Assembly (NCBI RefSeq): GCF_009914755.1
Contig: NC_060925.1
From: the human T2T-CHM13v2.0 reference genome, Homo sapiens
Strand: one strand, 5' to 3'
DNA length: 64,000 nt
In this document: one piece after another, positions 1-64,000 of the stretch
Layout of the letters: each line of letters opens with the position of its first letter
Numbering within the stretch: position 1 is the stretch's first letter
Made by a program: the position numbers and the translations under genes
The notes under the pieces: model-generated
Seen by the model: only the letters and a program-made list of their open reading frames with translations
Told to the model about the DNA's origin: nothing
Database searches by the model: none

Positions 1-1649
1 TTCTTTGCTCCTAGCTATACCACTTCATTATTCCCAAGATGAGTAGTTTACATTATAAAAAGCAATGTTTCCCTTACAGTCAGGCATGAAGTATAAAGAT
101 ACACATTTGGTCACCTCAAAAGTATTTATTTTCATCAACATTTTCCCTTGATATTTTCACTCTAAAATTGGGTAATTTTTTAGTACCCTAAATAACTTTC
201 ATTAATTTTTAGAGTTTCCACTCCCAATGACTGAAAAAAAGATAAGTAACTCAATCACACAGCAATCAGTGGCAAAGTTAACTAGTTCCTGCTTGTTTTA
301 ATAATTTACCTGGAAGAGGATGAAATGCAAAATACCTGGAAAGCAGATTTCCTTTGCTTTAAGAATTAGGTTTGTGGTTTTACAATTATTAGTCCACAAG
401 GACTGGTTGCTTGAGTTTGTCCTACAAAGTAGGAAGTTAAATTAAGTATAGTCAACAGCCTTATAGTTCAGAGAAAGAGTTAAAGGAAATGGAAGTAGCC
501 TTTTATTTAAACTTGAATGGATTCAGTTAAAGAAAAAGTACAATTTGTAGAAGACTCCACTATTTCAAAGTAGAGGGGATGATTACTAAAGGGTATTTTG
601 AGCAAGTATTCTCTATGTAAATAAAGGGAAAAGCTGGACATAAATATGATACTTCATCACACATTTTTATAAACAGGAATTAGAGGCAGGCTAGTTTTAT
701 CAGCTTACCCAAAGCTAAAAAAGCTAACAATATCACAACTACAAGTGGCTTACTGGTCAGCTGAGTTGATAGGATAGCAAACGTATTACTTCTTTGTGGT
801 GACAGGTAAGAAAATAACATTTAAAAATTTCTTTTCAAGTAAGTTGGACTTGTATGCCGTTTTATTAAGCAAAATAGGCATTAGCCATCAACATCAACCA
901 CTTTTGTAAGACACATCTGAAATTAGAATAAACATTAAAGTACATAATGACAATCTGCTTTAAGTCACTTTTGTTGAGAATTACAAACAAAATAATCACA
1001 GTCCCTGCCCTCTAAAATCTCCGTATTTCTGATATATCATTTCAGATGTAGTAACAATAATTAAATTGTTCTTGATCATAAAATTAGCTAAGAAAACCAC
1101 CTAACTTTAAAATTTCCTTTAAATTATTTTCAATACAATCATATTTACCTTAAATTAGATAGGACTCACAACAATATATTAGTAAATCTAAATGGCACAA
1201 ATCCATGGTCGCAATGGATCTGATTTGGCTTTTTATAGTTCTCAAGAGCCTTACACGTGTAATTCCAGCCAAAATTCAAACTATAACCAAACATGGTATT
1301 GATCAGATATTTTCTGTTTTAGCCAACTTCCAGCTAAGCTACAATTAAATACATAAACCTTGGATAACAAGAATTAACCTCATTCTTCAAACCCTAGGCA
1401 TACCAAAAAAAAAAGTAAATTCTACTTTTCTACTTTTTTCTACTTCTGCAGTAAGTGAGGAACTACCTACCAATAAGCCATCCTTTTGCCCTAACCTCCA
1501 ATAGAGAAAGTCTGAGTGTTATTTTATTATTTCCGTAAAGTCAATTAAAACATTACCTAAAATTTAGCTCTGGCCAACCACATGCCTTGTTATATTATAA
1601 GGGCTAATTCTATCTTAATCCAGATTACAAACCGCATTCAAGAAATTCA

Positions 1650-2085
1650 TGTTAGAGAGAAGGAAAGCAGCTCAGCAGTCAGCTATGCACAGTATGCAAG
1701 ATTTACCAGGCCCAGAAAGACTGGAGTAGGGGACTTCAGTCACTTGACTCTCATGCCCCCCACTGGGGGGAGGGCAATTGTTTAAACTAGGCATTCATTA
1801 TGTTCCTGACCTGATGCCTCACCCATTATTTTTATGTTCCTGAAATCTGTGATACAAAGAACAATGTATAGCCAATCGATAGCTTACGTTATCTTAATGT
1901 AAATTCTTGGTAAATAAACATAGAAACCGCTTTTTTTCTTAAAAATTCACTTGTAACTGCTGCTAATCACAGTGTATATCCAGGGCAACTTGAACCTATG
2001 CTCCCAGGTGGCCATCCTCAAGCTTTGGGCTTGAATAAACTCTATACCTAATGATATTTTCTGAATCTCATTATTTAAGGCTTAG
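1650..2085 (+). mobile_element. ERV1 solo LTR, MER57-like
   Basis: 3' end aataaactctatacctaatgatattttctgaatctcattatttaagg resembles the MER57 terminus. Confidence 0.65.
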
Positions 2086-2410
2086 AGAATAAAAATCATA
2101 GCAAACACAAACATTATAACTGAAGATATAATTAGATATATTTAAGATTCCCAAACATATATTAAAAAAAAAAAAGCAAAACCCAGAAACTTAGTAAATA
2201 ATTAAACCAATAGTAATGCTAGGAAACTAGATAAGACTTGCATGAAAAACAAGATGTCAGTCAAAATAGATCACCTTCCTTATGAAACCAATGAGCAGCA
2301 AAAAACAAGCATCATAAAATTTAAGTATTTTATGCTACAATGGTGTAACTCTTAGGCTATATTCTCCTAAAAACAAACTTACTGATTCAACAAGTGTGGT
2401 TATTTGCTTT

Positions 2411-3107
2411 TGAGAAATAAAAATAAAATTCTAAGTTCTACAGCAGACTGAATGGACACCCTCCTCTTTGCCAAGGTGACCCCAGAGAAACCTTAAAAAT
2501 TGAGTTCCCAGCCATGATGGGACAGGAGGTAAAGCAAGTCTCGTTAGGTCCCCTCCCTCACTAACCACCATAAAACTTTCCTTCCTAAGAGTTAAAAAGA
2601 AACCAACCCTTTCAAAAGACTTGCTCCCCACTGATATCAACCAATTGCCTAACTCAGAAGCCAGACTCCACTCTGTTTTTGTGGTTTTGAACTGACCAGC
2701 ATTCCTTACTGATAAGAGATCACCAACTGGTTCTAGCTGGTCCATGAAGGCTGCACATAGGATGCCTATGAACTCTGTTTCACCTTTTGACATGTAAACC
2801 TTAATTTTACTATGATTAAATGTTAGGTCTCCAACTCAAAGTGAACATGGGATGTATGTAACATGGAGTGTGCACACTAAGCTTGTGTGCACCCCCTCAT
2901 GAATATTCATAGCTCCTCCTATAATCTGTTGAATATGTATACTTAGCCAACCCATTCAACATAACTTCCTGTCTCACCCTTCCTCCTTTGAAGGGCTTGC
3001 TTTTGGTCTCTGTCTGAGGATACACTTCCAAGCCTGCAGGCTTCAAGCTTCCTAAGAAATAAAGCTCTCTTTTCCAAATTTGTAGATCTCCTGCTTTTAA
3101 GGTGATA
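2411..3107 (+). mobile_element. ERV1 solo LTR, MER39-like
   Basis: Starts tgagaaataaaaataaaattctaag...ccccagagaaaccttaaaaattgagttcccagccatga and ends after aataaagctctcttttccaaattt. Confidence 0.8.
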
Positions 3108-3234
3108 CTTTGTTATAGTGGATAGCTGGATGTTGAAGTGTTGCTAGTAAATGACAGAGAAGTAATGAAGCCTGCCCTTCTACCAGACAGCATGGTAGCA
3201 GATTGATTAACTGTACTGGTATAACCATCCTCCT

Positions 3235-3910
3235 CCCACTCAGATTTAAAATCTTGAGTCATCTCTTAACTCTAATCTACCATATCCTGCTTATTTTATT
3301 TCCATAATATTACCCATACATCTAGTACCCCTCCTTTACATTCTTAATGTCACTGACCTGGTACAGGACTCTTAAAATGATCTACCCTGCAATTTTTCCT
3401 CCTCTCTGCCAAATCCTTTATTTAAAAAGCAATTTCAAAAGCATTACACAAATTCTGCATTCAAATAGTTCCCCACTACAAAGTTAATTCCAACATCTTA
3501 GACTAGCGTTCTATGTCATCTATCTGACTCACTTTACCAGTCCAACTCAATTCCCTTACCTCCTACTTCCTAGTATTTCCTATAAACTTCCCACATTGTT
3601 CCACCTTGCTCCCTCTTTCAGGCATTTCTCTTCCCCACCCCGACCCCCATTTCCATTTCAGTTAGCTATACATCAGGGTCCATTCAAATGCTAATTCCAA
3701 AAGCCTTGGGAGTTCCTAGTCTAGCTGAAAGTGTCTTCCTCTTTCTCTGAAATTCCACAGTATTTCACGCATACCTCTCCAATGGCACTTAACAATTTGT
3801 CTTGTATTACAGTTATGCATATATGTGCTTCTACTGTATTGTAAGATCCAATGTATCTCTGCATACTTAGCACAGTTGGAGGTGAAAAAAGTGCTTGTTG
3901 AATTAGTGAA
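3235..3910 (+). mobile_element. L2 LINE 3' fragment
   Basis: Pyrimidine-rich body ending in an L2-type tail (cttagcacag...gtgcttgttgaat). Confidence 0.55.
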
Positions 3911-4326
3911 AAAATCAGCCGATCATTTTTTTGTATGGTGGAGAAATAGCCTAATTCTTGCTGGAATAATAAAACAATTAGTAGAGTATCTATAAGGGTT
4001 ACCCAAAATACTCGATTAAATTATATCCAGGCTACTCAAGGCAAAAATAAGAACAACATTTTGGAGCAATAACCACCAAAATGGTTAGGAAAAATCAAGT
4101 TATTAACAGTTAAAGGACTATTCTTCAGTCACCTAGAGAATTTACTCAACTCAGATAATTCGTTACCTTGCTAATCACTTATAAATGATACGTTACTGTG
4201 CAGATAAATGTATACACATATATGCTCTTAATGAAGAACAATACTATAGAAATAAGTTATAGCTAAGAAATATAAAGACCCATCTTTTCTCTGTCTCATG
4301 AAAGGCTTTTTAAAATATAAGTTTAA

Positions 4327-5181
<855 letters not shown>

Positions 5182-6563
5182 TCCTTATTTTTAAAACATC
5201 CTTTAATGACTTCCTAATTTTTTTTACCAAGCATTCAAAGCACCAACCCCACCTTTCTGGCACTACAATTTTACCAAACATCTGTAACCAAATCTTCTGA
5301 CACTTGAACTCCAAGTTCCACTCCTGACACTTGAAGTCCAAATTTCATCCCTTTGTGTCCACACTATGTTCTTCTCTGCCTGAAATATTCTACACTTCAT
5401 CTCGTCTTCCTAAAACTCTACTGCATCCTTCAACTTCAGGGTCTGGCTGAAACCATATAAACCCTTCTGTAATGGCATACTTGATCTTTTCCCACTGGGT
5501 TATATTATGTTTATGCAGCTGGAGTGCAGTATCTTTACTGGCTCAGCGATGAACAGTCTTGGTACAAGAACTCAAACTTTTGTTGAATGAATAAAATTTT
5601 GTATGGCTGCTGGTTTTGTTGTTCTCTTGCATTTAAAAAGTCACAAGAAGCATACCAGCATGAACTACTTTTATTTATTTATTTTTTCTGTTTTTTACAA
5701 GCTCTAATTCAATGAGACAAACAGTAAGGGCATCAGAAAAAAAAGGAATCTCAATTCCCAGCTGCCCTCAAAAGGAGGCTTAGACTAAAATAATCAACCT
5801 GAACTCCTACAACACTTAAAGCCAATATGCCATTTAGTTGTATACTATCTTGCATAGTTTTCAATTTTTGATAGTTTTATGTATGTTGTCAACAATCCTT
5901 TCCTAATTTCTCTGACAGCAGAGACATGTCTCATACTTTTCACATACCCTCCTCAGCCCAGTCTGGAAGAATTGTCAAGGAGTTTGCTTTAAGCAGAAGC
6001 AAGTTTGCTCATTTGGAGTTTAATCTTAATAAGAAGATCAAAATTTTCTACTTACACTCTTTCAGTCTGAATGAACCACTATGAAAACATGCAATTTTTC
6101 AAACATGCAATACTATATTATTTTTAAAAGACACTACAGTGACACTCATGAATGAACAAATAATTTAATGCACATTGGGAAGCTTTCACAATACTATTTT
6201 TTCTATCACATCAGAAAGTGCTCCCATAGCACTTTCCACAACATAAGAATGACTTTTCTAGTGGCTTACAAACCCATTCAGCACTTGATACTGTGCTATA
6301 TGTTCATTAGTACTTGTTACAGTCCTGTGTGGCCAATTATATCATTAAAGCTGAAAACAGGCAAAAGAAACCTACTACGATTACACTTAAAAGTAGATGG
6401 TATGAAAAATAAAACACTGACTTGATTTTTTAAAAACGTTAATATATTGCACTAGTGGTATTGACCTCATCAGAAAAGTCAAATAATTATGATGGATAAG
6501 TCATTTGTTGTAGAATAGCAACAATTGGGCTTTACTTCCAAAACGTATCAAGAAAGTGTTCTG

Positions 6564-6860
6564 GGCTGGGTGCAGTGGCTCACGCCTGTAATCCCAGCAC
6601 TTTGGGAAGCCCAGGCGGGTGGATCACCTAAAGTCAGGAGTTCGAGACCAGCCTGACCAACATGGAGAAACCCCATCTCTACTAAAAATACAAAATTAGC
6701 CGGGCGTGATGGCGTGTGCCTGTAATCCCAGCTACTCAGGAGGCTGAGCCAGGAGAATCACTTGAACCTGGGAGGCAGAGGTTGCAGTGAGCCGAGACTG
6801 CACCATTGCACTCCAGCCTGGGCAACTAGAGTGAAACTCCGTCTCACACACACACACACA
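6564..6860 (+). mobile_element. AluSp-like element with (CA)n tail
   Basis: Contains cctgaccaacatggagaaaccc. TSD aaagtgttctg/aaattgttctg. Confidence 0.93.
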
Positions 6861-9800
6861 AAATTGTTCTGAAGATAATGAAATGAAGCCCCTCCCAAAT
6901 ATAAAAATATTTTTCTTGCATTAATTTTAAATGAGTAACTAGAAATTTCCAATTACTTTAAGTCCCAGAGGTTAGCATTTGATTTACAAAAGTGATCTAG
7001 AGAGAAAAATGTGGATAGAATGAGTATAGAAAATTCACCTGCTGCCACAGAAGAGTTATGACATCTAAGATACTACTACCATTGGTCAGTACCAACCCCT
7101 AAGAGAAAGAGGCAGTTAGGGCAGTGTCTTCAATCTATGATAGTGACTTCTTAAGTGGGTAGCAAATCAATTTACTGGCTCATGACCAGCATTAATTTTT
7201 CACAACAAAGAATATAATAAAAAAGAAAATATTAAAGTACATTTAGGTGAGTACACAAGGAATTGTGTGTTTGTATTAATGTAAGTTTGTACATGTGGTC
7301 AAGATATAAAATAAAGTCTCAATTAAAATGCTGACTGCTACCATCATTGTTTCTTCTTTACAAAAGATAACAACATGCTATCTACCATAGAAAAGCATTG
7401 TGGCATTCATCTGACAGATCTACTTCCTTTAACAACATTCTCTCTACTCTGTATTTCCCTTTCCCTACCTGTTGAAATTCACTCTTATTTTGACCTCAAA
7501 ATATATTTTTTTTCCTGATTGCAGATTAGGTTGATAGAATATGCTTTACCTTAATTTTAAATGCTTTAGCAATTTTAATAACCAGGATGATTAATTTATC
7601 ATTCAATCCAGGACACTTATGAGAGTAAAAGAGGCACTAGTACTTAGGTGTGACAACAAGGTAAACCAGTATGTATAGTCACTCCATTAATAACTTAATA
7701 GAACTATGTTCTTAATATGGCTAGCATAAAAATACATCATTTAATTAAAACATTAGGCACAAAAAAAGCTAATCAGTAAAATAAAAAGTCCAGAAGTAAT
7801 TAATATAAGCTACATTATAAAATTTCAATATTTAATGAAAACTATATAATGTTCTCATTAAACTGTATGGAAAATTAACCAGAAAAAAATCTGTATGAGC
7901 ATGTAAAACATTAAAGAGAACAAAATCTCAAAAAAAAAAAAACCCCTACCATTACTGCATTCCATAAATAACTAGAATAAACTCTTGAATAAGAAGTCTG
8001 CCTTAAATTTACAATATAGGATATAAAATAAACCCTTTGATTCTAGTCTATTTTGATAAAGATTGATCGGGGAAAGGAAGTAAAACAGCTTCATAAATTA
8101 TCTACAAGTGAAGACACAGAAAAATTATTAAACAATTTATTTGAACCTACCCAACAGAAGATAAACTGGGACAGTTCTGGGCAAAACTTTAATCTGTGAA
8201 ATTATTCTTTTATGACAATTTAACTCTCCCAAGTCTGCCCACCTCTTCCAAATCTTCAATTCTAAATCTTTCCTATTTCCCCCATCGGTTCCTTTTACAA
8301 ATATTAGGGAAGATAATGACCCCACAATTAGTTTTGCTATTATGCAATTCTTGCATTTTAAGCATCTTCTGCTCTTAAAAAAAAAAGAACTTCTTAAGGC
8401 TTCTGATTCCTAGTTCTGTTTCTACTTTCCTTTTATTCTGGCATCTCTCCTTTCTCAATTTGCCATCAGACAAATTGATGATAGCCTTCAGGAGATACGC
8501 AAAGTCTATACACACAAAAATTTTTATCTGAGAACAAATAAGTGCATGTTTCTGGGATGGGGCCCACAGCTTTCATGAAATTCTCAAAGATGTCGGTGAC
8601 CCCAGTAAAGATTGAGAACCATCACATTAGAAGTATTTAAGTTACCAGTAAACAGGTATTTTGGGAAGAAGAGGGATATCCTTTTCAGTGTATTCAGGAT
8701 ACTTGAAGAGATTATAAGTTAGAAGAAATATTTTTCTTCCCTCAAAAGGTCACCAGTTCCCACAGAAAAGACCAGGAGCTGTGGCTTCTAAGAAGGCTTG
8801 AAAGTTTATTCTATCACAGGTAACCAAAAGCAGGCCTTTACCATTTAGTCTGAGGGTATCTAAGCTTTGTATTCAAGAGTGGACCACACAACTTAAAATC
8901 TACATGAATTAAGACTGCTTAAACTAGAAATACACATACTGGACATGGTTAGGGAGGCTTTATTCCTATCTACTTTCCCTTTACATTGTTCCAATTTTGT
9001 GATATACTAAGGTAAGATTTTATAAAAATGAATTTGCATTTTATTCATTAAAAGATCATGTGTTCTTGAAAAATGATGCCTGTTACTCATATGAATTAAT
9101 GAATCACTTATAATAACCAAGTGGAACCTTCTAGGGCCATAGGTTTTTAGGAACACTGCTTTATAACAGTGATATTGATATGGGGGATAATCAGTATGTG
9201 GAGTTTGTAAATACAATACAGAATTCTCTATCTGGAAAACAGAAAAGTTAATAAAGCTTGAAAAAAAACTTCTTAGTTGGCATGAATAAGCAGCAAAGAC
9301 ATCTGTATAGCTCTACTGATCAAGAAGATTTTTTTTAATGAGGGAAAAAATGTTTCAGAATTTCCAAGAAAAAGAAGCATTAGTTTTTAAAGTTTCTCAA
9401 AAGTGGCTACTGGGTGTGGAAAATAAGACCCTAGGCTTTCTTCAGTTTCTCATTTTCCTTTTCTTTGCCTAGGACTGCCAAACACACGCTTTCTATTTCC
9501 TAGTACTTCTAATATTTTGGTAGTACTTAATCATATTTTTAAAATAACACCCTCTTTTATTCTTCAGGACCTAAACATATTCCCAGTCATCCTACATTAC
9601 TTTTCTCTCTGATAATGAAGATTTTTTAGATAATCTTCATAAGTGCATTCTTGGTAAATGGAGATTTACTACCAGTTATTTATAAGTAATTAATCCTGTG
9701 TTTTGCAGAATTTTCAGATGAAGTAAAAGCATTTTTTTAATGGACTAATAAAATCTGGACTGGAGATATCTTGCCTTATTGGATATTTGCATAATCTGCT

Positions 9801-9894
9801 TGAATAATCAGAATGGAACATTAACTCCTCTAAAGTCTAATTTAGGCCTAAGCACTTCTTGGATCTCTGCTCTTTTTAATTAGACTCTTATTTA

Positions 9895-10274
<380 letters not shown>

Positions 10275-10344
10275 TTATTTTTATTTCAATTTCTTATTTT
10301 AAAAATAAGAAATTCAAAAATAGACCGCCTGTGTAAGGTAGAGA

Positions 10345-10580
10345 ATAGTGATTAAAAACAAAGATTAGGTAAGATAGCCCTGATTTGAATTACAACCTTG
10401 CTACTTATTAACTGTGTAAGTTTGAGCAAATTAAGTTCTTTAAGTCCTAGTTTCCTATAAAACGTTAAGAGAATTCCAGTACCTACAACTTGTATGGCTG
10501 TTGTAAAGATTAAATGTTATGCATGTAAATTGCATAGCATAGTGCCTGACACATAGTAAATGTTCAATAAAAGTTAGCAA
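10345..10580 (+). mobile_element. MIR SINE
   Basis: Core and tail cttgctacttattaactgtgtaagtttgagcaaatt...tagtgcctgacacatagtaaatgttcaataaa. Confidence 0.75.
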
Positions 10581-11467
10581 GTATGGTAACAATAATGATT
10601 TCCTACTTGTATAGTCTCTTATTTTTATTGTTCCCCACCTCTAATGTCTGCAATCACTTGCCAAGCCTGATAAAGGTGAGGGTATATAAAAATTATAATC
10701 TCAGAGTAGGAGGCCTAATCCAGTAGACTAAAACTCACCCCACTCCTCTCTTTTTAATATAAATTGTCAACATTCATCCCTGGTCATTTGTATATCAAGT
10801 TAAGGAAGAATGCAAAGAAGCAGAAGAAAGACACTAGTATAAATATAAGTGGTTTTTTGAAAGCAAGAACATATTGGATCTAAGTTCTAGGACATGAGGA
10901 AGAACAAAAAAGCTGGGAAAACAACTAGAAGAAAGCAGGAGGCAGTGATCTAAAAAAGAGCAAGAGAAATAAAATGATTGGAAAGAATTTTAGGCAAAAG
11001 AATTTATGTAGATCTATGTCAAAAAGAGGGTATATTTTAAGATGTGAGGGAAATGAGATTTGCTGAAGCAGGGTAGCTTAAAAGACTACAAATGAAAGTG
11101 CAAAGCATTTTGTAGGTTATAAGAAGCGTATTACATATAAGTAAGCTAATAAAATTTTCACAGATGAGCAGTATTAAGAGGTATCTGCAAGGTTGGGCTA
11201 ACCAACCAAAAATAACACAGAAATGTGCATGTTAACACTTATGTGCATAGCTAAATTTATTAATCCTTAATATATTTAAGAAGTATTAAAAGAAAAATCT
11301 ATTCGCTTGTCAACACAAGCCATTATTAAGGCTCACCCCTTCAAAGATCTAATCTATAGACTAATGAAAATTCATTAGTTTGCTTAGTTTCCTAATCAAG
11401 TCTACATTTTGAAATTTCCCTATAATTTCCTTTTCTAATAAAGGATTTCCCCAAGCTAGAACTACAA

Positions 11468-11617
11468 TATTTTTATGCTATGTTGCCCAGGCTGGAGTGC
11501 AGTGACTATTCACAGGCACAATCATAGCACATTATAGCCGCTAACTCTTGAGCTCAAGTGATCCTCCTGCCAGCCTCATGAGTAGCTGGGACTATAGGGG
11601 CACACCACTGAGCCCGA
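11468..11617 (-). mobile_element. FAM (fossil Alu monomer)
   Basis: 7SL-like segment gactattcacaggcacaatcatagcac. TSD tagaactacaa/tagaactataa. Confidence 0.8.
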
Positions 11618-11961
11618 CTAGAACTATAAAGAGAGGTGTTTTACTGGAATCTAAAATCAATTTAAAAATCAAAAATAGTATTCTAAAAAATAAATGGGAT
11701 TAAGGTAGACTCAAAGTTCCACACCTCTTGGGTTAATTTTTTTTCCCCCAAATTAAGTCAATAAGAGCCAAAAGAAAAAGATTAACTTGCTTAGAATTAC
11801 ATCTAACAGTTTACAAGTTGCTGAAATTCAATGGGTATTCAGACTCAAATGCAGCTTACCAAAGAAAGCTATAAATATGATCTGAATTAACACCAGTCTG
11901 GTGGGGAAAAAAAAAGTGTATTGTATCAAACAGACTTGCTGTGATATCTGTTCAAACATAC

Positions 11962-12084
11962 CTGTACCAGTCAAAAGTCCAGCACTCTTCTTTCGTGCAT
12001 AAGCGCGTAAGTGGTTGGACAGGCTAACAGCACTTGTAAACGTCGTATTGCAATGCACACATGTTCTAAGCTTCACAGGCATAC
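11962..12084 (-). CDS. ZNF644: Putative alternative in-frame cassette exon of ZNF644 (123 nt, 41 aa, atypical zinc finger)
   Basis: Acceptor tttcttttgaatgatag|GT and donor ACAG|gtatgt, phase 1 at both ends, open in the exon-4 frame. Encodes GMPVKLRTCVHCNTTFTSAVSLSNHLRAYARKKSAGLLTGT, similar to the neighbouring LSNHVRGH fingers. Confidence 0.8.
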
Positions 12085-12611
12085 CTATCATTCAAAAGAA
12101 AACTATAATCCAGTTCTCACTTCAAAAAGTGAAATTTTCTTAGCTTAAAGAGTGTAGAAAAGCACCACAATAAAGATGGTTTTCAAAACGTTCAATGAAA
12201 TAGGTTAACTTAAAATAAGGAGGGGAAATTAAGTTAACTGTTATTAGTTTGTAGTTAGTATTTAGAGTCAACTCATGCTCTTTGGAAAGGTAGACGAGGA
12301 GTGACTTGAACCTTTGAGCTCCTCTGGATATACACCTATTATTACTTTCTTGCAGATTTCTGTGTTACGCAGATTATTTCTTAAACCTACTACAATACAA
12401 TCCTGTGATTTGAACAACACGGTTCTGTTGAGAAGTTTCAAAGCTTACAACATTACCAATAAAAAGAATTAAAAAGTCTAGTTGACAAAGTGGTAATTAA
12501 AGTGTTTTACCCACAAAACCGTAAAAGTCTCAATACTAAATTAGGCTTTCTGATGAAGGCTGGGAGAAAAGGTGGTAAAACACACCACTGAACAGCTGTT
12601 AGACACAACAT

Positions 12612-12617
12612 TTTATT
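12612..12617 (-). promoter_or_regulatory. Candidate intronic polyadenylation signal
   Basis: Minus-strand AATAAA followed about 25-35 nt later by the GU-rich gtggtgtgtttt. Confidence 0.3.
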
Positions 12618-13810
12618 TAGGGTATTTTATGTTCATTACTCTGAATGCGCAATCAATAATGAAAGTTAATGATTTAAAGTTTTTTGCTAAAATCTTTGTG
12701 CTAAATAAATGATCAACAAGCTAACATCTTAGTCATCACAGGAAAAACATGTTCAAACAATAAGAAACTCCTAACTTCTCAGACAATCCTCACTCCCCCA
12801 ACACATTTCAACTGGTTTCTTCAGCATTACTGTGATAGCCACAAATATGCTTTCCATCTCTGAAGTATACTACCCCTTGGTCAACACAGCTAACACATCT
12901 TCCCTGCGTTTTACCCTTCTGAAAAAATATTGAAAGCTATTGACTTTCAGAGACTCTTTATTCGAAAGAAAAAGCCGGATTAAACAGAAGCTCATACAAG
13001 ATAAACTGCTTTCCAGACCACTTACAATACAAAGTTATCTTTCCTTAAATCAAAACTGCATTACAACTATTTGGGATATCACAATGTCTGCCCCAAAGCA
13101 AATAAACAACATTACTTTACAGTAATGTTAGTCGTTATTAATCCATTAACTATTACCTCTGACACATTCAACTTAGAGCTCTAATCATGAGACCATTTAC
13201 ATAAACCTTCAACATTAACCTTCAAAAAGAAATCTAGAAAAAACACTTAAAATTTTTCTAGTCTAAAAGTATAAACCACACTTGGCAATACTGAATAAAG
13301 TTTGGCTACTTTATCTGCCACATTATTTGCCAATACATACAAAATATTCCTTTCAAAAGGAAAAAACTATTGGTGCACCAGCACTAAGCTAAATCATCTG
13401 TCCTGTTCCATTAGAGCACTATCTTAAAACCTAAAACCCCAAACAAATATGTTTTATGTTCACAACTGTTCTCCAAAACCAAACTATTCCGCAATACAAT
13501 GAGGAATTGGAGAGGGAGATGTTTCTTTGGGTTAATCACAACAGACACCAATCCATTCAGCTTTAAGAGTCTGTTTTGTTTTACCTAAGCAGTGGAAAAA
13601 CCAACAGCTAAATCTTGAAAACATGATCACCTTGGAGAACTGGCAAAAATATGACAGAGGTATGCCTTTTCAATAATGCTATGCTTTTGAACATCAACCT
13701 CCCATCCACAACCATCCTCCAGCCAGAGCAAGTTTTATTTTTACAGATCAGCTTTTTGTTTGTTGTTTTTATTGTGTGTGTGTGTGGTTTTCTTCTGCTT
13801 TTGTTCTCAC

Positions 13811-13910
13811 CTTACATTCAGACCAAGAAAAGAGGCACAGAGAACTCAGTGCTAATGAGCATCAATTGATGAGTTATACAGAAATGACAGTAGAATAACC
13901 AATCTGTGCT
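13811..13910 (-). other. ZNF644: Candidate poison (PTC-containing) cassette exon, 100 nt
   Basis: Acceptor gc(t)11acag|AGC and donor GTAAG|gtgaga. In-frame TAG at 13852-13854, and stops in all three frames. Confidence 0.5.
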
Positions 13911-14038
13911 CTGTAAAAAAAAAAAGCAGCTTAAACAGGAAGATTGTGAGAAAGTATTTTCCACATAGATTCCATTAAAGAAGGCATAATTGAACTGCAT
14001 TTAAACTGTGTATAGCATAGTCATAAACGTCCTCTTAC

Positions 14039-14644
14039 CTGAGTGCATAGTCAAGTCCATTTTTTGTGGCTGATACATCAACGGACTATCCTCATTTAAT
14101 GGAAGAACGCATTTCTGAACGAATCTCTTTCTTGCTGTCTGATTATGGATCTTTTGAGGAGAAATAGCAGAATTCCTTTCTTCTCCCATCCTTTTATTTT
14201 TAAGAAGTTCTATGAGTGTAAGAGACTGATTCTTTTTCCCACTGGGCAGTTCTGGTTTTGTTTCATCATATTCATTTAAGAAATTCAGCCCTTCTTCTTC
14301 TGATGCAGACACTGACAGAGCTTCAGTCTTTAGGCCATTACGGTATGCTTCAAGAGGTATAACATTTTGAGATATAAAGTCATCACTTGATGCAAGTTTT
14401 TGAGCTACAAATGGTCTGGGAATAATACGACGACTGTTCAATGCCTTTAAGATTTTTTCATATTTTTCTTCATTTTGCATCATCTCATTCAGAACACAGA
14501 TTGGAGATTTGTGAGCATCCCATTTCGTCTTTCCAAGTCTTTTCAAGTGGCCTCTAACATGATTTGATAATCCAATTTTAGTATCAAACCAACCACCACA
14601 GAGCTGACAAGTGTGTTCAGAAGTGGTTTCAGACTTCTCTATAG
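14039..14644 (-). CDS. ZNF644: ZNF644 exon 4 (606 nt) with WIZ-type finger [21 protein letters not shown]
   Basis: Acceptor tttttctag|CT ATA GAG follows a 181-nt intron (14645-14825) with an in-frame G|CT join. Donor TCAG|gtaaga at 14039. Overlaps the 181-aa ORF in the track. Confidence 0.96.
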
Positions 14645-14825
14645 CTAGAAAAAAATTTTTAAGAGTAATATCAGACTTTCTTATATAAACTGACCACCCT
14701 AAAATGAGTTAATTCTGAAACATAAAATTATGATTCTAATAAAGACTAAATTCAAAAAAAACTTTTAAATCTTCAGAATTAGAACACAGACCTATCAGCC
14801 CAAATCATCCCCATGGAGAACTTAC

Positions 14826-17800
14826 CTTTTCTAACTCGTTTAACAGGTGTTCCTGTGCCAGTTCTTTTGAAATGCTGCATTTTGTCACTTGTGGCTATTT
14901 GTTCTGGTGATACAACATGACGGGCTTCATAGCTTAATCCTGCTCTGTGAAGATGCCCCCTGACATGATTTGATAACCCAACACCTGTTTCAAATGTTGC
15001 TGGGCAGTAAGGACACGATTTCTTCTCAAGAGACAAATCAGTCCAATGAAAAACAGAACTATGCTTTGACAATGAAGCATCTGCAGTTTCTAAATGCTGA
15101 GGATCATGTATCTCATGCAAAAAGTTGTTACTTCCAGTATCTTCATAGTATTCAAAATAAAAGCCATCGTTTTGGTCATAACTAAGAGTAGCATTTTCTC
15201 CAGGCTCCTGACCTTCCACTTTGCTCTTAAATAAAGGGAATAAATTTACATGCTCTTGATTAATATCACTATAGGTTTCATCTTCTATGGCCTGTGTAGT
15301 GTAGTCTCCTAACTCAACATTATCCCAGGAACTTTCATCTTCTGTTTCATAACTATCTTTCTTTTCAGCAGAATTAAGTTTTTGCAAAACGACAACAGTC
15401 ATTTTATGCAAAAAATCTGGATAGCTATCCAAGTCTTCCCCTCCAACAGAACTTTCCTTCTTAGATTCCTTAATTACTCTCTTTACAGCTACACGTCTGT
15501 GATCTTTGAAGCTTTCAGGCCTTTTGGCGTCAGGCTTATGAGGGTCTGAAATAAAATTGTTGTGAGAATTACTTGATGATGAAAACAGGTGTAAAGAATT
15601 TAATGAACTAGCTTCTTCTTTTTTGAAATGCACAGGATATGATTCACCTGATTTTTTGATCATCCTATAGTTTTCATATTTGTGTCTATACAAATAGTGG
15701 CTATTTGCCTTGGCATTAGACTTTTCTTTTGCTGCTTGATGGAAATACTTAGGTTTTTGGTCAACGCTGCTTTTAATTGTAACATTCTTATGAGGAGAGC
15801 TGTTTTGATTGCACATGTTTACACCTGATTGGGCAATGCTTTTCCGAGCTTTCTGTATTCTGTGTGGCCGCTTATGAATTTTTGAAAAACTACTTGATTG
15901 TGAGGTTGATCCAAATGTTCGCTTCACATCTTGTTTTAAAGCAGAGTTCTTTGGAAATGTGGTTGACTGTTGTTTAGTTAATGTTTTAGTGCTATCACTA
16001 TCTACAGGTTCTTCAAGGATGTCATTTTTTCTTTTATCAAGTCCAAGAGGACTACCAAATGAATCAACACATGATGATGAATGCAAGTACTCCGTGTGCT
16101 TTTTTAAAACACTTTTGGCTGAAGTAGTAAAAGGACACATCTTACATATGTAGGTAGCTGATTTTTTGGATGATCCTACTACAGAGTCTTTCATGAAAGT
16201 CTTTTTTTGTGTTTTTCTCTGGGCAATATCAGAAGTGACCATAGGGCATTTTACCACTGCCCCATGTGCAATGCCTCGATGGCATTCCAATTCATTTTCT
16301 GTCACTGCCATGAAGTTACACTCTTCACAGCAGTAGTACCTTTTATCTTTTTCATGGGTTTTAGCATGTTGCACAAATGTTTTAGGGCAATTGGTACCAA
16401 ACACACACTGAGGACACTGTAATCGTGCACTTCTTCCTTCATCCTGAAGTTCTTTCAATTCACGAATTTCCTCCATCAACTTCTGTCTTCTCTCCTGGTG
16501 AATAATCATATGTTTTAGAAGTGAATTGCGATCTCGAAATGTCCGTCCACATTCTCTACAAGCATATGGCCTTGGGACATTAAGATGGCGAAAGTGACTA
16601 TTCCCATCTAAATGATACATCATATGCCTGTGGAGGTGCTTCTTCTCCCTAAAATTCACATTGCACTTTGTACAGGGGTAGAATGATGGCTCTTCGGTAC
16701 TGAAAGTAGCAGGTGACTCAGAATCACTCTCTTCACATTTCTTTTTTAAGGTATTTGAAAGAAAAGTGCTAGTATGAACAGGTGAACTCTCTTCTCCACA
16801 CTTATCTGGGTTATAAATTAGATGTTGGAAGGCATCCACAGATTCTAAGTCTTCATCAGTTGATTCAGGCTTCACTTTTGATAATGCATATTTCTGTGAG
16901 TCTACTGCTTGTAGCTCTTCATTTTGTTCTAGAAAGTCTACTTCTTGCATTTTTGATTTATTGGGTACACAATTAGAATCACTAAAGCAATCCTCGGTAT
17001 AACGAGTTATCTTGCTTACATCCATTTTTCGCTTTCTTTTTTTTTCTAGACCTATTTTAGAATGAGGTGGAGCTTTATCTACTGTTTCCTCATTAGTCAT
17101 AAGAAATTGAATGAACTCTTTTTGGGGATCCCAGTTTGTATCATTTTCTGACCTAAATCCATCTGTACCTGAGGAAATTCCCGTTACTGTATTGACACAA
17201 TCATCTTTCACCAATAAATCTTCACCATCCTCACCCACCTCTACTTGATTTATTAAAGTGCCATCTGACTTTATATTACTCCCTACTGAATTCTGAATGT
17301 CACAACCAACTGAAGCAGAGGTAGGTAGTTTTTTATTGGAATGGGTGGGATTCTTAGCATGTGCTACATCTGATAACAAAAATAAAACTTGGTGTTGACT
17401 TGCTTTCTGTGGTGTAGACAGCTGAAGATCAGCTGCTACCTTCAAAGTTGAACAAGATTCTGTTGTTGGCTGATCCACAGGCTGTCCAGTGGTTAATGAA
17501 ACACTGCCTTTATTCATATTGGAAGTCTTAGTTAAGGAGGAGTGTGAAACTGGTCCATTAACAGCAGCTCCTTTAGGCAAGATAAAGTTTTCACTAGAAA
17601 CAGTAGGAGCACCAGCATGTATAAATAGACTAGACTGGCCTCCACTTAAGGCGTTTTCAGATTTGTCCTTTGACAGTTCTTCAGGCAGAGTCAACGTATT
17701 ATTTTTCTGAAATGATGTTTGACAATCTTTTGGCTTATGAACTCCGCTCTCTTTGTCTGAGATAAAATTGTTGTCATCTAGGAGTTCTTCTTTAGCACCA

Positions 17801-17863
17801 GTAATATCGGTGTTTATCTTCAAATCATCCATATTGTTGGCAAGCCCATTTAACACATTTAGT
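14826..17863 (-). CDS. ZNF644: ZNF644 giant exon 3 (3038 nt): long low-complexity region plus six C2H2-type zinc fingers
   Basis: 1025-aa ORF in the track. Acceptor tttccattttctag|A at 17863, donor AAAG|gtaag at 14826. Fingers include [47 protein letters not shown] and CPYC..HVRGH. Confidence 0.97.
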
Positions 17864-19713
17864 CTAGAAAATGGAAAAAAAAAATTTAGATTTGCATGAA
17901 AGAAAAAATACTATTAGAATGTATGGAGAGTTGAAAGTACATATTTTTATTAGTTTAATTTTCTACTCTTTATATTGAGATTCTAATAATTTTCCAAGAA
18001 TGAAAGAACACAAACATATTGAAATATTTAAAAAGCACCTCAAAGGTTAATATTGTTCTTCATGCTAGGCAACAACAACAGTCCAATACGTCATGTATAC
18101 AAAATGTCTAGGGAAAAGCAACATACACAAACACACTAGGGAAAAGCAGCATACACACAGATACACATGTATACACAGACTCAAAAACAATATAAATATG
18201 CTACAGACTGAAAAAATTTTAAACCTCACGTGGAGATTGCTAATACAAAGAAAATTCTTTCACTTAAGTAGGTTTATCAGAGGTAGTCACTCTATTCTAG
18301 AGAACAATATAAATTATCAAATATTGCAGAGAAGTAAAAGATTTGTCACTTATAAGTTCATTCCTGAAGGTAACAAAACACCATTCAGTAAATAACTTTA
18401 TTGAATGAACATATTTGCTATCAACATCAATGTTTTATGTATGAAATAGTCCTTTTTAAAAGACTGCTTTGCTCTCAAGATGCTTAATGTTCTCCCAACA
18501 TTCTATCAATTGTAAAAATGCTTTATTCATAGTTTTGTTCATTCCTTATTCAAATTAACCTTAACTATAATTTTAACTTTAGTAAAGTTAACTAAATTTT
18601 AGTAAAGCGAATTTTAACTTTACTAAAGTTAAAATTAATGAAGGTTTATGTCAAACTTTCATATGTGGGGCCTCAAATTCTAGGCATTCTCTAAAAGCAG
18701 TTATCCCACTTATGATCTGGTGGTCTAGTGCAATGGCCTAACACATTTTACAATAGAATAGCATAAACATATGTTTTAAATTTATTTCATATAAAATGTA
18801 GATAAAACTTTTCTAGGCATTTTTGATAAGATATTTAATCATTATGAGAAAAAAGTACAATATTTTTAAAGGAAACAGTATTTCTGAATGTTTGGGGTCC
18901 ATTCACACCATGACTGTAATGCCTACCCCCACTATGAAAAGTTCCCTTGCAACCTGTTTTTTTCCTGCTCTTAGAAATGGCCACATTGGAAGTATCTGCC
19001 TTCTTCAAAGAATGTCAGCTCTTTGAGGGCTGGGAATGTAATCTAGTCACTATCATATCTCTAGAACCTAGTACATCACTTGCCATAGGTGCTCAGGCAA
19101 TATTTGTTGAATAAAATACTGAATAAGTATTGGATTAATAAAAACACAATTTCAAAAATCAAAGTAAAAGTTCCTAAAGTGTAAAGAAGAAAAACAGTTT
19201 TGTTCCTATGAAATTTGGATACCCCATTCAAACACAAGTTCCATCAGGTTCTGATTTATTAACTCAGTAATTATAATAAGGTCCTCAAAATATCCAGTAA
19301 TTTTCATGTACAATTTAAAGAACCTGCTATTTGGCAACCCCAGGTATTAACTAATTGAAGTACTGGCATCATAAGCTTCCATATTTCTTCTCCTTTTTTG
19401 CAGTTATTCTCCAAATATTTCCTAAGCACTTAGTAGTGCCATGCATTGTTCCTGTATTCCAGATATAATGGTAAACAAGACAAGTTAGGTTCCTGCTCTC
19501 AGATAAAGAATGAAGCCTGTATATTTTTCTTTTGCAGTATTTTTAATTTGCATAACAAGTAATACTATTTTAGGGCAACAGGACCTTACAATCTAACATT
19601 TAGAAATCAAAACATGTTCAATATAGTTCAATATTTCTACTATCCTTTAAGGGTACCAATTTCATGCTTTGTAAAACATTAAATCTAATTCAAGAATAAT
19701 AAAATTGTTCTTA

Positions 19714-20029
<316 letters not shown>

Positions 20030-21147
20030 TTATATTTTTCTTATTTTATAACTTAGAACAAGCACTTATAATCTGATCTTATTCTTTCCATAAAATGTTA
20101 TTTAATACAACAAATACCTATTACCAGTATCTTTGACATTGTTTTTTATACCAACAATCATTTTTTCCACCCCTCGTAGGTTTTAGAATTCTGTTTTGAG
20201 ATTGGCAAACTTCTGTGGTAATAAAAATAGACTTCCAATAAGATCACATTTAATGATATCACTCCAAAATGGTGCTAATGCATCACCCAGCAGGAGTCTC
20301 TACATCACATACACAGAAGTTAAAAATGGGCAGCACATAAACATGTGTTAGGAAAGGGTGTGCAAATGTCAAGGGAAAGAAAAGCAAGCCTTAATGCTAC
20401 ACTACCATTCATTCCTGATATTTCTCATTAAATTAGGTAGAAAACATAAAACGCTTCAATAGCAACAATCTCATAAATCTGAAACGAACGACAAAAAACT
20501 AGCTTGAAAGACAGTTACTTTCCTTTCCGTTCCCACTTATTATAATCACAGAGGTGGACAAATATATGCTAAGTCAATTTGAAAGCCTATATTAGTTTTT
20601 CTCAACAGGAAGCAATGTTGCTAACGAAGTGGTAAATTCAGTGTTAATGAGTGGCTTCACTGTTACCACCTCAGAGGTAAAACCTTCCATGTTCTATGTT
20701 CCACCCATCTGTTCTGGTGTTAGAGGTTTAGAGATGGAACAGACGCTTCCCATTTAAAGCAACTTCATTGGTACCCCCTGAACAGCAGGGTGACAAACTA
20801 TGAGAACATCATGTCAGCTTGGAGACTGCATCCTCATTACCGGAATGGCTTTATAAGAGCTTTTCATAAGGTCACATTCTGAAGATATCAACCTGTTTTG
20901 TTCAAAAACATAGAAAAAATATATGTGCATAACAGATATTTTATCTACAAAACACATCTAGCAAAAAAAAATCCGATTAAATATTGTTAAAATATAAAAT
21001 GAAGTCTTTAACAATGAAAGTTTTCCTTCACATCCACATAATAAAATATGGCTTACTTACCCCTAAATTATTAATTATCTCTACTCAAAAATAAAAGATG
21101 TTACCTTCTGCATCAGTTTGAAAATATGTTACAAAAGTTGACTTAGG

Positions 21148-21327
21148 AAGCTTTCTAGGTCACTCGGTAATTCTGATTAGATACAACCTTCCTGTCATCA
21201 AATCTATACTGTCCATTTTCTGTTCATGAGTAATTCTTTACTGAGAGAAAATTAGCTTAATTTTGTTCTTTTATGTACATTATTAACTGCATTTACTACA
21301 AGTAGATTAACGTTTTGTGGGTACTTA
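21148..21327 (+). repeat. Dispersed direct repeat, copy 1 (180 bp)
   Basis: Ungapped alignment to 22214-22393 with 18 mismatches by manual count. Confidence 0.9.
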
Positions 21328-22213
21328 TTTTAGGAACAATTAAAATGTTCAGAATATATTCTAATTATACAATGCTCCAAATATACTTCTTCTTAGTAAC
21401 AGTACTCAAGACTCATAGCTGTTGTGCTGAGATACAATGCAGAACCATGGATCATCAAAATCTGTTGCACTGAATAATTGATACAGAATTTTAACATCAT
21501 CAAAAATTATTTTACTACATTCATGTTGGGTTATGTGGCATCTAGGCAAGAAAGCATTTGACTTGAGTTAATTTTACACCATCTCAAATAGTTTTTCAAC
21601 TACCTTTGTATAGTCAAATGTATATATAACAGAGACATCAATACCAGTTTAGGTTACTATAACAAAGTAGGAACGTATTTGAAGGTGGGCATTATTCATT
21701 AAGTTTAAAAAACAGAAGCTAATAAATTAAGATAAATAAACTGATGTTTGGACTCCTTATATATCAATTAAGATTTTTAAACACTGTTTAGACACCATTA
21801 CTAAATCTTCCCCATATAATCATATAACCATAGAATTTTTCTTTTAACTGGTTTTTAAAAGTCTAAAAAATTCACACACCTTTTTAAAAAGCTGCAAACA
21901 GAACTTTAAATCTACATAAAATATATTTCAATTTCTAGAAAATCATAATGAGTTCTACAGCTATAACTGCCTCTAGTTATATACTGTGAGCACTAAAAAA
22001 ATTGTACAAAGGTCAGATCTGTCTTCAAGATGACAGATCATCACTTATATGCCTCAAGCTAGACTTATTGTCTCAGAAATCTCAAACATCAGTATTTTTG
22101 CAAACTATCAGCACTTGCTATAACACCCTCACTACACTACATCTTGAGGTTACTACAGAAGAAATGAGGTGATAATTGCATATTAACATAATTATTCTGT
22201 AATCCCTCTGAGC

Positions 22214-22393
22214 AAGCTTCCTAGGTCACTCAGTAATTCAGATTAGATACAACCTTTCTGTCATCAAATCTATGCTGTCCACTTTCTGTTCACGAATAAT
22301 TCTTTTCTGATAGAAAATTAGCTTAATTTCATTCTTTTATGTACATTATTAATTGTATTTATTGCAAGTAGGTTAACATTTTGTGGGTACTTA
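22214..22393 (+). repeat. Dispersed direct repeat, copy 2 (180 bp)
   Basis: About 90% identical to 21148-21327. Confidence 0.9.
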
Positions 22394-24258
22394 ACTACAT
22401 AATGCCAACCTTTGTTGTGTTGTATAATTTCATGCAAAATATAGTACAATTTGCCCTCATTGTATATTAGTTCATTAATTGCTATATTACACAGCTATAA
22501 ATAAATTATAATGCTGCCCACTAGCTGAATTATAGTTAGGATCTGTCAGGTTTTCACAAACCCTATGTTCATTTAAATTATCCTTGTGAACACATGACAA
22601 CTTCAGTTAGTAATGTATGAGATTGGGTCAAGAAGAGAAAACAATTCACAAGTGTCAGTCTAACTGTAAAACAGATCTTAATTAACTGAAATATTATATT
22701 TAAAATTATTGTGGCATTTAAACCTATATATACCATACACAATGTACAAACATATATACCTAAATCTCACCTAGTGCACACTTCAAGAGAAGACAGAATG
22801 TATCATCCAGGTAATAACTTATTCTGGATGTCACATTGAGAAGAAACACTAAAAAAATACAGAACACTTGTAAGGGTGTCCAGCATGAGACTGACTTTAA
22901 AACCAAGCCAAATAATAAAATGGTTCAGAAGGTTAGACTGCTTACTTGTCAAGAACATTACAGACAGGAATATGGAGTTGAGGATTGAATAAGATGATTT
23001 CTAAGGTCCCTTCTAATATGTACTACAAATGTTTAGTACTTAGTTATTACATAATTAACATTTAACATTATTTGAAATAATGAGCAAAAAACTGAAGAAT
23101 TACACTACTGAGCCTTAAAAGTATTCTTTAAATTCACAATTACCTGAAATAATCCTTTAGTTAACTTATGATCTGTCAATAAATTGATTGTTGAACAATG
23201 AAAATATGACATTAAATGACCAACACACTGCCACAGAGCTAACTGTATCATGAAAACTCAATGTTACAGCCAGAGATTTTTTTTTCCTTGGCAATACCAA
23301 AACACAAAACAAAACAAAAAAGGCACTGAGTTTGATATATAGATTGCCATTAAAAAAAAGCAAACAAATTACACTGAACCTGTTGAACAGCTTGTTCCTG
23401 ATGCCATGTACCATCCTCACTTGTTAACAGGAAGGCAGATGTTACAAAGTCAGGTACCAGACCATAAACACCTAATAACTCAAGATCATTCTTACTGCAA
23501 AGTATAGTAAATACTAAATATAATCTAACACATCTAAAGAAGCTCCCATGTGGTAAACGGAAGCAGGTAACTGTGTGGATGAAGGCAAGGAGGGCAGGGA
23601 GGCCCTACAAAGACATAACTTTAAAGACATGGCAAAATTATGTAACAATAAGAATCAACAGTAGAAAATCAAAAGGATGTTCACTAATCAAACATTAATT
23701 TCCTAATGAAGAATTCTGCAACTGGAAGAAGGCAATAAATTACAGCTGCAACCAAAGGAGAGTACTAAGTCATAGTTAGCACAGAATGACTGTTGTGTTG
23801 TTTATGCTTTCATGTAATTAGAATAAGTGATGGTCTCAGCTTACATCGTAATAGACATATATGCACGTGGCTCCAATAAGACAAATTTAAGCATTTAAGC
23901 ATTTGAAATGAGTGATATATATGTAACTGATCAAATATTTTGACCACATTTGTGTAACATGGGTCAGTTCACTATAAAACATATCTGTTCAAATTATTAA
24001 CTGTGAAACTTTCAAAGAAACCAATGTACCTAAGTATGTCAATCCCATACTCCAGGGGCAGTGTGTCAACTTTGCCCTCCACAGAAAGTATTATGCCATA
24101 AATTGTCATTTTACTTTGAGCCTTCTGGTATTCTTTAACCTATGATGGGTCTGCTGTTTATGTTCAGTTTTGAAATATTATATAAATACTAAACTATCAT
24201 ATCTAATAAATTCAAGAAAAGTGAGAGTGTTCAAAGTCCTAGGAATACAAAGCATATA

Positions 24259-24543
24259 CAGATGCTCCTTTACATATAATGGGGTTACCTCCCAATAAAC
24301 CCATGATAAATGGAAAACATCATGTTGAAAATGCATTTAATACATCTAAACTATTGAACATTGTAGCTTAGCCTACTTATACATACTTACATTAGCCTAC
24401 AATTGGCCAAAATAATCTGACACAGTCTATAAAAATTTTATAATAATAAAAGATAAGATTAAAAATACAGTCTCTACTGAATGCACATTGCTTCTACACC
24501 ATCGCAAAATTGAATCATTGTCATTGTAAGTCAGGGACTGTAT
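24259..24543 (+). mobile_element. TcMar-Tigger MITE, MER47A-like
   Basis: ta|cagatgctcctttacatataatggggttac start and gtaagtcagggactgtatg|ta end. Confidence 0.7.
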
Positions 24544-25018
24544 GTAATTACATAAATGAAAATAGAGACAATTATACGTAAAGAAGTGAGATAAATATAT
24601 GTGCATATGGAATAAATTGCTTCAGAATAGAAATAATTTTAAAGGGCAAAGACAATTTCACCATTCAAAAAACTGCTATACCTATAAATTTCACAACAAT
24701 TATCAAGACATAAAGAAATAACAAAAGAATGGTTTTAGAGCATAGAATCAGCACCAAGTCAGATATCTATTTGCTTAATGTTTATTCAGGAAATGCTAGG
24801 AATTTGTTGAAGAACTTAAAAGCTAAGAATGTTCAAAGTGCTGTTGATGAAGCTTTTGCCCCAACCATGTATATTCCACAGGATCAAGGCACATTATAGT
24901 ATGCACAACAAAGTTAGTGGCATGACTGCAAATGCAAACATGGTGGCTTTAAAGGGACTCCTTACAACAGCTGAAGAGATAACTGGTGCCTTAACAGATT
25001 GTTAATGCGGATGAAACT

Positions 25019-25303
25019 ACTGTCATCCCTCAGTATCCATGGCTGATTGGTTCTAAAAACCTGGTGGATACCAAAATCTACGCATACTTAAGTCCCCGCA
25101 CTTGACACCATCTATGGATAAGATAAGCAAGCCCTCCTTAAATGTAGGTTTCACATGCCATGAAGACTGTATTTTTTATCTGCATTTGGTTTGGGTGCGG
25201 ATGCAGAACCCACAGATACAGAAAGTCGACTATATTCATCGAAAAAAATCCACGTTTAAGTGGACCTGCACAGTTCAAGCTCATGTTGTTCAAGGGTCAA
25301 CTG
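25019..25303. mobile_element. TcMar-Tigger MITE, MER2B/MER8-like
   Basis: Ends gttcaagggtcaactg|ta (Tigger2 TIR) and starts with the MER2-like tccctcagtatccatgg. Confidence 0.7.
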
Positions 25304-26090
25304 TATTTCATTTTTGGGAAAAGTTGACCAACAGAACCCTTACCAGCATGTCTAGCCTGATGCTTGGAACATAACGAATGTATACTAGTTTCCTTCTAAT
25401 ACCTCAGTAATTAAGTTTTTCAAATTCAAAGGTTCACAGATTTTATTTAATATGTAGATTTCTTAAACTTCTGTAGATTTTAATAATCTGTCATTATAAA
25501 AGTTCCATAAATTAATTTGCTTAACCTCATATTTAGAAAATATAAAATTAAAGTCTAATGAGAAATAGAACTTGAATAATATGACATCCAGGATTGAATT
25601 ATTTCACTGATTTACAATTTAATCTATTGAAGGAAGGATTTAAATCGTAAACAAATTTCTGTAAATCTGTAATAATCTATAATGAGTACTTAACCTCTCA
25701 CCTGTATTATATACATTCAAACTCTACTATGTAAATTCAAACTTATATATTGAATTTATATATTTATATATTTGAATATATTTATTCCATATATTCACAT
25801 GGAAAAGTATGACATCTTTGAGAACTAAAAAAAAGAACAAAACTGAAAGTGCTACTTCAAAGAAATGTTTTGTATTAAATGTGAACTCTTGAAATATTAT
25901 CCTTGCTCAACTTATTTTTCTGAAACCAGAAAAAATCCAATTATCATCTAAGAAAAATATTTCAAGATAATCACTATTCTACAAGTATCTTAATTTAGGA
26001 TGGTAATAATTCAAATACAAGAAATTTGCTTTTCTTGAAACAAAATATATTAGTGTGCTTCTCTCTCACATTATTGTCTTAACAAAAATA

Positions 26091-26398
26091 TACTTGGCTC
26101 TCTCTGTGGGTTTTGCATCCTCAGATTCAACCAAACTCAGATCAAAAGAAATAAAAAATAAAATTACAAGAATAAAAAATACAAATAAGAAACCAATGAA
26201 GTATAACAACTATTTGGCATTTACACTGTAGTAGGTATTACAAGAAATATATTGATGGTTTAACATATATGGGAGGATGTGTACAGATTATATGCAAATA
26301 CAACATCATTTTATGTAAAGGTCTGGAGCATCATTGGAGTTTGGTATTCTTGCAGGGTCATGGAACTAATCCCACATGGATATCCAGGGTTGAATGTA
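26091..26398 (-). mobile_element. MER2-like Tigger MITE
   Basis: Contains gtataacaactattt...gggaggatgtgtacagattatatgcaaatac. Confidence 0.7.
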
Positions 26399-26549
26399 TG
26401 TTACTGATTTTTAGTTAGCAGCTAAATTTGCGTGTTTTTAGCAATAGGATTCCCAGTATGTGGCTAAGGAGAATGTTTGCTTATACCACCAAACACCGTT
26501 CCTGAATCCTTTTTGTTGTTCATTTATTGATTCAAAAAAATAGCGCTGG

Positions 26550-26832
26550 GGCCGGGGGCAGTGGCTCACGCCTGTAATCCCAGCACTTTGGGAGGCCAAG
26601 GTGGGCAGATTGCCTGAGCTCAGGAGTTCACGACCAGCCTGGGCAACATGGTGAAACCCCGTCTCTACTAAAATATAAAAAATTCGCAGGGTGTGGTGCC
26701 ATGCACCTGTAGTCCCTGCTACTCAGGAGGCTGAGGCAGCAGCATTGCTTGAACCCGGGAGGAAAGGTTGCAGTGAGCCGAGATCGTGCCACTGCACTCC
26801 AGCCTGGGCGACAGAGTGAGATTCCATCTCAA
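26550..26832 (+). mobile_element. AluS element
   Basis: Full dimer. The tail is replaced by purine microsatellites. Confidence 0.93.
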
Positions 26833-26960
26833 GGGAAGGGAAGGGGAGGGGAGGGGAGGGGAGGGCAGGGCAGGGGAGGGGAGGGGAGGGGAGGGGAGGG
26901 GAGGGGAGGGGAGGGGAGGGGACAAAAGAAAAGAAAACAAAAGAAAAGAAAAGAAAAGAA
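26833..26960 (+). repeat. (GGGGA)n followed by (GAAAA)n microsatellites
   Basis: Directly visible: about 15 GGGGA/GGGCA units, then GAAAA units. Confidence 0.95.
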
Positions 26961-27589
26961 ATAGTGCTAATAATAGTGCTTTGTTGTTGTTATTGTTAGT
27001 AGTTTTTTTAATTTCAAAGTGTTTTGTCAGCCTCCTCCCAAAAGCAGATTGTGTTTCTTTATTGAAAACATACTAGTTTACAGAACCTGAGGATATTAAG
27101 TACTAGGCCTGGTAATGATGAATCTTATACATTAATAAAGTATAGAGATATTCATGAATCTCTTGGCACACAACAAAATGGCTATAAAATATAAAAATAA
27201 AAAACTTTTACAAGTACAAAGAAAAACTGACAAATCAACAGCCACAGAGGGAGGCTTTAAACGATTCTCCCAAAGGTTAACAAATCAAGCAGACTTAAAA
27301 AGTAAAGAAGAATATAGAAGATTTTAATAACATAATTACTAAGGTTGATCTGAACAGTGGTCTTCAAACTGGGCTATGTATGCCCCTGAAAGTACAGACA
27401 GACTTCTCAAAGAGTATGCAGGTCAAGTATTAATTTCTAGTTCCTCAACTTCCGTAAGTACTCTTTCCCTAAAATTGATCTGGATGTTATATTTGCAATA
27501 CTCTAGTTCTTCTTACCCATCTCCCTTTTAAAGATCACCCTTCTCTCACTGTACAAAAGAAAGGTTCCCAAACACATATCTAGCAGCCT

Positions 27590-28435
27590 TCCTCATCTAT
27601 ATCAGTTGTTCAGGCCAATAACCTTGGAGCAACCTTCACTGTTCTTGTTTACTCACACCTCATATCTAAACCATCAGGAATTCCTACTGCTATTATCTTC
27701 AAAATACATCCAGAATCCAATCACTTCTCATCACTGCTATACCCAGATCCACTAGGACTTCATCAGCTGACTAATCTGGTATTAGTACAAGGACAGATCC
27801 TTACACACTTACCATCTATTCTCAACACAGCAATCGGAGTGATCCATACAGATAATGTCCCTCAAAACTCTAAAATGACTCCCTGTTTTTCTCAGATAAA
27901 AAAGGAAAAGCCCTTACAATGACCTGAAAGGACCTACAGAGAGATACTACTACCTAGTAACCCTTTGACTTCGTTTCCTACTCCTCTCCCCAACTCACTC
28001 ACTCTGCTGTAGACACATTGGCTTTTTTGTTGTTGTTTTGTTTTTACTATTCTTGAATATGTTCTCTACTAGCGTAAGGCCTTAGCATTGACTATTCCTC
28101 AGATGGAATGCTCTTTCTCCCAGATAGTCTCATGGCAAACTATTTCATCTTGGTTCAAGTCTTTGCTCAATCATTATCTTCTGAATAATGCCAACCTGGA
28201 CCACTCTAGTTAAACTGACACCCCAAAACCCTTACCTTCTCCACACTGCTGGCATTCTCAAATCTACTTATACTAGTTTATCCCTTCCCCCGCCTCCCAT
28301 AACACTTAACACCATCTAACACACCATGCAATATATTTATTTACTGTGGTTGTAGTTTGTGCATCCCTCCTCTAATACTAAGTTTCACAGGCAAAGATTT
28401 CTATGTACCTTGCTAACTGAATACCTCAAGGGTCA
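27590..28435 (+). mobile_element. L2 LINE fragment
   Basis: Typical L2 3' phrases (tcttcaaaatacatccagaatccaatcacttctca, ctattctcaacacagcaa). Confidence 0.7.
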
Positions 28436-28699
28436 AGAAGAGAGCTGCCCAGAATCTTAGCATTGCGCAAATGCTCCAGTGTGTAAAAACCTTTGGGGAA
28501 CCAAATAAAAGGTTTGAGAATACAGAGCTCCTTAGGCAGACAGAAGGCCATTGCAGCAAAGCACATAATAGGAAAATTTGAAGGCTACACAGTCTTAGTT
28601 AATCAAAAAACAGCTCAAGGGAAGAGTTCAGTATCTGTCTCTCTCTCTCTCCATATTTCTCTCTCTCACCCCTCTCCCTGACTCCCAGTCTTAGAATTA

Positions 28700-28925
28700 A
28701 AATTCAGAAATGAAAAGGTCATCAACAGTGATACAAATACATTTATTTGAATTTTTAAAATGAAGCCATTTTTACTGACAAAGGGTCACCTTGGTTTAGC
28801 TGTAAAGACTGGCTTTGTTAAATGTTACAAGACAGACATTTTCTGTAACCTTAATGAATTAAATCTACAGTACAAAGATTCTGAAGAAATGAGATGTAAA
28901 TTATGCATACAATGTACTGTATAAA
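28700..28925 (+). mobile_element. hAT-Charlie transposase remnant
   Basis: gactggctttgt...gacattttc...ttaatgaattaaatctacag gives a degenerate WL..DIF..LNELNLQ motif of Charlie-type transposases. Confidence 0.45.
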
Positions 28926-29229
28926 CATGTAATTATTCTCACTTGTGACAAAAATGTCAGATGCCACCTTAAAAATACCATAGTTTTCCAAAATTATTTT
29001 AAGAGGTGTGTGAAGAAAACAGTATGTAGACCACTGATCAAACATATAGGGAGAGGTCTATACAACAACTAGGCATTTTTTTCAAAACACAGAACATTTA
29101 TAAAATCTGAGAATGTATTACAATGACCACTGAGAAGCTTCCAACAGAAACAGAAATCACTGTAGACCATATGCTCTGGCCACTATGTAACAAAGCAGAA
29201 AGTTGATACAATTAAAGAGATAATTAGTG

Positions 29230-29615
29230 AACTAGAAAAAGGTCAATACAAAGTATATTGAATGAAGCAAGGGGAGACAAAAGGATGGAAAACAGAGAAA
29301 AGAGTAAGAGCTGAAACTGATATGGTAAAAGATCACACATACATTCCAACATCTAGTTGGAATCCCGGAAGGAAAGAAGAGAGAATATAAGACAGAAGCA
29401 ATACTTCTGAGATAATCGCTGAGAATTTTGTAAAACTGACAAAACACATCAAGCCAAAGCTTCTGGGAGCACCTGGAACTCTGAGATGAATAAATAAAAA
29501 CTACACTTAGATACATCACAGGAAAACTAATGAAAATAAAAGACAATGAGAAAAAAAATCTTAAAAGCAGCCACAGAAAAAAAGAATACCTATAAAGAGA
29601 CAACAATTAGACTGA
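29230..29615 (+). mobile_element. Old L1M ORF1 fragment, resuming at about 37434
   Basis: L1 ORF1-like text (ttggaatcccggaagga, aaatcttaaaagcagcca, acaattagact) that continues as gactaacaatttctcaacagaaac after 37433. Confidence 0.65.
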
Positions 29616-29945
29616 GGAAAAAAAAAAAAAAAAGCAGCTCCCGATGTCCAAGAGCTAATCTCATGCTATCAGACTATCTGATGTTCTGTCACAACGTTGC
29701 CTTAAGAAAAAAATAGTATCTCATAAAACATCCATGTCAGACAAGGTCATTGTGCAACACAAACTACCAAACATCTCCCCCCCTCATTAAAATGAGTGAT
29801 TTGTCACCTTCTTTACCAATTACAGGAATACCTTGGAGATACTGTGGGTTCAGTTCCAGACGACTGCAATAAAGTGAATACTGGAATAAAATGAGCCACC
29901 ATTTTTTTTTTTTTTGGTTTCCAAGTACGTATAAAAGTTACATTT

Positions 29946-30145
29946 AACAGACATGGAGAGGGGAACACACTGGGGCCTATGGGGTAGGGGGTGAAGGGAG
30001 AGCATCAGGAAAAATAGCTAATGCATGCTGGGCTTAATATGTAGGTGATGGGTTGACAGGTGCAGCAAACCACCGTGGCACACATTTACCTATGTAACCA
30101 ACCTACACATCCTGCACATGTACCCTGGAACTTAAAAAAAAAAAA
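29946..30145 (+). mobile_element. L1PA 3' end nested in Tigger1
   Basis: gcagcaaaccaccgtggcacacatttacctatgtaac...catgtaccctggaacttaaaa. TSD aaaagttacattt/aaaagttatgttt. Confidence 0.85.
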
Positions 30146-30234
30146 GTTATGTTTGTACTATACTGTTGTCAATTAATTACACAGAAGCTATTATGTCTAA
30201 AAAGCAAGGTATATAGCTTAAAGTATTCTATTGT

Positions 30235-30575
<341 letters not shown>

Positions 30576-30909
30576 CTAACAGTCATCTGAGCATTCAGTG
30601 AGTTTGATTCTTTTTGCTGAGATTTTTGCCTTAATATTGACAATCAGAGTGGCAGATGCTGAAGGTTGGGGTGGCTGTGGCAACTTCTTAAAATAAGACA
30701 GCAATGAAGTTTGACACATTGATTGACTCTTCCTTTCATGAAAGATTTCTCTGTAACGTGCAATGATGTTGATAGCATCTTACCCACAGTAAAACTTCTT
30801 TTGATATTGGAGTCAATCTTCTCAAACCCTGCTACTGCTTTACTGACGTAATATTCTAAATCCTATGTTGTCATTTCAACAATGTTCACACTATTTTCAC
30901 TACGAGTAG

Positions 30910-31306
<397 letters not shown>

Positions 31307-33087
31307 CTTCAGGTTCTACTTCTAATTCTAGTTTTCTTCCTATTTCTACCACATCTACAGTTACTTGCTCCACTGTAGTCTTGCATCCCTCAAAGTCATA
31401 CATGAGGGTTGAAATCGACTTCTTCCAAACTCATATTAATGTTGATATTTTGACCTCCTCCCATGAATCACAAATGTTTAAGTTGCATCTAGAATAGCTA
31501 ATCCTTTCCAGAAAGTTTTCAATTTACTTTGCTCAGATCCATCAGAGGAATCACTCTAGCTACAGCAGCTGTAGCCTTATGAAATGTACTTAGTGACTTC
31601 AAGGTCAAAATTATTCCTTGTTCCATGAGCTACACAATGGATGCTGTGTTGGCAGGTATGAAAACAACATTCATCTTGTACATCTCCATCAGAGATCTTG
31701 GATGACCAGGTGCATTGTCAATGAGCATATTTCGAAAAGGAGTCTTTTCTAGCAGGTCTCAACAGTAGGCTTAAAATAGTTCATAAACCATGCTGTAACA
31801 GGTGAACTGTCATCCAGGCTTTGCTGATTCATTTATAGAGCACAGGTAGAGATTTCGTATAATTCTTATGGGCCCTAAGATTTATGGAATTGTTCAATGA
31901 GGCTTCAACTTAAAAGTTACCAGCTGCATTAGCCACTAACAAGAGGGTCCGCCTGTCTCTCAGGCTTCAGTTTTGAAGCCAGGCATTTACTTTTCTCTAG
32001 CTATGAAAGTGCTAGATGGCATCTTCTTCTTGTAGAAAGCTGTTTCATCTACACTGAAAAATCTGTTGGTTAGTGTAGCCATTCTCATGAATTGTCAGAG
32101 CTAGATCTCCTCGGTAATTTGCTGCAGCTTCTACATCAGCACTTGCTGCATCACTTTGAGCTTTTATGTTATAACATGGCTTCTTTCCTTAAACCTCATG
32201 AATCCACCTCTGTTAGCTTCCAACTTTTCTTCCGAAACTTCCTCACCTCTCTTGGCCTTCACAGAATTGAAGAGAGTTAGGGTTTTGATCTGGATTAAGC
32301 TTTTGCTTAAGGGAATGTTGTGGCTGGTTTGATCTTCTGTCCAGACCATTCAAACTTTCTCCATATCAGTAACAAGGTTGTTTTGATTACCTACTATTTG
32401 TGTGCTCACTGGAGTAGTACTTTTAATTTCTTTCAAGAACTTTTCTTTTGCATTCACAAACTTGGCTAAATGTTTGCGGCAAGAGGCCTACCTTTTGGCC
32501 TGTCTCATCTTGTATAATGCCTTCCTCACTAAGCTTAATTCTAGGTTTTGATTTAAAATGAGAGACATGTGACTCATCCTTTCACTCAAACACTAATAGA
32601 GGCCACTGTACAGTTATAAATTTGCCTAATTTCAATACTGTTGTGTCTCATGGAATAGGGAGGCCCAAGGAGAGGGAGAGAGACAGGCAAGGAAGGGCCA
32701 GCTGGTGAAGCAATCACAACACACACAATATTGATCAATTCAGTTCACTATCTTGGATTGGGCATGGTTTGTGGTGCCCTAAAACAATTACAATAGAAAC
32801 ACTGAAGATCACTGACCACAGATCACCATAACAAAATAAAAAGTTTGAAACACTGTGAGGATTACCTAAATGTGATACGGAGATACGAATGAGCATATGT
32901 TGTTGAGAAAATGATACCTGTATACTTGCTTGATGCAGGGTTGCTGCAAAATTTCAGTTTGTATAAGACACAATATACGAAAAGCACAATAAATCAACAC
33001 ACAATAAAACAGGGTATGCCAGTGTAAGTTTATCTCAGCTTCAGTCTGCATTCCCCACAGATGAGATTTAGTATGATGGCCAATCTT

Positions 33088-36000
33088 GACACAAATGAAA
33101 ATGAAAACACAACATACTAATACTTATAGGATGCAGCAAAAGCAGCATGTAGAGGAAAATTTACAGCTGTAAATACCTACATTAAAAAAGAAGATGTCAA
33201 ATTAGCCATCTCACTTTATGCCTTAGGGAATTATTACCTTAGGAAAAAGAAGAGCAAACTAAACCCAAAGCCAGTAGAAAGAAGAAAATAATCAATCTTT
33301 AGAATAAAGATAAGAGAATATTGGTTCTTTTAGTCACAAATACTCAGGAGGCTGAGGCAGGAGGCTCACCTGAGCCCAGGAGTTCAAATCCAGCCTGGAC
33401 AACAGACTCTGTCTCAAAAACAAAAACAAGAAACCCCTACCTAAGCCGTCCTCTAATTAAAAAAATTAAGTTGGTTCCTTAAAAAGATCAACAAGATTGA
33501 CAAAGGAATTGACAACAACAACAAAAGAGAGAAGAACACAAGTGAAAAATCAGGAATAGAAGTGGGGGAACACTGGTACCAACCTTAAAAATTAAAAGAA
33601 TTATAACAGAATACTATGAATAACTGGATGCCAAAAAATTGGATAATCTAGATGAAACAGAAAAATTCCTAGAAACACAGAAATTACCAAAATGAAGTCA
33701 AGAAGAAATAGAAAATCTGAACAGACCTAGTACAAGTAAAGAGAATGAACTAATAATCAAAAACCTCCCCAAATGGAAAAATCCAGGACTATGCGGTTTC
33801 ACTGGTAAATTCTATGAAACAAAATTAACACTAATTATTCTCAAATTCTTTCAGAAATGGAAGATGAGACAACACTTCCTAACACATTCTAAGCAGCCAG
33901 CATTACCCTAATACCAAAGCCAAAGATACTCAAAGAAAACTACAAATATCCATTATGAAAACAGACACCAAAATCCTCAACAACTTACTAGCAAACTGAA
34001 ACCAACAGCATATTAAAAGTATCATATAACATAACCAAGTGGGATTTACCCCAGGAATGCCAGGGTAGTTCAACATAAGAAATGCAATCAATGTAACATA
34101 TCACATTAATAGAACAAAGAAAAAACACTACATGATCATCTCAATGGATGCAGAAAAAGCATTTGACAAAATTCAACACTGTTTCATGAAAAAAGCAAAA
34201 CACTCAGCAAATGAGTAATAAAAGGAAATGTCCTCAACATGACAAAGAGCATAAAAACCCATAACAAACATCATACTCAATGGTGAGAGACAAGTTTTTC
34301 CCCTAATATCAGTAAAGAGACAAGGCTACCACTTTTACCACTGCCATTCAACACTGTACTAAAAGTCAGTCAGAGCAATTATGTAAGAAAAATAAATAAA
34401 AGGCATCCAAATTGGAAAAGAAGAAGTCAAACTATCTCTATTTGTGAATGACATAATTCTATTCATAGAAAATTCCTTAGCATCCACAAAAAAACTACTA
34501 GAGCTAATAAACAAATAAAGCAAATTTGCAAGCACAACAGCAACATGCAAAAATCAGTTGTGCTTCTATATACCAGCAACGAATGATCCAAAAAGAAAAT
34601 TAAGAAAATAAATCCATTTGCAATAGCATCAAAAATTAAAAAATAACCAGAAGAATAAGTGTAACCTCATGACCAGCCTGGCCAACAGCGAGAAACCCTG
34701 TCTCTACTAAAAATAAAAACTAGCTGGGCGTGGTAGTGGGCACCTGTAATCCCAGCTACTCAGGAGGCTGAGGTTGCAGTAAGCTGAAATCGCACCACTG
34801 CACCCCAACCTGGGCGACAAAAGCAAAACTCCTAAAAAAAAAAAAAAAAAAAAAAAAAGAATAAATGTAACCAAGAAAGTAAAAGACTTGTGCGCTAAAA
34901 ACTACAAAACATTGCTAGAAAAACTTAAAGGCTTAATTAAATGGAAACACATCTATGTTCATGGATTTCAAGACTTAGTATTGTTAAGATGGCAAAATTC
35001 CCCCAAAGTGATCCCAGATTCAACTCTATCCCTATCAAAATTCTAAAGGCCTTTTTGCAGGATTGTAAAAGCTTATCCTCAAACTCATATGGAACTGAAC
35101 GAGTCCCTGAACAACAAAAACAGTACCGAGAAAGAAAAAGAAGGAGTACTCACACTCCCTGATTTCAGAACACTGATTACAAAACTATAGTAATCAATGT
35201 GGCAGTAGAAGCAGGGTAGACATACAGATCAATGGAATAGATTTAAGAGTCCAGAAATAAGCCCAATCGTCTATGGCCAATTCATTTCCAACAAAGTGCC
35301 AAGACCATTCAATGGGGAAAAGAACAGTCTTCTCAACAAATGGTACTGGGACAACTGGATAACCACGTGCAAAAGAATGAAGTTGGAAGCCTGTCTCACA
35401 CCAGGTACAGAAACTAAATCAAAATGGACCAACAATCTGAATATAAAAGCTAAATTTGTAAAGCTCTCAGAAGGCATGGGTTGGATCCTCATGACTCTTG
35501 ATTTGGCAATGGATTCTTTGACATCAAAAGCACGAACAGCAAAAAACAAAACAAACAAACAAAAAACAGAAATTGAACTTTATCAAAATAAAAATCCTTT
35601 GTTTATCAACAGGTATTATTGAATATATTTGAAATATATTAATATCCAGAACACATAAAAAACTCAACAACAAAAAGACAACCTAATTTTTTAAATGAGC
35701 AAAGGACGTGAACAGATATTTCTCAAAAAAAGATATATAAATGACCAAGCCCATAAAAAGACGTTCAACATCGTGGTCATTAAAGAAATGCAAATCAATA
35801 CTACAATAATACCACTTCATAACCATTAGAATAGCTTTAATAAACAAACGAAAAAACCAAAACTAACAATTACTGACATTGATGTAGAGAAACAGAGACC
35901 CTCATACACTGCTGGTGGGATAATAAGTATGGATAATAAGTTTGGCAGTTCCTAAAAGAGTTGAGCTAGATTACCATATGATCCAGCTATTCAATGCCTA

Positions 36001-37190
36001 GATATACATCCAGGAGAAATGTAAACTCATGTCCACAGAAAAACTTGTACACATATGTTTATAGCACTGTATTCATAAAAGTGAAATAGTAAAAATAACT
36101 CAAATATTCATTAAGGAATAATATGTAAATTGCGGTATATCCATACAATAGAATATTATTTAGCCACATAAAGAAATGAAGCACATGCTACAACTTGCCA
36201 AGTAAAAGAAGCCAGACACAAAAAGTCACATATTCTATGGTTTCTTTCATATGAAATATCCAGAACAGGCAAATATATAGAGACAGAAAGTAAAGGTTAC
36301 TTTACCAGGTGATGGAAGGGGGCAAATAGAAAGTGATTACGTAATGAATACGCAGTGTTTTTATGGGGTGATGAAACACTTTAGAAACTAGAGAGCTAGT
36401 GGTTGCACAACAGTGTAAATACAGTAGTCCCTCATCTACAGTTTTACTTTTCACAGTTTCAGTTACCTGAAGTCAACCACAGTCCAAAAATATTAAATGG
36501 AAAATTCAGAAATAAGCAAGTTACAGGTTTTAAATTGCTATTCTACGGAGCTTGATGACATCTTGCACCATCCCACTCAGAGGGATATAAATAATCCCTT
36601 TGTCCAGTGTATATGTTCTCCACCCATTAGTCACTTAGTAATCATCTTGGTTATCAGATTGACTGTCATGATATTGCAGTACTTTTGTTCAAGAACCTTT
36701 ATTTCACTTAATAATGGTCCCAAAGCACAAAAGTAGTGATACTGGCAATTCAGATATGTCAAAGAGAAGCTGTAAGCCGTTTCCTTTACATAAAAAGGTG
36801 AAAGTTCTCAATAAGAAGAGAAAAAAAATGCTAAGGTTGCTAAGATCTACGTAAGAACAAATCTTCTACTCGCTGAATTGGTAAGAAGGAAAAAGAAATT
36901 TGTGCAAGTTTTCCTGTTGCACCTCAAGCTGCAAAAGTTATGAACGTGGTGCATTTTAAGAGCTTAGGTAAAACAGAAAAGGCATTAAATGTATGGGTGA
37001 AAGACATGAACAGAAACGTGTCTGACTGACAGCAATAAGGTTTGGTACGACCTGCAGTTTCAGACATCCTCTGGCAGTCTTCAAATGTACACTCTATGGA
37101 TAAAGAGGGACTACTGTTCACTAAATACCAATGAATTGTACACTAAAAATGGTTAATCGTATGTAATGTGAATTTTACCTCTGTTTAAAG
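33088..37190 (+). mobile_element. L1M(B)-type LINE, ORF2 and 3'UTR, with nested Alu fragments (about 33335-33430 and 34670-34860)
   Basis: L1 ORF2 text (gatgcagaaaaagcatttgacaaaattcaac) and the track ORF SLLNKWYWDNWITTCKRMKL. Confidence 0.9.
36422..37117 (+). mobile_element. MER44 (C/D-size) Tigger element inside L1
   Basis: TIRs cagtagtccctc...gagggactactg. Confidence 0.85.
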
Positions 37191-37979
37191 AAAGCCAATC
37201 ATAAAATGTCCCATGTCCTGACGACACCCAATCTAGGACACATTTCCACTTCCTTAGACCCTCTCCAAACTACTCAACCAAAGCCCAAATCCTGTAATAG
37301 GTTCCTTCTAATATCCTCTTAGTAAGACACCCTAAAGCTCCCTTTAGTGTGTGATCTCCCTCATTGCAACAAGTAAAAAATGTGCTCAACTACAGGTGTT
37401 CTTGCTAGTCTTTTTGGATGGAGGACATTGACAAGACTAACAATTTCTCAACAGAAACAGAAGGCAGAGAAAACAAAGGAGTAACATCCTCATTAAAAGA
37501 AAATAACTGCCAACTCAGAATCCTAAACAAGAATCATCCAAAAGTGAGGGTGAAATACAGAACATGACCAGACAACAAAAATGAAGAGAATTTCTCACTA
37601 CAGACCTACACTAAAGGGTACAATAGAAAGTGTTCTTCAAAAACAGAAAATGGTCACAGATGAAGAAATGAAGATGGAGGAAAGAATAAAAAGCGATACA
37701 AGTGGTAAATATGTAGGTAAATCTATATAGCAAAACGATGATGACGTTTCATGGTGGCTAAAATATATATGGAATTTAAAAACACAAGAGTATAGTGGCA
37801 AATAAGTTGAGTAAGGGGTACAGTATGGAAGGAAATGAATAGGATTAAAGTGTCTTAGGTTTCTTGCACTGTCTGCAAAAACAAAACAATTAAATTAACA
37901 AATTATCAATCTAATCTAATTTACTTAATTTATTAACAGTTTGATTAAATTAGGTCAAGGGTGCATGCTGTGATCTCTA

Positions 37980-38580
37980 GGACATGAGGTCTGAAAAGTG
38001 TGAGTTGTGGGGCCCAGGGGGCATCCCTAAGACCTTATTAGAGGATCTTCAATAAACAAAACTATTTTCATAATAATACTAACACCTTATTTGCCTTTTC
38101 ACTGCCATTCTCTCACAAGTGTACAATGGAGTTTTCCAGAGGCTATATAAAGTATGATATCTGAACTGAAGCAAGTATAAGAATCCAACTGTCTTCTATT
38201 AAGTGAGACATTAAAGAGATTTTTAAAACATGTAAAACAATGGTACTCTTCTCACTAAATTTTGTTCTGGAATGTATATTTTTCTCAAAATGCTGTTATT
38301 TATGTTAACATGTAATGGAATATTATTATATTAAAATAAACTTATAAACATTTAAAATTTGTTTAATTTCAAAAGCAGTAAATATTGTTCTCAACTGGAA
38401 TCAATACACTTGGAAATGTCTAGAGACATTTTGGCTGTCACACTGGGTAAGTACTACTGGCATCTAGTGAATAGAGGCTAGGTAAAAACTTATGATGCAC
38501 AGATAGTCTCCATCCAGATAGTCCACTGAACAGAAAATTATCTGGCCCAAAATGTCAATTGTGCCAAGGCTGAGAAACAA
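37980..38580. mobile_element. hAT-type DNA transposon fragments, including a MER20-like piece at about 38385-38580
   Basis: aatgtctagagacattttggctgtcac...actggcatctagtgaatagaggc...tatctggcccaaaatgtcaat. Confidence 0.6.
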
Positions 38581-38679
38581 TCTTGATAAAAGCAACAAAT
38601 AACCTGACATAATCATATAAATAAAAGTTATTTTAAAAAGTTCAAAGGGATCCTGAGAAGAAAGAATTTCAGTCTGAGT

Positions 38680-40530
38680 GAGCTAAATAAATGGATAATT
38701 TGCCACTCATGAACTATAAGACCTAATATCATAAAGATGTTAACTGTATCTCAATGAATAGATTCAATTTTATATAACTGATATGAATAAAAATTTATGG
38801 AAAGCAATGAAACAAGAACAAGGTAGGCCTTAGTGGATATAAAGACATTATTATTATTATTATTATGCCATGTAATTAAAACACCATAGTGTTGGTGCTT
38901 TAGATAGACAAAAGTAGACCAATGGGGGAAAAAAACAGAGTCCATAAACAGACCCATATGTATATGGTCACTTTATTTATGCCAAAGCTGATACCACAGA
39001 GCAGTAGGGAAGTGATCTTTTTAATAAATGATGTCATATAAAACATACATTCACATGTAAGAAAAGGTGATTCTATGCCTCACACATTATACAAAAATCA
39101 GTTCTAGATAGAAGGTAGATCTAAATACATAATAAACAATATACAAAATAATAATAGTAAGTTCTAGGTAGATGGTAGAAAGCAAAATAATAAAGATCCT
39201 AGGATAATGTTTCTTAACCTCACCCACTAGTGACACCCTGGCTAGATGTTTGTTTTGTGCATTGTAGGATGCTTAGCATTCTGTACATTGTAGGATATTT
39301 AGCAGCACCACTAGCCCAACTCACTAGATGACCAGAGTACTCCACTCACTCAGTTATAAAAACTAAACATGTATTCACACTGCCAAATGTCCCACCCAGA
39401 TGGTGGGAGATGTGTGGTTAGAGAGGAGGGAACTGCCTCTAGTAGAGAAGCATAGTTTCTGAGCCTAAGAGAATATCTTCATGTCCTTGGAGCAAGGAAA
39501 GACTTCTTAAATGGGACACAAGCAGCATTAACAATAAGAGCAAACAATGATAAAATGAACTATACTAAAATTAAGACCTTCCTTTCATTAACAGATAATA
39601 TTAAGAAGGTGAAAGTCAAGCCAAAGTGGAATGTATATATTTTTTAAATGTAACTAACAAAGAGTCTGTATTTAGAGCATATAAAAACTCCTAAAAACAA
39701 AAGGAAAAGTACAGAAACTCCAATAGGAAAAATAGGGCTGTATGTATAAACCATATAGTTCCTATAAACCAGTAAGTTAGAAAGCTCAATAGTAATTTTG
39801 TTAAGGTGGTGAGGATAGGAGAAGAGACGTTGCAAAAATGGATACCCAAACAACCAGTACATTTATGAAAGGGTATTCAATTCCATTTGGATCAGGGAAA
39901 TGCATCTTTCAGAAGACTAAAATTAAAGGGGATATTAATACCGAGTGTTAGTGAGGATACAGAGCAACAGGAATCCTCATATACTTGATGTGATTGATAC
40001 AACCATTTTGAAAACAATTCATGTGTCATCTTCTAAATTTGAACATACATACACTGGTCAAACCAATGACCCAGATTCTAGTCTTGGTATACACCTAGTA
40101 TAAATGTTGCACATATGCACCAAGAAACATGTACAAGAATGTTCACAGCAGCATTATTCAGCCCAAATCTCCTACAGTAACATGACAAATTGTGATAAAA
40201 TTATACAAGTGAACCATAGCGACATCTGACAAAATTTCTAACTCTCAAACATAATGTTGAACAAAATAAGCTAGACAAAATAATACTTCTGTATATTTCT
40301 GAAAAATTTCAGAAACAAGTAAAAAAAAGTTATTTTCTTTTAAGTCAGGCAAGTGGTTAACCTGGGAAAGAAAAAACAGGGATAGTGACTGAGAAAAGAG
40401 ACATAGGGGGTTTCTGGGTTGCTGGCAGTATTCTATTTCTCGATCTGTGGTGGTCATGGAGTGTTTACTTTGTGGTGATTCACTGAGCTGTACCCTACAC
40501 TTCATGCATTTTCCTGTAAGTATTGTATTT
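38680..40530 (+). mobile_element. Old L1ME-like 3' fragment with nested MER20 (about 39205-39460)
   Basis: Degenerate L1 ORF2 end and 3'UTR (catatgcaccaagaaacatgtacaagaatgttcacagcagcatt). Confidence 0.7.
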
Positions 40531-41237
40531 AAATTTTTAAAAAGACACAGAGCACCATCTTTTATAGCTATATATGTGACCCTAGAAAACAATACATTAC
40601 ACAAATACCTTAACAATTATGGTATTAGATGTCAAGTGCTAGGCAGCAAAAATTATGTCTGGAACAAAATAACTTTCTTGTTATACTTCAAGATCCTTTA
40701 TCTAATTAAATGAAACAAATACAGTATCTTTAAAAGGGCTGCTTGATTTTTCAATATGCTGCAGGAAGACATCATTCAATATATTTAATTTTTCTGTTTT
40801 CCTTTAAGTTTTACATATTTTAATCATTTGAAAAAATTTCAATTTCTTAAGTTTATATAAGAGAAAATAAAATACATATCTTGGAAAACATTAATTACTA
40901 TTAAAGTTGAAGATGTTTGTTTCTAATATTAAAAATCTATTTTCTCACATTTAGACAAAGAAGGGGATTAAGACAGAATGATAAATGACACCTGACCTAA
41001 AGGAGGTTTCTATCAAAAATGTATATACTTCCCTACCCAACAAACTAAGCCTTGGTTTATATTTTTATATTCCATGACATTTTAATAAAACTCTACAATA
41101 CCAATTAATATTTTATTTACAGAAGAATCAAACATTTACTATATTAAGTTGCTCAGTATCAGTTTCCCTCTGAATTTAATCATTTACCTAGAACAGTATA
41201 GTTAATTGCATACAATGTGATTCATTTTTAAGCCACA

Positions 41238-41256
41238 TAGTGCCACCAAGTGGTAA
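41238..41256 (-). promoter_or_regulatory. CTCF-like motif
   Basis: Reverse complement ccacttggtggcacta resembles CCASYAGRKGGCRSY. Motif match only. Confidence 0.3.
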
Positions 41257-41700
41257 CAAATTCTTTTTCCAAAATACCACACTGAAGCAACAGAAAAAGC
41301 TATACTGGAATATTATACTGGAATGGAAAAATCAATCTTTTGACAAATTTAAATAAGACTGTGAAGTATATTAGTATGAAACTTTAAAAATAGAAGAGGT
41401 CTTTTTTTTTGGAAAAGAGTTGTGCATATTATCTTGTGATAGTATTTAGTTTTAGAGTTAAAAATTTTCTTGGAAGGCAAGGAACTATTATATAATGCTG
41501 TAGCATTTACTTTTTGTTGCTTGTTGTTTTTAAATTCCCCACATTTCCTTAGAAGACATAAGTTGCTTTACAAATTAATGAAACACACACACATACACAC
41601 AAACACAATAAAAGACCTGGAACGTTTCATAACAATCTGTTACCCTTGTTAAGTATGGGGAAGGAGTGAGGAGAGTAAGTTTTACTTTTTAGTTAATAAC

Positions 41701-42153
41701 TGTATTAATTTGCTAGGATAACAGAAAAAGCTATACTGGATCTGTATAGCTAGAACTGCCTTTTAACAAAGTCCTGCAAGTGGTGGCTTAAATAACAAAA
41801 ATTTATTGGCTGAAATATCTGGGAACTGGAAGTCCAAGACAAAAGTACAGTAGGGCTGCTTCCTTCTGACTGCTGTGAGGAAAGATCTGTTTCAGATTTC
41901 TTCTTGGCCTGTAGAGAGCCATCTTTTTCCTAGGTCTCTTCACATCGTCTTCCTTCTATTAGTGTCTCGGTATCCAAATTTCTCCTTTTTATAAGCACAT
42001 CAGTGATAACTGGACAAGCCCACCCTAATGACCTCATTCAACTTGATTACCTCTATAAAGACCCTATATTTCCAAGTGAGGTTATAGTCTGAAGTAGAGG
42101 CGGACAGGATTTCAACATAAGAATTTGGAGGAGGATATAATTCAACCCTTAAC
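41701..42153 (-). mobile_element. MLT1 (ERVL-MaLR) solo LTR
   Basis: tgtattaatttgctagg...ggtggcttaaataacaaaaatttatt...taattcaacccttaaca. Confidence 0.8.
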
Positions 42154-42363
42154 ACTACTCTTCTTTTCTGAAATTTTTGTATATTTTTCTTATTTAAAAG
42201 GAGGACAAAAAATAGTTCCTAAAAGTTGTAAAATAACAGAATACTATTTTAATTACATAAAATGTTATCAGCAAAAAAGGACTGAATTTTGATATAAGTA
42301 ATGAGTCATATAGTTCATATCCAATGCACTTTGTCCTAGACCCCATCTCCCACTAACTCTCTC

Positions 42364-42655
42364 TTTTTTTTGAGATGGAGTTTCGCTCTTGTTGCCCAGG
42401 CTGGAACGCAGTGGCATGATCTCGGCTCACTGATACCTTCACCTCCTGGGTTCAAGCGATTCTCCTGCTTCAACCTCCCAAGTATCTGGGATTACAGGCG
42501 CCAGCCACCACACCCAGCTAATTTTTTGTATTTTTAGTAGAGACGGGGTTTCATCATGTTGGCCAGGCTGGTCTCTAACTCCTGACCTCAGGTGATCCAC
42601 CCACCTCGGCCTCCCAAAGTGCCTGGCTTATAGGCATGAGCCACCGCGCCTGGCC
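42364..42655 (-). mobile_element. AluS element
   Basis: Reverse Alu consensus. Confidence 0.93.
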
Positions 42656-43056
42656 CCAACTCTCTTTCTCAATGTACTCATATTGGCCTTACTATTTCTC
42701 GACTATGCTCTGGTTATTTTGCACTTAATATTCTCTGCCTGAAGCTCTTCCTCCAAATATACTTACGGATCATTTCTTTCACATTTGTGTCCATCTCCTT
42801 CTTAGTTCTTCGTAGACCATCCAAAATAAAGTTACTAGAAGAGCACTCTTAGTAACTCTCTATGCCCCTCTCTGCTGATATTTTTCTTTATAGTACTAAC
42901 ACCTGATACATTATTATTTGATCATTTGTTTTTTTCTCCCCACTACAAAGTAAGCTTCTTGAGAAAAGAGACACATTTTGCTCACTGATGTACCCTTGAC
43001 ATCCAAAATAGTGCCTAGAGTGTTCCATTTTGAGCCATAGGTTAAGGTCTAAATTA

Positions 43057-43376
<320 letters not shown>

Positions 43377-44371
43377 TCTGGGTAACGGGCCAACTTCATG
43401 GACTAGTAGGCATTTTGGGAGATGGTCTTAAGGTAGCAGTAAGTAAGAGCTGAGCAGCTCACGTGATAGGAGCACTTTGGGAGGCTGAGGTGGGGAATTT
43501 GTGACTACTTTTTTGTTCATTATCATAAGCAGAAAGAGTTTCTTAAAGTTAATGCATGTCTGACTTCTAAGTAGAATCTACTGTTCCCCTTTCTAATCAT
43601 TTTCTGCACCACAGGCAGAGTCATCTTTCCACTTCTCTGTAAAACACATTTTCCCTTCTCTCAGGATATAATCCCAAATCTTTTATACAGTTGAAATGGC
43701 TTTGCTGGGCCCTGCCTATCTCTCCACTGTAGTCTCAGATTCTACTCCCATCAGTTCTCAGTGATCCAAAGTACTGTCCTCCTCTCAAATTCCCCAACAT
43801 GTTCCTCTTCACCATAGGGCCTCTGTACATGTAGTTCCCTTGGTCTGGAATCCTCAGCCCTCCATCGCACAAATCTAGTTAACCTTAACTCATAATCTCA
43901 TCAGATCACAGCTCTTAAAGTCACTTACTCTGTGAAGCTCTCCTCAACCCACTCTGTGTCAAGTTCCTTTGACAAATGCTCTTACAGAACGGTTCCTTTC
44001 AGAACTCTTTCAAATATTTAGCTGATGATTATTGATTTCTCTCTCCTAATGGTCCTAAGTTCCAAAACATAAAACATAAAAACCTTCCCTGTGATTCCAA
44101 GAGAATGGGAACCATGTCTTCTATTGCATATGCTGTGTTGAACAACTAATGCTGTTTTGAACAACTAAAAGGTAGTAGTCAACCTAATGAAGGAACACAG
44201 ACAACACAGGCTGACTATAAATGAATAAAGCCCTGATATCAGTCAATTATAGGAATTAAACACAACAAATTTTCCTTTTATTAACTTCAACTGGTTTCAT
44301 CAGACACATTGCATATTTCTGGGTAGCCTGCCCCTAGCCACCAGTGAGTGCACAAAAAGATCCAAGCTTAT

Positions 44372-44712
<341 letters not shown>

Positions 44713-45691
44713 TCATGCAATCAATTTAAAAGTGCATGAAAGGTAATAGAAATTGTCATTATACACCTTATCTCAATTAGTGATATACCTAATTCACATG
44801 CCTCATGATCAGTTATTTTGTAGGAATTTGCAGGAAAATTTTTAAAATTTCCTAGGTATGTAAATGTACTGATATGCACTGAAAACTTAAAAGGCTGCCT
44901 ATGAGATATAATTTACAATAGGGTAATGTCAAAATATAGTATTGCATAGGCAACTTTTTGCCCCCAAATTAAAAATTTGTCAACTAGCTAATTTGCTTTT
45001 AAACTGTATATAAGCATTCTAATATATTTCGGTTTTGGGGGGGGAGCCTCTCATTTTAATGTGATGTGTGATAAACAGACTTTTTACAATGGTTCTAATA
45101 TCACTACTATTTCTCTGAATTGAGAAAATAAGGAAAATTTAAATCTCTGTCACATTTATTGTTGTATCATTAGCCTTCTGGTACCTAAACAATGACTATC
45201 TCCAGATTAAACTGTGTAATTTTAACAGACAGTACAAATTTTTACTGTTTCCTTAAATATCACAGTAATATTTAAAGTGGGTTGAATAAATTTTTTAAAT
45301 AACTTTGTATAATAGATGACATGAAGGTATACTGTAACTCCCTTTCAGATTTATGATTCTTTTCCTGAATACTTTAAGGATACCTTTCAATATATACAGA
45401 TAAATAGATATATTGATAAATAGATACATTTATCAGTATACCTTGAATGCATATATGCACATCTAGATGCATTTATCCTATTTACTTGCCACAGCAAACC
45501 AAAAGTCACACATCTGACTCAATGCACCACATCTTGTTATTACATTCTAAAAGTATGGTTAAATATTCATTACAAAAATCAAAGTCATCATTTTTGGCAA
45601 ATTTTCTTCAGTAAGCAGCATCTGATAATTCCAAATAATTTAACTCCACTCATTAATTCATTCACTATAAAGAACAACACTTTAAATGCAA

Positions 45692-46521
45692 TGTTACAGA
45701 TTGAATTGTGTTCCCCCCAAAATTCATATGTTGAAGCCCTAGTACAAAGTTAAAATGAAGCCATTAGGGTAGGCCCTAATCCAGTCTAACTGGTGTCCTT
45801 ATAAGAAGATTAGGACATACAGAGAGACACCAAGGATGGGCATGCACTGAGAAAGGGCCATGTAAGGACACACGGAGAAGACAGCCATCTGCAAGCCAAG
45901 GAGAGAGGCCTCAGGAGAAGCCAAGCCTGCAAACATCTTGATCCTGGACTTCTAGCCTCCAGAAATGTGAGAAAATAAATTTCTATTGTTTAGGCTACCC
46001 AGTCTGTGGTACAATAGTCACCCCTCATCTGCAGTTTCGCTTTCTGAGGTTTCAATTACCTAGTCAACTATGGTCTGAAAATATTAAATCGAAAATTCCA
46101 AAAATAAACAATTCAAACCTTTTAAATTGCACACAGTTCTGTGTAGTGTGATGTAATCTCACACTGTCCTGCTCCATCCTACCCAGGTTATGTATAAACC
46201 ATCCCTTTGTCCTGTGTATCCATGCTGTAAATGCTCCCTATCTATTAGCCATCTTAGTTATCAAATCAACTGTCTAGGTATCGTAGTGCTTGTGCTAAGT
46301 AAACCTTACTTTACTTAATTGTTCTATTATTATTGTTTTAAATCTCTCATTGTGTCTAATTTATAAATTAAACTTTATCACAGATATGTGTATGTAGGAA
46401 AAAAACAGCCCATATAGGTTCTGTACTGAGGTTTTCGCATCCACTGGAGGTACTGGAATGTATCCCCCACGGATTAGGTAGGTCTACTGTAGATTCTTAT
46501 GGCAGCCCTAGCAGACTAATA
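45692..46521 (+). mobile_element. MLT1A/B LTR interrupted by a MER44 (about 46012-46489)
   Basis: tgttacagattgaattgtgttcccc start and ggcagccctagcagactaat end. The MER44 is inserted at a TA. Confidence 0.85.
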
Positions 46522-47369
46522 TGCTCAACTTGGCAGAACAAATGAGATGTTTTAAATCACACTGCATTTAAGTTCTACTGTGATATACATGAATATTTCT
46601 ATCTTCTGAAAACACAAAACTAAGGTCATCTCCAACATGCTTTATGCTAAATGCTGAGATGTGAGCAGAATACCAGTTTAGACATAAGAACAAGTTTGCC
46701 TAAGAAAATATTTGGTGGTCCTGCCTATTCATATTATTGCAACCCTATACAGCAATTAGATTAATATCTGGATAAGCACCTATGTCAATTTCCTTAAGTA
46801 AACAACTTAGCTCCTGTATAATTGACATTTAAAACATATGGATCTCCTTTCAGCCCATACAATAGAAAACCTGTATTCAGGGCCCTTGCAAATGATCTTA
46901 ATCAAAATAAATTGCTAACTATCCTTTCTTGTCGCTGAGAAAATTCTAGACCAGTACTAAGAACCTAGCTGTGCTTCAGATAAACTTGGGAAACTTTTAA
47001 AAATGACAGATTGTGCAACTCCTCCCCTGGAATTTGATTCCACTTTACCAAGGCCTATAGACTTTTTAAAGCACCCCATACAACTTGTATTTGTAGCCAA
47101 AACAATCTAGAGAATTTTTAAATATTGCTGTACTTGAAGACTTTTTTAAAACTACTAATGTTCAGTCCCCTTCTGAAAAATTCCAATCTAAATGACTCTG
47201 GCAATGGTGTGTGTGCGAATATCTCCTTTGACATTGTAAAGTGCAGCCATAATTGAAAACAATGGTCTAGAGTTCAGATATCATATGATTATCAAGTGTT
47301 GTAATTAGTGTGAAGCATATACAACCAAATACCAGGGTATATAAGTGATTATCTATTAAAAAAATATAT

Positions 47370-47700
<331 letters not shown>

Positions 47701-47739
47701 TCATTTATCCAGGTAGAAAAGAGATTGAGAACCTCAAAC

Positions 47740-49745
47740 AAAATACTAGCAAACAAAATTAAACAGCACATTAAAAGTATTATACACCGTAAGCAAATGA
47801 GATTTATTTCTGGAATCCAAGGATAGTTCATCAACATAAAAAAAAAAAATCAATGTAACACAGCACATTAACAAAAGAATGGACAAAAACCCATGACCAT
47901 CACAATTGATGCAAAAAAAAAAAAAGACAAAATTCAATATTCTTTTGTTAATAAACAGATCCAACAAACTAGGAATAGAAGGAAACTACTTCAATGTAAT
48001 AAAAGCAATATTCAAACATTTCTTTCTTTCTTTTTTTTTGGTGGGGGGACAGAGTCTCACTATGTCACCCAGGCTGAAGTGCAATGGCGTGATCTCGGCT
48101 CACTGCAACCTCCACCACAGGGTTCAAGCGATTCTCCTGCCTCAGCCTCCTGAGTAGCTGGGATTACAGGTGCATGTTACCACATCCAGCTAATTTTTGT
48201 ATTTTTGGTAGAGATGGGATTTCACCATATTGACTAGGCTGGTCTCAAACTCCTGATCTCATGATCCATACACCTCGGATCCCAAAGTGCTGGGATTACA
48301 GGTGTGAGCCACCACGCCAGGGCAAGAAAAGCCCACTTCTACGTAACATTGTACTAGAATTCCTAGCCAGAGCACTTAGGGGAGGGGATGAGGAGAAGAG
48401 GTGAGAAGGAGAGAGGGAGTCTGACTGCTCTCCCAAGTCTCACCTCCTTTCAATCAGATAGAAACCAGGCCCTTTTTTCATCATTTCTCAGAACACTTCC
48501 AAGTATTACTTCTCATTATTCTCATATTCTTATATTATTCCGTTTGCATTTTAAGCATACAGTGTAAAGGCTGGAAAACAATGAAACATGCAAGTAAGCA
48601 GCTGTAGTCCCAGCTACTCAGGAGGCTGAGGCATGACAATCACTTGAATCCAGAGGCAGAGGTTGCAGTGAACCAAGTCATTACACCACTGCACTCCAGT
48701 GTGGGCGACACAATGAGACTCTGTCTAAACAAACAAACAAACAAAGACTAATTGAACTTTGTGAAAATGTAAAAATTTTTGTGCAACAAAAGATACAGAG
48801 TAAAGAAAACCAATGGAATGGGAGAAAATATCTCTGCAAATCATGTTATCTAACAAGGGATTAATATCTAGAACATATACAGAACTACAACTCAACAGAA
48901 AAACAACATGATTAAAAAATGGGCAAAAGACTTGAATAGACATTTCTCCAAGGACATTCATATGGCCAATAAGCATATGAAAAGATGCTCAACATCACTA
49001 ATTATTAGACAAATACAAATCAAAACCATAATGACACATCATAGCCACTATCAAAAAACAAAAAACAAAATGTCAAGTGTTGGCAAGGATGGAGAGAAAC
49101 AGGAACATTTGTGCACTGTTGGTGGGAATGTCAAATGGTGCAGCCACTACAGAAAACTATGGTGGCTCCTCAAAAAACTAAAAATAGAATTACCATATGA
49201 TCCAGCAATTCCACTTCTAGGTATATATCCTTGAAAATTGAAAGCAAGGTCTTGAAGAGATATTTGTACACCCATGTTCACTGCAGCATTGTTCACAATA
49301 GCTAAATGGTGGAAGCAACACAGGTGTCCACCAATGGACAAATAAACAACATGTGTTACATACATACAATACAGTATTATGCAGACTTAAAATGGGAGGA
49401 AATTCTGCAAAATGCTGTAACATGAATGAACCGTGAAAACATCACACTTGTGAAATAAGCCAGTCACAAAAAGACAAACACTATATGATTCTGCTTATGA
49501 GACACTTAGTCAAATTCAAAGAGAGAAAAATGGTGATTTCCAGGACCTCAGGAGCAGGAGAAACGGAGGAATTGTTGTTTAATGGGTACAGAGTTTCAGT
49601 TTCGCAAGACAAAAAGTTATGAAGATGGATGGTGGTGATGAGTGCACATTATAAATGTATATAGGAACACTCAACTGTACACTTAAAAATGGTTAAAATG
49701 GCAAATTTCATGTTACATATAGTTTACCATAATAAAAAAAAAAAC
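47740..49745 (+). mobile_element. L1MA/MB fragments with nested minus-strand Alu (48020-48323) and Alu right monomer (48600-48745)
   Basis: Track [18 protein letters not shown]...[16 protein letters not shown] is the L1 ORF2 C-terminus. Confidence 0.9.
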
Positions 49746-50468
49746 TAGAAAAAAATTACCAATGGGGATGAGGTGGAGATCAATAAATAACAAATATGTC
49801 TGGGTTTGCTCCAGAATAACCTGAGAGGGAGGAAAAAATGGGTGAGAGTATAATACATAAATGGGTGAGAGTATAATAAAGTAAGAGTATACATGTAATT
49901 ATGTATTTTCCTGTGTAGTATTTCTTATGTTATTTCACTGAATTATTTTAATATTTACTAAATTATTTTACCACTCTGTTGAGAGCAGTATAACATAAGC
50001 CTTTAATAGCAGACTCTCAAGTTAAACTACCCCGTTCAAATCCTAGGTCTTCCATTGTTAAACTCGTATTTTAGTTTTGTTATCTGTAAAATGAGGATTG
50101 AGTTAATATTGAAAAAGTACTTATAACAGTGCCTGGCAGATAGTAAGCACTATATAAATGTTAAATAAGTCTGCATTTATCATGGTTTTTATTTTTAATC
50201 CATCAGACAAAAAATATCTGTGTTAAGTGTAGAAAGAGTAAACATCATATAAACTTTTGTTTAAGAAAACATATATATATATAAGGTAACCACGATTTTT
50301 GTTTTTACCAGTTTAAAAAATAGAAGAGCCCGTCATCTATAGAGGGCACTGCAGGAGACGTCAATATTTAGCACTTCATTATCTTGTGATACTTTTAAGT
50401 CATTCAATTTATAGGTGGCTCAGTTTGCAATCATAAATATCAAGAGAAAGTGACTTCCTAGTAATGAG

Positions 50469-50946
50469 ATGTAGGAAATGCTGCCCCCAAAATATGGCAC
50501 CTTGGCATTTGAGAAAACAGCAGAAGCAGGAAGGTCTCTCTTCTGACTTTCTCATTTTTTTCTCCCCTGAAGTAAGCCATAAAATCTAGGAAAGTCATTC
50601 TCTGACTTTCTCTCCCTTCTCTCCTAAAACTTTTATGGGATAGGTGTCCGTATAGATGTGTCACACAGAGATGCCAAGAAGAATCTGAACAAACAGGCTC
50701 TGCTAAGTCCACCCCAGTTTATCACCATTAGATCATACCCTTTTGTCCTCTAATCATACTCCTGCATGACTGTCCATCTCTACTAAAAATACAAAAATTA
50801 GCTGGGCAAGGTGGTGGGCGCCAGTAATCCCAGGCTGAGGCATGAGAATCATTTGAACTTGGGAGGCAGAGATTGCAGTGGGCCAAGATTGCGCCACTGC
50901 ACTCCAGCCTGAGGGATACAGCAAGACTCTTGTCTCAAAAAAAAAA
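50469..50946 (+). mobile_element. ERV1 LTR (MER34/MER39 group) fused to a half Alu (50773-50946)
   Basis: tgtaggaaatgctgcccccaaaatatggcacc start, with an abrupt junction tgtccat|ctctactaaaaataca. Confidence 0.7.
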
Positions 50947-50949
50947 GAA

Positions 50950-51720
50950 TTTGAGGGACATTAAGATTTCACGCTGATGATTCTCACATCTCGAGTTATA
51001 GATAGGTCTCATATCTAACTGCCACCTGACATTTCTACTCAGAAGTCCTGAGCTACTTAAAGCTTAATACATCTAAAATGTAGCTCTTGTTCTCTCCAAA
51101 TGTTCTTCTTCACAGTTCCTATCTGTGAATAATACAGCACTACTGCCCAGCTAGAAACATGAGTCATACTTAACTCCTTTCTTATTCTCCTACTCCCACC
51201 TCCATTACAATTAACCACCAAAGCTGGTCTCTTTTGCTGTGTAAATCTCTCTCAAATCCAACCACATCTTTCTATCCCCACTTCTACCACTCTCAAGTCA
51301 GGCCAGCATGCTCCCCATACTAACTAGTCATCCTGAATCCAATCCAGCTTTCCCTGTGATCTGTTCTCCCCATTTTAATTAGGTTCATTTGCTAAAACAG
51401 ATAGAATAAAGTCATTTCCTCACATTTAAACTCCTTCAATGGTTTATAAAAACCTCAATAAAATAGCCCAGCCTTACTCTCTCGTCTAATCTCTTGAGAC
51501 TAGCCACTCCCCACATCCACACCCCACGGTGAGCTCTACATTCAAAACTTACATTTATTTCAGTTCCAGCAATCTTCCCTTTCTGTTACCTCTCATCCTT
51601 TGAACATGCTATTTCTTCTGCTAACAGTCCTTCCCCACATTTTTTATCCACATTAATCACCAACAGTTCCTCCAAGTTTCAGTTTAAGTGTCACTTCTGG
51701 GAGGCCTTGCCATATTTCCA
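50950..51720 (+). mobile_element. L2 LINE fragment
   Basis: catatctaactgccacctgacatttctact...gctagaaacatgagtcat. Confidence 0.65.
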
Positions 51721-52012
51721 TCCAGTCATTAAATAGACATTTATTAAATGTCTATGAGTAAAGTATTAGCTATATTAAAGTACTGAATATATCTTAAGAA
51801 ATAAAACAGACATGGCCCTTGCCTTCCAGGAACAGAGACTATCACAGTACTAATGATACTTGATTATAATTACATATTTAGTTATCTTTTCTCCTCAGAC
51901 TAGTAAAGTGTGATCTAAAACCAACTTAATTACAATCACCAATTCATAAAACATCAGATGAATCAATAAAATATTAAACAAAAATTTACTGAGCCCACGG
52001 GCTTCAGCCTAG

Positions 52013-52384
<372 letters not shown>

Positions 52385-54676
52385 TAGTAAATCAGAGGTC
52401 AGAAGACTTAGGTTCCAATTCTGTTTCTGCAATTATCTACCTGACCTCAAGCCAGTCATTCATTATTTCTGAATCTCTTACCCTTAAGTGTAACATTAGA
52501 ATAATCAAAATAATGATGAGTATGAAGGCTTTCACAGTATCATTTATTTCTTGGTGTATTCAAAAAAATTAAACTTGTTTAAACAGTTTGAAAAAATAGC
52601 ACAAGGAAACAGTTCAAATAATAAATTCCTAAGCTGTGGTAAAATGTGAACTTCAGTACATTTAAGAAACTGCCAGTAACTCTGGCAATATGGACATCCA
52701 GTTAAATGAAACTGTTTTTACGAAATAATGTCTAGCAACTAAAATAAGAGCTTTAGTTCATGCCCCCTCTGCCCATATTTTCCCAAGGTCAAAATTCTAT
52801 TCTTTTTTTCAACTCTAAATGATATCTTGCTCTATGAAGCCTTTCCTGACTTCTTCCTTAAAAACGTCCTCCTCAGGCCTACTACTACACTATACTACTC
52901 AGACTTGGCAGTATTGTGTTCATCACTTGTACTATAACTAGTTGCATGGTACTGGGAATTCTAATGACTAATGCATCCCTAACATATAGCACAGTGACTA
53001 GAATATTAGATTTCAATAAAGGCTTACTGAATGCCTTGTTTTATTTAGCACTTTTATTTACAGTTTAGACCAATCATAGAAGGCTAAAGTATAGCCATGG
53101 CAAAATTCTTTGGTCTGAAGGAGCAGTTTTATGGTTTCCTGTTCACATATTGGAATGATATTTGCCGCTTAGCCTTTGTTAGGTTTAAAAACATTTCAGA
53201 TTTGGATAGAAACTTTTATACTAAAGACAAGCATGGCTGAAACTTTCTTTGGAAAAACTACTGACAGCTCAACTTCAAAAGAGAACAATGTAGCCTCCCT
53301 TTAAACAAATTTAACAGCACAGTGAAACCAAGGGTGAGTTTTAAGAGATGTAGATCAAGACAGACAGATATACAGTTGACCCTTCATATCTGAAGGGGAT
53401 TGGTTCCAGGACAACCCCCTAGATACCAAAATCCACAGATGCTCAAATCCCTTATATAATATGGCATAGTACTTTAAACATATCTAGGAATAAAGGCATC
53501 ACACTAGAAAATACTATTAAAAAATACCAAAATATGCCAATTTGTAAAAATAACTCAGAGAAATCCATCACAGAAACATTAAGGATTTTCTCAGCTCTTT
53601 TTTTCTGGTTGTAAATTTAAGTATTTAAGTTTTCTAGAATTAAATACTTAAAAAAAAAAAGGAGTTCACTCACATTAAAGCTGGAATTAAGACTAACAAC
53701 TGTAGCTTATCATACATAATAAGGATAGTAAAAAATAACCACAAAGAAGCAAAGTATTCTAATGATTGCGTTGTAAAAGACATCAGATTTTAAGCAGTCT
53801 GCTATCAATCTAGACTTAATGAACCTAATATTTAGTAATGGCTTTTATTTTCTTTTTATTTACAGGCTATGCTGATGTTAGTTTGTAGCAAACTATAAAG
53901 AAATTTACCATAAGGAAATATTTATCCTAAAAAAATAGTATGAAGGGAAAAAAAGGCAAATAATCTGATTATTCAATATTAAATAACTTTGACTGTAATA
54001 CCTAAAACACAAAGGTATGTTAATTGATGGAACTGATGGACTTAACAGTAAAAAATAAAAATCTTCACATATATTCTCCAACAGAACTTAAGTTGTAATG
54101 AAGGTGATATTTCAAACCTTTGAGCACTCTCACAATTTAAAAAATGCCCAGTAAAATAAATACCACTTTCCACCAATTAGACTAGCAAGGATAAAACAAA
54201 TATTTAGCAGAATGTGGGAAAACAGATATTCTCATAAACTAGCAATAAGAGTATTAAGTGGTACAACCTCATTGCAGTTTTATTACATCAGAAGTTAAAG
54301 GGCACATATCCTTGATCCAGCAATCTACTGCTACAAATTATCCTGACACTCTCACACACTCCCGTTAATACCATCAAAAATATTTATTGCAGCAGTACTT
54401 ATATACAGGCAAAAAATCCTGAGACTTACCTAAATATTAATAAGGTAACAGTTATAATAAATGTGGTAAATATATGGAAAAATGTCCAAAATATATTGAT
54501 AAGCAGAAAGAAAAAGATGTAGAATACATACCAGCTATTTTTGGTAACTTATGGGGAGTATAGTGCTGGGTGGGAGAGAAGAGTTTTACTTTTTACTTTA
54601 AACATTGCTGTACTATTTGCTCATAAGGTCACATGTGACTTTTATAAAAAATTTATATTTTGAAAATACTAAATGT

Positions 54677-54975
54677 GGCCAGGTGCAGTGGCTCACGCCT
54701 ATCATCCCAGCACTTTGGGAGGCTGAGGCCGGTGGATCGCCTGAGGTCAGGAGTTTGAGACCAGCGTGGCCAACACAGTGAAACCCCATCTCTACTAAAA
54801 ATACTAAAATTAGCCAGGTGTGGTGGCATGCACCTATAGTCCCAGCTACTCAGGAGGCTGAGGCAGGAGAAACGCATGAACTCAGGAGGCGGAGGTTGCA
54901 GGGAGCCAAAATAGTGCCATTGCACTCCAGCCTGGGCAACAAGAGCAAAACTTTGTCTTAAAAAAAAAAAAAAAA
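54677..54975 (+). mobile_element. AluS element
   Basis: Alu consensus with A-tail. Confidence 0.94.
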
Positions 54976-55753
54976 GTGAAATACTAAATACTAACTGTTA
55001 CTTGGCAATACAGCTGGAAAGGGTCAATGTACGTTGTACAATCTCATCTAGAATGAAGGACAAAGAATTTTATTAATTAAAAAGTCTTCTTTTTCATGCT
55101 ACAACAAAGGGCAGCACATCTACAATGCTACTAAAGAAACTGAAGTACAGAGAGGTTAAGTTAGAAATTAGAGAAATTAATCTAAGACAAATATCCATAA
55201 AGAATTTCAAATCCTTGGATTCGGGGATTCTGCAGTCTTAGCAGCAGCTGCCTATGTTAAATATTGAAGCACAAAATGAAGACGAAGACTCTGCAACGGA
55301 GGTACAGCTAGCAGCCTCTGAGAAGAAAAATTAGTCTAAAGTCTTTGTGGAGACATGTAAGTTAGGCAATCTCAAGGTTAAATTTCTCTGGCTCCTCAAC
55401 TCTAACCAACAACATGACTAAACACACTTCACAATCAGGATTTAAAAAAAAAAAAAAAGAACCAAGGTCTATATACGGTAAGAATCTATGTCTAAGAAAA
55501 CCCTTGTGGGAAGACAGAAGGAACAGCATGAGAAAATGTCAACGTCTAACTCTGTGTTCAAACATTATGGCAGAAGCTGCAGAAAGGAAAAGCAACAAAT
55601 TGATCCCTGTGGGGAAGAACCTCTTCTTGCTTTGGACTTGCTAGAGGGCAATCAAGCTTCAGGCATAAAAATCTCCAGATGATTACTATAGCCAACCCAA
55701 CTAGCCAAATTTCAAACACAGAAAAAAAAAGAACCACTAGTCAAAATGCTTTA

Positions 55754-56121
<368 letters not shown>

Positions 56122-57199
56122 TTACATATCTACAATTTAAAAAAATTTAAGTACCTTTAAACAAATAGCAAGCTTCCTAAGCTGTGGGAATCAAAAATGT
56201 TATCACAGTTCCAGGCTATGATTCTACAATTTCTTCCTCCATCCTAACAGTTTTTTACCTTCAGAGAAATAAGGAAAAGTTTTCTTCACTTCTTACACGT
56301 GTGACTAGTGTTCCCAATCTTCTACTTGTATTAGTCTAACATTCCAAAATCTTTAAAGAAATAACTAGTACAAACCCACAAAGAAAATACTCTTCATAGC
56401 AAACACTTCAAATTTCTGCAACATGGATTAATACCTCCACTTGGAAATACTAATCAAAATCAACAATGACAGTCTTACTTTAGGTCTGAATTAAGAATAT
56501 TTTACTAGCCACTGTATTTCAACTGGATTGAATGAAGACTTGGGAAATATTTTATTTCTCTTTCTAAAATGTCTATAATGCTGTCTGTGGATTATCCTCA
56601 GTGGCTCCTTCCTATGGCCCAACAGCAACTCAAGTGCCAATGCCCCCATCCCATTCCAGCTAGCATTCTGAATCTCTATTTGCCTGGGAGAACTCTTTTC
56701 ATTGGTCAATGTTTAACAAAACATTTACTGAATGCACACAGTATTCCCAGCACTGTGCTAAGATAAACGAGACATGGATGGTATCTACCTTCAAACTCAT
56801 ACTCTAATAAAGAAGACAAACTACGGCCAGGCATGGCTTAAAGGATCAGATGATGCTTCAGATAGGCTATTTCAGAAGATAAGCTGACAACTAGCAAAGA
56901 GGTCTCTGGCAACTGGGGAGGCATGGGATTGAGGGAAAGTGACAACATGTACCTAGGACTAGAACTAGGAATATGAAACATCATACTTAGTTTATTCATA
57001 TAATCCTCAGCATTCTGGCATAGCTACGGTGAGATAACTGCATGCCGTGTTATAAGGTTTACTACATTTTATTCTGAAAGTGATGGGGGACAATTAAAGA
57101 GACAGGTAGAAGAAGGAAAAGAGTATAAAAAAGTTAGCAAGTAGGAACAGAGATATGGAGAATCCAATAAACCAAATCACTGAGAAAACATAAATACTT

Positions 57200-57590
57200 T
57201 GTAGTGTGTTCATACAATGGAATATTACTAAAAATAAAACAGCAATAAAAAATAATGAACTGCTGACATAGTCACAACATAGATGAAGCTCAAGAACATT
57301 ATGTTGAATGAAAAAGCCACATACAAGAGTACATACTATATATAAAATCCAAGAACAGGCAAAACTAAATTATGCTGACAGAATTCAGAAAGATGATTAC
57401 TTCAGGGGAAAAGGCTATTAGACTGGAAGCGGGGAAAGCACAAGGAACTTTCCAAAGTAATGAAATGTTCTATATCTTGATCTAGATGGTGGTTACACAT
57501 ATGAATGTGTATGTGAAAAGTCATTCAGCTCTATACCTCAAATTTTATGTTACCATATATATGTAAACTATACCATAATAAAAAAGAAAA
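57200..57590 (+). mobile_element. L1MC/ME 3'UTR fragment
   Basis: catacaatggaatattac...agaacaggcaaaactaaattatg...tgttctatatcttgatc. Confidence 0.7.
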
Positions 57591-58916
57591 AACTACATAT
57601 ATAAGCATGGTGAAAAATAAGGTCAGAATAAGTTAAACCAGTGTCATCCCACAAGCAATATCAAACATAGAAAATCAGAACAAAAGTTTTAACAGACACT
57701 GTATATTCAACTAGAAAACAAACCCTAATAAGACCTTCAAGTACAAAAGAATGGCTTCTTCTCCACTTTAAGAAGATACATAGGCAAGTGTTATTTCTAA
57801 TAAATGCTACAGAAGTAAATTATTATTCCTAAAGAAAAACAGCCCACTATAAAGCAAAAAATAAAATTTTTCTACACAACAAGAGGAGGTACTATAACGA
57901 TCAATAAGGTATGACAAGCACTTAACAGAATTTAGAGCACAATAAGTACTCTTCAAACTACCACTACTGTTATTATTATATAATAGCAATAAAAGCAAAA
58001 TTTTGCTTCAAAACATGCCCAAACCACTGACTGAGATTTCCTTCAGTGCATATTACTGAACTACAGCACTTTTCATCCTAGACTTTTTTTTTCTTTAACA
58101 AACATTGAGATCAGCAAATTTTTGACAGCTGAAACATCTGGTTAGAGGGAAAACCAAGTTAACTCCAATTTTTTCAATGTTCTTTTTCCCTTGTTTCCAT
58201 TTTGAAGCCATATTCACTTACCAATAAATAGTAAATGTATCTTTTTAAAACATGTCAACGGCTTATATTATTAAAAAGCATTCTTTCACATACCAAAGTA
58301 CATGATGCCAATTCAATTTTTTAAAAGTGAACAGCCTTAGAAAGCTAATCAGAATGCTATATTAGAGAGGTCATTCAGTAGAGACACCCACTAGGAAAAC
58401 ATTAAAACAATAATTTACAATTTTGAATACTATATTAACAGAAAGAAATCACAATTTGGCAAATTTATCCCATTTGGGAAAGTGCTTCCTTAACATTAAA
58501 AATGAAGCAAAATTCACAAAAGCAATGACTATTCATATACTTTATCAACAAAGGAGAGAACAATGAAGTGACACAATAAATGTCTTACTGAAGTGGTCAG
58601 AGTTCAATAAGAGTGGCTGAACCAAACATTAACTTGATTTTCTAACATTTTAGAATATTCACTGGAAACTTGAATGCTTTAGTTAACCTCAACACAAAAG
58701 AAGGAAACTAAAAATTTAGTTCCACAATGTGATAGTTATAATTTTACTCCCATCAAATCAACTGGACCAAGTGTGTCAAAAAGTCAATTATTTGCATTTC
58801 AAAATTTTATTTAAAAACTCTTTGGTTCTGAACTCAACACCACATTTTTAAGACATAATTTTTTTGTATTATTCCTACCTTGATATGTACATTTAACAAA
58901 GCAGTCTTCTACTTAC

Positions 58917-58960
58917 CTAGATTTTGTCTTATTAACATCTTGCTGCAAGAACGATCTCAT
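58917..58960 (-). CDS. ZNF644: ZNF644 first coding exon (exon 2), coding part MRSFLQQDVNKTKS+AG; whole exon 58917-58977 including 17 nt of 5'UTR
   Basis: Minus strand reads tttctttcag|GTTTGATTTAATTTTGG ATG AGA TCG TTC TTG CAG CAA GAT GTT AAT AAG ACA AAA TCT AG|gtaagt. The phase-2 end joins exon 3 in frame (AG|A CTA AAT GTG = R L N V) and matches the ZNF644 N-terminus I recall. Confidence 0.93.
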
Positions 58961-60004
58961 CCAAAATTAAATCAAACCTGAAAGAAATACACACAATGAC
59001 CAAGGTTTAATTTTTTGTTTCAGGCATGAATAACTATAGCTACAATACACTATTATTTTAAATGAAAAAACACAAACCAAATTATATTTCTTGATATAAC
59101 ATAAAAAAACCATTCAACCAGAATACCATCATTTTAATCTTTAGGAAACTATTGCTAAGTGCCCCCCAACCTCACTGCTTTTTTTGAGAAATAATAATCT
59201 ATTCAAATGAGAAATTGAAACTAATTCTTTTTTTTAAAAAAAATTCTAAATTGTTTTCATTAATTTTAATAGTATGGCAATGGCAATAATTAAAATAATT
59301 ACTAAAACACACATCTTTCTAGATCAGTATTTATTTAATATTATGTACATATCAAGACACACACCAAACAGCTGAAGACAAAAATGTTATAGTATTGGAA
59401 CACATAAAAGTATATACACATAAAAGTATATAACAAAGTAATTTGTTAGAGCAACCACAGTAATTTCATAATAGCCAACACTGATTACTTACTAAATGCC
59501 AAGCATCATTATTCTAGAGAATAGAATGTATCAATACTCCCCATCTTCAATTTAATCTTTAATCTAGTATAAAGTGACTTCTACACCAACAATCCACTGA
59601 ACATGCATTTGCCAAAAATATATCCACCATTACTAATTTTACCATATTTCAGAACTTCTGAAAACTCAGTATGTCCCACACTCTACATATCTCCTCCTCC
59701 CCATACCTGAAACTAGCTTGTGACTCTTCTAAATTCTCTATTCTTTAAAAAATAGCACCACCACACCTACCTCTGTTCTCAAGCTAGGTTACTTTAACTG
59801 TTTTATTTCCAAACTATCATCTCTGATTTGTCCTTCCTAGAACCACAGACCTAGAATTTTCTGCATCGTATCTAGAAAAGATGAGATATTTTCTCTGCCA
59901 CCCAATGCCATCATCTCCCACCAACCCAGAAGTGGACATGGGGGCCTGTTAAAAACTAAACTATAAAATAAAAGTAAGAACATTAAAAGTCTATTATAAA
60001 CGAC

Positions 60005-60836
<832 letters not shown>

Positions 60837-60900
60837 CTGAAGACAGCAAGTTCTCAAGGAGATAAACTGGAAGCACCCCTATATAAAAGATGTTACGAAC

Positions 60901-61500
<600 letters not shown>

Positions 61501-61769
61501 TATTTTTTAAAACTATATATGGTTGCACAAACGATATAAACATACTTGAATGCCATAGAACTGTACACTTTAAAATGGTAAATTTTGTTATGCATATTTT
61601 ACCACAATAAAAAATAAAGGCATATACAAACACCACACACATACAAACTTTGACTTAAGCTGTTTAATTTTACCTTGCTTTGCTCGTACTCTCCAAAATC
61701 TGAAAAAAAACCTTTTAACTGCATTTGTTCCCCACAAACCTAAACCAGCACATTTTAGACACTTTATTT

Positions 61770-62600
61770 TTATTTTATTAATTCTTAATTGACAAATACT
61801 AGTTGTATATATTATCTATTTATGGGGTACAATGTGATGTTTTGACATATGCTTACATAGTAGAATGATTAATTCATGCTAATTAACAAATCCATCACCT
61901 CACACTTATTTTTTTGTGGTAAAACACTTAAAATCTACTCTTTTAGCAATTTTAAAATATACATGCATTATTACTATATTTCATAATTCTGTGCAATAGA
62001 TCACTAAAGCTTATTCCTCCTGAATAAAACTTTGTACCATTTGATCAACATCTCCTCTTGCCCCATCCACTCCCCAACCCAGCCTCAGGTAAACACCATT
62101 TCACTCTCTACTTCTATGAGTTCAACTTTTTTAGATTCTACATGTAAGTTAGATTACGTGGTGTTTGTCTTTCTGTGCCTGGTTTATTTCACTTAGCATA
62201 ATGTCCTCCAGGTTCATCCATGTTGTTGCAAATAACAGAATTTTTTTCTGTCTTAAGACTGAATAGTATTCCATTGTGCATATATACCACGTTTATCCTT
62301 TCATCCAATGATGGACACCTAGGTTGCTTCCCTATTTTAGCTATTGTGAATAATGCTGTAGTGAACATGGACATGCAGATACCTCTTCAGCACACTGATT
62401 TCAATTCCTTTAGATGTATAACCAGACGTGGGACTGCTATATCATATGGTAATTCTATTTTTAGTTTTCTGAGAAAGTGCCATACTGTTTTCCATAATGG
62501 CTGTTTATTTTGCATTCCTAACAAGGTACACAAGGGCTCCCTTTCTCCACATCCTTGCCAACATTTGTTATCTTTTGTCTTTTTGATAATAGCAAATAAA
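61770..62600 (-). mobile_element. L1MA 3' end
   Basis: tttatggggtacaatgtgatgttttgacatatg...ccatactgttttccataatggctgt. Confidence 0.88.
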
Positions 62601-62759
62601 TTTTTTTAAAAAAAGATTTTACAAACAAGTATGATAGAAAGTATTTTAAAATCTACACCTAAGAAATATAATTGGAATATTACTTATATAAGTGGGAGGG
62701 GGTACAAAAAAAGAGGATAAAACTTAAAAGCAGTTGGCACCGCTGGTTTTGCTTCAAGC

Positions 62760-64000
62760 AGTATTCTAAGAGAACACCTGAATACTAAAATGTCAAGTAT
62801 AACACATCCTCCCAAAAACCCATAACCACAGTCTGATCATGAGAAAAACATCAGACAAATTCCAATAGAAGATCATAGAGTATATCTGACCAATATTCCT
62901 CAAAACTGTTAAGGTGAAAACAAAAAACAAAAAACAAAAAAAAAACCTCATAAGGTCATCAAAAACAAAGTCTTCAGAAACTTAGGAAGAAACGACAACT
63001 AAATGTAATATATCTTGGAACACAAAAAGAACATTGGGTAAAAACTAAGAAAATCTGAATAAACTATGGTCTTTAGTTAATAATAATGTGTCAATATTGG
63101 TTCATTAACTGTAACAAATGTACTGTACTAATGTAAGATGTTAACAACAGGGAAAAATGACAGTTGGAAGGGGTGGTTAGAATATGGGAACAGTATACTA
63201 TCCTGCTGAAATTTGTTGTAAATCTAAAACTTTTAAAAAAGAATGTCTATTAATTTTCAAAAATATTGTAAATATGCTGAAGAGACATGAACATATTTTA
63301 GAAAACTAAACACTGACAATTCAGAAAAGTCTTCAGAATTAACTCCGAAAGTTCAGAAACACATTAAAATTATATAAAAGGTAGGTCACAAAACAAATCT
63401 GAATAAATTTAAGACTGAAATCATACCAACTATCTTCTCTAATCACAGTGAAATGAAACTAAACACCAATAACAGAAGGAAAACAAGAAAATCCACACAT
63501 GTGGAAATTAAAAAACTTACTCTTACCCAACCAATGGGTCAAAGAAATTACAAAGAAATTTTTTAAATATCCGGAGACAAAAACAAAAACACAACAAACC
63601 ATTACGTTATGAGATGCAACAAAAGCAGTACTAAGAGAGAGGTTTATGGTAGCAAAAGCTTACATGTTTAAAAAAAAAAAAAACCCACAAATCAACAACC
63701 TAACTTTATATCTCAAGGAACTAGAAAAAAGAGGAACAAACTAAACCAAATAGTAGCAGAAGGGAGAAAAATAATACATATTAGGGCAGAGATCAACTAA
63801 ATATAGAACTGAAGACAAGGAAAGAAAAAAACTCAATGAAACCTAGAGTTGGTTTTTTTTTTTTTTTTTTTTAAAAAAAAGATCAACAAAATCAATAAAC
63901 TCTTTAGCTAGACTAAGAAAAAGAGAAGACTTGAAAAATGAAAATCTGAAATGAAAGAGGGGACATTACAACTGATGCCAGAAGAATTATAACAGAATAT
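62760..64000 (+). mobile_element. L1M fragments (3'UTR piece, then ORF2 endonuclease region)
   Basis: tcttctctaatcacagtgaaatgaaact...gcaacaaaagcagtactaagagagaggttt...ggacattacaactgat. Confidence 0.8.

What the first reader, a model, noticed from the sequence alone, without database searches (positions are those of the whole stretch)
11962..12084. Hidden in-frame cassette exon adding an extra, altered WIZ-type zinc finger to ZNF644
Seen: a 123-nt segment with canonical AG/GT ends, phase 1 at both sides like the exon-4 donor, and open in that frame. It encodes C-x2-C-x3-F-x5-L-x2-H-x3-Y (CVHCNTTFTSAVSLSNHLRAY), echoing the two preceding fingers (GLSNHVRGH). The fourth zinc ligand is Tyr (TAT) instead of His. 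The exon retains several CpGs in a CpG-poor intron, which suggests coding constraint. Recalled: the canonical 1327-aa protein goes from ...MHS directly to ALDCK..., so it lacks these 41 aa. Predicted isoforms may already include them. Inference: a splice-switchable finger that binds zinc weakly, or with a partner-supplied ligand, could tune G9a/GLP or WIZ interactions.
Basis: partly seen in the sequence, partly recalled or inferred. Interest (0 to 1): 0.8.

Follow-up and report, generated by a model that had tools for sequence, protein, structure and literature searches.

The report
Conserved alternative zinc-finger exon of ZNF644
This is a real, already annotated optional exon of the human ZNF644 gene that adds an ancient zinc finger with tyrosine in place of its last zinc-binding histidine; most mammalian transcripts skip it, and it appears unstudied.

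Summary
Window 12084..11962 (minus strand) is a 123-nt AG|..|GT segment in phase 1-1, open only in the frame that continues ZNF644 exon 4. It encodes a C-x2-C-x12-H-x3-Y finger.

It is not hidden: the hub's RefSeq table lists an exon at exactly these coordinates.

The 40 whole codons are 40/40 identical in the 120 best bird and turtle ZNF644 entries. The cassette recurs down to fish-like orthologues, with Tyr in 30 of 35 distinct sequences, Cys in 4 and Phe in 1.

Mammals mostly skip it. Of 120 listed clusters, 12 carry it, 107 skip it, and all 39 transcript-sized 'lgn' entries skip it. A weak 3' splice site fits this.

AlphaFold2 predicts a confident beta-beta-alpha finger. A natural finger lacking the last ligand, ZNF711 Z7, folds with zinc (PMC11030341), so three-ligand zinc binding is the likeliest chemistry.

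The insert lies 33 residues upstream of ZF8, the finger that binds G9a/GLP (PMC5031922). Its function is inferred, not shown.

Verdict: a known but unstudied exon of moderate interest.

The parts
11962..12084 (-). Alternative coding exon of ZNF644 (123 nt, phase 1-1). It inserts 41 residues (G + MPVKL...LLTGT) between S1229 and A1230 of the 1327-aa form.
   Evidence: The hub's RefSeq table lists an exon of other transcripts at the same coordinates. The 40 whole codons are 40/40 identical in bird and turtle ZNF644.
11999..12061 (-). Finger core CVHCNTTFTSAVSLSNHLRAY: Cys 12061-12059, Cys 12052-12050, His 12013-12011, Tyr (TAT) 12001-11999 at the fourth ligand position.
   Evidence: codons; Pfam zf-met 24.0 bits against cut-off 21.2; zf-C2H2 21.4 against 25.2; Y28 aligned with the last His of solved fingers; AlphaFold2 beta-beta-alpha fold, pLDDT 84-90 in context.
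11963..11998 (-). Basic tail ARKKSAGLLTGT, predicted to continue the finger helix to the end of the exon.
   Evidence: helix 702-722 in P0003, which corresponds to SLSNHLRAYARKKSAGLLTG. K32, L37 and T40 are invariant in alignment A1.
12085..12124 (-). 3' splice site region. The AG is preceded by a short TTTTCTTTT tract and then the purine-rich GAATGATAG, so it is weaker than the constitutive acceptors.
   Evidence: 12 of 20 pyrimidines at -23..-4, against 14, 17 and 14 of 20 for exons 2, 3 and 4. The exon 5 acceptor, outside the window, is tctttctcttcccctttttag.
11954..11961 (-). 5' splice site, CAG|GTATGTTT.
   Evidence: The fish-like genomic ORFs read through at the same codon position.
11985..11994 (-). 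Purine-rich GAAAGAAGAG inside the exon, a possible splicing-enhancer-like element (inference only).
   Evidence: PMC10849790 (passages) reports a GAAGAAGAAG consensus for TRA2B and TRA2B binding to ZNF644 transcripts, but does not say which exon.
14039..14644 (-). Constitutive exon 4, the upstream partner. It carries finger ZF7 (GLSNHVRGH) and ends ...MHS plus one base (phase 1).

Best explanation
Window 11962-12084 (minus strand) is a genuine, very old coding exon of ZNF644 that mammals splice alternatively.

What it adds. When included, it inserts 41 residues between S1229 and A1230. These form a beta-beta-alpha zinc finger of the ZNF644/WIZ 'LSNH-R' kind whose fourth zinc ligand is Tyr, followed by a basic helical tail. 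[quoted passage not shown]

Likely mechanism, all inferred:
- The finger folds around zinc with three ligands (Cys, Cys, His), and the Tyr ring packs as an aromatic cap, as the Phe does in ZNF711 finger 7.
- The finger is a separate module. It is joined to ZF8 by a flexible basic linker and adds a nucleic-acid or protein contact surface next to the G9a/GLP anchor.
- In mammals a weak 3' splice site competes with a strong exon 5 acceptor, so the exon is usually skipped. In sauropsid gene models it is the default.

What is shown: the exon, its frame, its conservation, the Tyr, the predicted fold, and the pattern of inclusion in gene models.
What is inferred: zinc chemistry, function and splicing regulation.
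For: Structure of the exon. Annotation: the hub's RefSeq table lists an exon at 11962-12084.

Conservation
- All 120 best rows (319 hits at E<=10, 120 listed) are 100% identical over all 40 residues. They are ZNF644 of birds and turtles.
- Alligator, chicken and turtle are 40/40 in the cassette, against 135-141 of 156 in the exon 4 linker (Fisher p 0.009-0.046).
- Fish-like orthologues keep 21-27 of 40 in the cassette, against 19-60 of 156 in the linker. For P0260, Fisher p = 5e-6.
- In 32 orthologues, C, C, L, S, H, R and A of the finger are invariant and Y is kept in at least 90%.
- The sloth protein P0204 is 40/40. Guinea pig and degu carry the same cassette string. P0393/P0394, labelled Sus scrofa, are 97% identical to P0204 over residues 1150-1365.

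Fold
- AlphaFold2 of the 40-mer gives strands 5-7 and 14-16 and helix 21-33, mean pLDDT 81.6.
- In an 822-aa bird isoform the cassette finger scores 84-90, like ZF6 and ZF7. The linker to ZF8 scores below 50.

Chemistry precedent
- PMC11030341 (passages read) reports that ZNF711 Z7, with Phe at the last ligand position, is a stable zinc-bound finger with three ligands.
- The same paper cites work showing that fingers lacking only the last ligand bind zinc about as well as classical ones.

Position
- ZF8 ligands C1263 and H1283 are needed for G9a/GLP binding (PMC5031922).
- C1263 is residue 34 after S1229.

Splicing
- Of the 120 listed mammalian clusters, 12 carry the cassette, 107 skip it and 1 reads past the exon 4 donor. 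All 39 'lgn' entries skip it.
- The 3' splice site is weak and the exon 5 acceptor has a strong pyrimidine tract.
Against: - No transcript or peptide evidence for inclusion in human was available to me. Apart from the hub's table, all 12 cassette-bearing mammalian rows are gene models, and 0 of 39 transcript-sized 'lgn' mammalian entries include the exon.
- The Peromyscus cassette has 7-10 changes in 41 residues, including Tyr to Cys. Constraint is therefore relaxed or altered in at least one rodent lineage.
- AlphaFold2 does not model zinc. Fold searches with the 40-mer were not significant: best Foldseek E about 1.3 and best VIA Z 3.4.
- If the fourth ligand were simply dispensable, strict retention of Tyr would be unexpected. 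Tyr may have a specific role that I cannot see.
- Default inclusion in sauropsids is inferred from which isoform names appear, not from read counts.
- The species behind the fish-like and WIZ-like representatives are unnamed.
Confidence: 0.8

Rival explanations
1. Relic exon. It is the default form elsewhere in vertebrates, but in humans it is included only as splicing noise and no longer matters.
For: All 39 transcript-sized 'lgn' mammalian entries skip it, and 107 of 120 listed mammalian clusters skip it. The 3' splice site is weak. The Peromyscus copy has diverged. Published functional work appears to use the form without it: the residue numbers C1263 and H1283 in PMC5031922 fit only the skipping form.
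Against: The human cassette peptide is identical to the sloth, guinea pig and degu cassettes and to those of birds and turtles. The exon 4 linker differs at 8 of 156 positions from sloth and 21 of 156 from chicken. From general knowledge of neutral rates, roughly 100 million years per lineage without selection should have produced many changes or frame breaks. Both splice sites, the frame and 5 CpGs are intact.
Confidence: 0.08
2. One reading: the finger binds zinc weakly or needs a ligand from a partner protein, so zinc or partner availability switches it.
For: The fourth ligand is missing, and there is no His or Cys in the 12 residues after Tyr. Tyr is kept far more strictly than an unconstrained position would be.
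Against: According to PMC11030341 (passages, and the work it cites), fingers lacking only the last ligand bind zinc about as well as classical ones, and ZNF711 Z7 is highly stable. One orthologue has Phe at this position (P0279), so the hydroxyl is not indispensable.
Confidence: 0.07
3. The fourth ligand is supplied from the same chain by the conserved Cys of ALDCK, the first codons of exon 5. This would give a Cys-Cys-His-Cys site that exists only when the exon is included.
For: That Cys is kept in 32 of 35 distinct cassette-to-ZF8 segments. In P0289 a Cys at the Tyr position coincides with Gly in place of this Cys. The Cys is not a ZF8 ligand (PMC5031922).
Against: AlphaFold2 runs one helix from the finger to the end of the exon (702-722), which carries residue 728 away from the site, and confidence falls to 44-67 there. 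P0265 and P0326 keep Tyr but lack the Cys. The Peromyscus sequences have both Cys residues.
Confidence: 0.04
4. Chance open segment or pseudo-exon in the intron.
For: AG..GT segments open in phase 1 are common: 294 in the 14-kb intron part.
Against: The motif occurs only at this acceptor. There is a Pfam match, 100% identity across amniotes and the RefSeq exon in the hub table.
Confidence: 0.01

Closest known systems
ZNF644 fingers ZF6 and ZF7 (in-window exons 3 and 4) and the widely spaced fingers of WIZ
   Same: They share C-x2-C-x12-H spacing and the (G/S)LSNH-R helix motif. The cassette's best match in a WIZ-like protein (P0334) is the finger just before the C-terminal zf-WIZ finger, with a score of 88 against 62 for the next best. 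Both begin with PVKL-x-TC and hold the same place in a collinear order of fingers.
   Different: Those fingers end H-x3-H, whereas the cassette ends H-x3-Y. The match is not reciprocal-best: the WIZ finger scores 96 to ZF6, 88 to the cassette and 87 to ZF7. That P0315 is a Wiz protein rests on the atlas's automatic cluster name. For P0334 it rests on its zf-WIZ domain.
ZNF711 zinc finger 7, a natural finger with three zinc ligands (PMC11030341, passages read)
   Same: It is a classical finger with the last His replaced by an aromatic residue (Phe there; Tyr here, and Phe in orthologue P0279). It was reported to fold stably with zinc on three ligands.
   Different: Zinc binding of the ZNF644 cassette has not been measured. 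ZNF711 Z7 sits in a tandem array, whereas this finger is isolated and encoded by an optional exon.
WIZ exon 8 skipping (PMC13583986, passages read)
   Same: In the paralogue, an exon that carries a C2H2 finger is alternatively skipped, so optional fingers are already described in this family.
   Different: WIZ exon 8 encodes the second, N-terminal finger (residues 215-348). It is not the counterpart of the ZNF644 cassette.
Pfam zf-WIZ (PF23015), the ZF8 finger of ZNF644 and WIZ that binds G9a/GLP
   Same: It is the immediate neighbour of the cassette in the same protein, with 43-47 residues between the Tyr-position residue and the first Cys of ZF8.
   Different: The cassette gives no zf-WIZ match at E<=10, while ZF8 scores 74-79 bits. 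ZF8 has a longer Cys-to-His spacing.

Membership tests
Classical C2H2 (Cys-Cys-His-His) zinc finger | C-x2-4-C, then a 12-residue spacer with conserved Phe and Leu, then His | tested here: met
   The sequence is CVHC-NTTF-TSAVS-L-SN-H. C8, C11, F15, L21 and H24 are invariant in A1.
Classical C2H2 (Cys-Cys-His-His) zinc finger | A second His (or Cys) 3-5 residues after the first His, as the fourth zinc ligand | tested here: not met
   Tyr (TAT, 12001-11999) is at +4, and there is no His or Cys in the next 12 residues. Y28 aligns with the last His of solved fingers.
Classical C2H2 (Cys-Cys-His-His) zinc finger | Profile score above the curated cut-off | tested here: inconclusive
   zf-met scores 24.0 against a cut-off of 21.2 (above). 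zf-C2H2 scores 21.4 against 25.2 and zf-C2H2_4 scores 21.0 against 27 (both below). The matches end before the last ligand position.
Classical C2H2 (Cys-Cys-His-His) zinc finger | Beta-beta-alpha fold | tested here: inconclusive
   AlphaFold2 predicts two strands and a helix at pLDDT 82-90. Structure searches were not significant: Foldseek best E about 1.3, VIA best Z 3.4. The top rows are small zinc fingers.
Natural zinc fingers with three ligands (last ligand missing) | Cys, Cys and His present, with a non-ligand residue at the fourth position in the wild-type sequence | tested here: met
   Tyr in 30, Phe in 1 and Cys in 4 of 35 distinct sequences.
Natural zinc fingers with three ligands (last ligand missing) | Zinc-dependent folding with three protein ligands | not testable with these tools
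   This needs metal titration or NMR. The precedent comes only from PMC11030341.
Pfam zf-WIZ (PF23015) | Profile match | tested here: not met
   zf-WIZ is not among the families listed at E<=10 for the cassette. ZF8 of the same proteins scores 74-79 bits.
Conserved in-frame cassette exon | Length a multiple of 3, same phase on both sides, no stop codon | tested here: met
   123 nt, phase 1-1, one open frame of six.
Conserved in-frame cassette exon | Both forms, with and without the exon, exist in the same lineage | tested here: met
   Mammalian clusters: 12 with the exon and 107 without. For example, Cavia isoform X3 has it and X4 and X5 lack it. Most of these are gene models.
Conserved in-frame cassette exon | Inclusion seen in human transcripts or peptides | not testable with these tools
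   No read or mass-spectrometry data were available. The only evidence is the hub's RefSeq row ('exons of other transcripts 11962-12084').

The most novel reading that the evidence does not exclude
The zinc site of the cassette finger is completed across the exon junction by the otherwise orphan, nearly invariant Cys of ALDCK (C1233 of the canonical protein), encoded by the first codons of exon 5. A Cys-Cys-His-Cys site would then form only when the exon is spliced in. It would pull the basic linker and the G9a/GLP-binding finger ZF8 into a different geometry, making a splice-dependent metal switch on how ZNF644 presents G9a/GLP. A related reading that is also not excluded: mammals have demoted this ancestral finger in both paralogues. 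It is usually skipped in ZNF644, and I found no counterpart at the human WIZ locus.
Probability: 0.06. Interest if true: 0.6.

Novelty: already known. Interest (0 to 1): 0.33.

Why it matters
ZNF644 is a core targeting subunit of the G9a/GLP H3K9 methyltransferase (PMC4365668, PMC5031922) and a candidate gene for high myopia (PMC3111487).

- The form usually treated as 'the' human protein lacks a finger that is identical from human to birds and present in fish-like orthologues. This finger sits next to the G9a/GLP anchor.
- In the passages I read, the functional papers use residue numbers that fit only the form without the exon.
- The first myopia screen describes a six-exon gene, so this exon was probably not examined.
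- If the exon is included in particular tissues or stages, isoform-specific targeting and disease variants could have been missed.
- It would also be a clean natural example of a strictly conserved finger lacking its last zinc ligand.
- None of this is surprising in kind: optional fingers and three-ligand fingers are both described.

Tried and rejected
- Structure searches with the 40-residue model. Foldseek against the PDB gave no hit at E<=0.001. VIA-align over 48,161 chains gave a best Z of 3.4. The domain is too small for significance, so these are not used as evidence.
- One atlas call failed on length. I sent the shorter relative P0315 instead.
- Literature. I searched for 'ZNF644' with 'isoform'; with 'WIZ', 'G9a' and 'zinc finger'; with 'exon inclusion' and 'alternative splicing'; and with 'cassette exon'. 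I also searched 'Zfp644' with 'splicing'. None turned up a paper describing this exon. Supplementary splicing tables are not searchable, so it may be listed in large splicing atlases.
- TRA2B link. PMC10849790 reports TRA2B binding to ZNF644 transcripts but does not say where. The GAA-rich motif in the exon remains a guess.
- WIZ exon 8 as a counterpart: rejected, because it encodes the N-terminal second finger.
- Fourth ligand from the ALDCK Cys on the same chain: kept only as a low-odds reading.
- DNA-level tests of selection (synonymous against non-synonymous change, intron conservation) could not be run, because no vertebrate genome other than the window's own is held.
- I did not run complex prediction, because I make no binding claim.

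Full report
**1. The observation**

ZNF644 lies on the minus strand. Read on that strand, bases 12084..11962 are preceded by AG and followed by GTATGTTT. The in-window coding sequence through exon 4 is 3688 nt, so exon 4 ends in phase 1 (...ATG CAC TCA G). The 123-nt segment keeps that phase.

Of the six frames of the segment, only the frame that continues exon 4 is open. It reads G-MPVKLRTCVHCNTTFTSAVSLSNHLRAYARKKSAGLLTGT. The ligand codons are TGT, TGC and CAC, and TAT (Tyr) sits where the last His belongs.

The two preceding fingers carry GLSNHVRGH. The exon has 5 CpGs (observed/expected 0.76), against 0.19 in the rest of the intron. Apart from the windows over the exon itself, all intron windows with 5 or more CpGs lie in masked repeats.

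**2. Is it more than chance?**

The splice-like ends and the open frame are not. The 14-kb intron part contains 294 AG..GT segments of 60-300 nt that are open in phase 1.

Three other things are beyond chance:
- The finger motif is found only at this acceptor.
- The peptide scores 24.0 bits on Pfam zf-met, whose cut-off is 21.2.
- The conservation described in section 4.

**3. It is not hidden**

The RefSeq table that the hub added lists an exon of other ZNF644 transcripts at exactly 11962-12084. A search with the 40-residue peptide found 319 longer proteins at E<=10. The 120 listed are all 100% identical over all 40 residues and are named ZNF644 of birds and turtles.

**4. Conservation**

The table gives identities to human.

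| Species or protein | Cassette | Exon 4 linker |
|---|---|---|
| Chicken | 40/40 | 135/156 |
| Turtle | 40/40 | 140/156 |
| Alligator | 40/40 | 141/156 |
| Sloth (P0204) | 40/40 | 148/156 |
| Fish-like orthologues (P0260 to P0280) | 21-27/40 | 19-60/156 |

- For chicken, turtle and alligator the contrast with the linker gives Fisher p 0.009-0.046. For sloth alone it is not significant (p 0.36).
- A profile-free scan of 1.84 billion representatives found the cassette in about 40 ZNF644-like proteins. These have three LSNH-type fingers and a C-terminal zf-WIZ finger. The atlas places one of them (P0260) with 'zinc finger protein 644' clusters of chordates.
- For P0260 the contrast between cassette and linker gives p = 5e-6.
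- Short genomic ORFs in that library read through the donor at the same codon. The exon boundary is therefore old too.
- Across 35 distinct cassette-to-ZF8 segments, the fourth ligand position is Tyr in 30, Cys in 4 (three Peromyscus forms and P0289) and Phe in 1 (P0279). It is never His.

**5. Inclusion pattern**

I queried with human exon 4 and examined the 120 best mammalian clusters. Twelve carry the cassette, 107 join ...HS directly to (A/V)(L/I)DCKQKK, and one reads past the exon 4 donor.

The twelve are all gene models or database entries derived from them: sloth, vampire bat, chinchilla, guinea pig, degu, blind mole rat and Peromyscus.

The 39 entries whose source is 'lgn' sit on contigs of about 3-6 kb. 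For a multi-exon protein of 1300 residues, that can only be spliced RNA; this is my inference. All 39 skip the exon. One bird-like 'lgn' entry, P0055, includes it.

In several birds the only protein named for the gene carries the exon (Numenius, Apus, Chaetura, Tauraco). I read this as default inclusion in sauropsids and mostly skipping in mammals. It rests on models, not on read counts.

**6. Why it is skipped (inferred)**

- The cassette acceptor has 12 of 20 pyrimidines at -23..-4, and the purine-rich GAATGATAG lies directly before the AG.
- The constitutive exons 2, 3 and 4 have 14, 17 and 14 of 20.
- The exon 5 acceptor, fetched from the same assembly, is tctttctcttcccctttttag.
- The donor, CAG|GTATGT, is good.
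- The exon holds a GAAAGAAGAG run.

**7. The protein module**

- Folded alone with 18 orthologous fragments, the cassette gives strands 5-7 and 14-16 and helix 21-33, with mean pLDDT 81.6.
- I also folded an 822-residue bird isoform whose cassette is identical to the human one, using 32 orthologues. The finger scores 84-90, which equals ZF6 and ZF7 and exceeds ZF8 (about 70).
- In that model the helix runs on through the basic tail to the end of the exon, and the linker to ZF8 scores below 50.
- Sequence search of the PDB aligns Y28 with the final His of Miz-1 and ZBTB24 fingers.
- Fold searches were not significant.

**8. Zinc chemistry (inferred)**

PMC11030341 (passages read) reports that ZNF711 finger 7 has Phe at the last ligand position and is a stable zinc finger with three ligands. 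The same paper cites Simpson 2003 and Kluska 2018, which found that fingers lacking only the last ligand bind zinc about as well as classical ones. I did not read those two papers.

The single Phe orthologue here and the Tyr-to-Cys change in Peromyscus fit an aromatic cap at a ligand position.

**9. Context in the protein**

PMC5031922 (passages) shows that the atypical finger ZF8 is sufficient to pull down G9a/GLP, and that C1263A or H1283A abolishes binding. Counting from the window's translation, C1263 is residue 34 after S1229. The cassette is therefore inserted 33 residues upstream of ZF8, and those published numbers fit only the form without the exon.

PMC4365668 (passages) maps a second contact, between the ZNF644 N-terminus and the G9a activation domain. 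It counts 8 fingers and does not mention isoforms. Any effect of the cassette on these contacts is untested.

**10. Origin**

- WIZ-like representatives P0315, P0330 and P0334 carry [28 protein letters not shown] just before their final finger, with a normal last His. The atlas's nearest cluster to P0315 is 'protein Wiz', and P0334 has a zf-WIZ domain at its end.
- This is the cassette's best match in those proteins, 88 against 62 for the next best. It is collinear with the other shared fingers but is not reciprocal-best.
- ZNF644 and WIZ also share the intron that splits ZF8 after CR.
- The finger therefore probably predates the ZNF644/WIZ split, with His changed to Tyr on the ZNF644 side.
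- I found no counterpart in the last 4 kb of the chr19 region that matches WIZ-like fingers in the human assembly.
- The best human genome matches to the WIZ-like finger are ZNF644 ZF6, the cassette and ZF7.

**11. Literature**

Five searches found no paper on this exon. PMC13583986 describes skipping of a different finger exon in WIZ. PMC3111487 describes a six-exon ZNF644 for mutation screening. Supplementary splicing tables could not be searched.

**12. Verdict**

This is a correct and careful observation of a real, strongly constrained, optional finger exon. Its existence is already in RefSeq and in many isoform records. Its function and regulation appear unstudied. Both the kind of thing (an optional finger) and the chemistry (a three-ligand finger) have precedents. 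Interest is moderate.

Noticed in passing
P0201, P0211, P0216, P0218, P0221, P0237 (Peromyscus ZNF644 isoforms): The Peromyscus cassette differs from the otherwise near-invariant mammalian one at 7-10 of 41 residues, and has Cys instead of Tyr at the fourth ligand position (HFRAC). This would restore a four-ligand site. It suggests altered constraint in this rodent lineage.
   Followed up: partly
P0003-P0122 (one search set; counted): 19 of the 120 bird and turtle entries continue after ...LLTGT with something other than ALDCK, or end within a few residues. These isoform models have the cassette finger but lack ZF8, the finger that binds G9a/GLP. They may reflect alternative 3' ends or intron read-through.
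   Followed up: no
L005 (G000:C19:15547500-15551500, minus strand): This chr19 region matches WIZ-like fingers and the final zf-WIZ finger. It has no counterpart of the PVKL...GLSNHMRGH finger that the WIZ-like proteins P0315, P0330 and P0334 carry before their last finger. The finger seems absent from human WIZ while being mostly skipped in mammalian ZNF644.
   Followed up: partly
G000:C11:23527615-23527692 and 23529737-23529856 (+): There are weak matches on chromosome 11 to a ZNF644/WIZ-type finger and to the zf-WIZ finger (48% identity, one TAG inside). This could be a decayed third family member or a chance match.
   Followed up: no
P0252, P0253, P0255, P0270 and about 14 fish-like short entries: Some short 'proteins' in the representative library are the cassette read from its internal ATG through the donor into the intron. 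They are gene-prediction artefacts on vertebrate genomic DNA. They show that the intron just after the exon is similar among the mammal-like copies.
   Followed up: partly
L006 (ZNF644 exon 5) and L005 (WIZ-like region): The ZF8 finger is split by an intron after ...CR and before FC... in both genes. A shared intron position supports common origin of the C-terminal module.
   Followed up: partly
window 11985-11994 (-): The cassette contains GAAAGAAGAG, which resembles the GAA-rich TRA2B consensus reported in PMC10849790. That paper also reports TRA2B binding somewhere on ZNF644 transcripts.
   Followed up: no
cassette-to-ZF8 linker in orthologues: The Cys of ALDCK, at the start of exon 5, is kept in 32 of 35 distinct sequences although it belongs to no recognised finger. 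The linker is strongly basic (KQKKSRSRSGSKKK), and the number of residues between the Tyr-position residue and the first Cys of ZF8 is held at 43-47.
   Followed up: partly

What the first reader, a model, noticed from the sequence alone, without database searches (positions are those of the whole stretch)
58917..58960. Dual-ATG, dual-frame exon 2: skipping the giant exon changes which start codon is productive
Seen: the main ATG (58960) has a weak Kozak context (TGG ATG A, with T at -3). A second ATG 22 nt downstream (58938, AAG ATG T, with A at -3) is in another frame and reads MLIRQNL plus 1 nt. Spliced to exon 3 it stops at once (MLIRQNLD*). Its phase-1 end is in frame with exon 4, the 123-nt cassette and, by phase, the next exon, while ATG1 then frameshifts (exon 2>4 gives ...KSSYREV*). 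Recalled: a short isoform of about 105 aa would fit this arithmetic, which needs verifying. Inference: one small exon acts as a decoy ORF damping full-length output and also as the start for C-terminal-only proteins.
Basis: partly seen in the sequence, partly recalled or inferred. Interest (0 to 1): 0.7.

Follow-up and report, generated by a model that had tools for sequence, protein, structure and literature searches.

The report
Two-start exon of human ZNF644
A 61-base exon of the human gene ZNF644 carries two start codons in different reading frames, so splicing decides whether the long protein or short tail-only proteins can be made; gene catalogues already list such short forms, so this is largely known.

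Summary
Exon 2 (58917-58977, minus strand) holds ATG1 at 58960 and ATG2 at 58938, 22 nt apart in the +1 frame. With exon 3 (3038 nt), ATG1 gives 1327 aa and ATG2 only 8 codons. Without exon 3, ATG1 gives stubs of 18-20 codons, while ATG2 reads 307, 348, 146 or 105 aa into the normal C-terminus.

In a published table of all 65,536 start contexts, ATG1 scores 34 (bottom ~3%) and ATG2 scores 115 (top ~3%).

The core is not new. NCBI lists a 105-aa rabbit ZNF644 isoform that starts in the ATG2 frame, in a 54-member cluster. Three fish models show a similar leader.

The 105-aa product carries the zf-WIZ finger. A paper reports that an isoform comprising this finger region pulls down G9a/GLP. The published circZNF644 (exons 3+4, 3644 nt) is the exact counterpart of the linear exon 2>5 join.

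The "decoy that damps full-length output" idea is untested and fits scanning logic poorly. Initiation at ATG2 and the existence of the short proteins were not shown by any search.

The parts
58917..58977 (-). ZNF644 exon 2 (61 nt): 17 nt of leader, ATG1 and ATG2. All three frames are closed upstream of or across the starts (stops at exon offsets 3, 8, 18 and 43).
58958..58960 (-). ATG1, start of the 1327-aa frame. Context UUUUGGAUGAG scores 34 (31-36), row 63626 of a table sorted by efficiency.
58936..58938 (-). ATG2, +1 frame, leader MLIRQNL plus 1 nt. Context AGCAAGAUGUU scores 115 (106-125), row 2018.
14826..17863 (-). Exon 3, 3038 nt (mod 3 = 2). Whether it is included decides which ATG is productive.
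17859..17861 (-). TAA that ends the 8-codon ATG2 ORF on exon-3-containing mRNA. A +1-frame ATG follows it directly.
17830..17832 (-). In-frame ATG for Met-26 (context score 72). It is the start of the 1301-1303-aa models common in other mammals.
14039..14644 (-). Exon 4, 606 nt, entered in phase 1, with one C2H2-like finger. It lies 181 nt from exon 3.
11962..12084 (-). 123-nt cassette exon, phase 1 to phase 1, encoding one C2H2 finger.

Best explanation
Exon 2 of ZNF644 is a two-start exon read by leaky scanning, and downstream splicing decides which start is productive.

Shown by sequence:
- ATG1 is the first AUG of the exon 1-exon 2 mRNA. The exon 1 limits are inferred.
- ATG1 sits in one of the poorest possible contexts. 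ATG2, 22 nt on in the +1 frame, sits in one of the best.
- With exon 3 present, ATG1 gives the 1327-aa protein and ATG2 gives an 8-codon ORF.
- With exon 3 skipped, or exons 3+4 skipped, ATG2 joins the normal frame of exon 4, the cassette or exon 5. The products are 307, 348, 146 or 105 aa: seven unique residues followed by the normal C-terminus.

Inferred:
- A large share of scanning ribosomes pass ATG1 and start at ATG2.
- The short proteins keep the zf-WIZ finger (ZF8), reported to bind the G9a/GLP SET domains, but lack everything encoded by exon 3. They would therefore bind G9a/GLP without the rest of the protein.
- On skipped mRNAs, ATG1 acts as an overlapping upstream ORF that lowers output and can expose the mRNA to nonsense-mediated decay.
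- The linear exon 2>5 mRNA and circZNF644 (exons 3+4) are counterpart products.

The short isoforms are already in gene catalogues.
For: - Arithmetic and splice sites.
- Start contexts in the reference table of Noderer 2014 (PMC4299517, supplementary file 4): ATG1 scores 34 and ATG2 scores 115; the paper's reference context scores 83 in the same table. The seven rows I looked up rise in row number as efficiency falls, so the table is sorted. That puts ATG1 about 3% from the bottom and ATG2 about 3% from the top of 65,536 contexts.
- With the paper's k = 0.86 and an assumed p = k*E/100, about 2.4 starts at ATG2 occur per start at ATG1 (my own estimate).
- No ATG lies in the 400 nt before the inferred exon 1 donor.
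- Catalogued short form: P0028, 105 aa, 'ZNF644 isoform X8 [Oryctolagus cuniculus]', sources ncbi/uniref/nr, 54 member sequences, begins MLIRQKL and then reads exon 5. The rabbit full-length N-terminus differs from the human one by the single change that converts the human leader into the rabbit one.
- Fish 105/106-aa models begin MAKRQNI (P0035) and MGIPQNI (P0037).
- Among 120 mammalian models longer than 900 aa, 74 have an exon-2-type N-terminus. Of these, 73 keep Asp-Val and 1 has Asn-Val at the ATG2 position.
- The tail matches Pfam zf-WIZ at 64.9 and 80 bits against a cut-off of 27.
- circZNF644 is exons 3+4, 3644 nt = 3038 + 606. Intron 3 is only 181 nt, while introns 2 and 4 are 41,053 and 19,324 nt.
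Against: - No call showed initiation at ATG2, a human exon 2>4 or 2>5 junction read, or a peptide from the ATG2 leader.
- I did not see the human RefSeq or UniProt records for the short forms. Their accessions are recalled, and only NM_016620 was seen, as a ZNF644 accession in a paper's table.
- The ATG2 arrangement arises by chance in 18-25% of controls.
- Database models may simply have been assigned the longest ORF of rare transcripts. The fish leaders could reflect conservation of the main frame alone.
- ATG1 comes first, so every skipped mRNA also makes a stub with a premature stop.
- A circRNA can form by direct back-splicing without any skipped linear mRNA. An inverted repeat pair does flank exons 3-4.
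- Bian 2015 (PMC4365668, passages) maps G9a binding to the ZNF644 N-terminus, not the tail.
- The context scores come from a reporter and ignore mRNA structure.
Confidence: 0.55

Rival explanations
1. Bookkeeping coincidence. Exon-3-skipped transcripts are rare by-products of splicing noise around a very large exon, or of circRNA formation. They are mostly read from ATG1 and degraded. ATG2 happens to be in the right frame, and annotation pipelines gave these transcripts their longest ORF. No short protein of consequence is made.
For: - The chance of such an ATG2 is 18-25%.
- ATG1-initiated stops lie 90-816 nt before the last junction on all four skipped forms.
- No paper in the held library describes the short forms' translation or splicing.
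- ZNF644 was absent from the held supplements of three initiation or small-ORF papers.
- No solved structure matched the tail.
Against: - ATG1 in the bottom ~3% and ATG2 in the top ~3% of contexts is an unusual pairing for a coincidence.
- ATG2-frame leaders joined to exon 5 appear in rabbit (54-member cluster) and in fish models.
- A decayed 90-aa copy with the same leader-exon 5 join exists in an unnamed source (P0042).
- The finger-only isoform binds G9a/GLP when expressed.
Confidence: 0.3
2. Regulatory small ORF. The main role of ATG2 is on the full-length mRNA. It captures ribosomes that leak past ATG1 into an 8-codon ORF. This keeps them from the in-frame Met-26 start (a 1302-aa N-truncated protein), or it tunes output through reinitiation or decay. 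The short isoforms are secondary.
For: - After ATG2 come two more +1-frame ATGs (scores 85 and 83) and then Met-26 (72) within 55 nt.
- The last small ORF overlaps the Met-26 ATG.
- ATG2 is in a strong context.
- The 8-codon ORF stops 3742 nt before the last junction.
Against: - A downstream AUG cannot take ribosomes from ATG1 under linear scanning. The known influence of closely spaced AUGs on each other is recalled, not tested, and is thought to fade at this spacing.
- Stops very close to the start usually escape decay (recalled).
- 34 of 120 mammalian models start at Met-26, so that product is not obviously avoided.
- This reading does not explain why the ATG2 frame matches exons 4, the cassette and 5.
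Confidence: 0.1

Closest known systems
Catalogued short ZNF644 isoforms (NCBI/UniProt models of 105 aa)
   Same: Same leader frame, same exon 2>5 join and same length. Rabbit isoform X8 (P0028) differs from the human prediction by one leader residue.
   Different: Nothing structural differs. What the catalogues and the papers I searched do not state is the scanning logic, the extreme start contexts, or the link to circZNF644. The human records themselves were not seen in any call.
Leaky-scanning mRNAs with two AUG starts (quantitative model of Noderer 2014, PMC4299517)
   Same: A weak first AUG, a strong second AUG and no AUG between them.
   Different: That model treats in-frame downstream starts that give N-truncated proteins. 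Here the second start is out of frame and becomes productive only after exon skipping.
Frameshifted nested ORFs expressed from alternative transcripts (PMC11526972; search listing and a supplement search only)
   Same: An alternative transcript decides whether a second frame within a coding gene is read (abstract).
   Different: In that work the variants bypass the annotated start and give new microproteins. Here both starts sit on one shared exon, and the second frame rejoins the normal frame after 7 residues. ZNF644 is not in that paper's held supplements.
Overlapping upstream ORFs coupled to nonsense-mediated decay
   Same: On skipped mRNAs the ATG1 ORF overlaps ATG2 and ends well upstream of the last junction.
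   Different: The same AUG is the genuine main start on the full-length mRNA. Its effect on the short forms is inferred, not measured.
Exon skipping paired with exon circularisation (circZNF644, hsa_circ_0114427)
   Same: The circle holds exactly exons 3+4, the exons missing from the 105-aa mRNA.
   Different: That the two arise from one splicing event is my inference. The circRNA paper (PMC11223900, passages) does not mention the linear skipped mRNA.

Membership tests
Leaky-scanning dual-start mRNA | The first AUG is in a suboptimal context | tested here: met
   UUUUGGAUGAG scores 34 (31-36), row 63626 of a sorted table of 65,536 contexts
Leaky-scanning dual-start mRNA | The second AUG is in a good context with no AUG between the two | tested here: met
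   AGCAAGAUGUU scores 115; there is no ATG between exon offsets 17 and 39
Leaky-scanning dual-start mRNA | ATG1 is the first AUG of the mRNA | tested here: inconclusive
   No ATG lies in the 400 nt before the inferred exon 1 donor. Exon 1 limits are inferred, and an alternative 5' exon with its own ATG exists.
Leaky-scanning dual-start mRNA | Ribosomes are observed to initiate at both AUGs | not testable with these tools
   No initiation profiling data could be reached. ZNF644 was absent from the held supplements.
Splice-dependent alternative-frame isoform | The second frame is in phase with the downstream exons once the intervening exon is removed | tested here: met
   Products of 307, 348, 146 and 105 aa all end at the normal stop
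Splice-dependent alternative-frame isoform | Skipped transcripts exist | tested here: inconclusive
   Indirect only: the rabbit and fish models, the exons 3+4 circle and the decayed copy P0042. No human junction reads were seen.
zf-WIZ (PF23015) finger proteins | The tail matches the Pfam model above its cut-off | tested here: met
   64.9 bits for the exon 6 part and 80 bits for P0028, against a cut-off of 27
zf-WIZ (PF23015) finger proteins | The whole finger, including its zinc ligands, is present in the 105-aa form | tested here: met
   P0028 residues 35-68 cover profile positions 2-35 of 35. The finger spans the exon 5/6 join. C1263 and H1283 are named.
Decay-prone alternative splice form | The stop lies more than about 50 nt before the last exon junction | tested here: met
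   For ATG1 on skipped forms the distances are 90, 207, 693 and 816 nt. For ATG2 on those forms the stop lies in the last exon. Actual decay was not tested.

The most novel reading that the evidence does not exclude
ZNF644 uses one 61-nt exon as a splice-read frame switch that is conserved from fish to man. A deliberately poor main start lets most ribosomes reach a near-optimal +1-frame start. When exons 3+4 leave as circZNF644, that start makes a 105-aa finger-only protein. This protein occupies the G9a/GLP SET domains without the rest of ZNF644, acting as a natural antagonist of the full-length factor. The circle and the antagonist would then be made in step. The exon 3 disease mutations reported by the myopia papers I read would leave the antagonist intact.
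Probability: 0.15. Interest if true: 0.55.

Novelty: already known. Interest (0 to 1): 0.3.

Why it matters
ZNF644 is a partner of the G9a/GLP histone methyltransferase. It is linked to high myopia and, more recently, to neurodevelopmental disorders.

If the tail-only proteins are really made, several things follow:
- The gene yields both a full-length factor and a small binder of the same enzyme.
- Exon 3 mutations and exon 3 knock-outs would spare the small forms.
- Antibodies raised against residues 50-602 would miss them.
- circZNF644 levels might track their production.

As it stands, the two-start layout is already implicit in catalogued isoforms. The value added here is the measured contrast in start strength and a set of concrete tests.

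Tried and rejected
I took stretches instead.
- Short isoforms with exon 4: of 23 proteins of 110-352 aa found, I fetched 11, and none of the 11 starts in the ATG2 frame. They are genomic read-throughs or internal-ATG fragments. This says little, because 90% clusters hide their members.
- Human retrocopy of the 2>5>6 mRNA: none found. P0042 matched only exons 5 and 6 of ZNF644 itself.
- Solved structures of the tail: 0 hits.
- Rfam over 57500-60500: 0 hits. The only ATG ORF of at least 20 aa near the exon is a 48-aa ORF running from intron 1 into the first bases of exon 2.
- Literature on the short forms, ATG2, exon skipping or initiation: searches found no paper that treats them. One search was mis-specified (it did not require ZNF644) and gave nothing.
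- A search of PMC5757860 for isoform phrases gave 0 hits. The HuRI preprint names ZNF644 only in its reference list.
- Initiation data: the PMC id I tried for a GTI-seq paper is not held. ZNF644 is absent from the held supplements of PMC4299517, PMC5701008 and PMC11526972. Other supplements of those papers may not be held.
- The methods supplement of Olsen 2016, which might say which clone the 'isoform' was, gave no hit.
- Rejected: the idea that ATG2 lowers initiation at ATG1 (see the rival explanations).

Full report
**What is in the sequence.** On the minus strand, exon 2 of ZNF644 (58917-58977) is 61 nt long, with a good acceptor and a TAG|gtaagt donor. ATG1 at 58960 has T at -3 and A at +4. 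ATG2 at 58938 has A at -3. They lie 22 nt apart, so ATG2 is in the +1 frame, and no ATG lies between them. Within exon 2, stops close frame 0 at offsets 3 and 18, frame 2 at offset 8, and frame 1 at offset 43. Nothing that starts further upstream can therefore read into either ORF.

**The exons that follow.** Exon 3 is 3038 nt (mod 3 = 2), exon 4 is 606 nt and the cassette is 123 nt. Exons 5 and 6 lie outside the window. I fetched the flanking DNA of the same chromosome and placed them from the open frames and splice sites. Exon 5 is 103 nt, at window places -5286 to -5388, and exon 6 starts at -6450.

**The arithmetic.** I joined the exons in a script.

| Splice form | ATG1 | ATG2 |
|---|---|---|
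| 2-3-4-5-6 | 1327 aa | 8 codons (stop at exon 3 nt 3-5) |
| 2-4-5-6 | 19 codons | 307 aa |
| 2-4-cassette-5-6 | 19 codons | 348 aa |
| 2-cassette-5-6 | 20 codons | 146 aa |
| 2-5-6 | 18 codons | 105 aa |

The recalled 'about 105 aa' is the exon 2>5 product.

**Is it more than chance?** Not on the human sequence alone. If the ATG1-frame peptide is held fixed and synonymous codons are drawn at random, a +1-frame ATG open to the exon end appears in 25% of trials. It appears in 18% of base shuffles that keep the main frame open.

**Start strength.** The reference table of Noderer et al. 2014 (PMC4299517; passages read, supplementary file 4 searched) scores every context from -6 to +5.
- ATG1 (UUUUGGAUGAG) scores 34 (31-36), at row 63626.
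- ATG2 (AGCAAGAUGUU) scores 115 (106-125), at row 2018.
- The paper's reference context scores 83 in the same table, and Met-26 scores 72.
- The two small +1-frame ATGs after ATG2 score 85 and 83.

The seven rows I looked up rise in row number as efficiency falls, so the table is sorted. ATG1 therefore lies about 3% from the bottom and ATG2 about 3% from the top of 65,536 contexts. I took the paper's k = 0.86 and assumed p = k*E/100; the formula itself is a picture that I could not read. On that basis about 29% of ribosomes start at ATG1 and about 70% at ATG2. These are reporter-derived scores, not measurements on this mRNA. No ATG lies in the 400 nt before the donor that I infer for exon 1.

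**Is it known?** A search with the exon 6 peptide, limited to proteins of 34-111 aa, returned 19 proteins.
- One is P0028, 105 aa, named by NCBI 'zinc finger protein 644 isoform X8 [Oryctolagus cuniculus]'. It stands for 54 member sequences from ncbi, uniref and nr. It begins MLIRQKL and then reads exon 5.
- The rabbit full-length protein (P0044) differs from the human one in the exon 2 peptide by Ser>Thr at the last full codon. That is the single base change which turns the human leader MLIRQNL into MLIRQKL. The two rabbit models therefore read one exon in two frames.
- Three fish entries show related leaders joined to the exon 5 part: MAKRQNI (P0035, znf644a), MGIPQNI (P0037) and a fragment (P0040).
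- Other short models, from a snake and two fish, use other first exons.
- A paper's table lists NM_016620 as a ZNF644 accession, and the myopia papers speak of 'isoform 1'.

That NM_016620 and a UniProt isoform encode the human 105-aa form is my recollection. I saw neither record.

**Mammalian N-termini.** Among the 120 best mammalian models longer than 900 aa:
- 74 have an exon-2-type N-terminus. Of these, 73 keep Asp-Val and 1 has Asn-Val where ATG2 sits.
- 34 start at Met-26.
- 12 have other starts.

Protein data cannot show the synonymous bases that ATG2 and its open frame need.

**What the short proteins would be.** The tail matches Pfam zf-WIZ (PF23015) at 64.9 bits, and P0028 matches at 80 bits over profile positions 2-35 of 35. 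Exon 4 and the cassette each carry a C2H2-like finger, mostly below the Pfam cut-offs. Olsen et al. 2016 (PMC5031922; passages and a supplement table head) report three things:
- C1263A or H1283A abolished the complex.
- GST-ZF8 pulled down the G9a SET domain.

Their clones came from ORFeome collections, but which clone was used was not found. Against this, Bian et al. 2015 (PMC4365668; passages) map G9a binding to the ZNF644 N-terminus. No solved structure matches the tail.

**Are exons 3 and 4 ever left out?** I saw no human junction data. Indirect evidence is as follows:
- circZNF644 (hsa_circ_0114427) is described as exons 3+4 with a 3644-nt spliced length, which equals 3038 + 606. Its 3825-nt span equals 14039-17863.
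- Exons 3 and 4 are only 181 nt apart, between introns of 41,053 and 19,324 nt. They are therefore likely to behave as one unit.
- A 129-nt inverted repeat (79% complementary) has one arm in each long intron. That fits direct back-splicing equally well.
- An unnamed 90-aa protein (P0042) reads as a decayed copy of the leader-exon 5-exon 6 mRNA. The human genome holds no such copy.

**How it most likely works.** On the full-length mRNA the poor ATG1 limits output. Ribosomes that pass it are caught by ATG2 and make an 8-codon peptide. On skipped mRNAs the roles reverse. ATG1 opens an 18-20-codon ORF that overlaps ATG2 and stops 90-816 nt before the last junction, which fits the usual rule for nonsense-mediated decay. 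ATG2 reads through to the normal stop in the last exon. All of this is inference from the scanning model; nothing here measured translation.

**Novelty.** The two-frame use of exon 2 is implicit in catalogued isoforms, so the core is already known. In the held library I found no paper on the short forms' translation, on ATG2, or on the link to circZNF644. ZNF644 is also absent from the held supplements of three initiation or small-ORF papers. The library lacks most subscription journals.

Noticed in passing
L003 6309-6415, minus strand (about 98.3 kb in window terms, outside the window): A possible alternative 5' exon in the CpG island carries its own ATG in a strong context (GCUAAGAUGGC, score 114). 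It runs 107 nt to a CTGAG|gtgagc donor and ends in the same phase as exon 2. A camel model (P0082, 1347 aa) joins the same peptide directly to exon 3. Joined to exon 2 instead, this ORF would stop at exon 2 offset 43, overlapping both ATGs.
   Followed up: partly
window 17830-17863, minus strand: The start of exon 3 holds two TAAATG motifs. The stop of the 8-codon ATG2 ORF is followed at once by a 2-codon +1-frame ORF, and then by a 9-codon one that overlaps the Met-26 ATG.
   Followed up: partly
proteins P0062, P0067, P0068, P0074, P0077 (four named as bat species; I take the fifth, Myotis lucifugus, to be a bat too): These models enter exon 3 in another phase and regain the common sequence just before Met-26, which implies a 1-nt difference early in exon 3. 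The first ~25 residues of ZNF644 therefore look evolutionarily loose. In addition, 34 of 120 mammalian models start at Met-26.
   Followed up: no
window 5053-5181 and 26550-26678; also 5047-5182 and 9937-10072: One inverted repeat pair (129 nt, 79% complementary) flanks exons 3-4, with one arm in each long intron. A competing pair (136 nt, 78%) lies wholly within intron 4. These are probably Alu elements, but the family was not checked.
   Followed up: no
protein P0042 (metaclust, 90 aa): This is a decayed-looking copy of the leader-exon 5-exon 6 reading, with internal losses in the finger. It may be a processed pseudogene in some other mammal. It has no counterpart in the human genome.
   Followed up: partly
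exon 2 joined to exon 6 (L002): If exons 3-5 are all skipped, ATG1 is the start in frame (78 aa) and ATG2 gives 11 codons. That product would lack the first Cys of the zf-WIZ finger.
   Followed up: no
literature: Two papers disagree on which part of ZNF644 binds G9a. Bian 2015 says the N-terminus binds the G9a TAD. Olsen 2016 says the ZF8 tail binds the SET domain.
   Followed up: no
literature; ZNF644 5' leader: A 5'UTR variant of ZNF644 from a neurodevelopmental cohort lowered polysome loading in neurons (PMC12859497, passages). Its position relative to exon 2 was not given in what I read.
   Followed up: no
literature; exon 3: The missense mutations reported in the first myopia study, the two novel variants of the US cohort and the mouse truncation allele all lie in exon 3. 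They would leave exon-3-skipped products unchanged.
   Followed up: no
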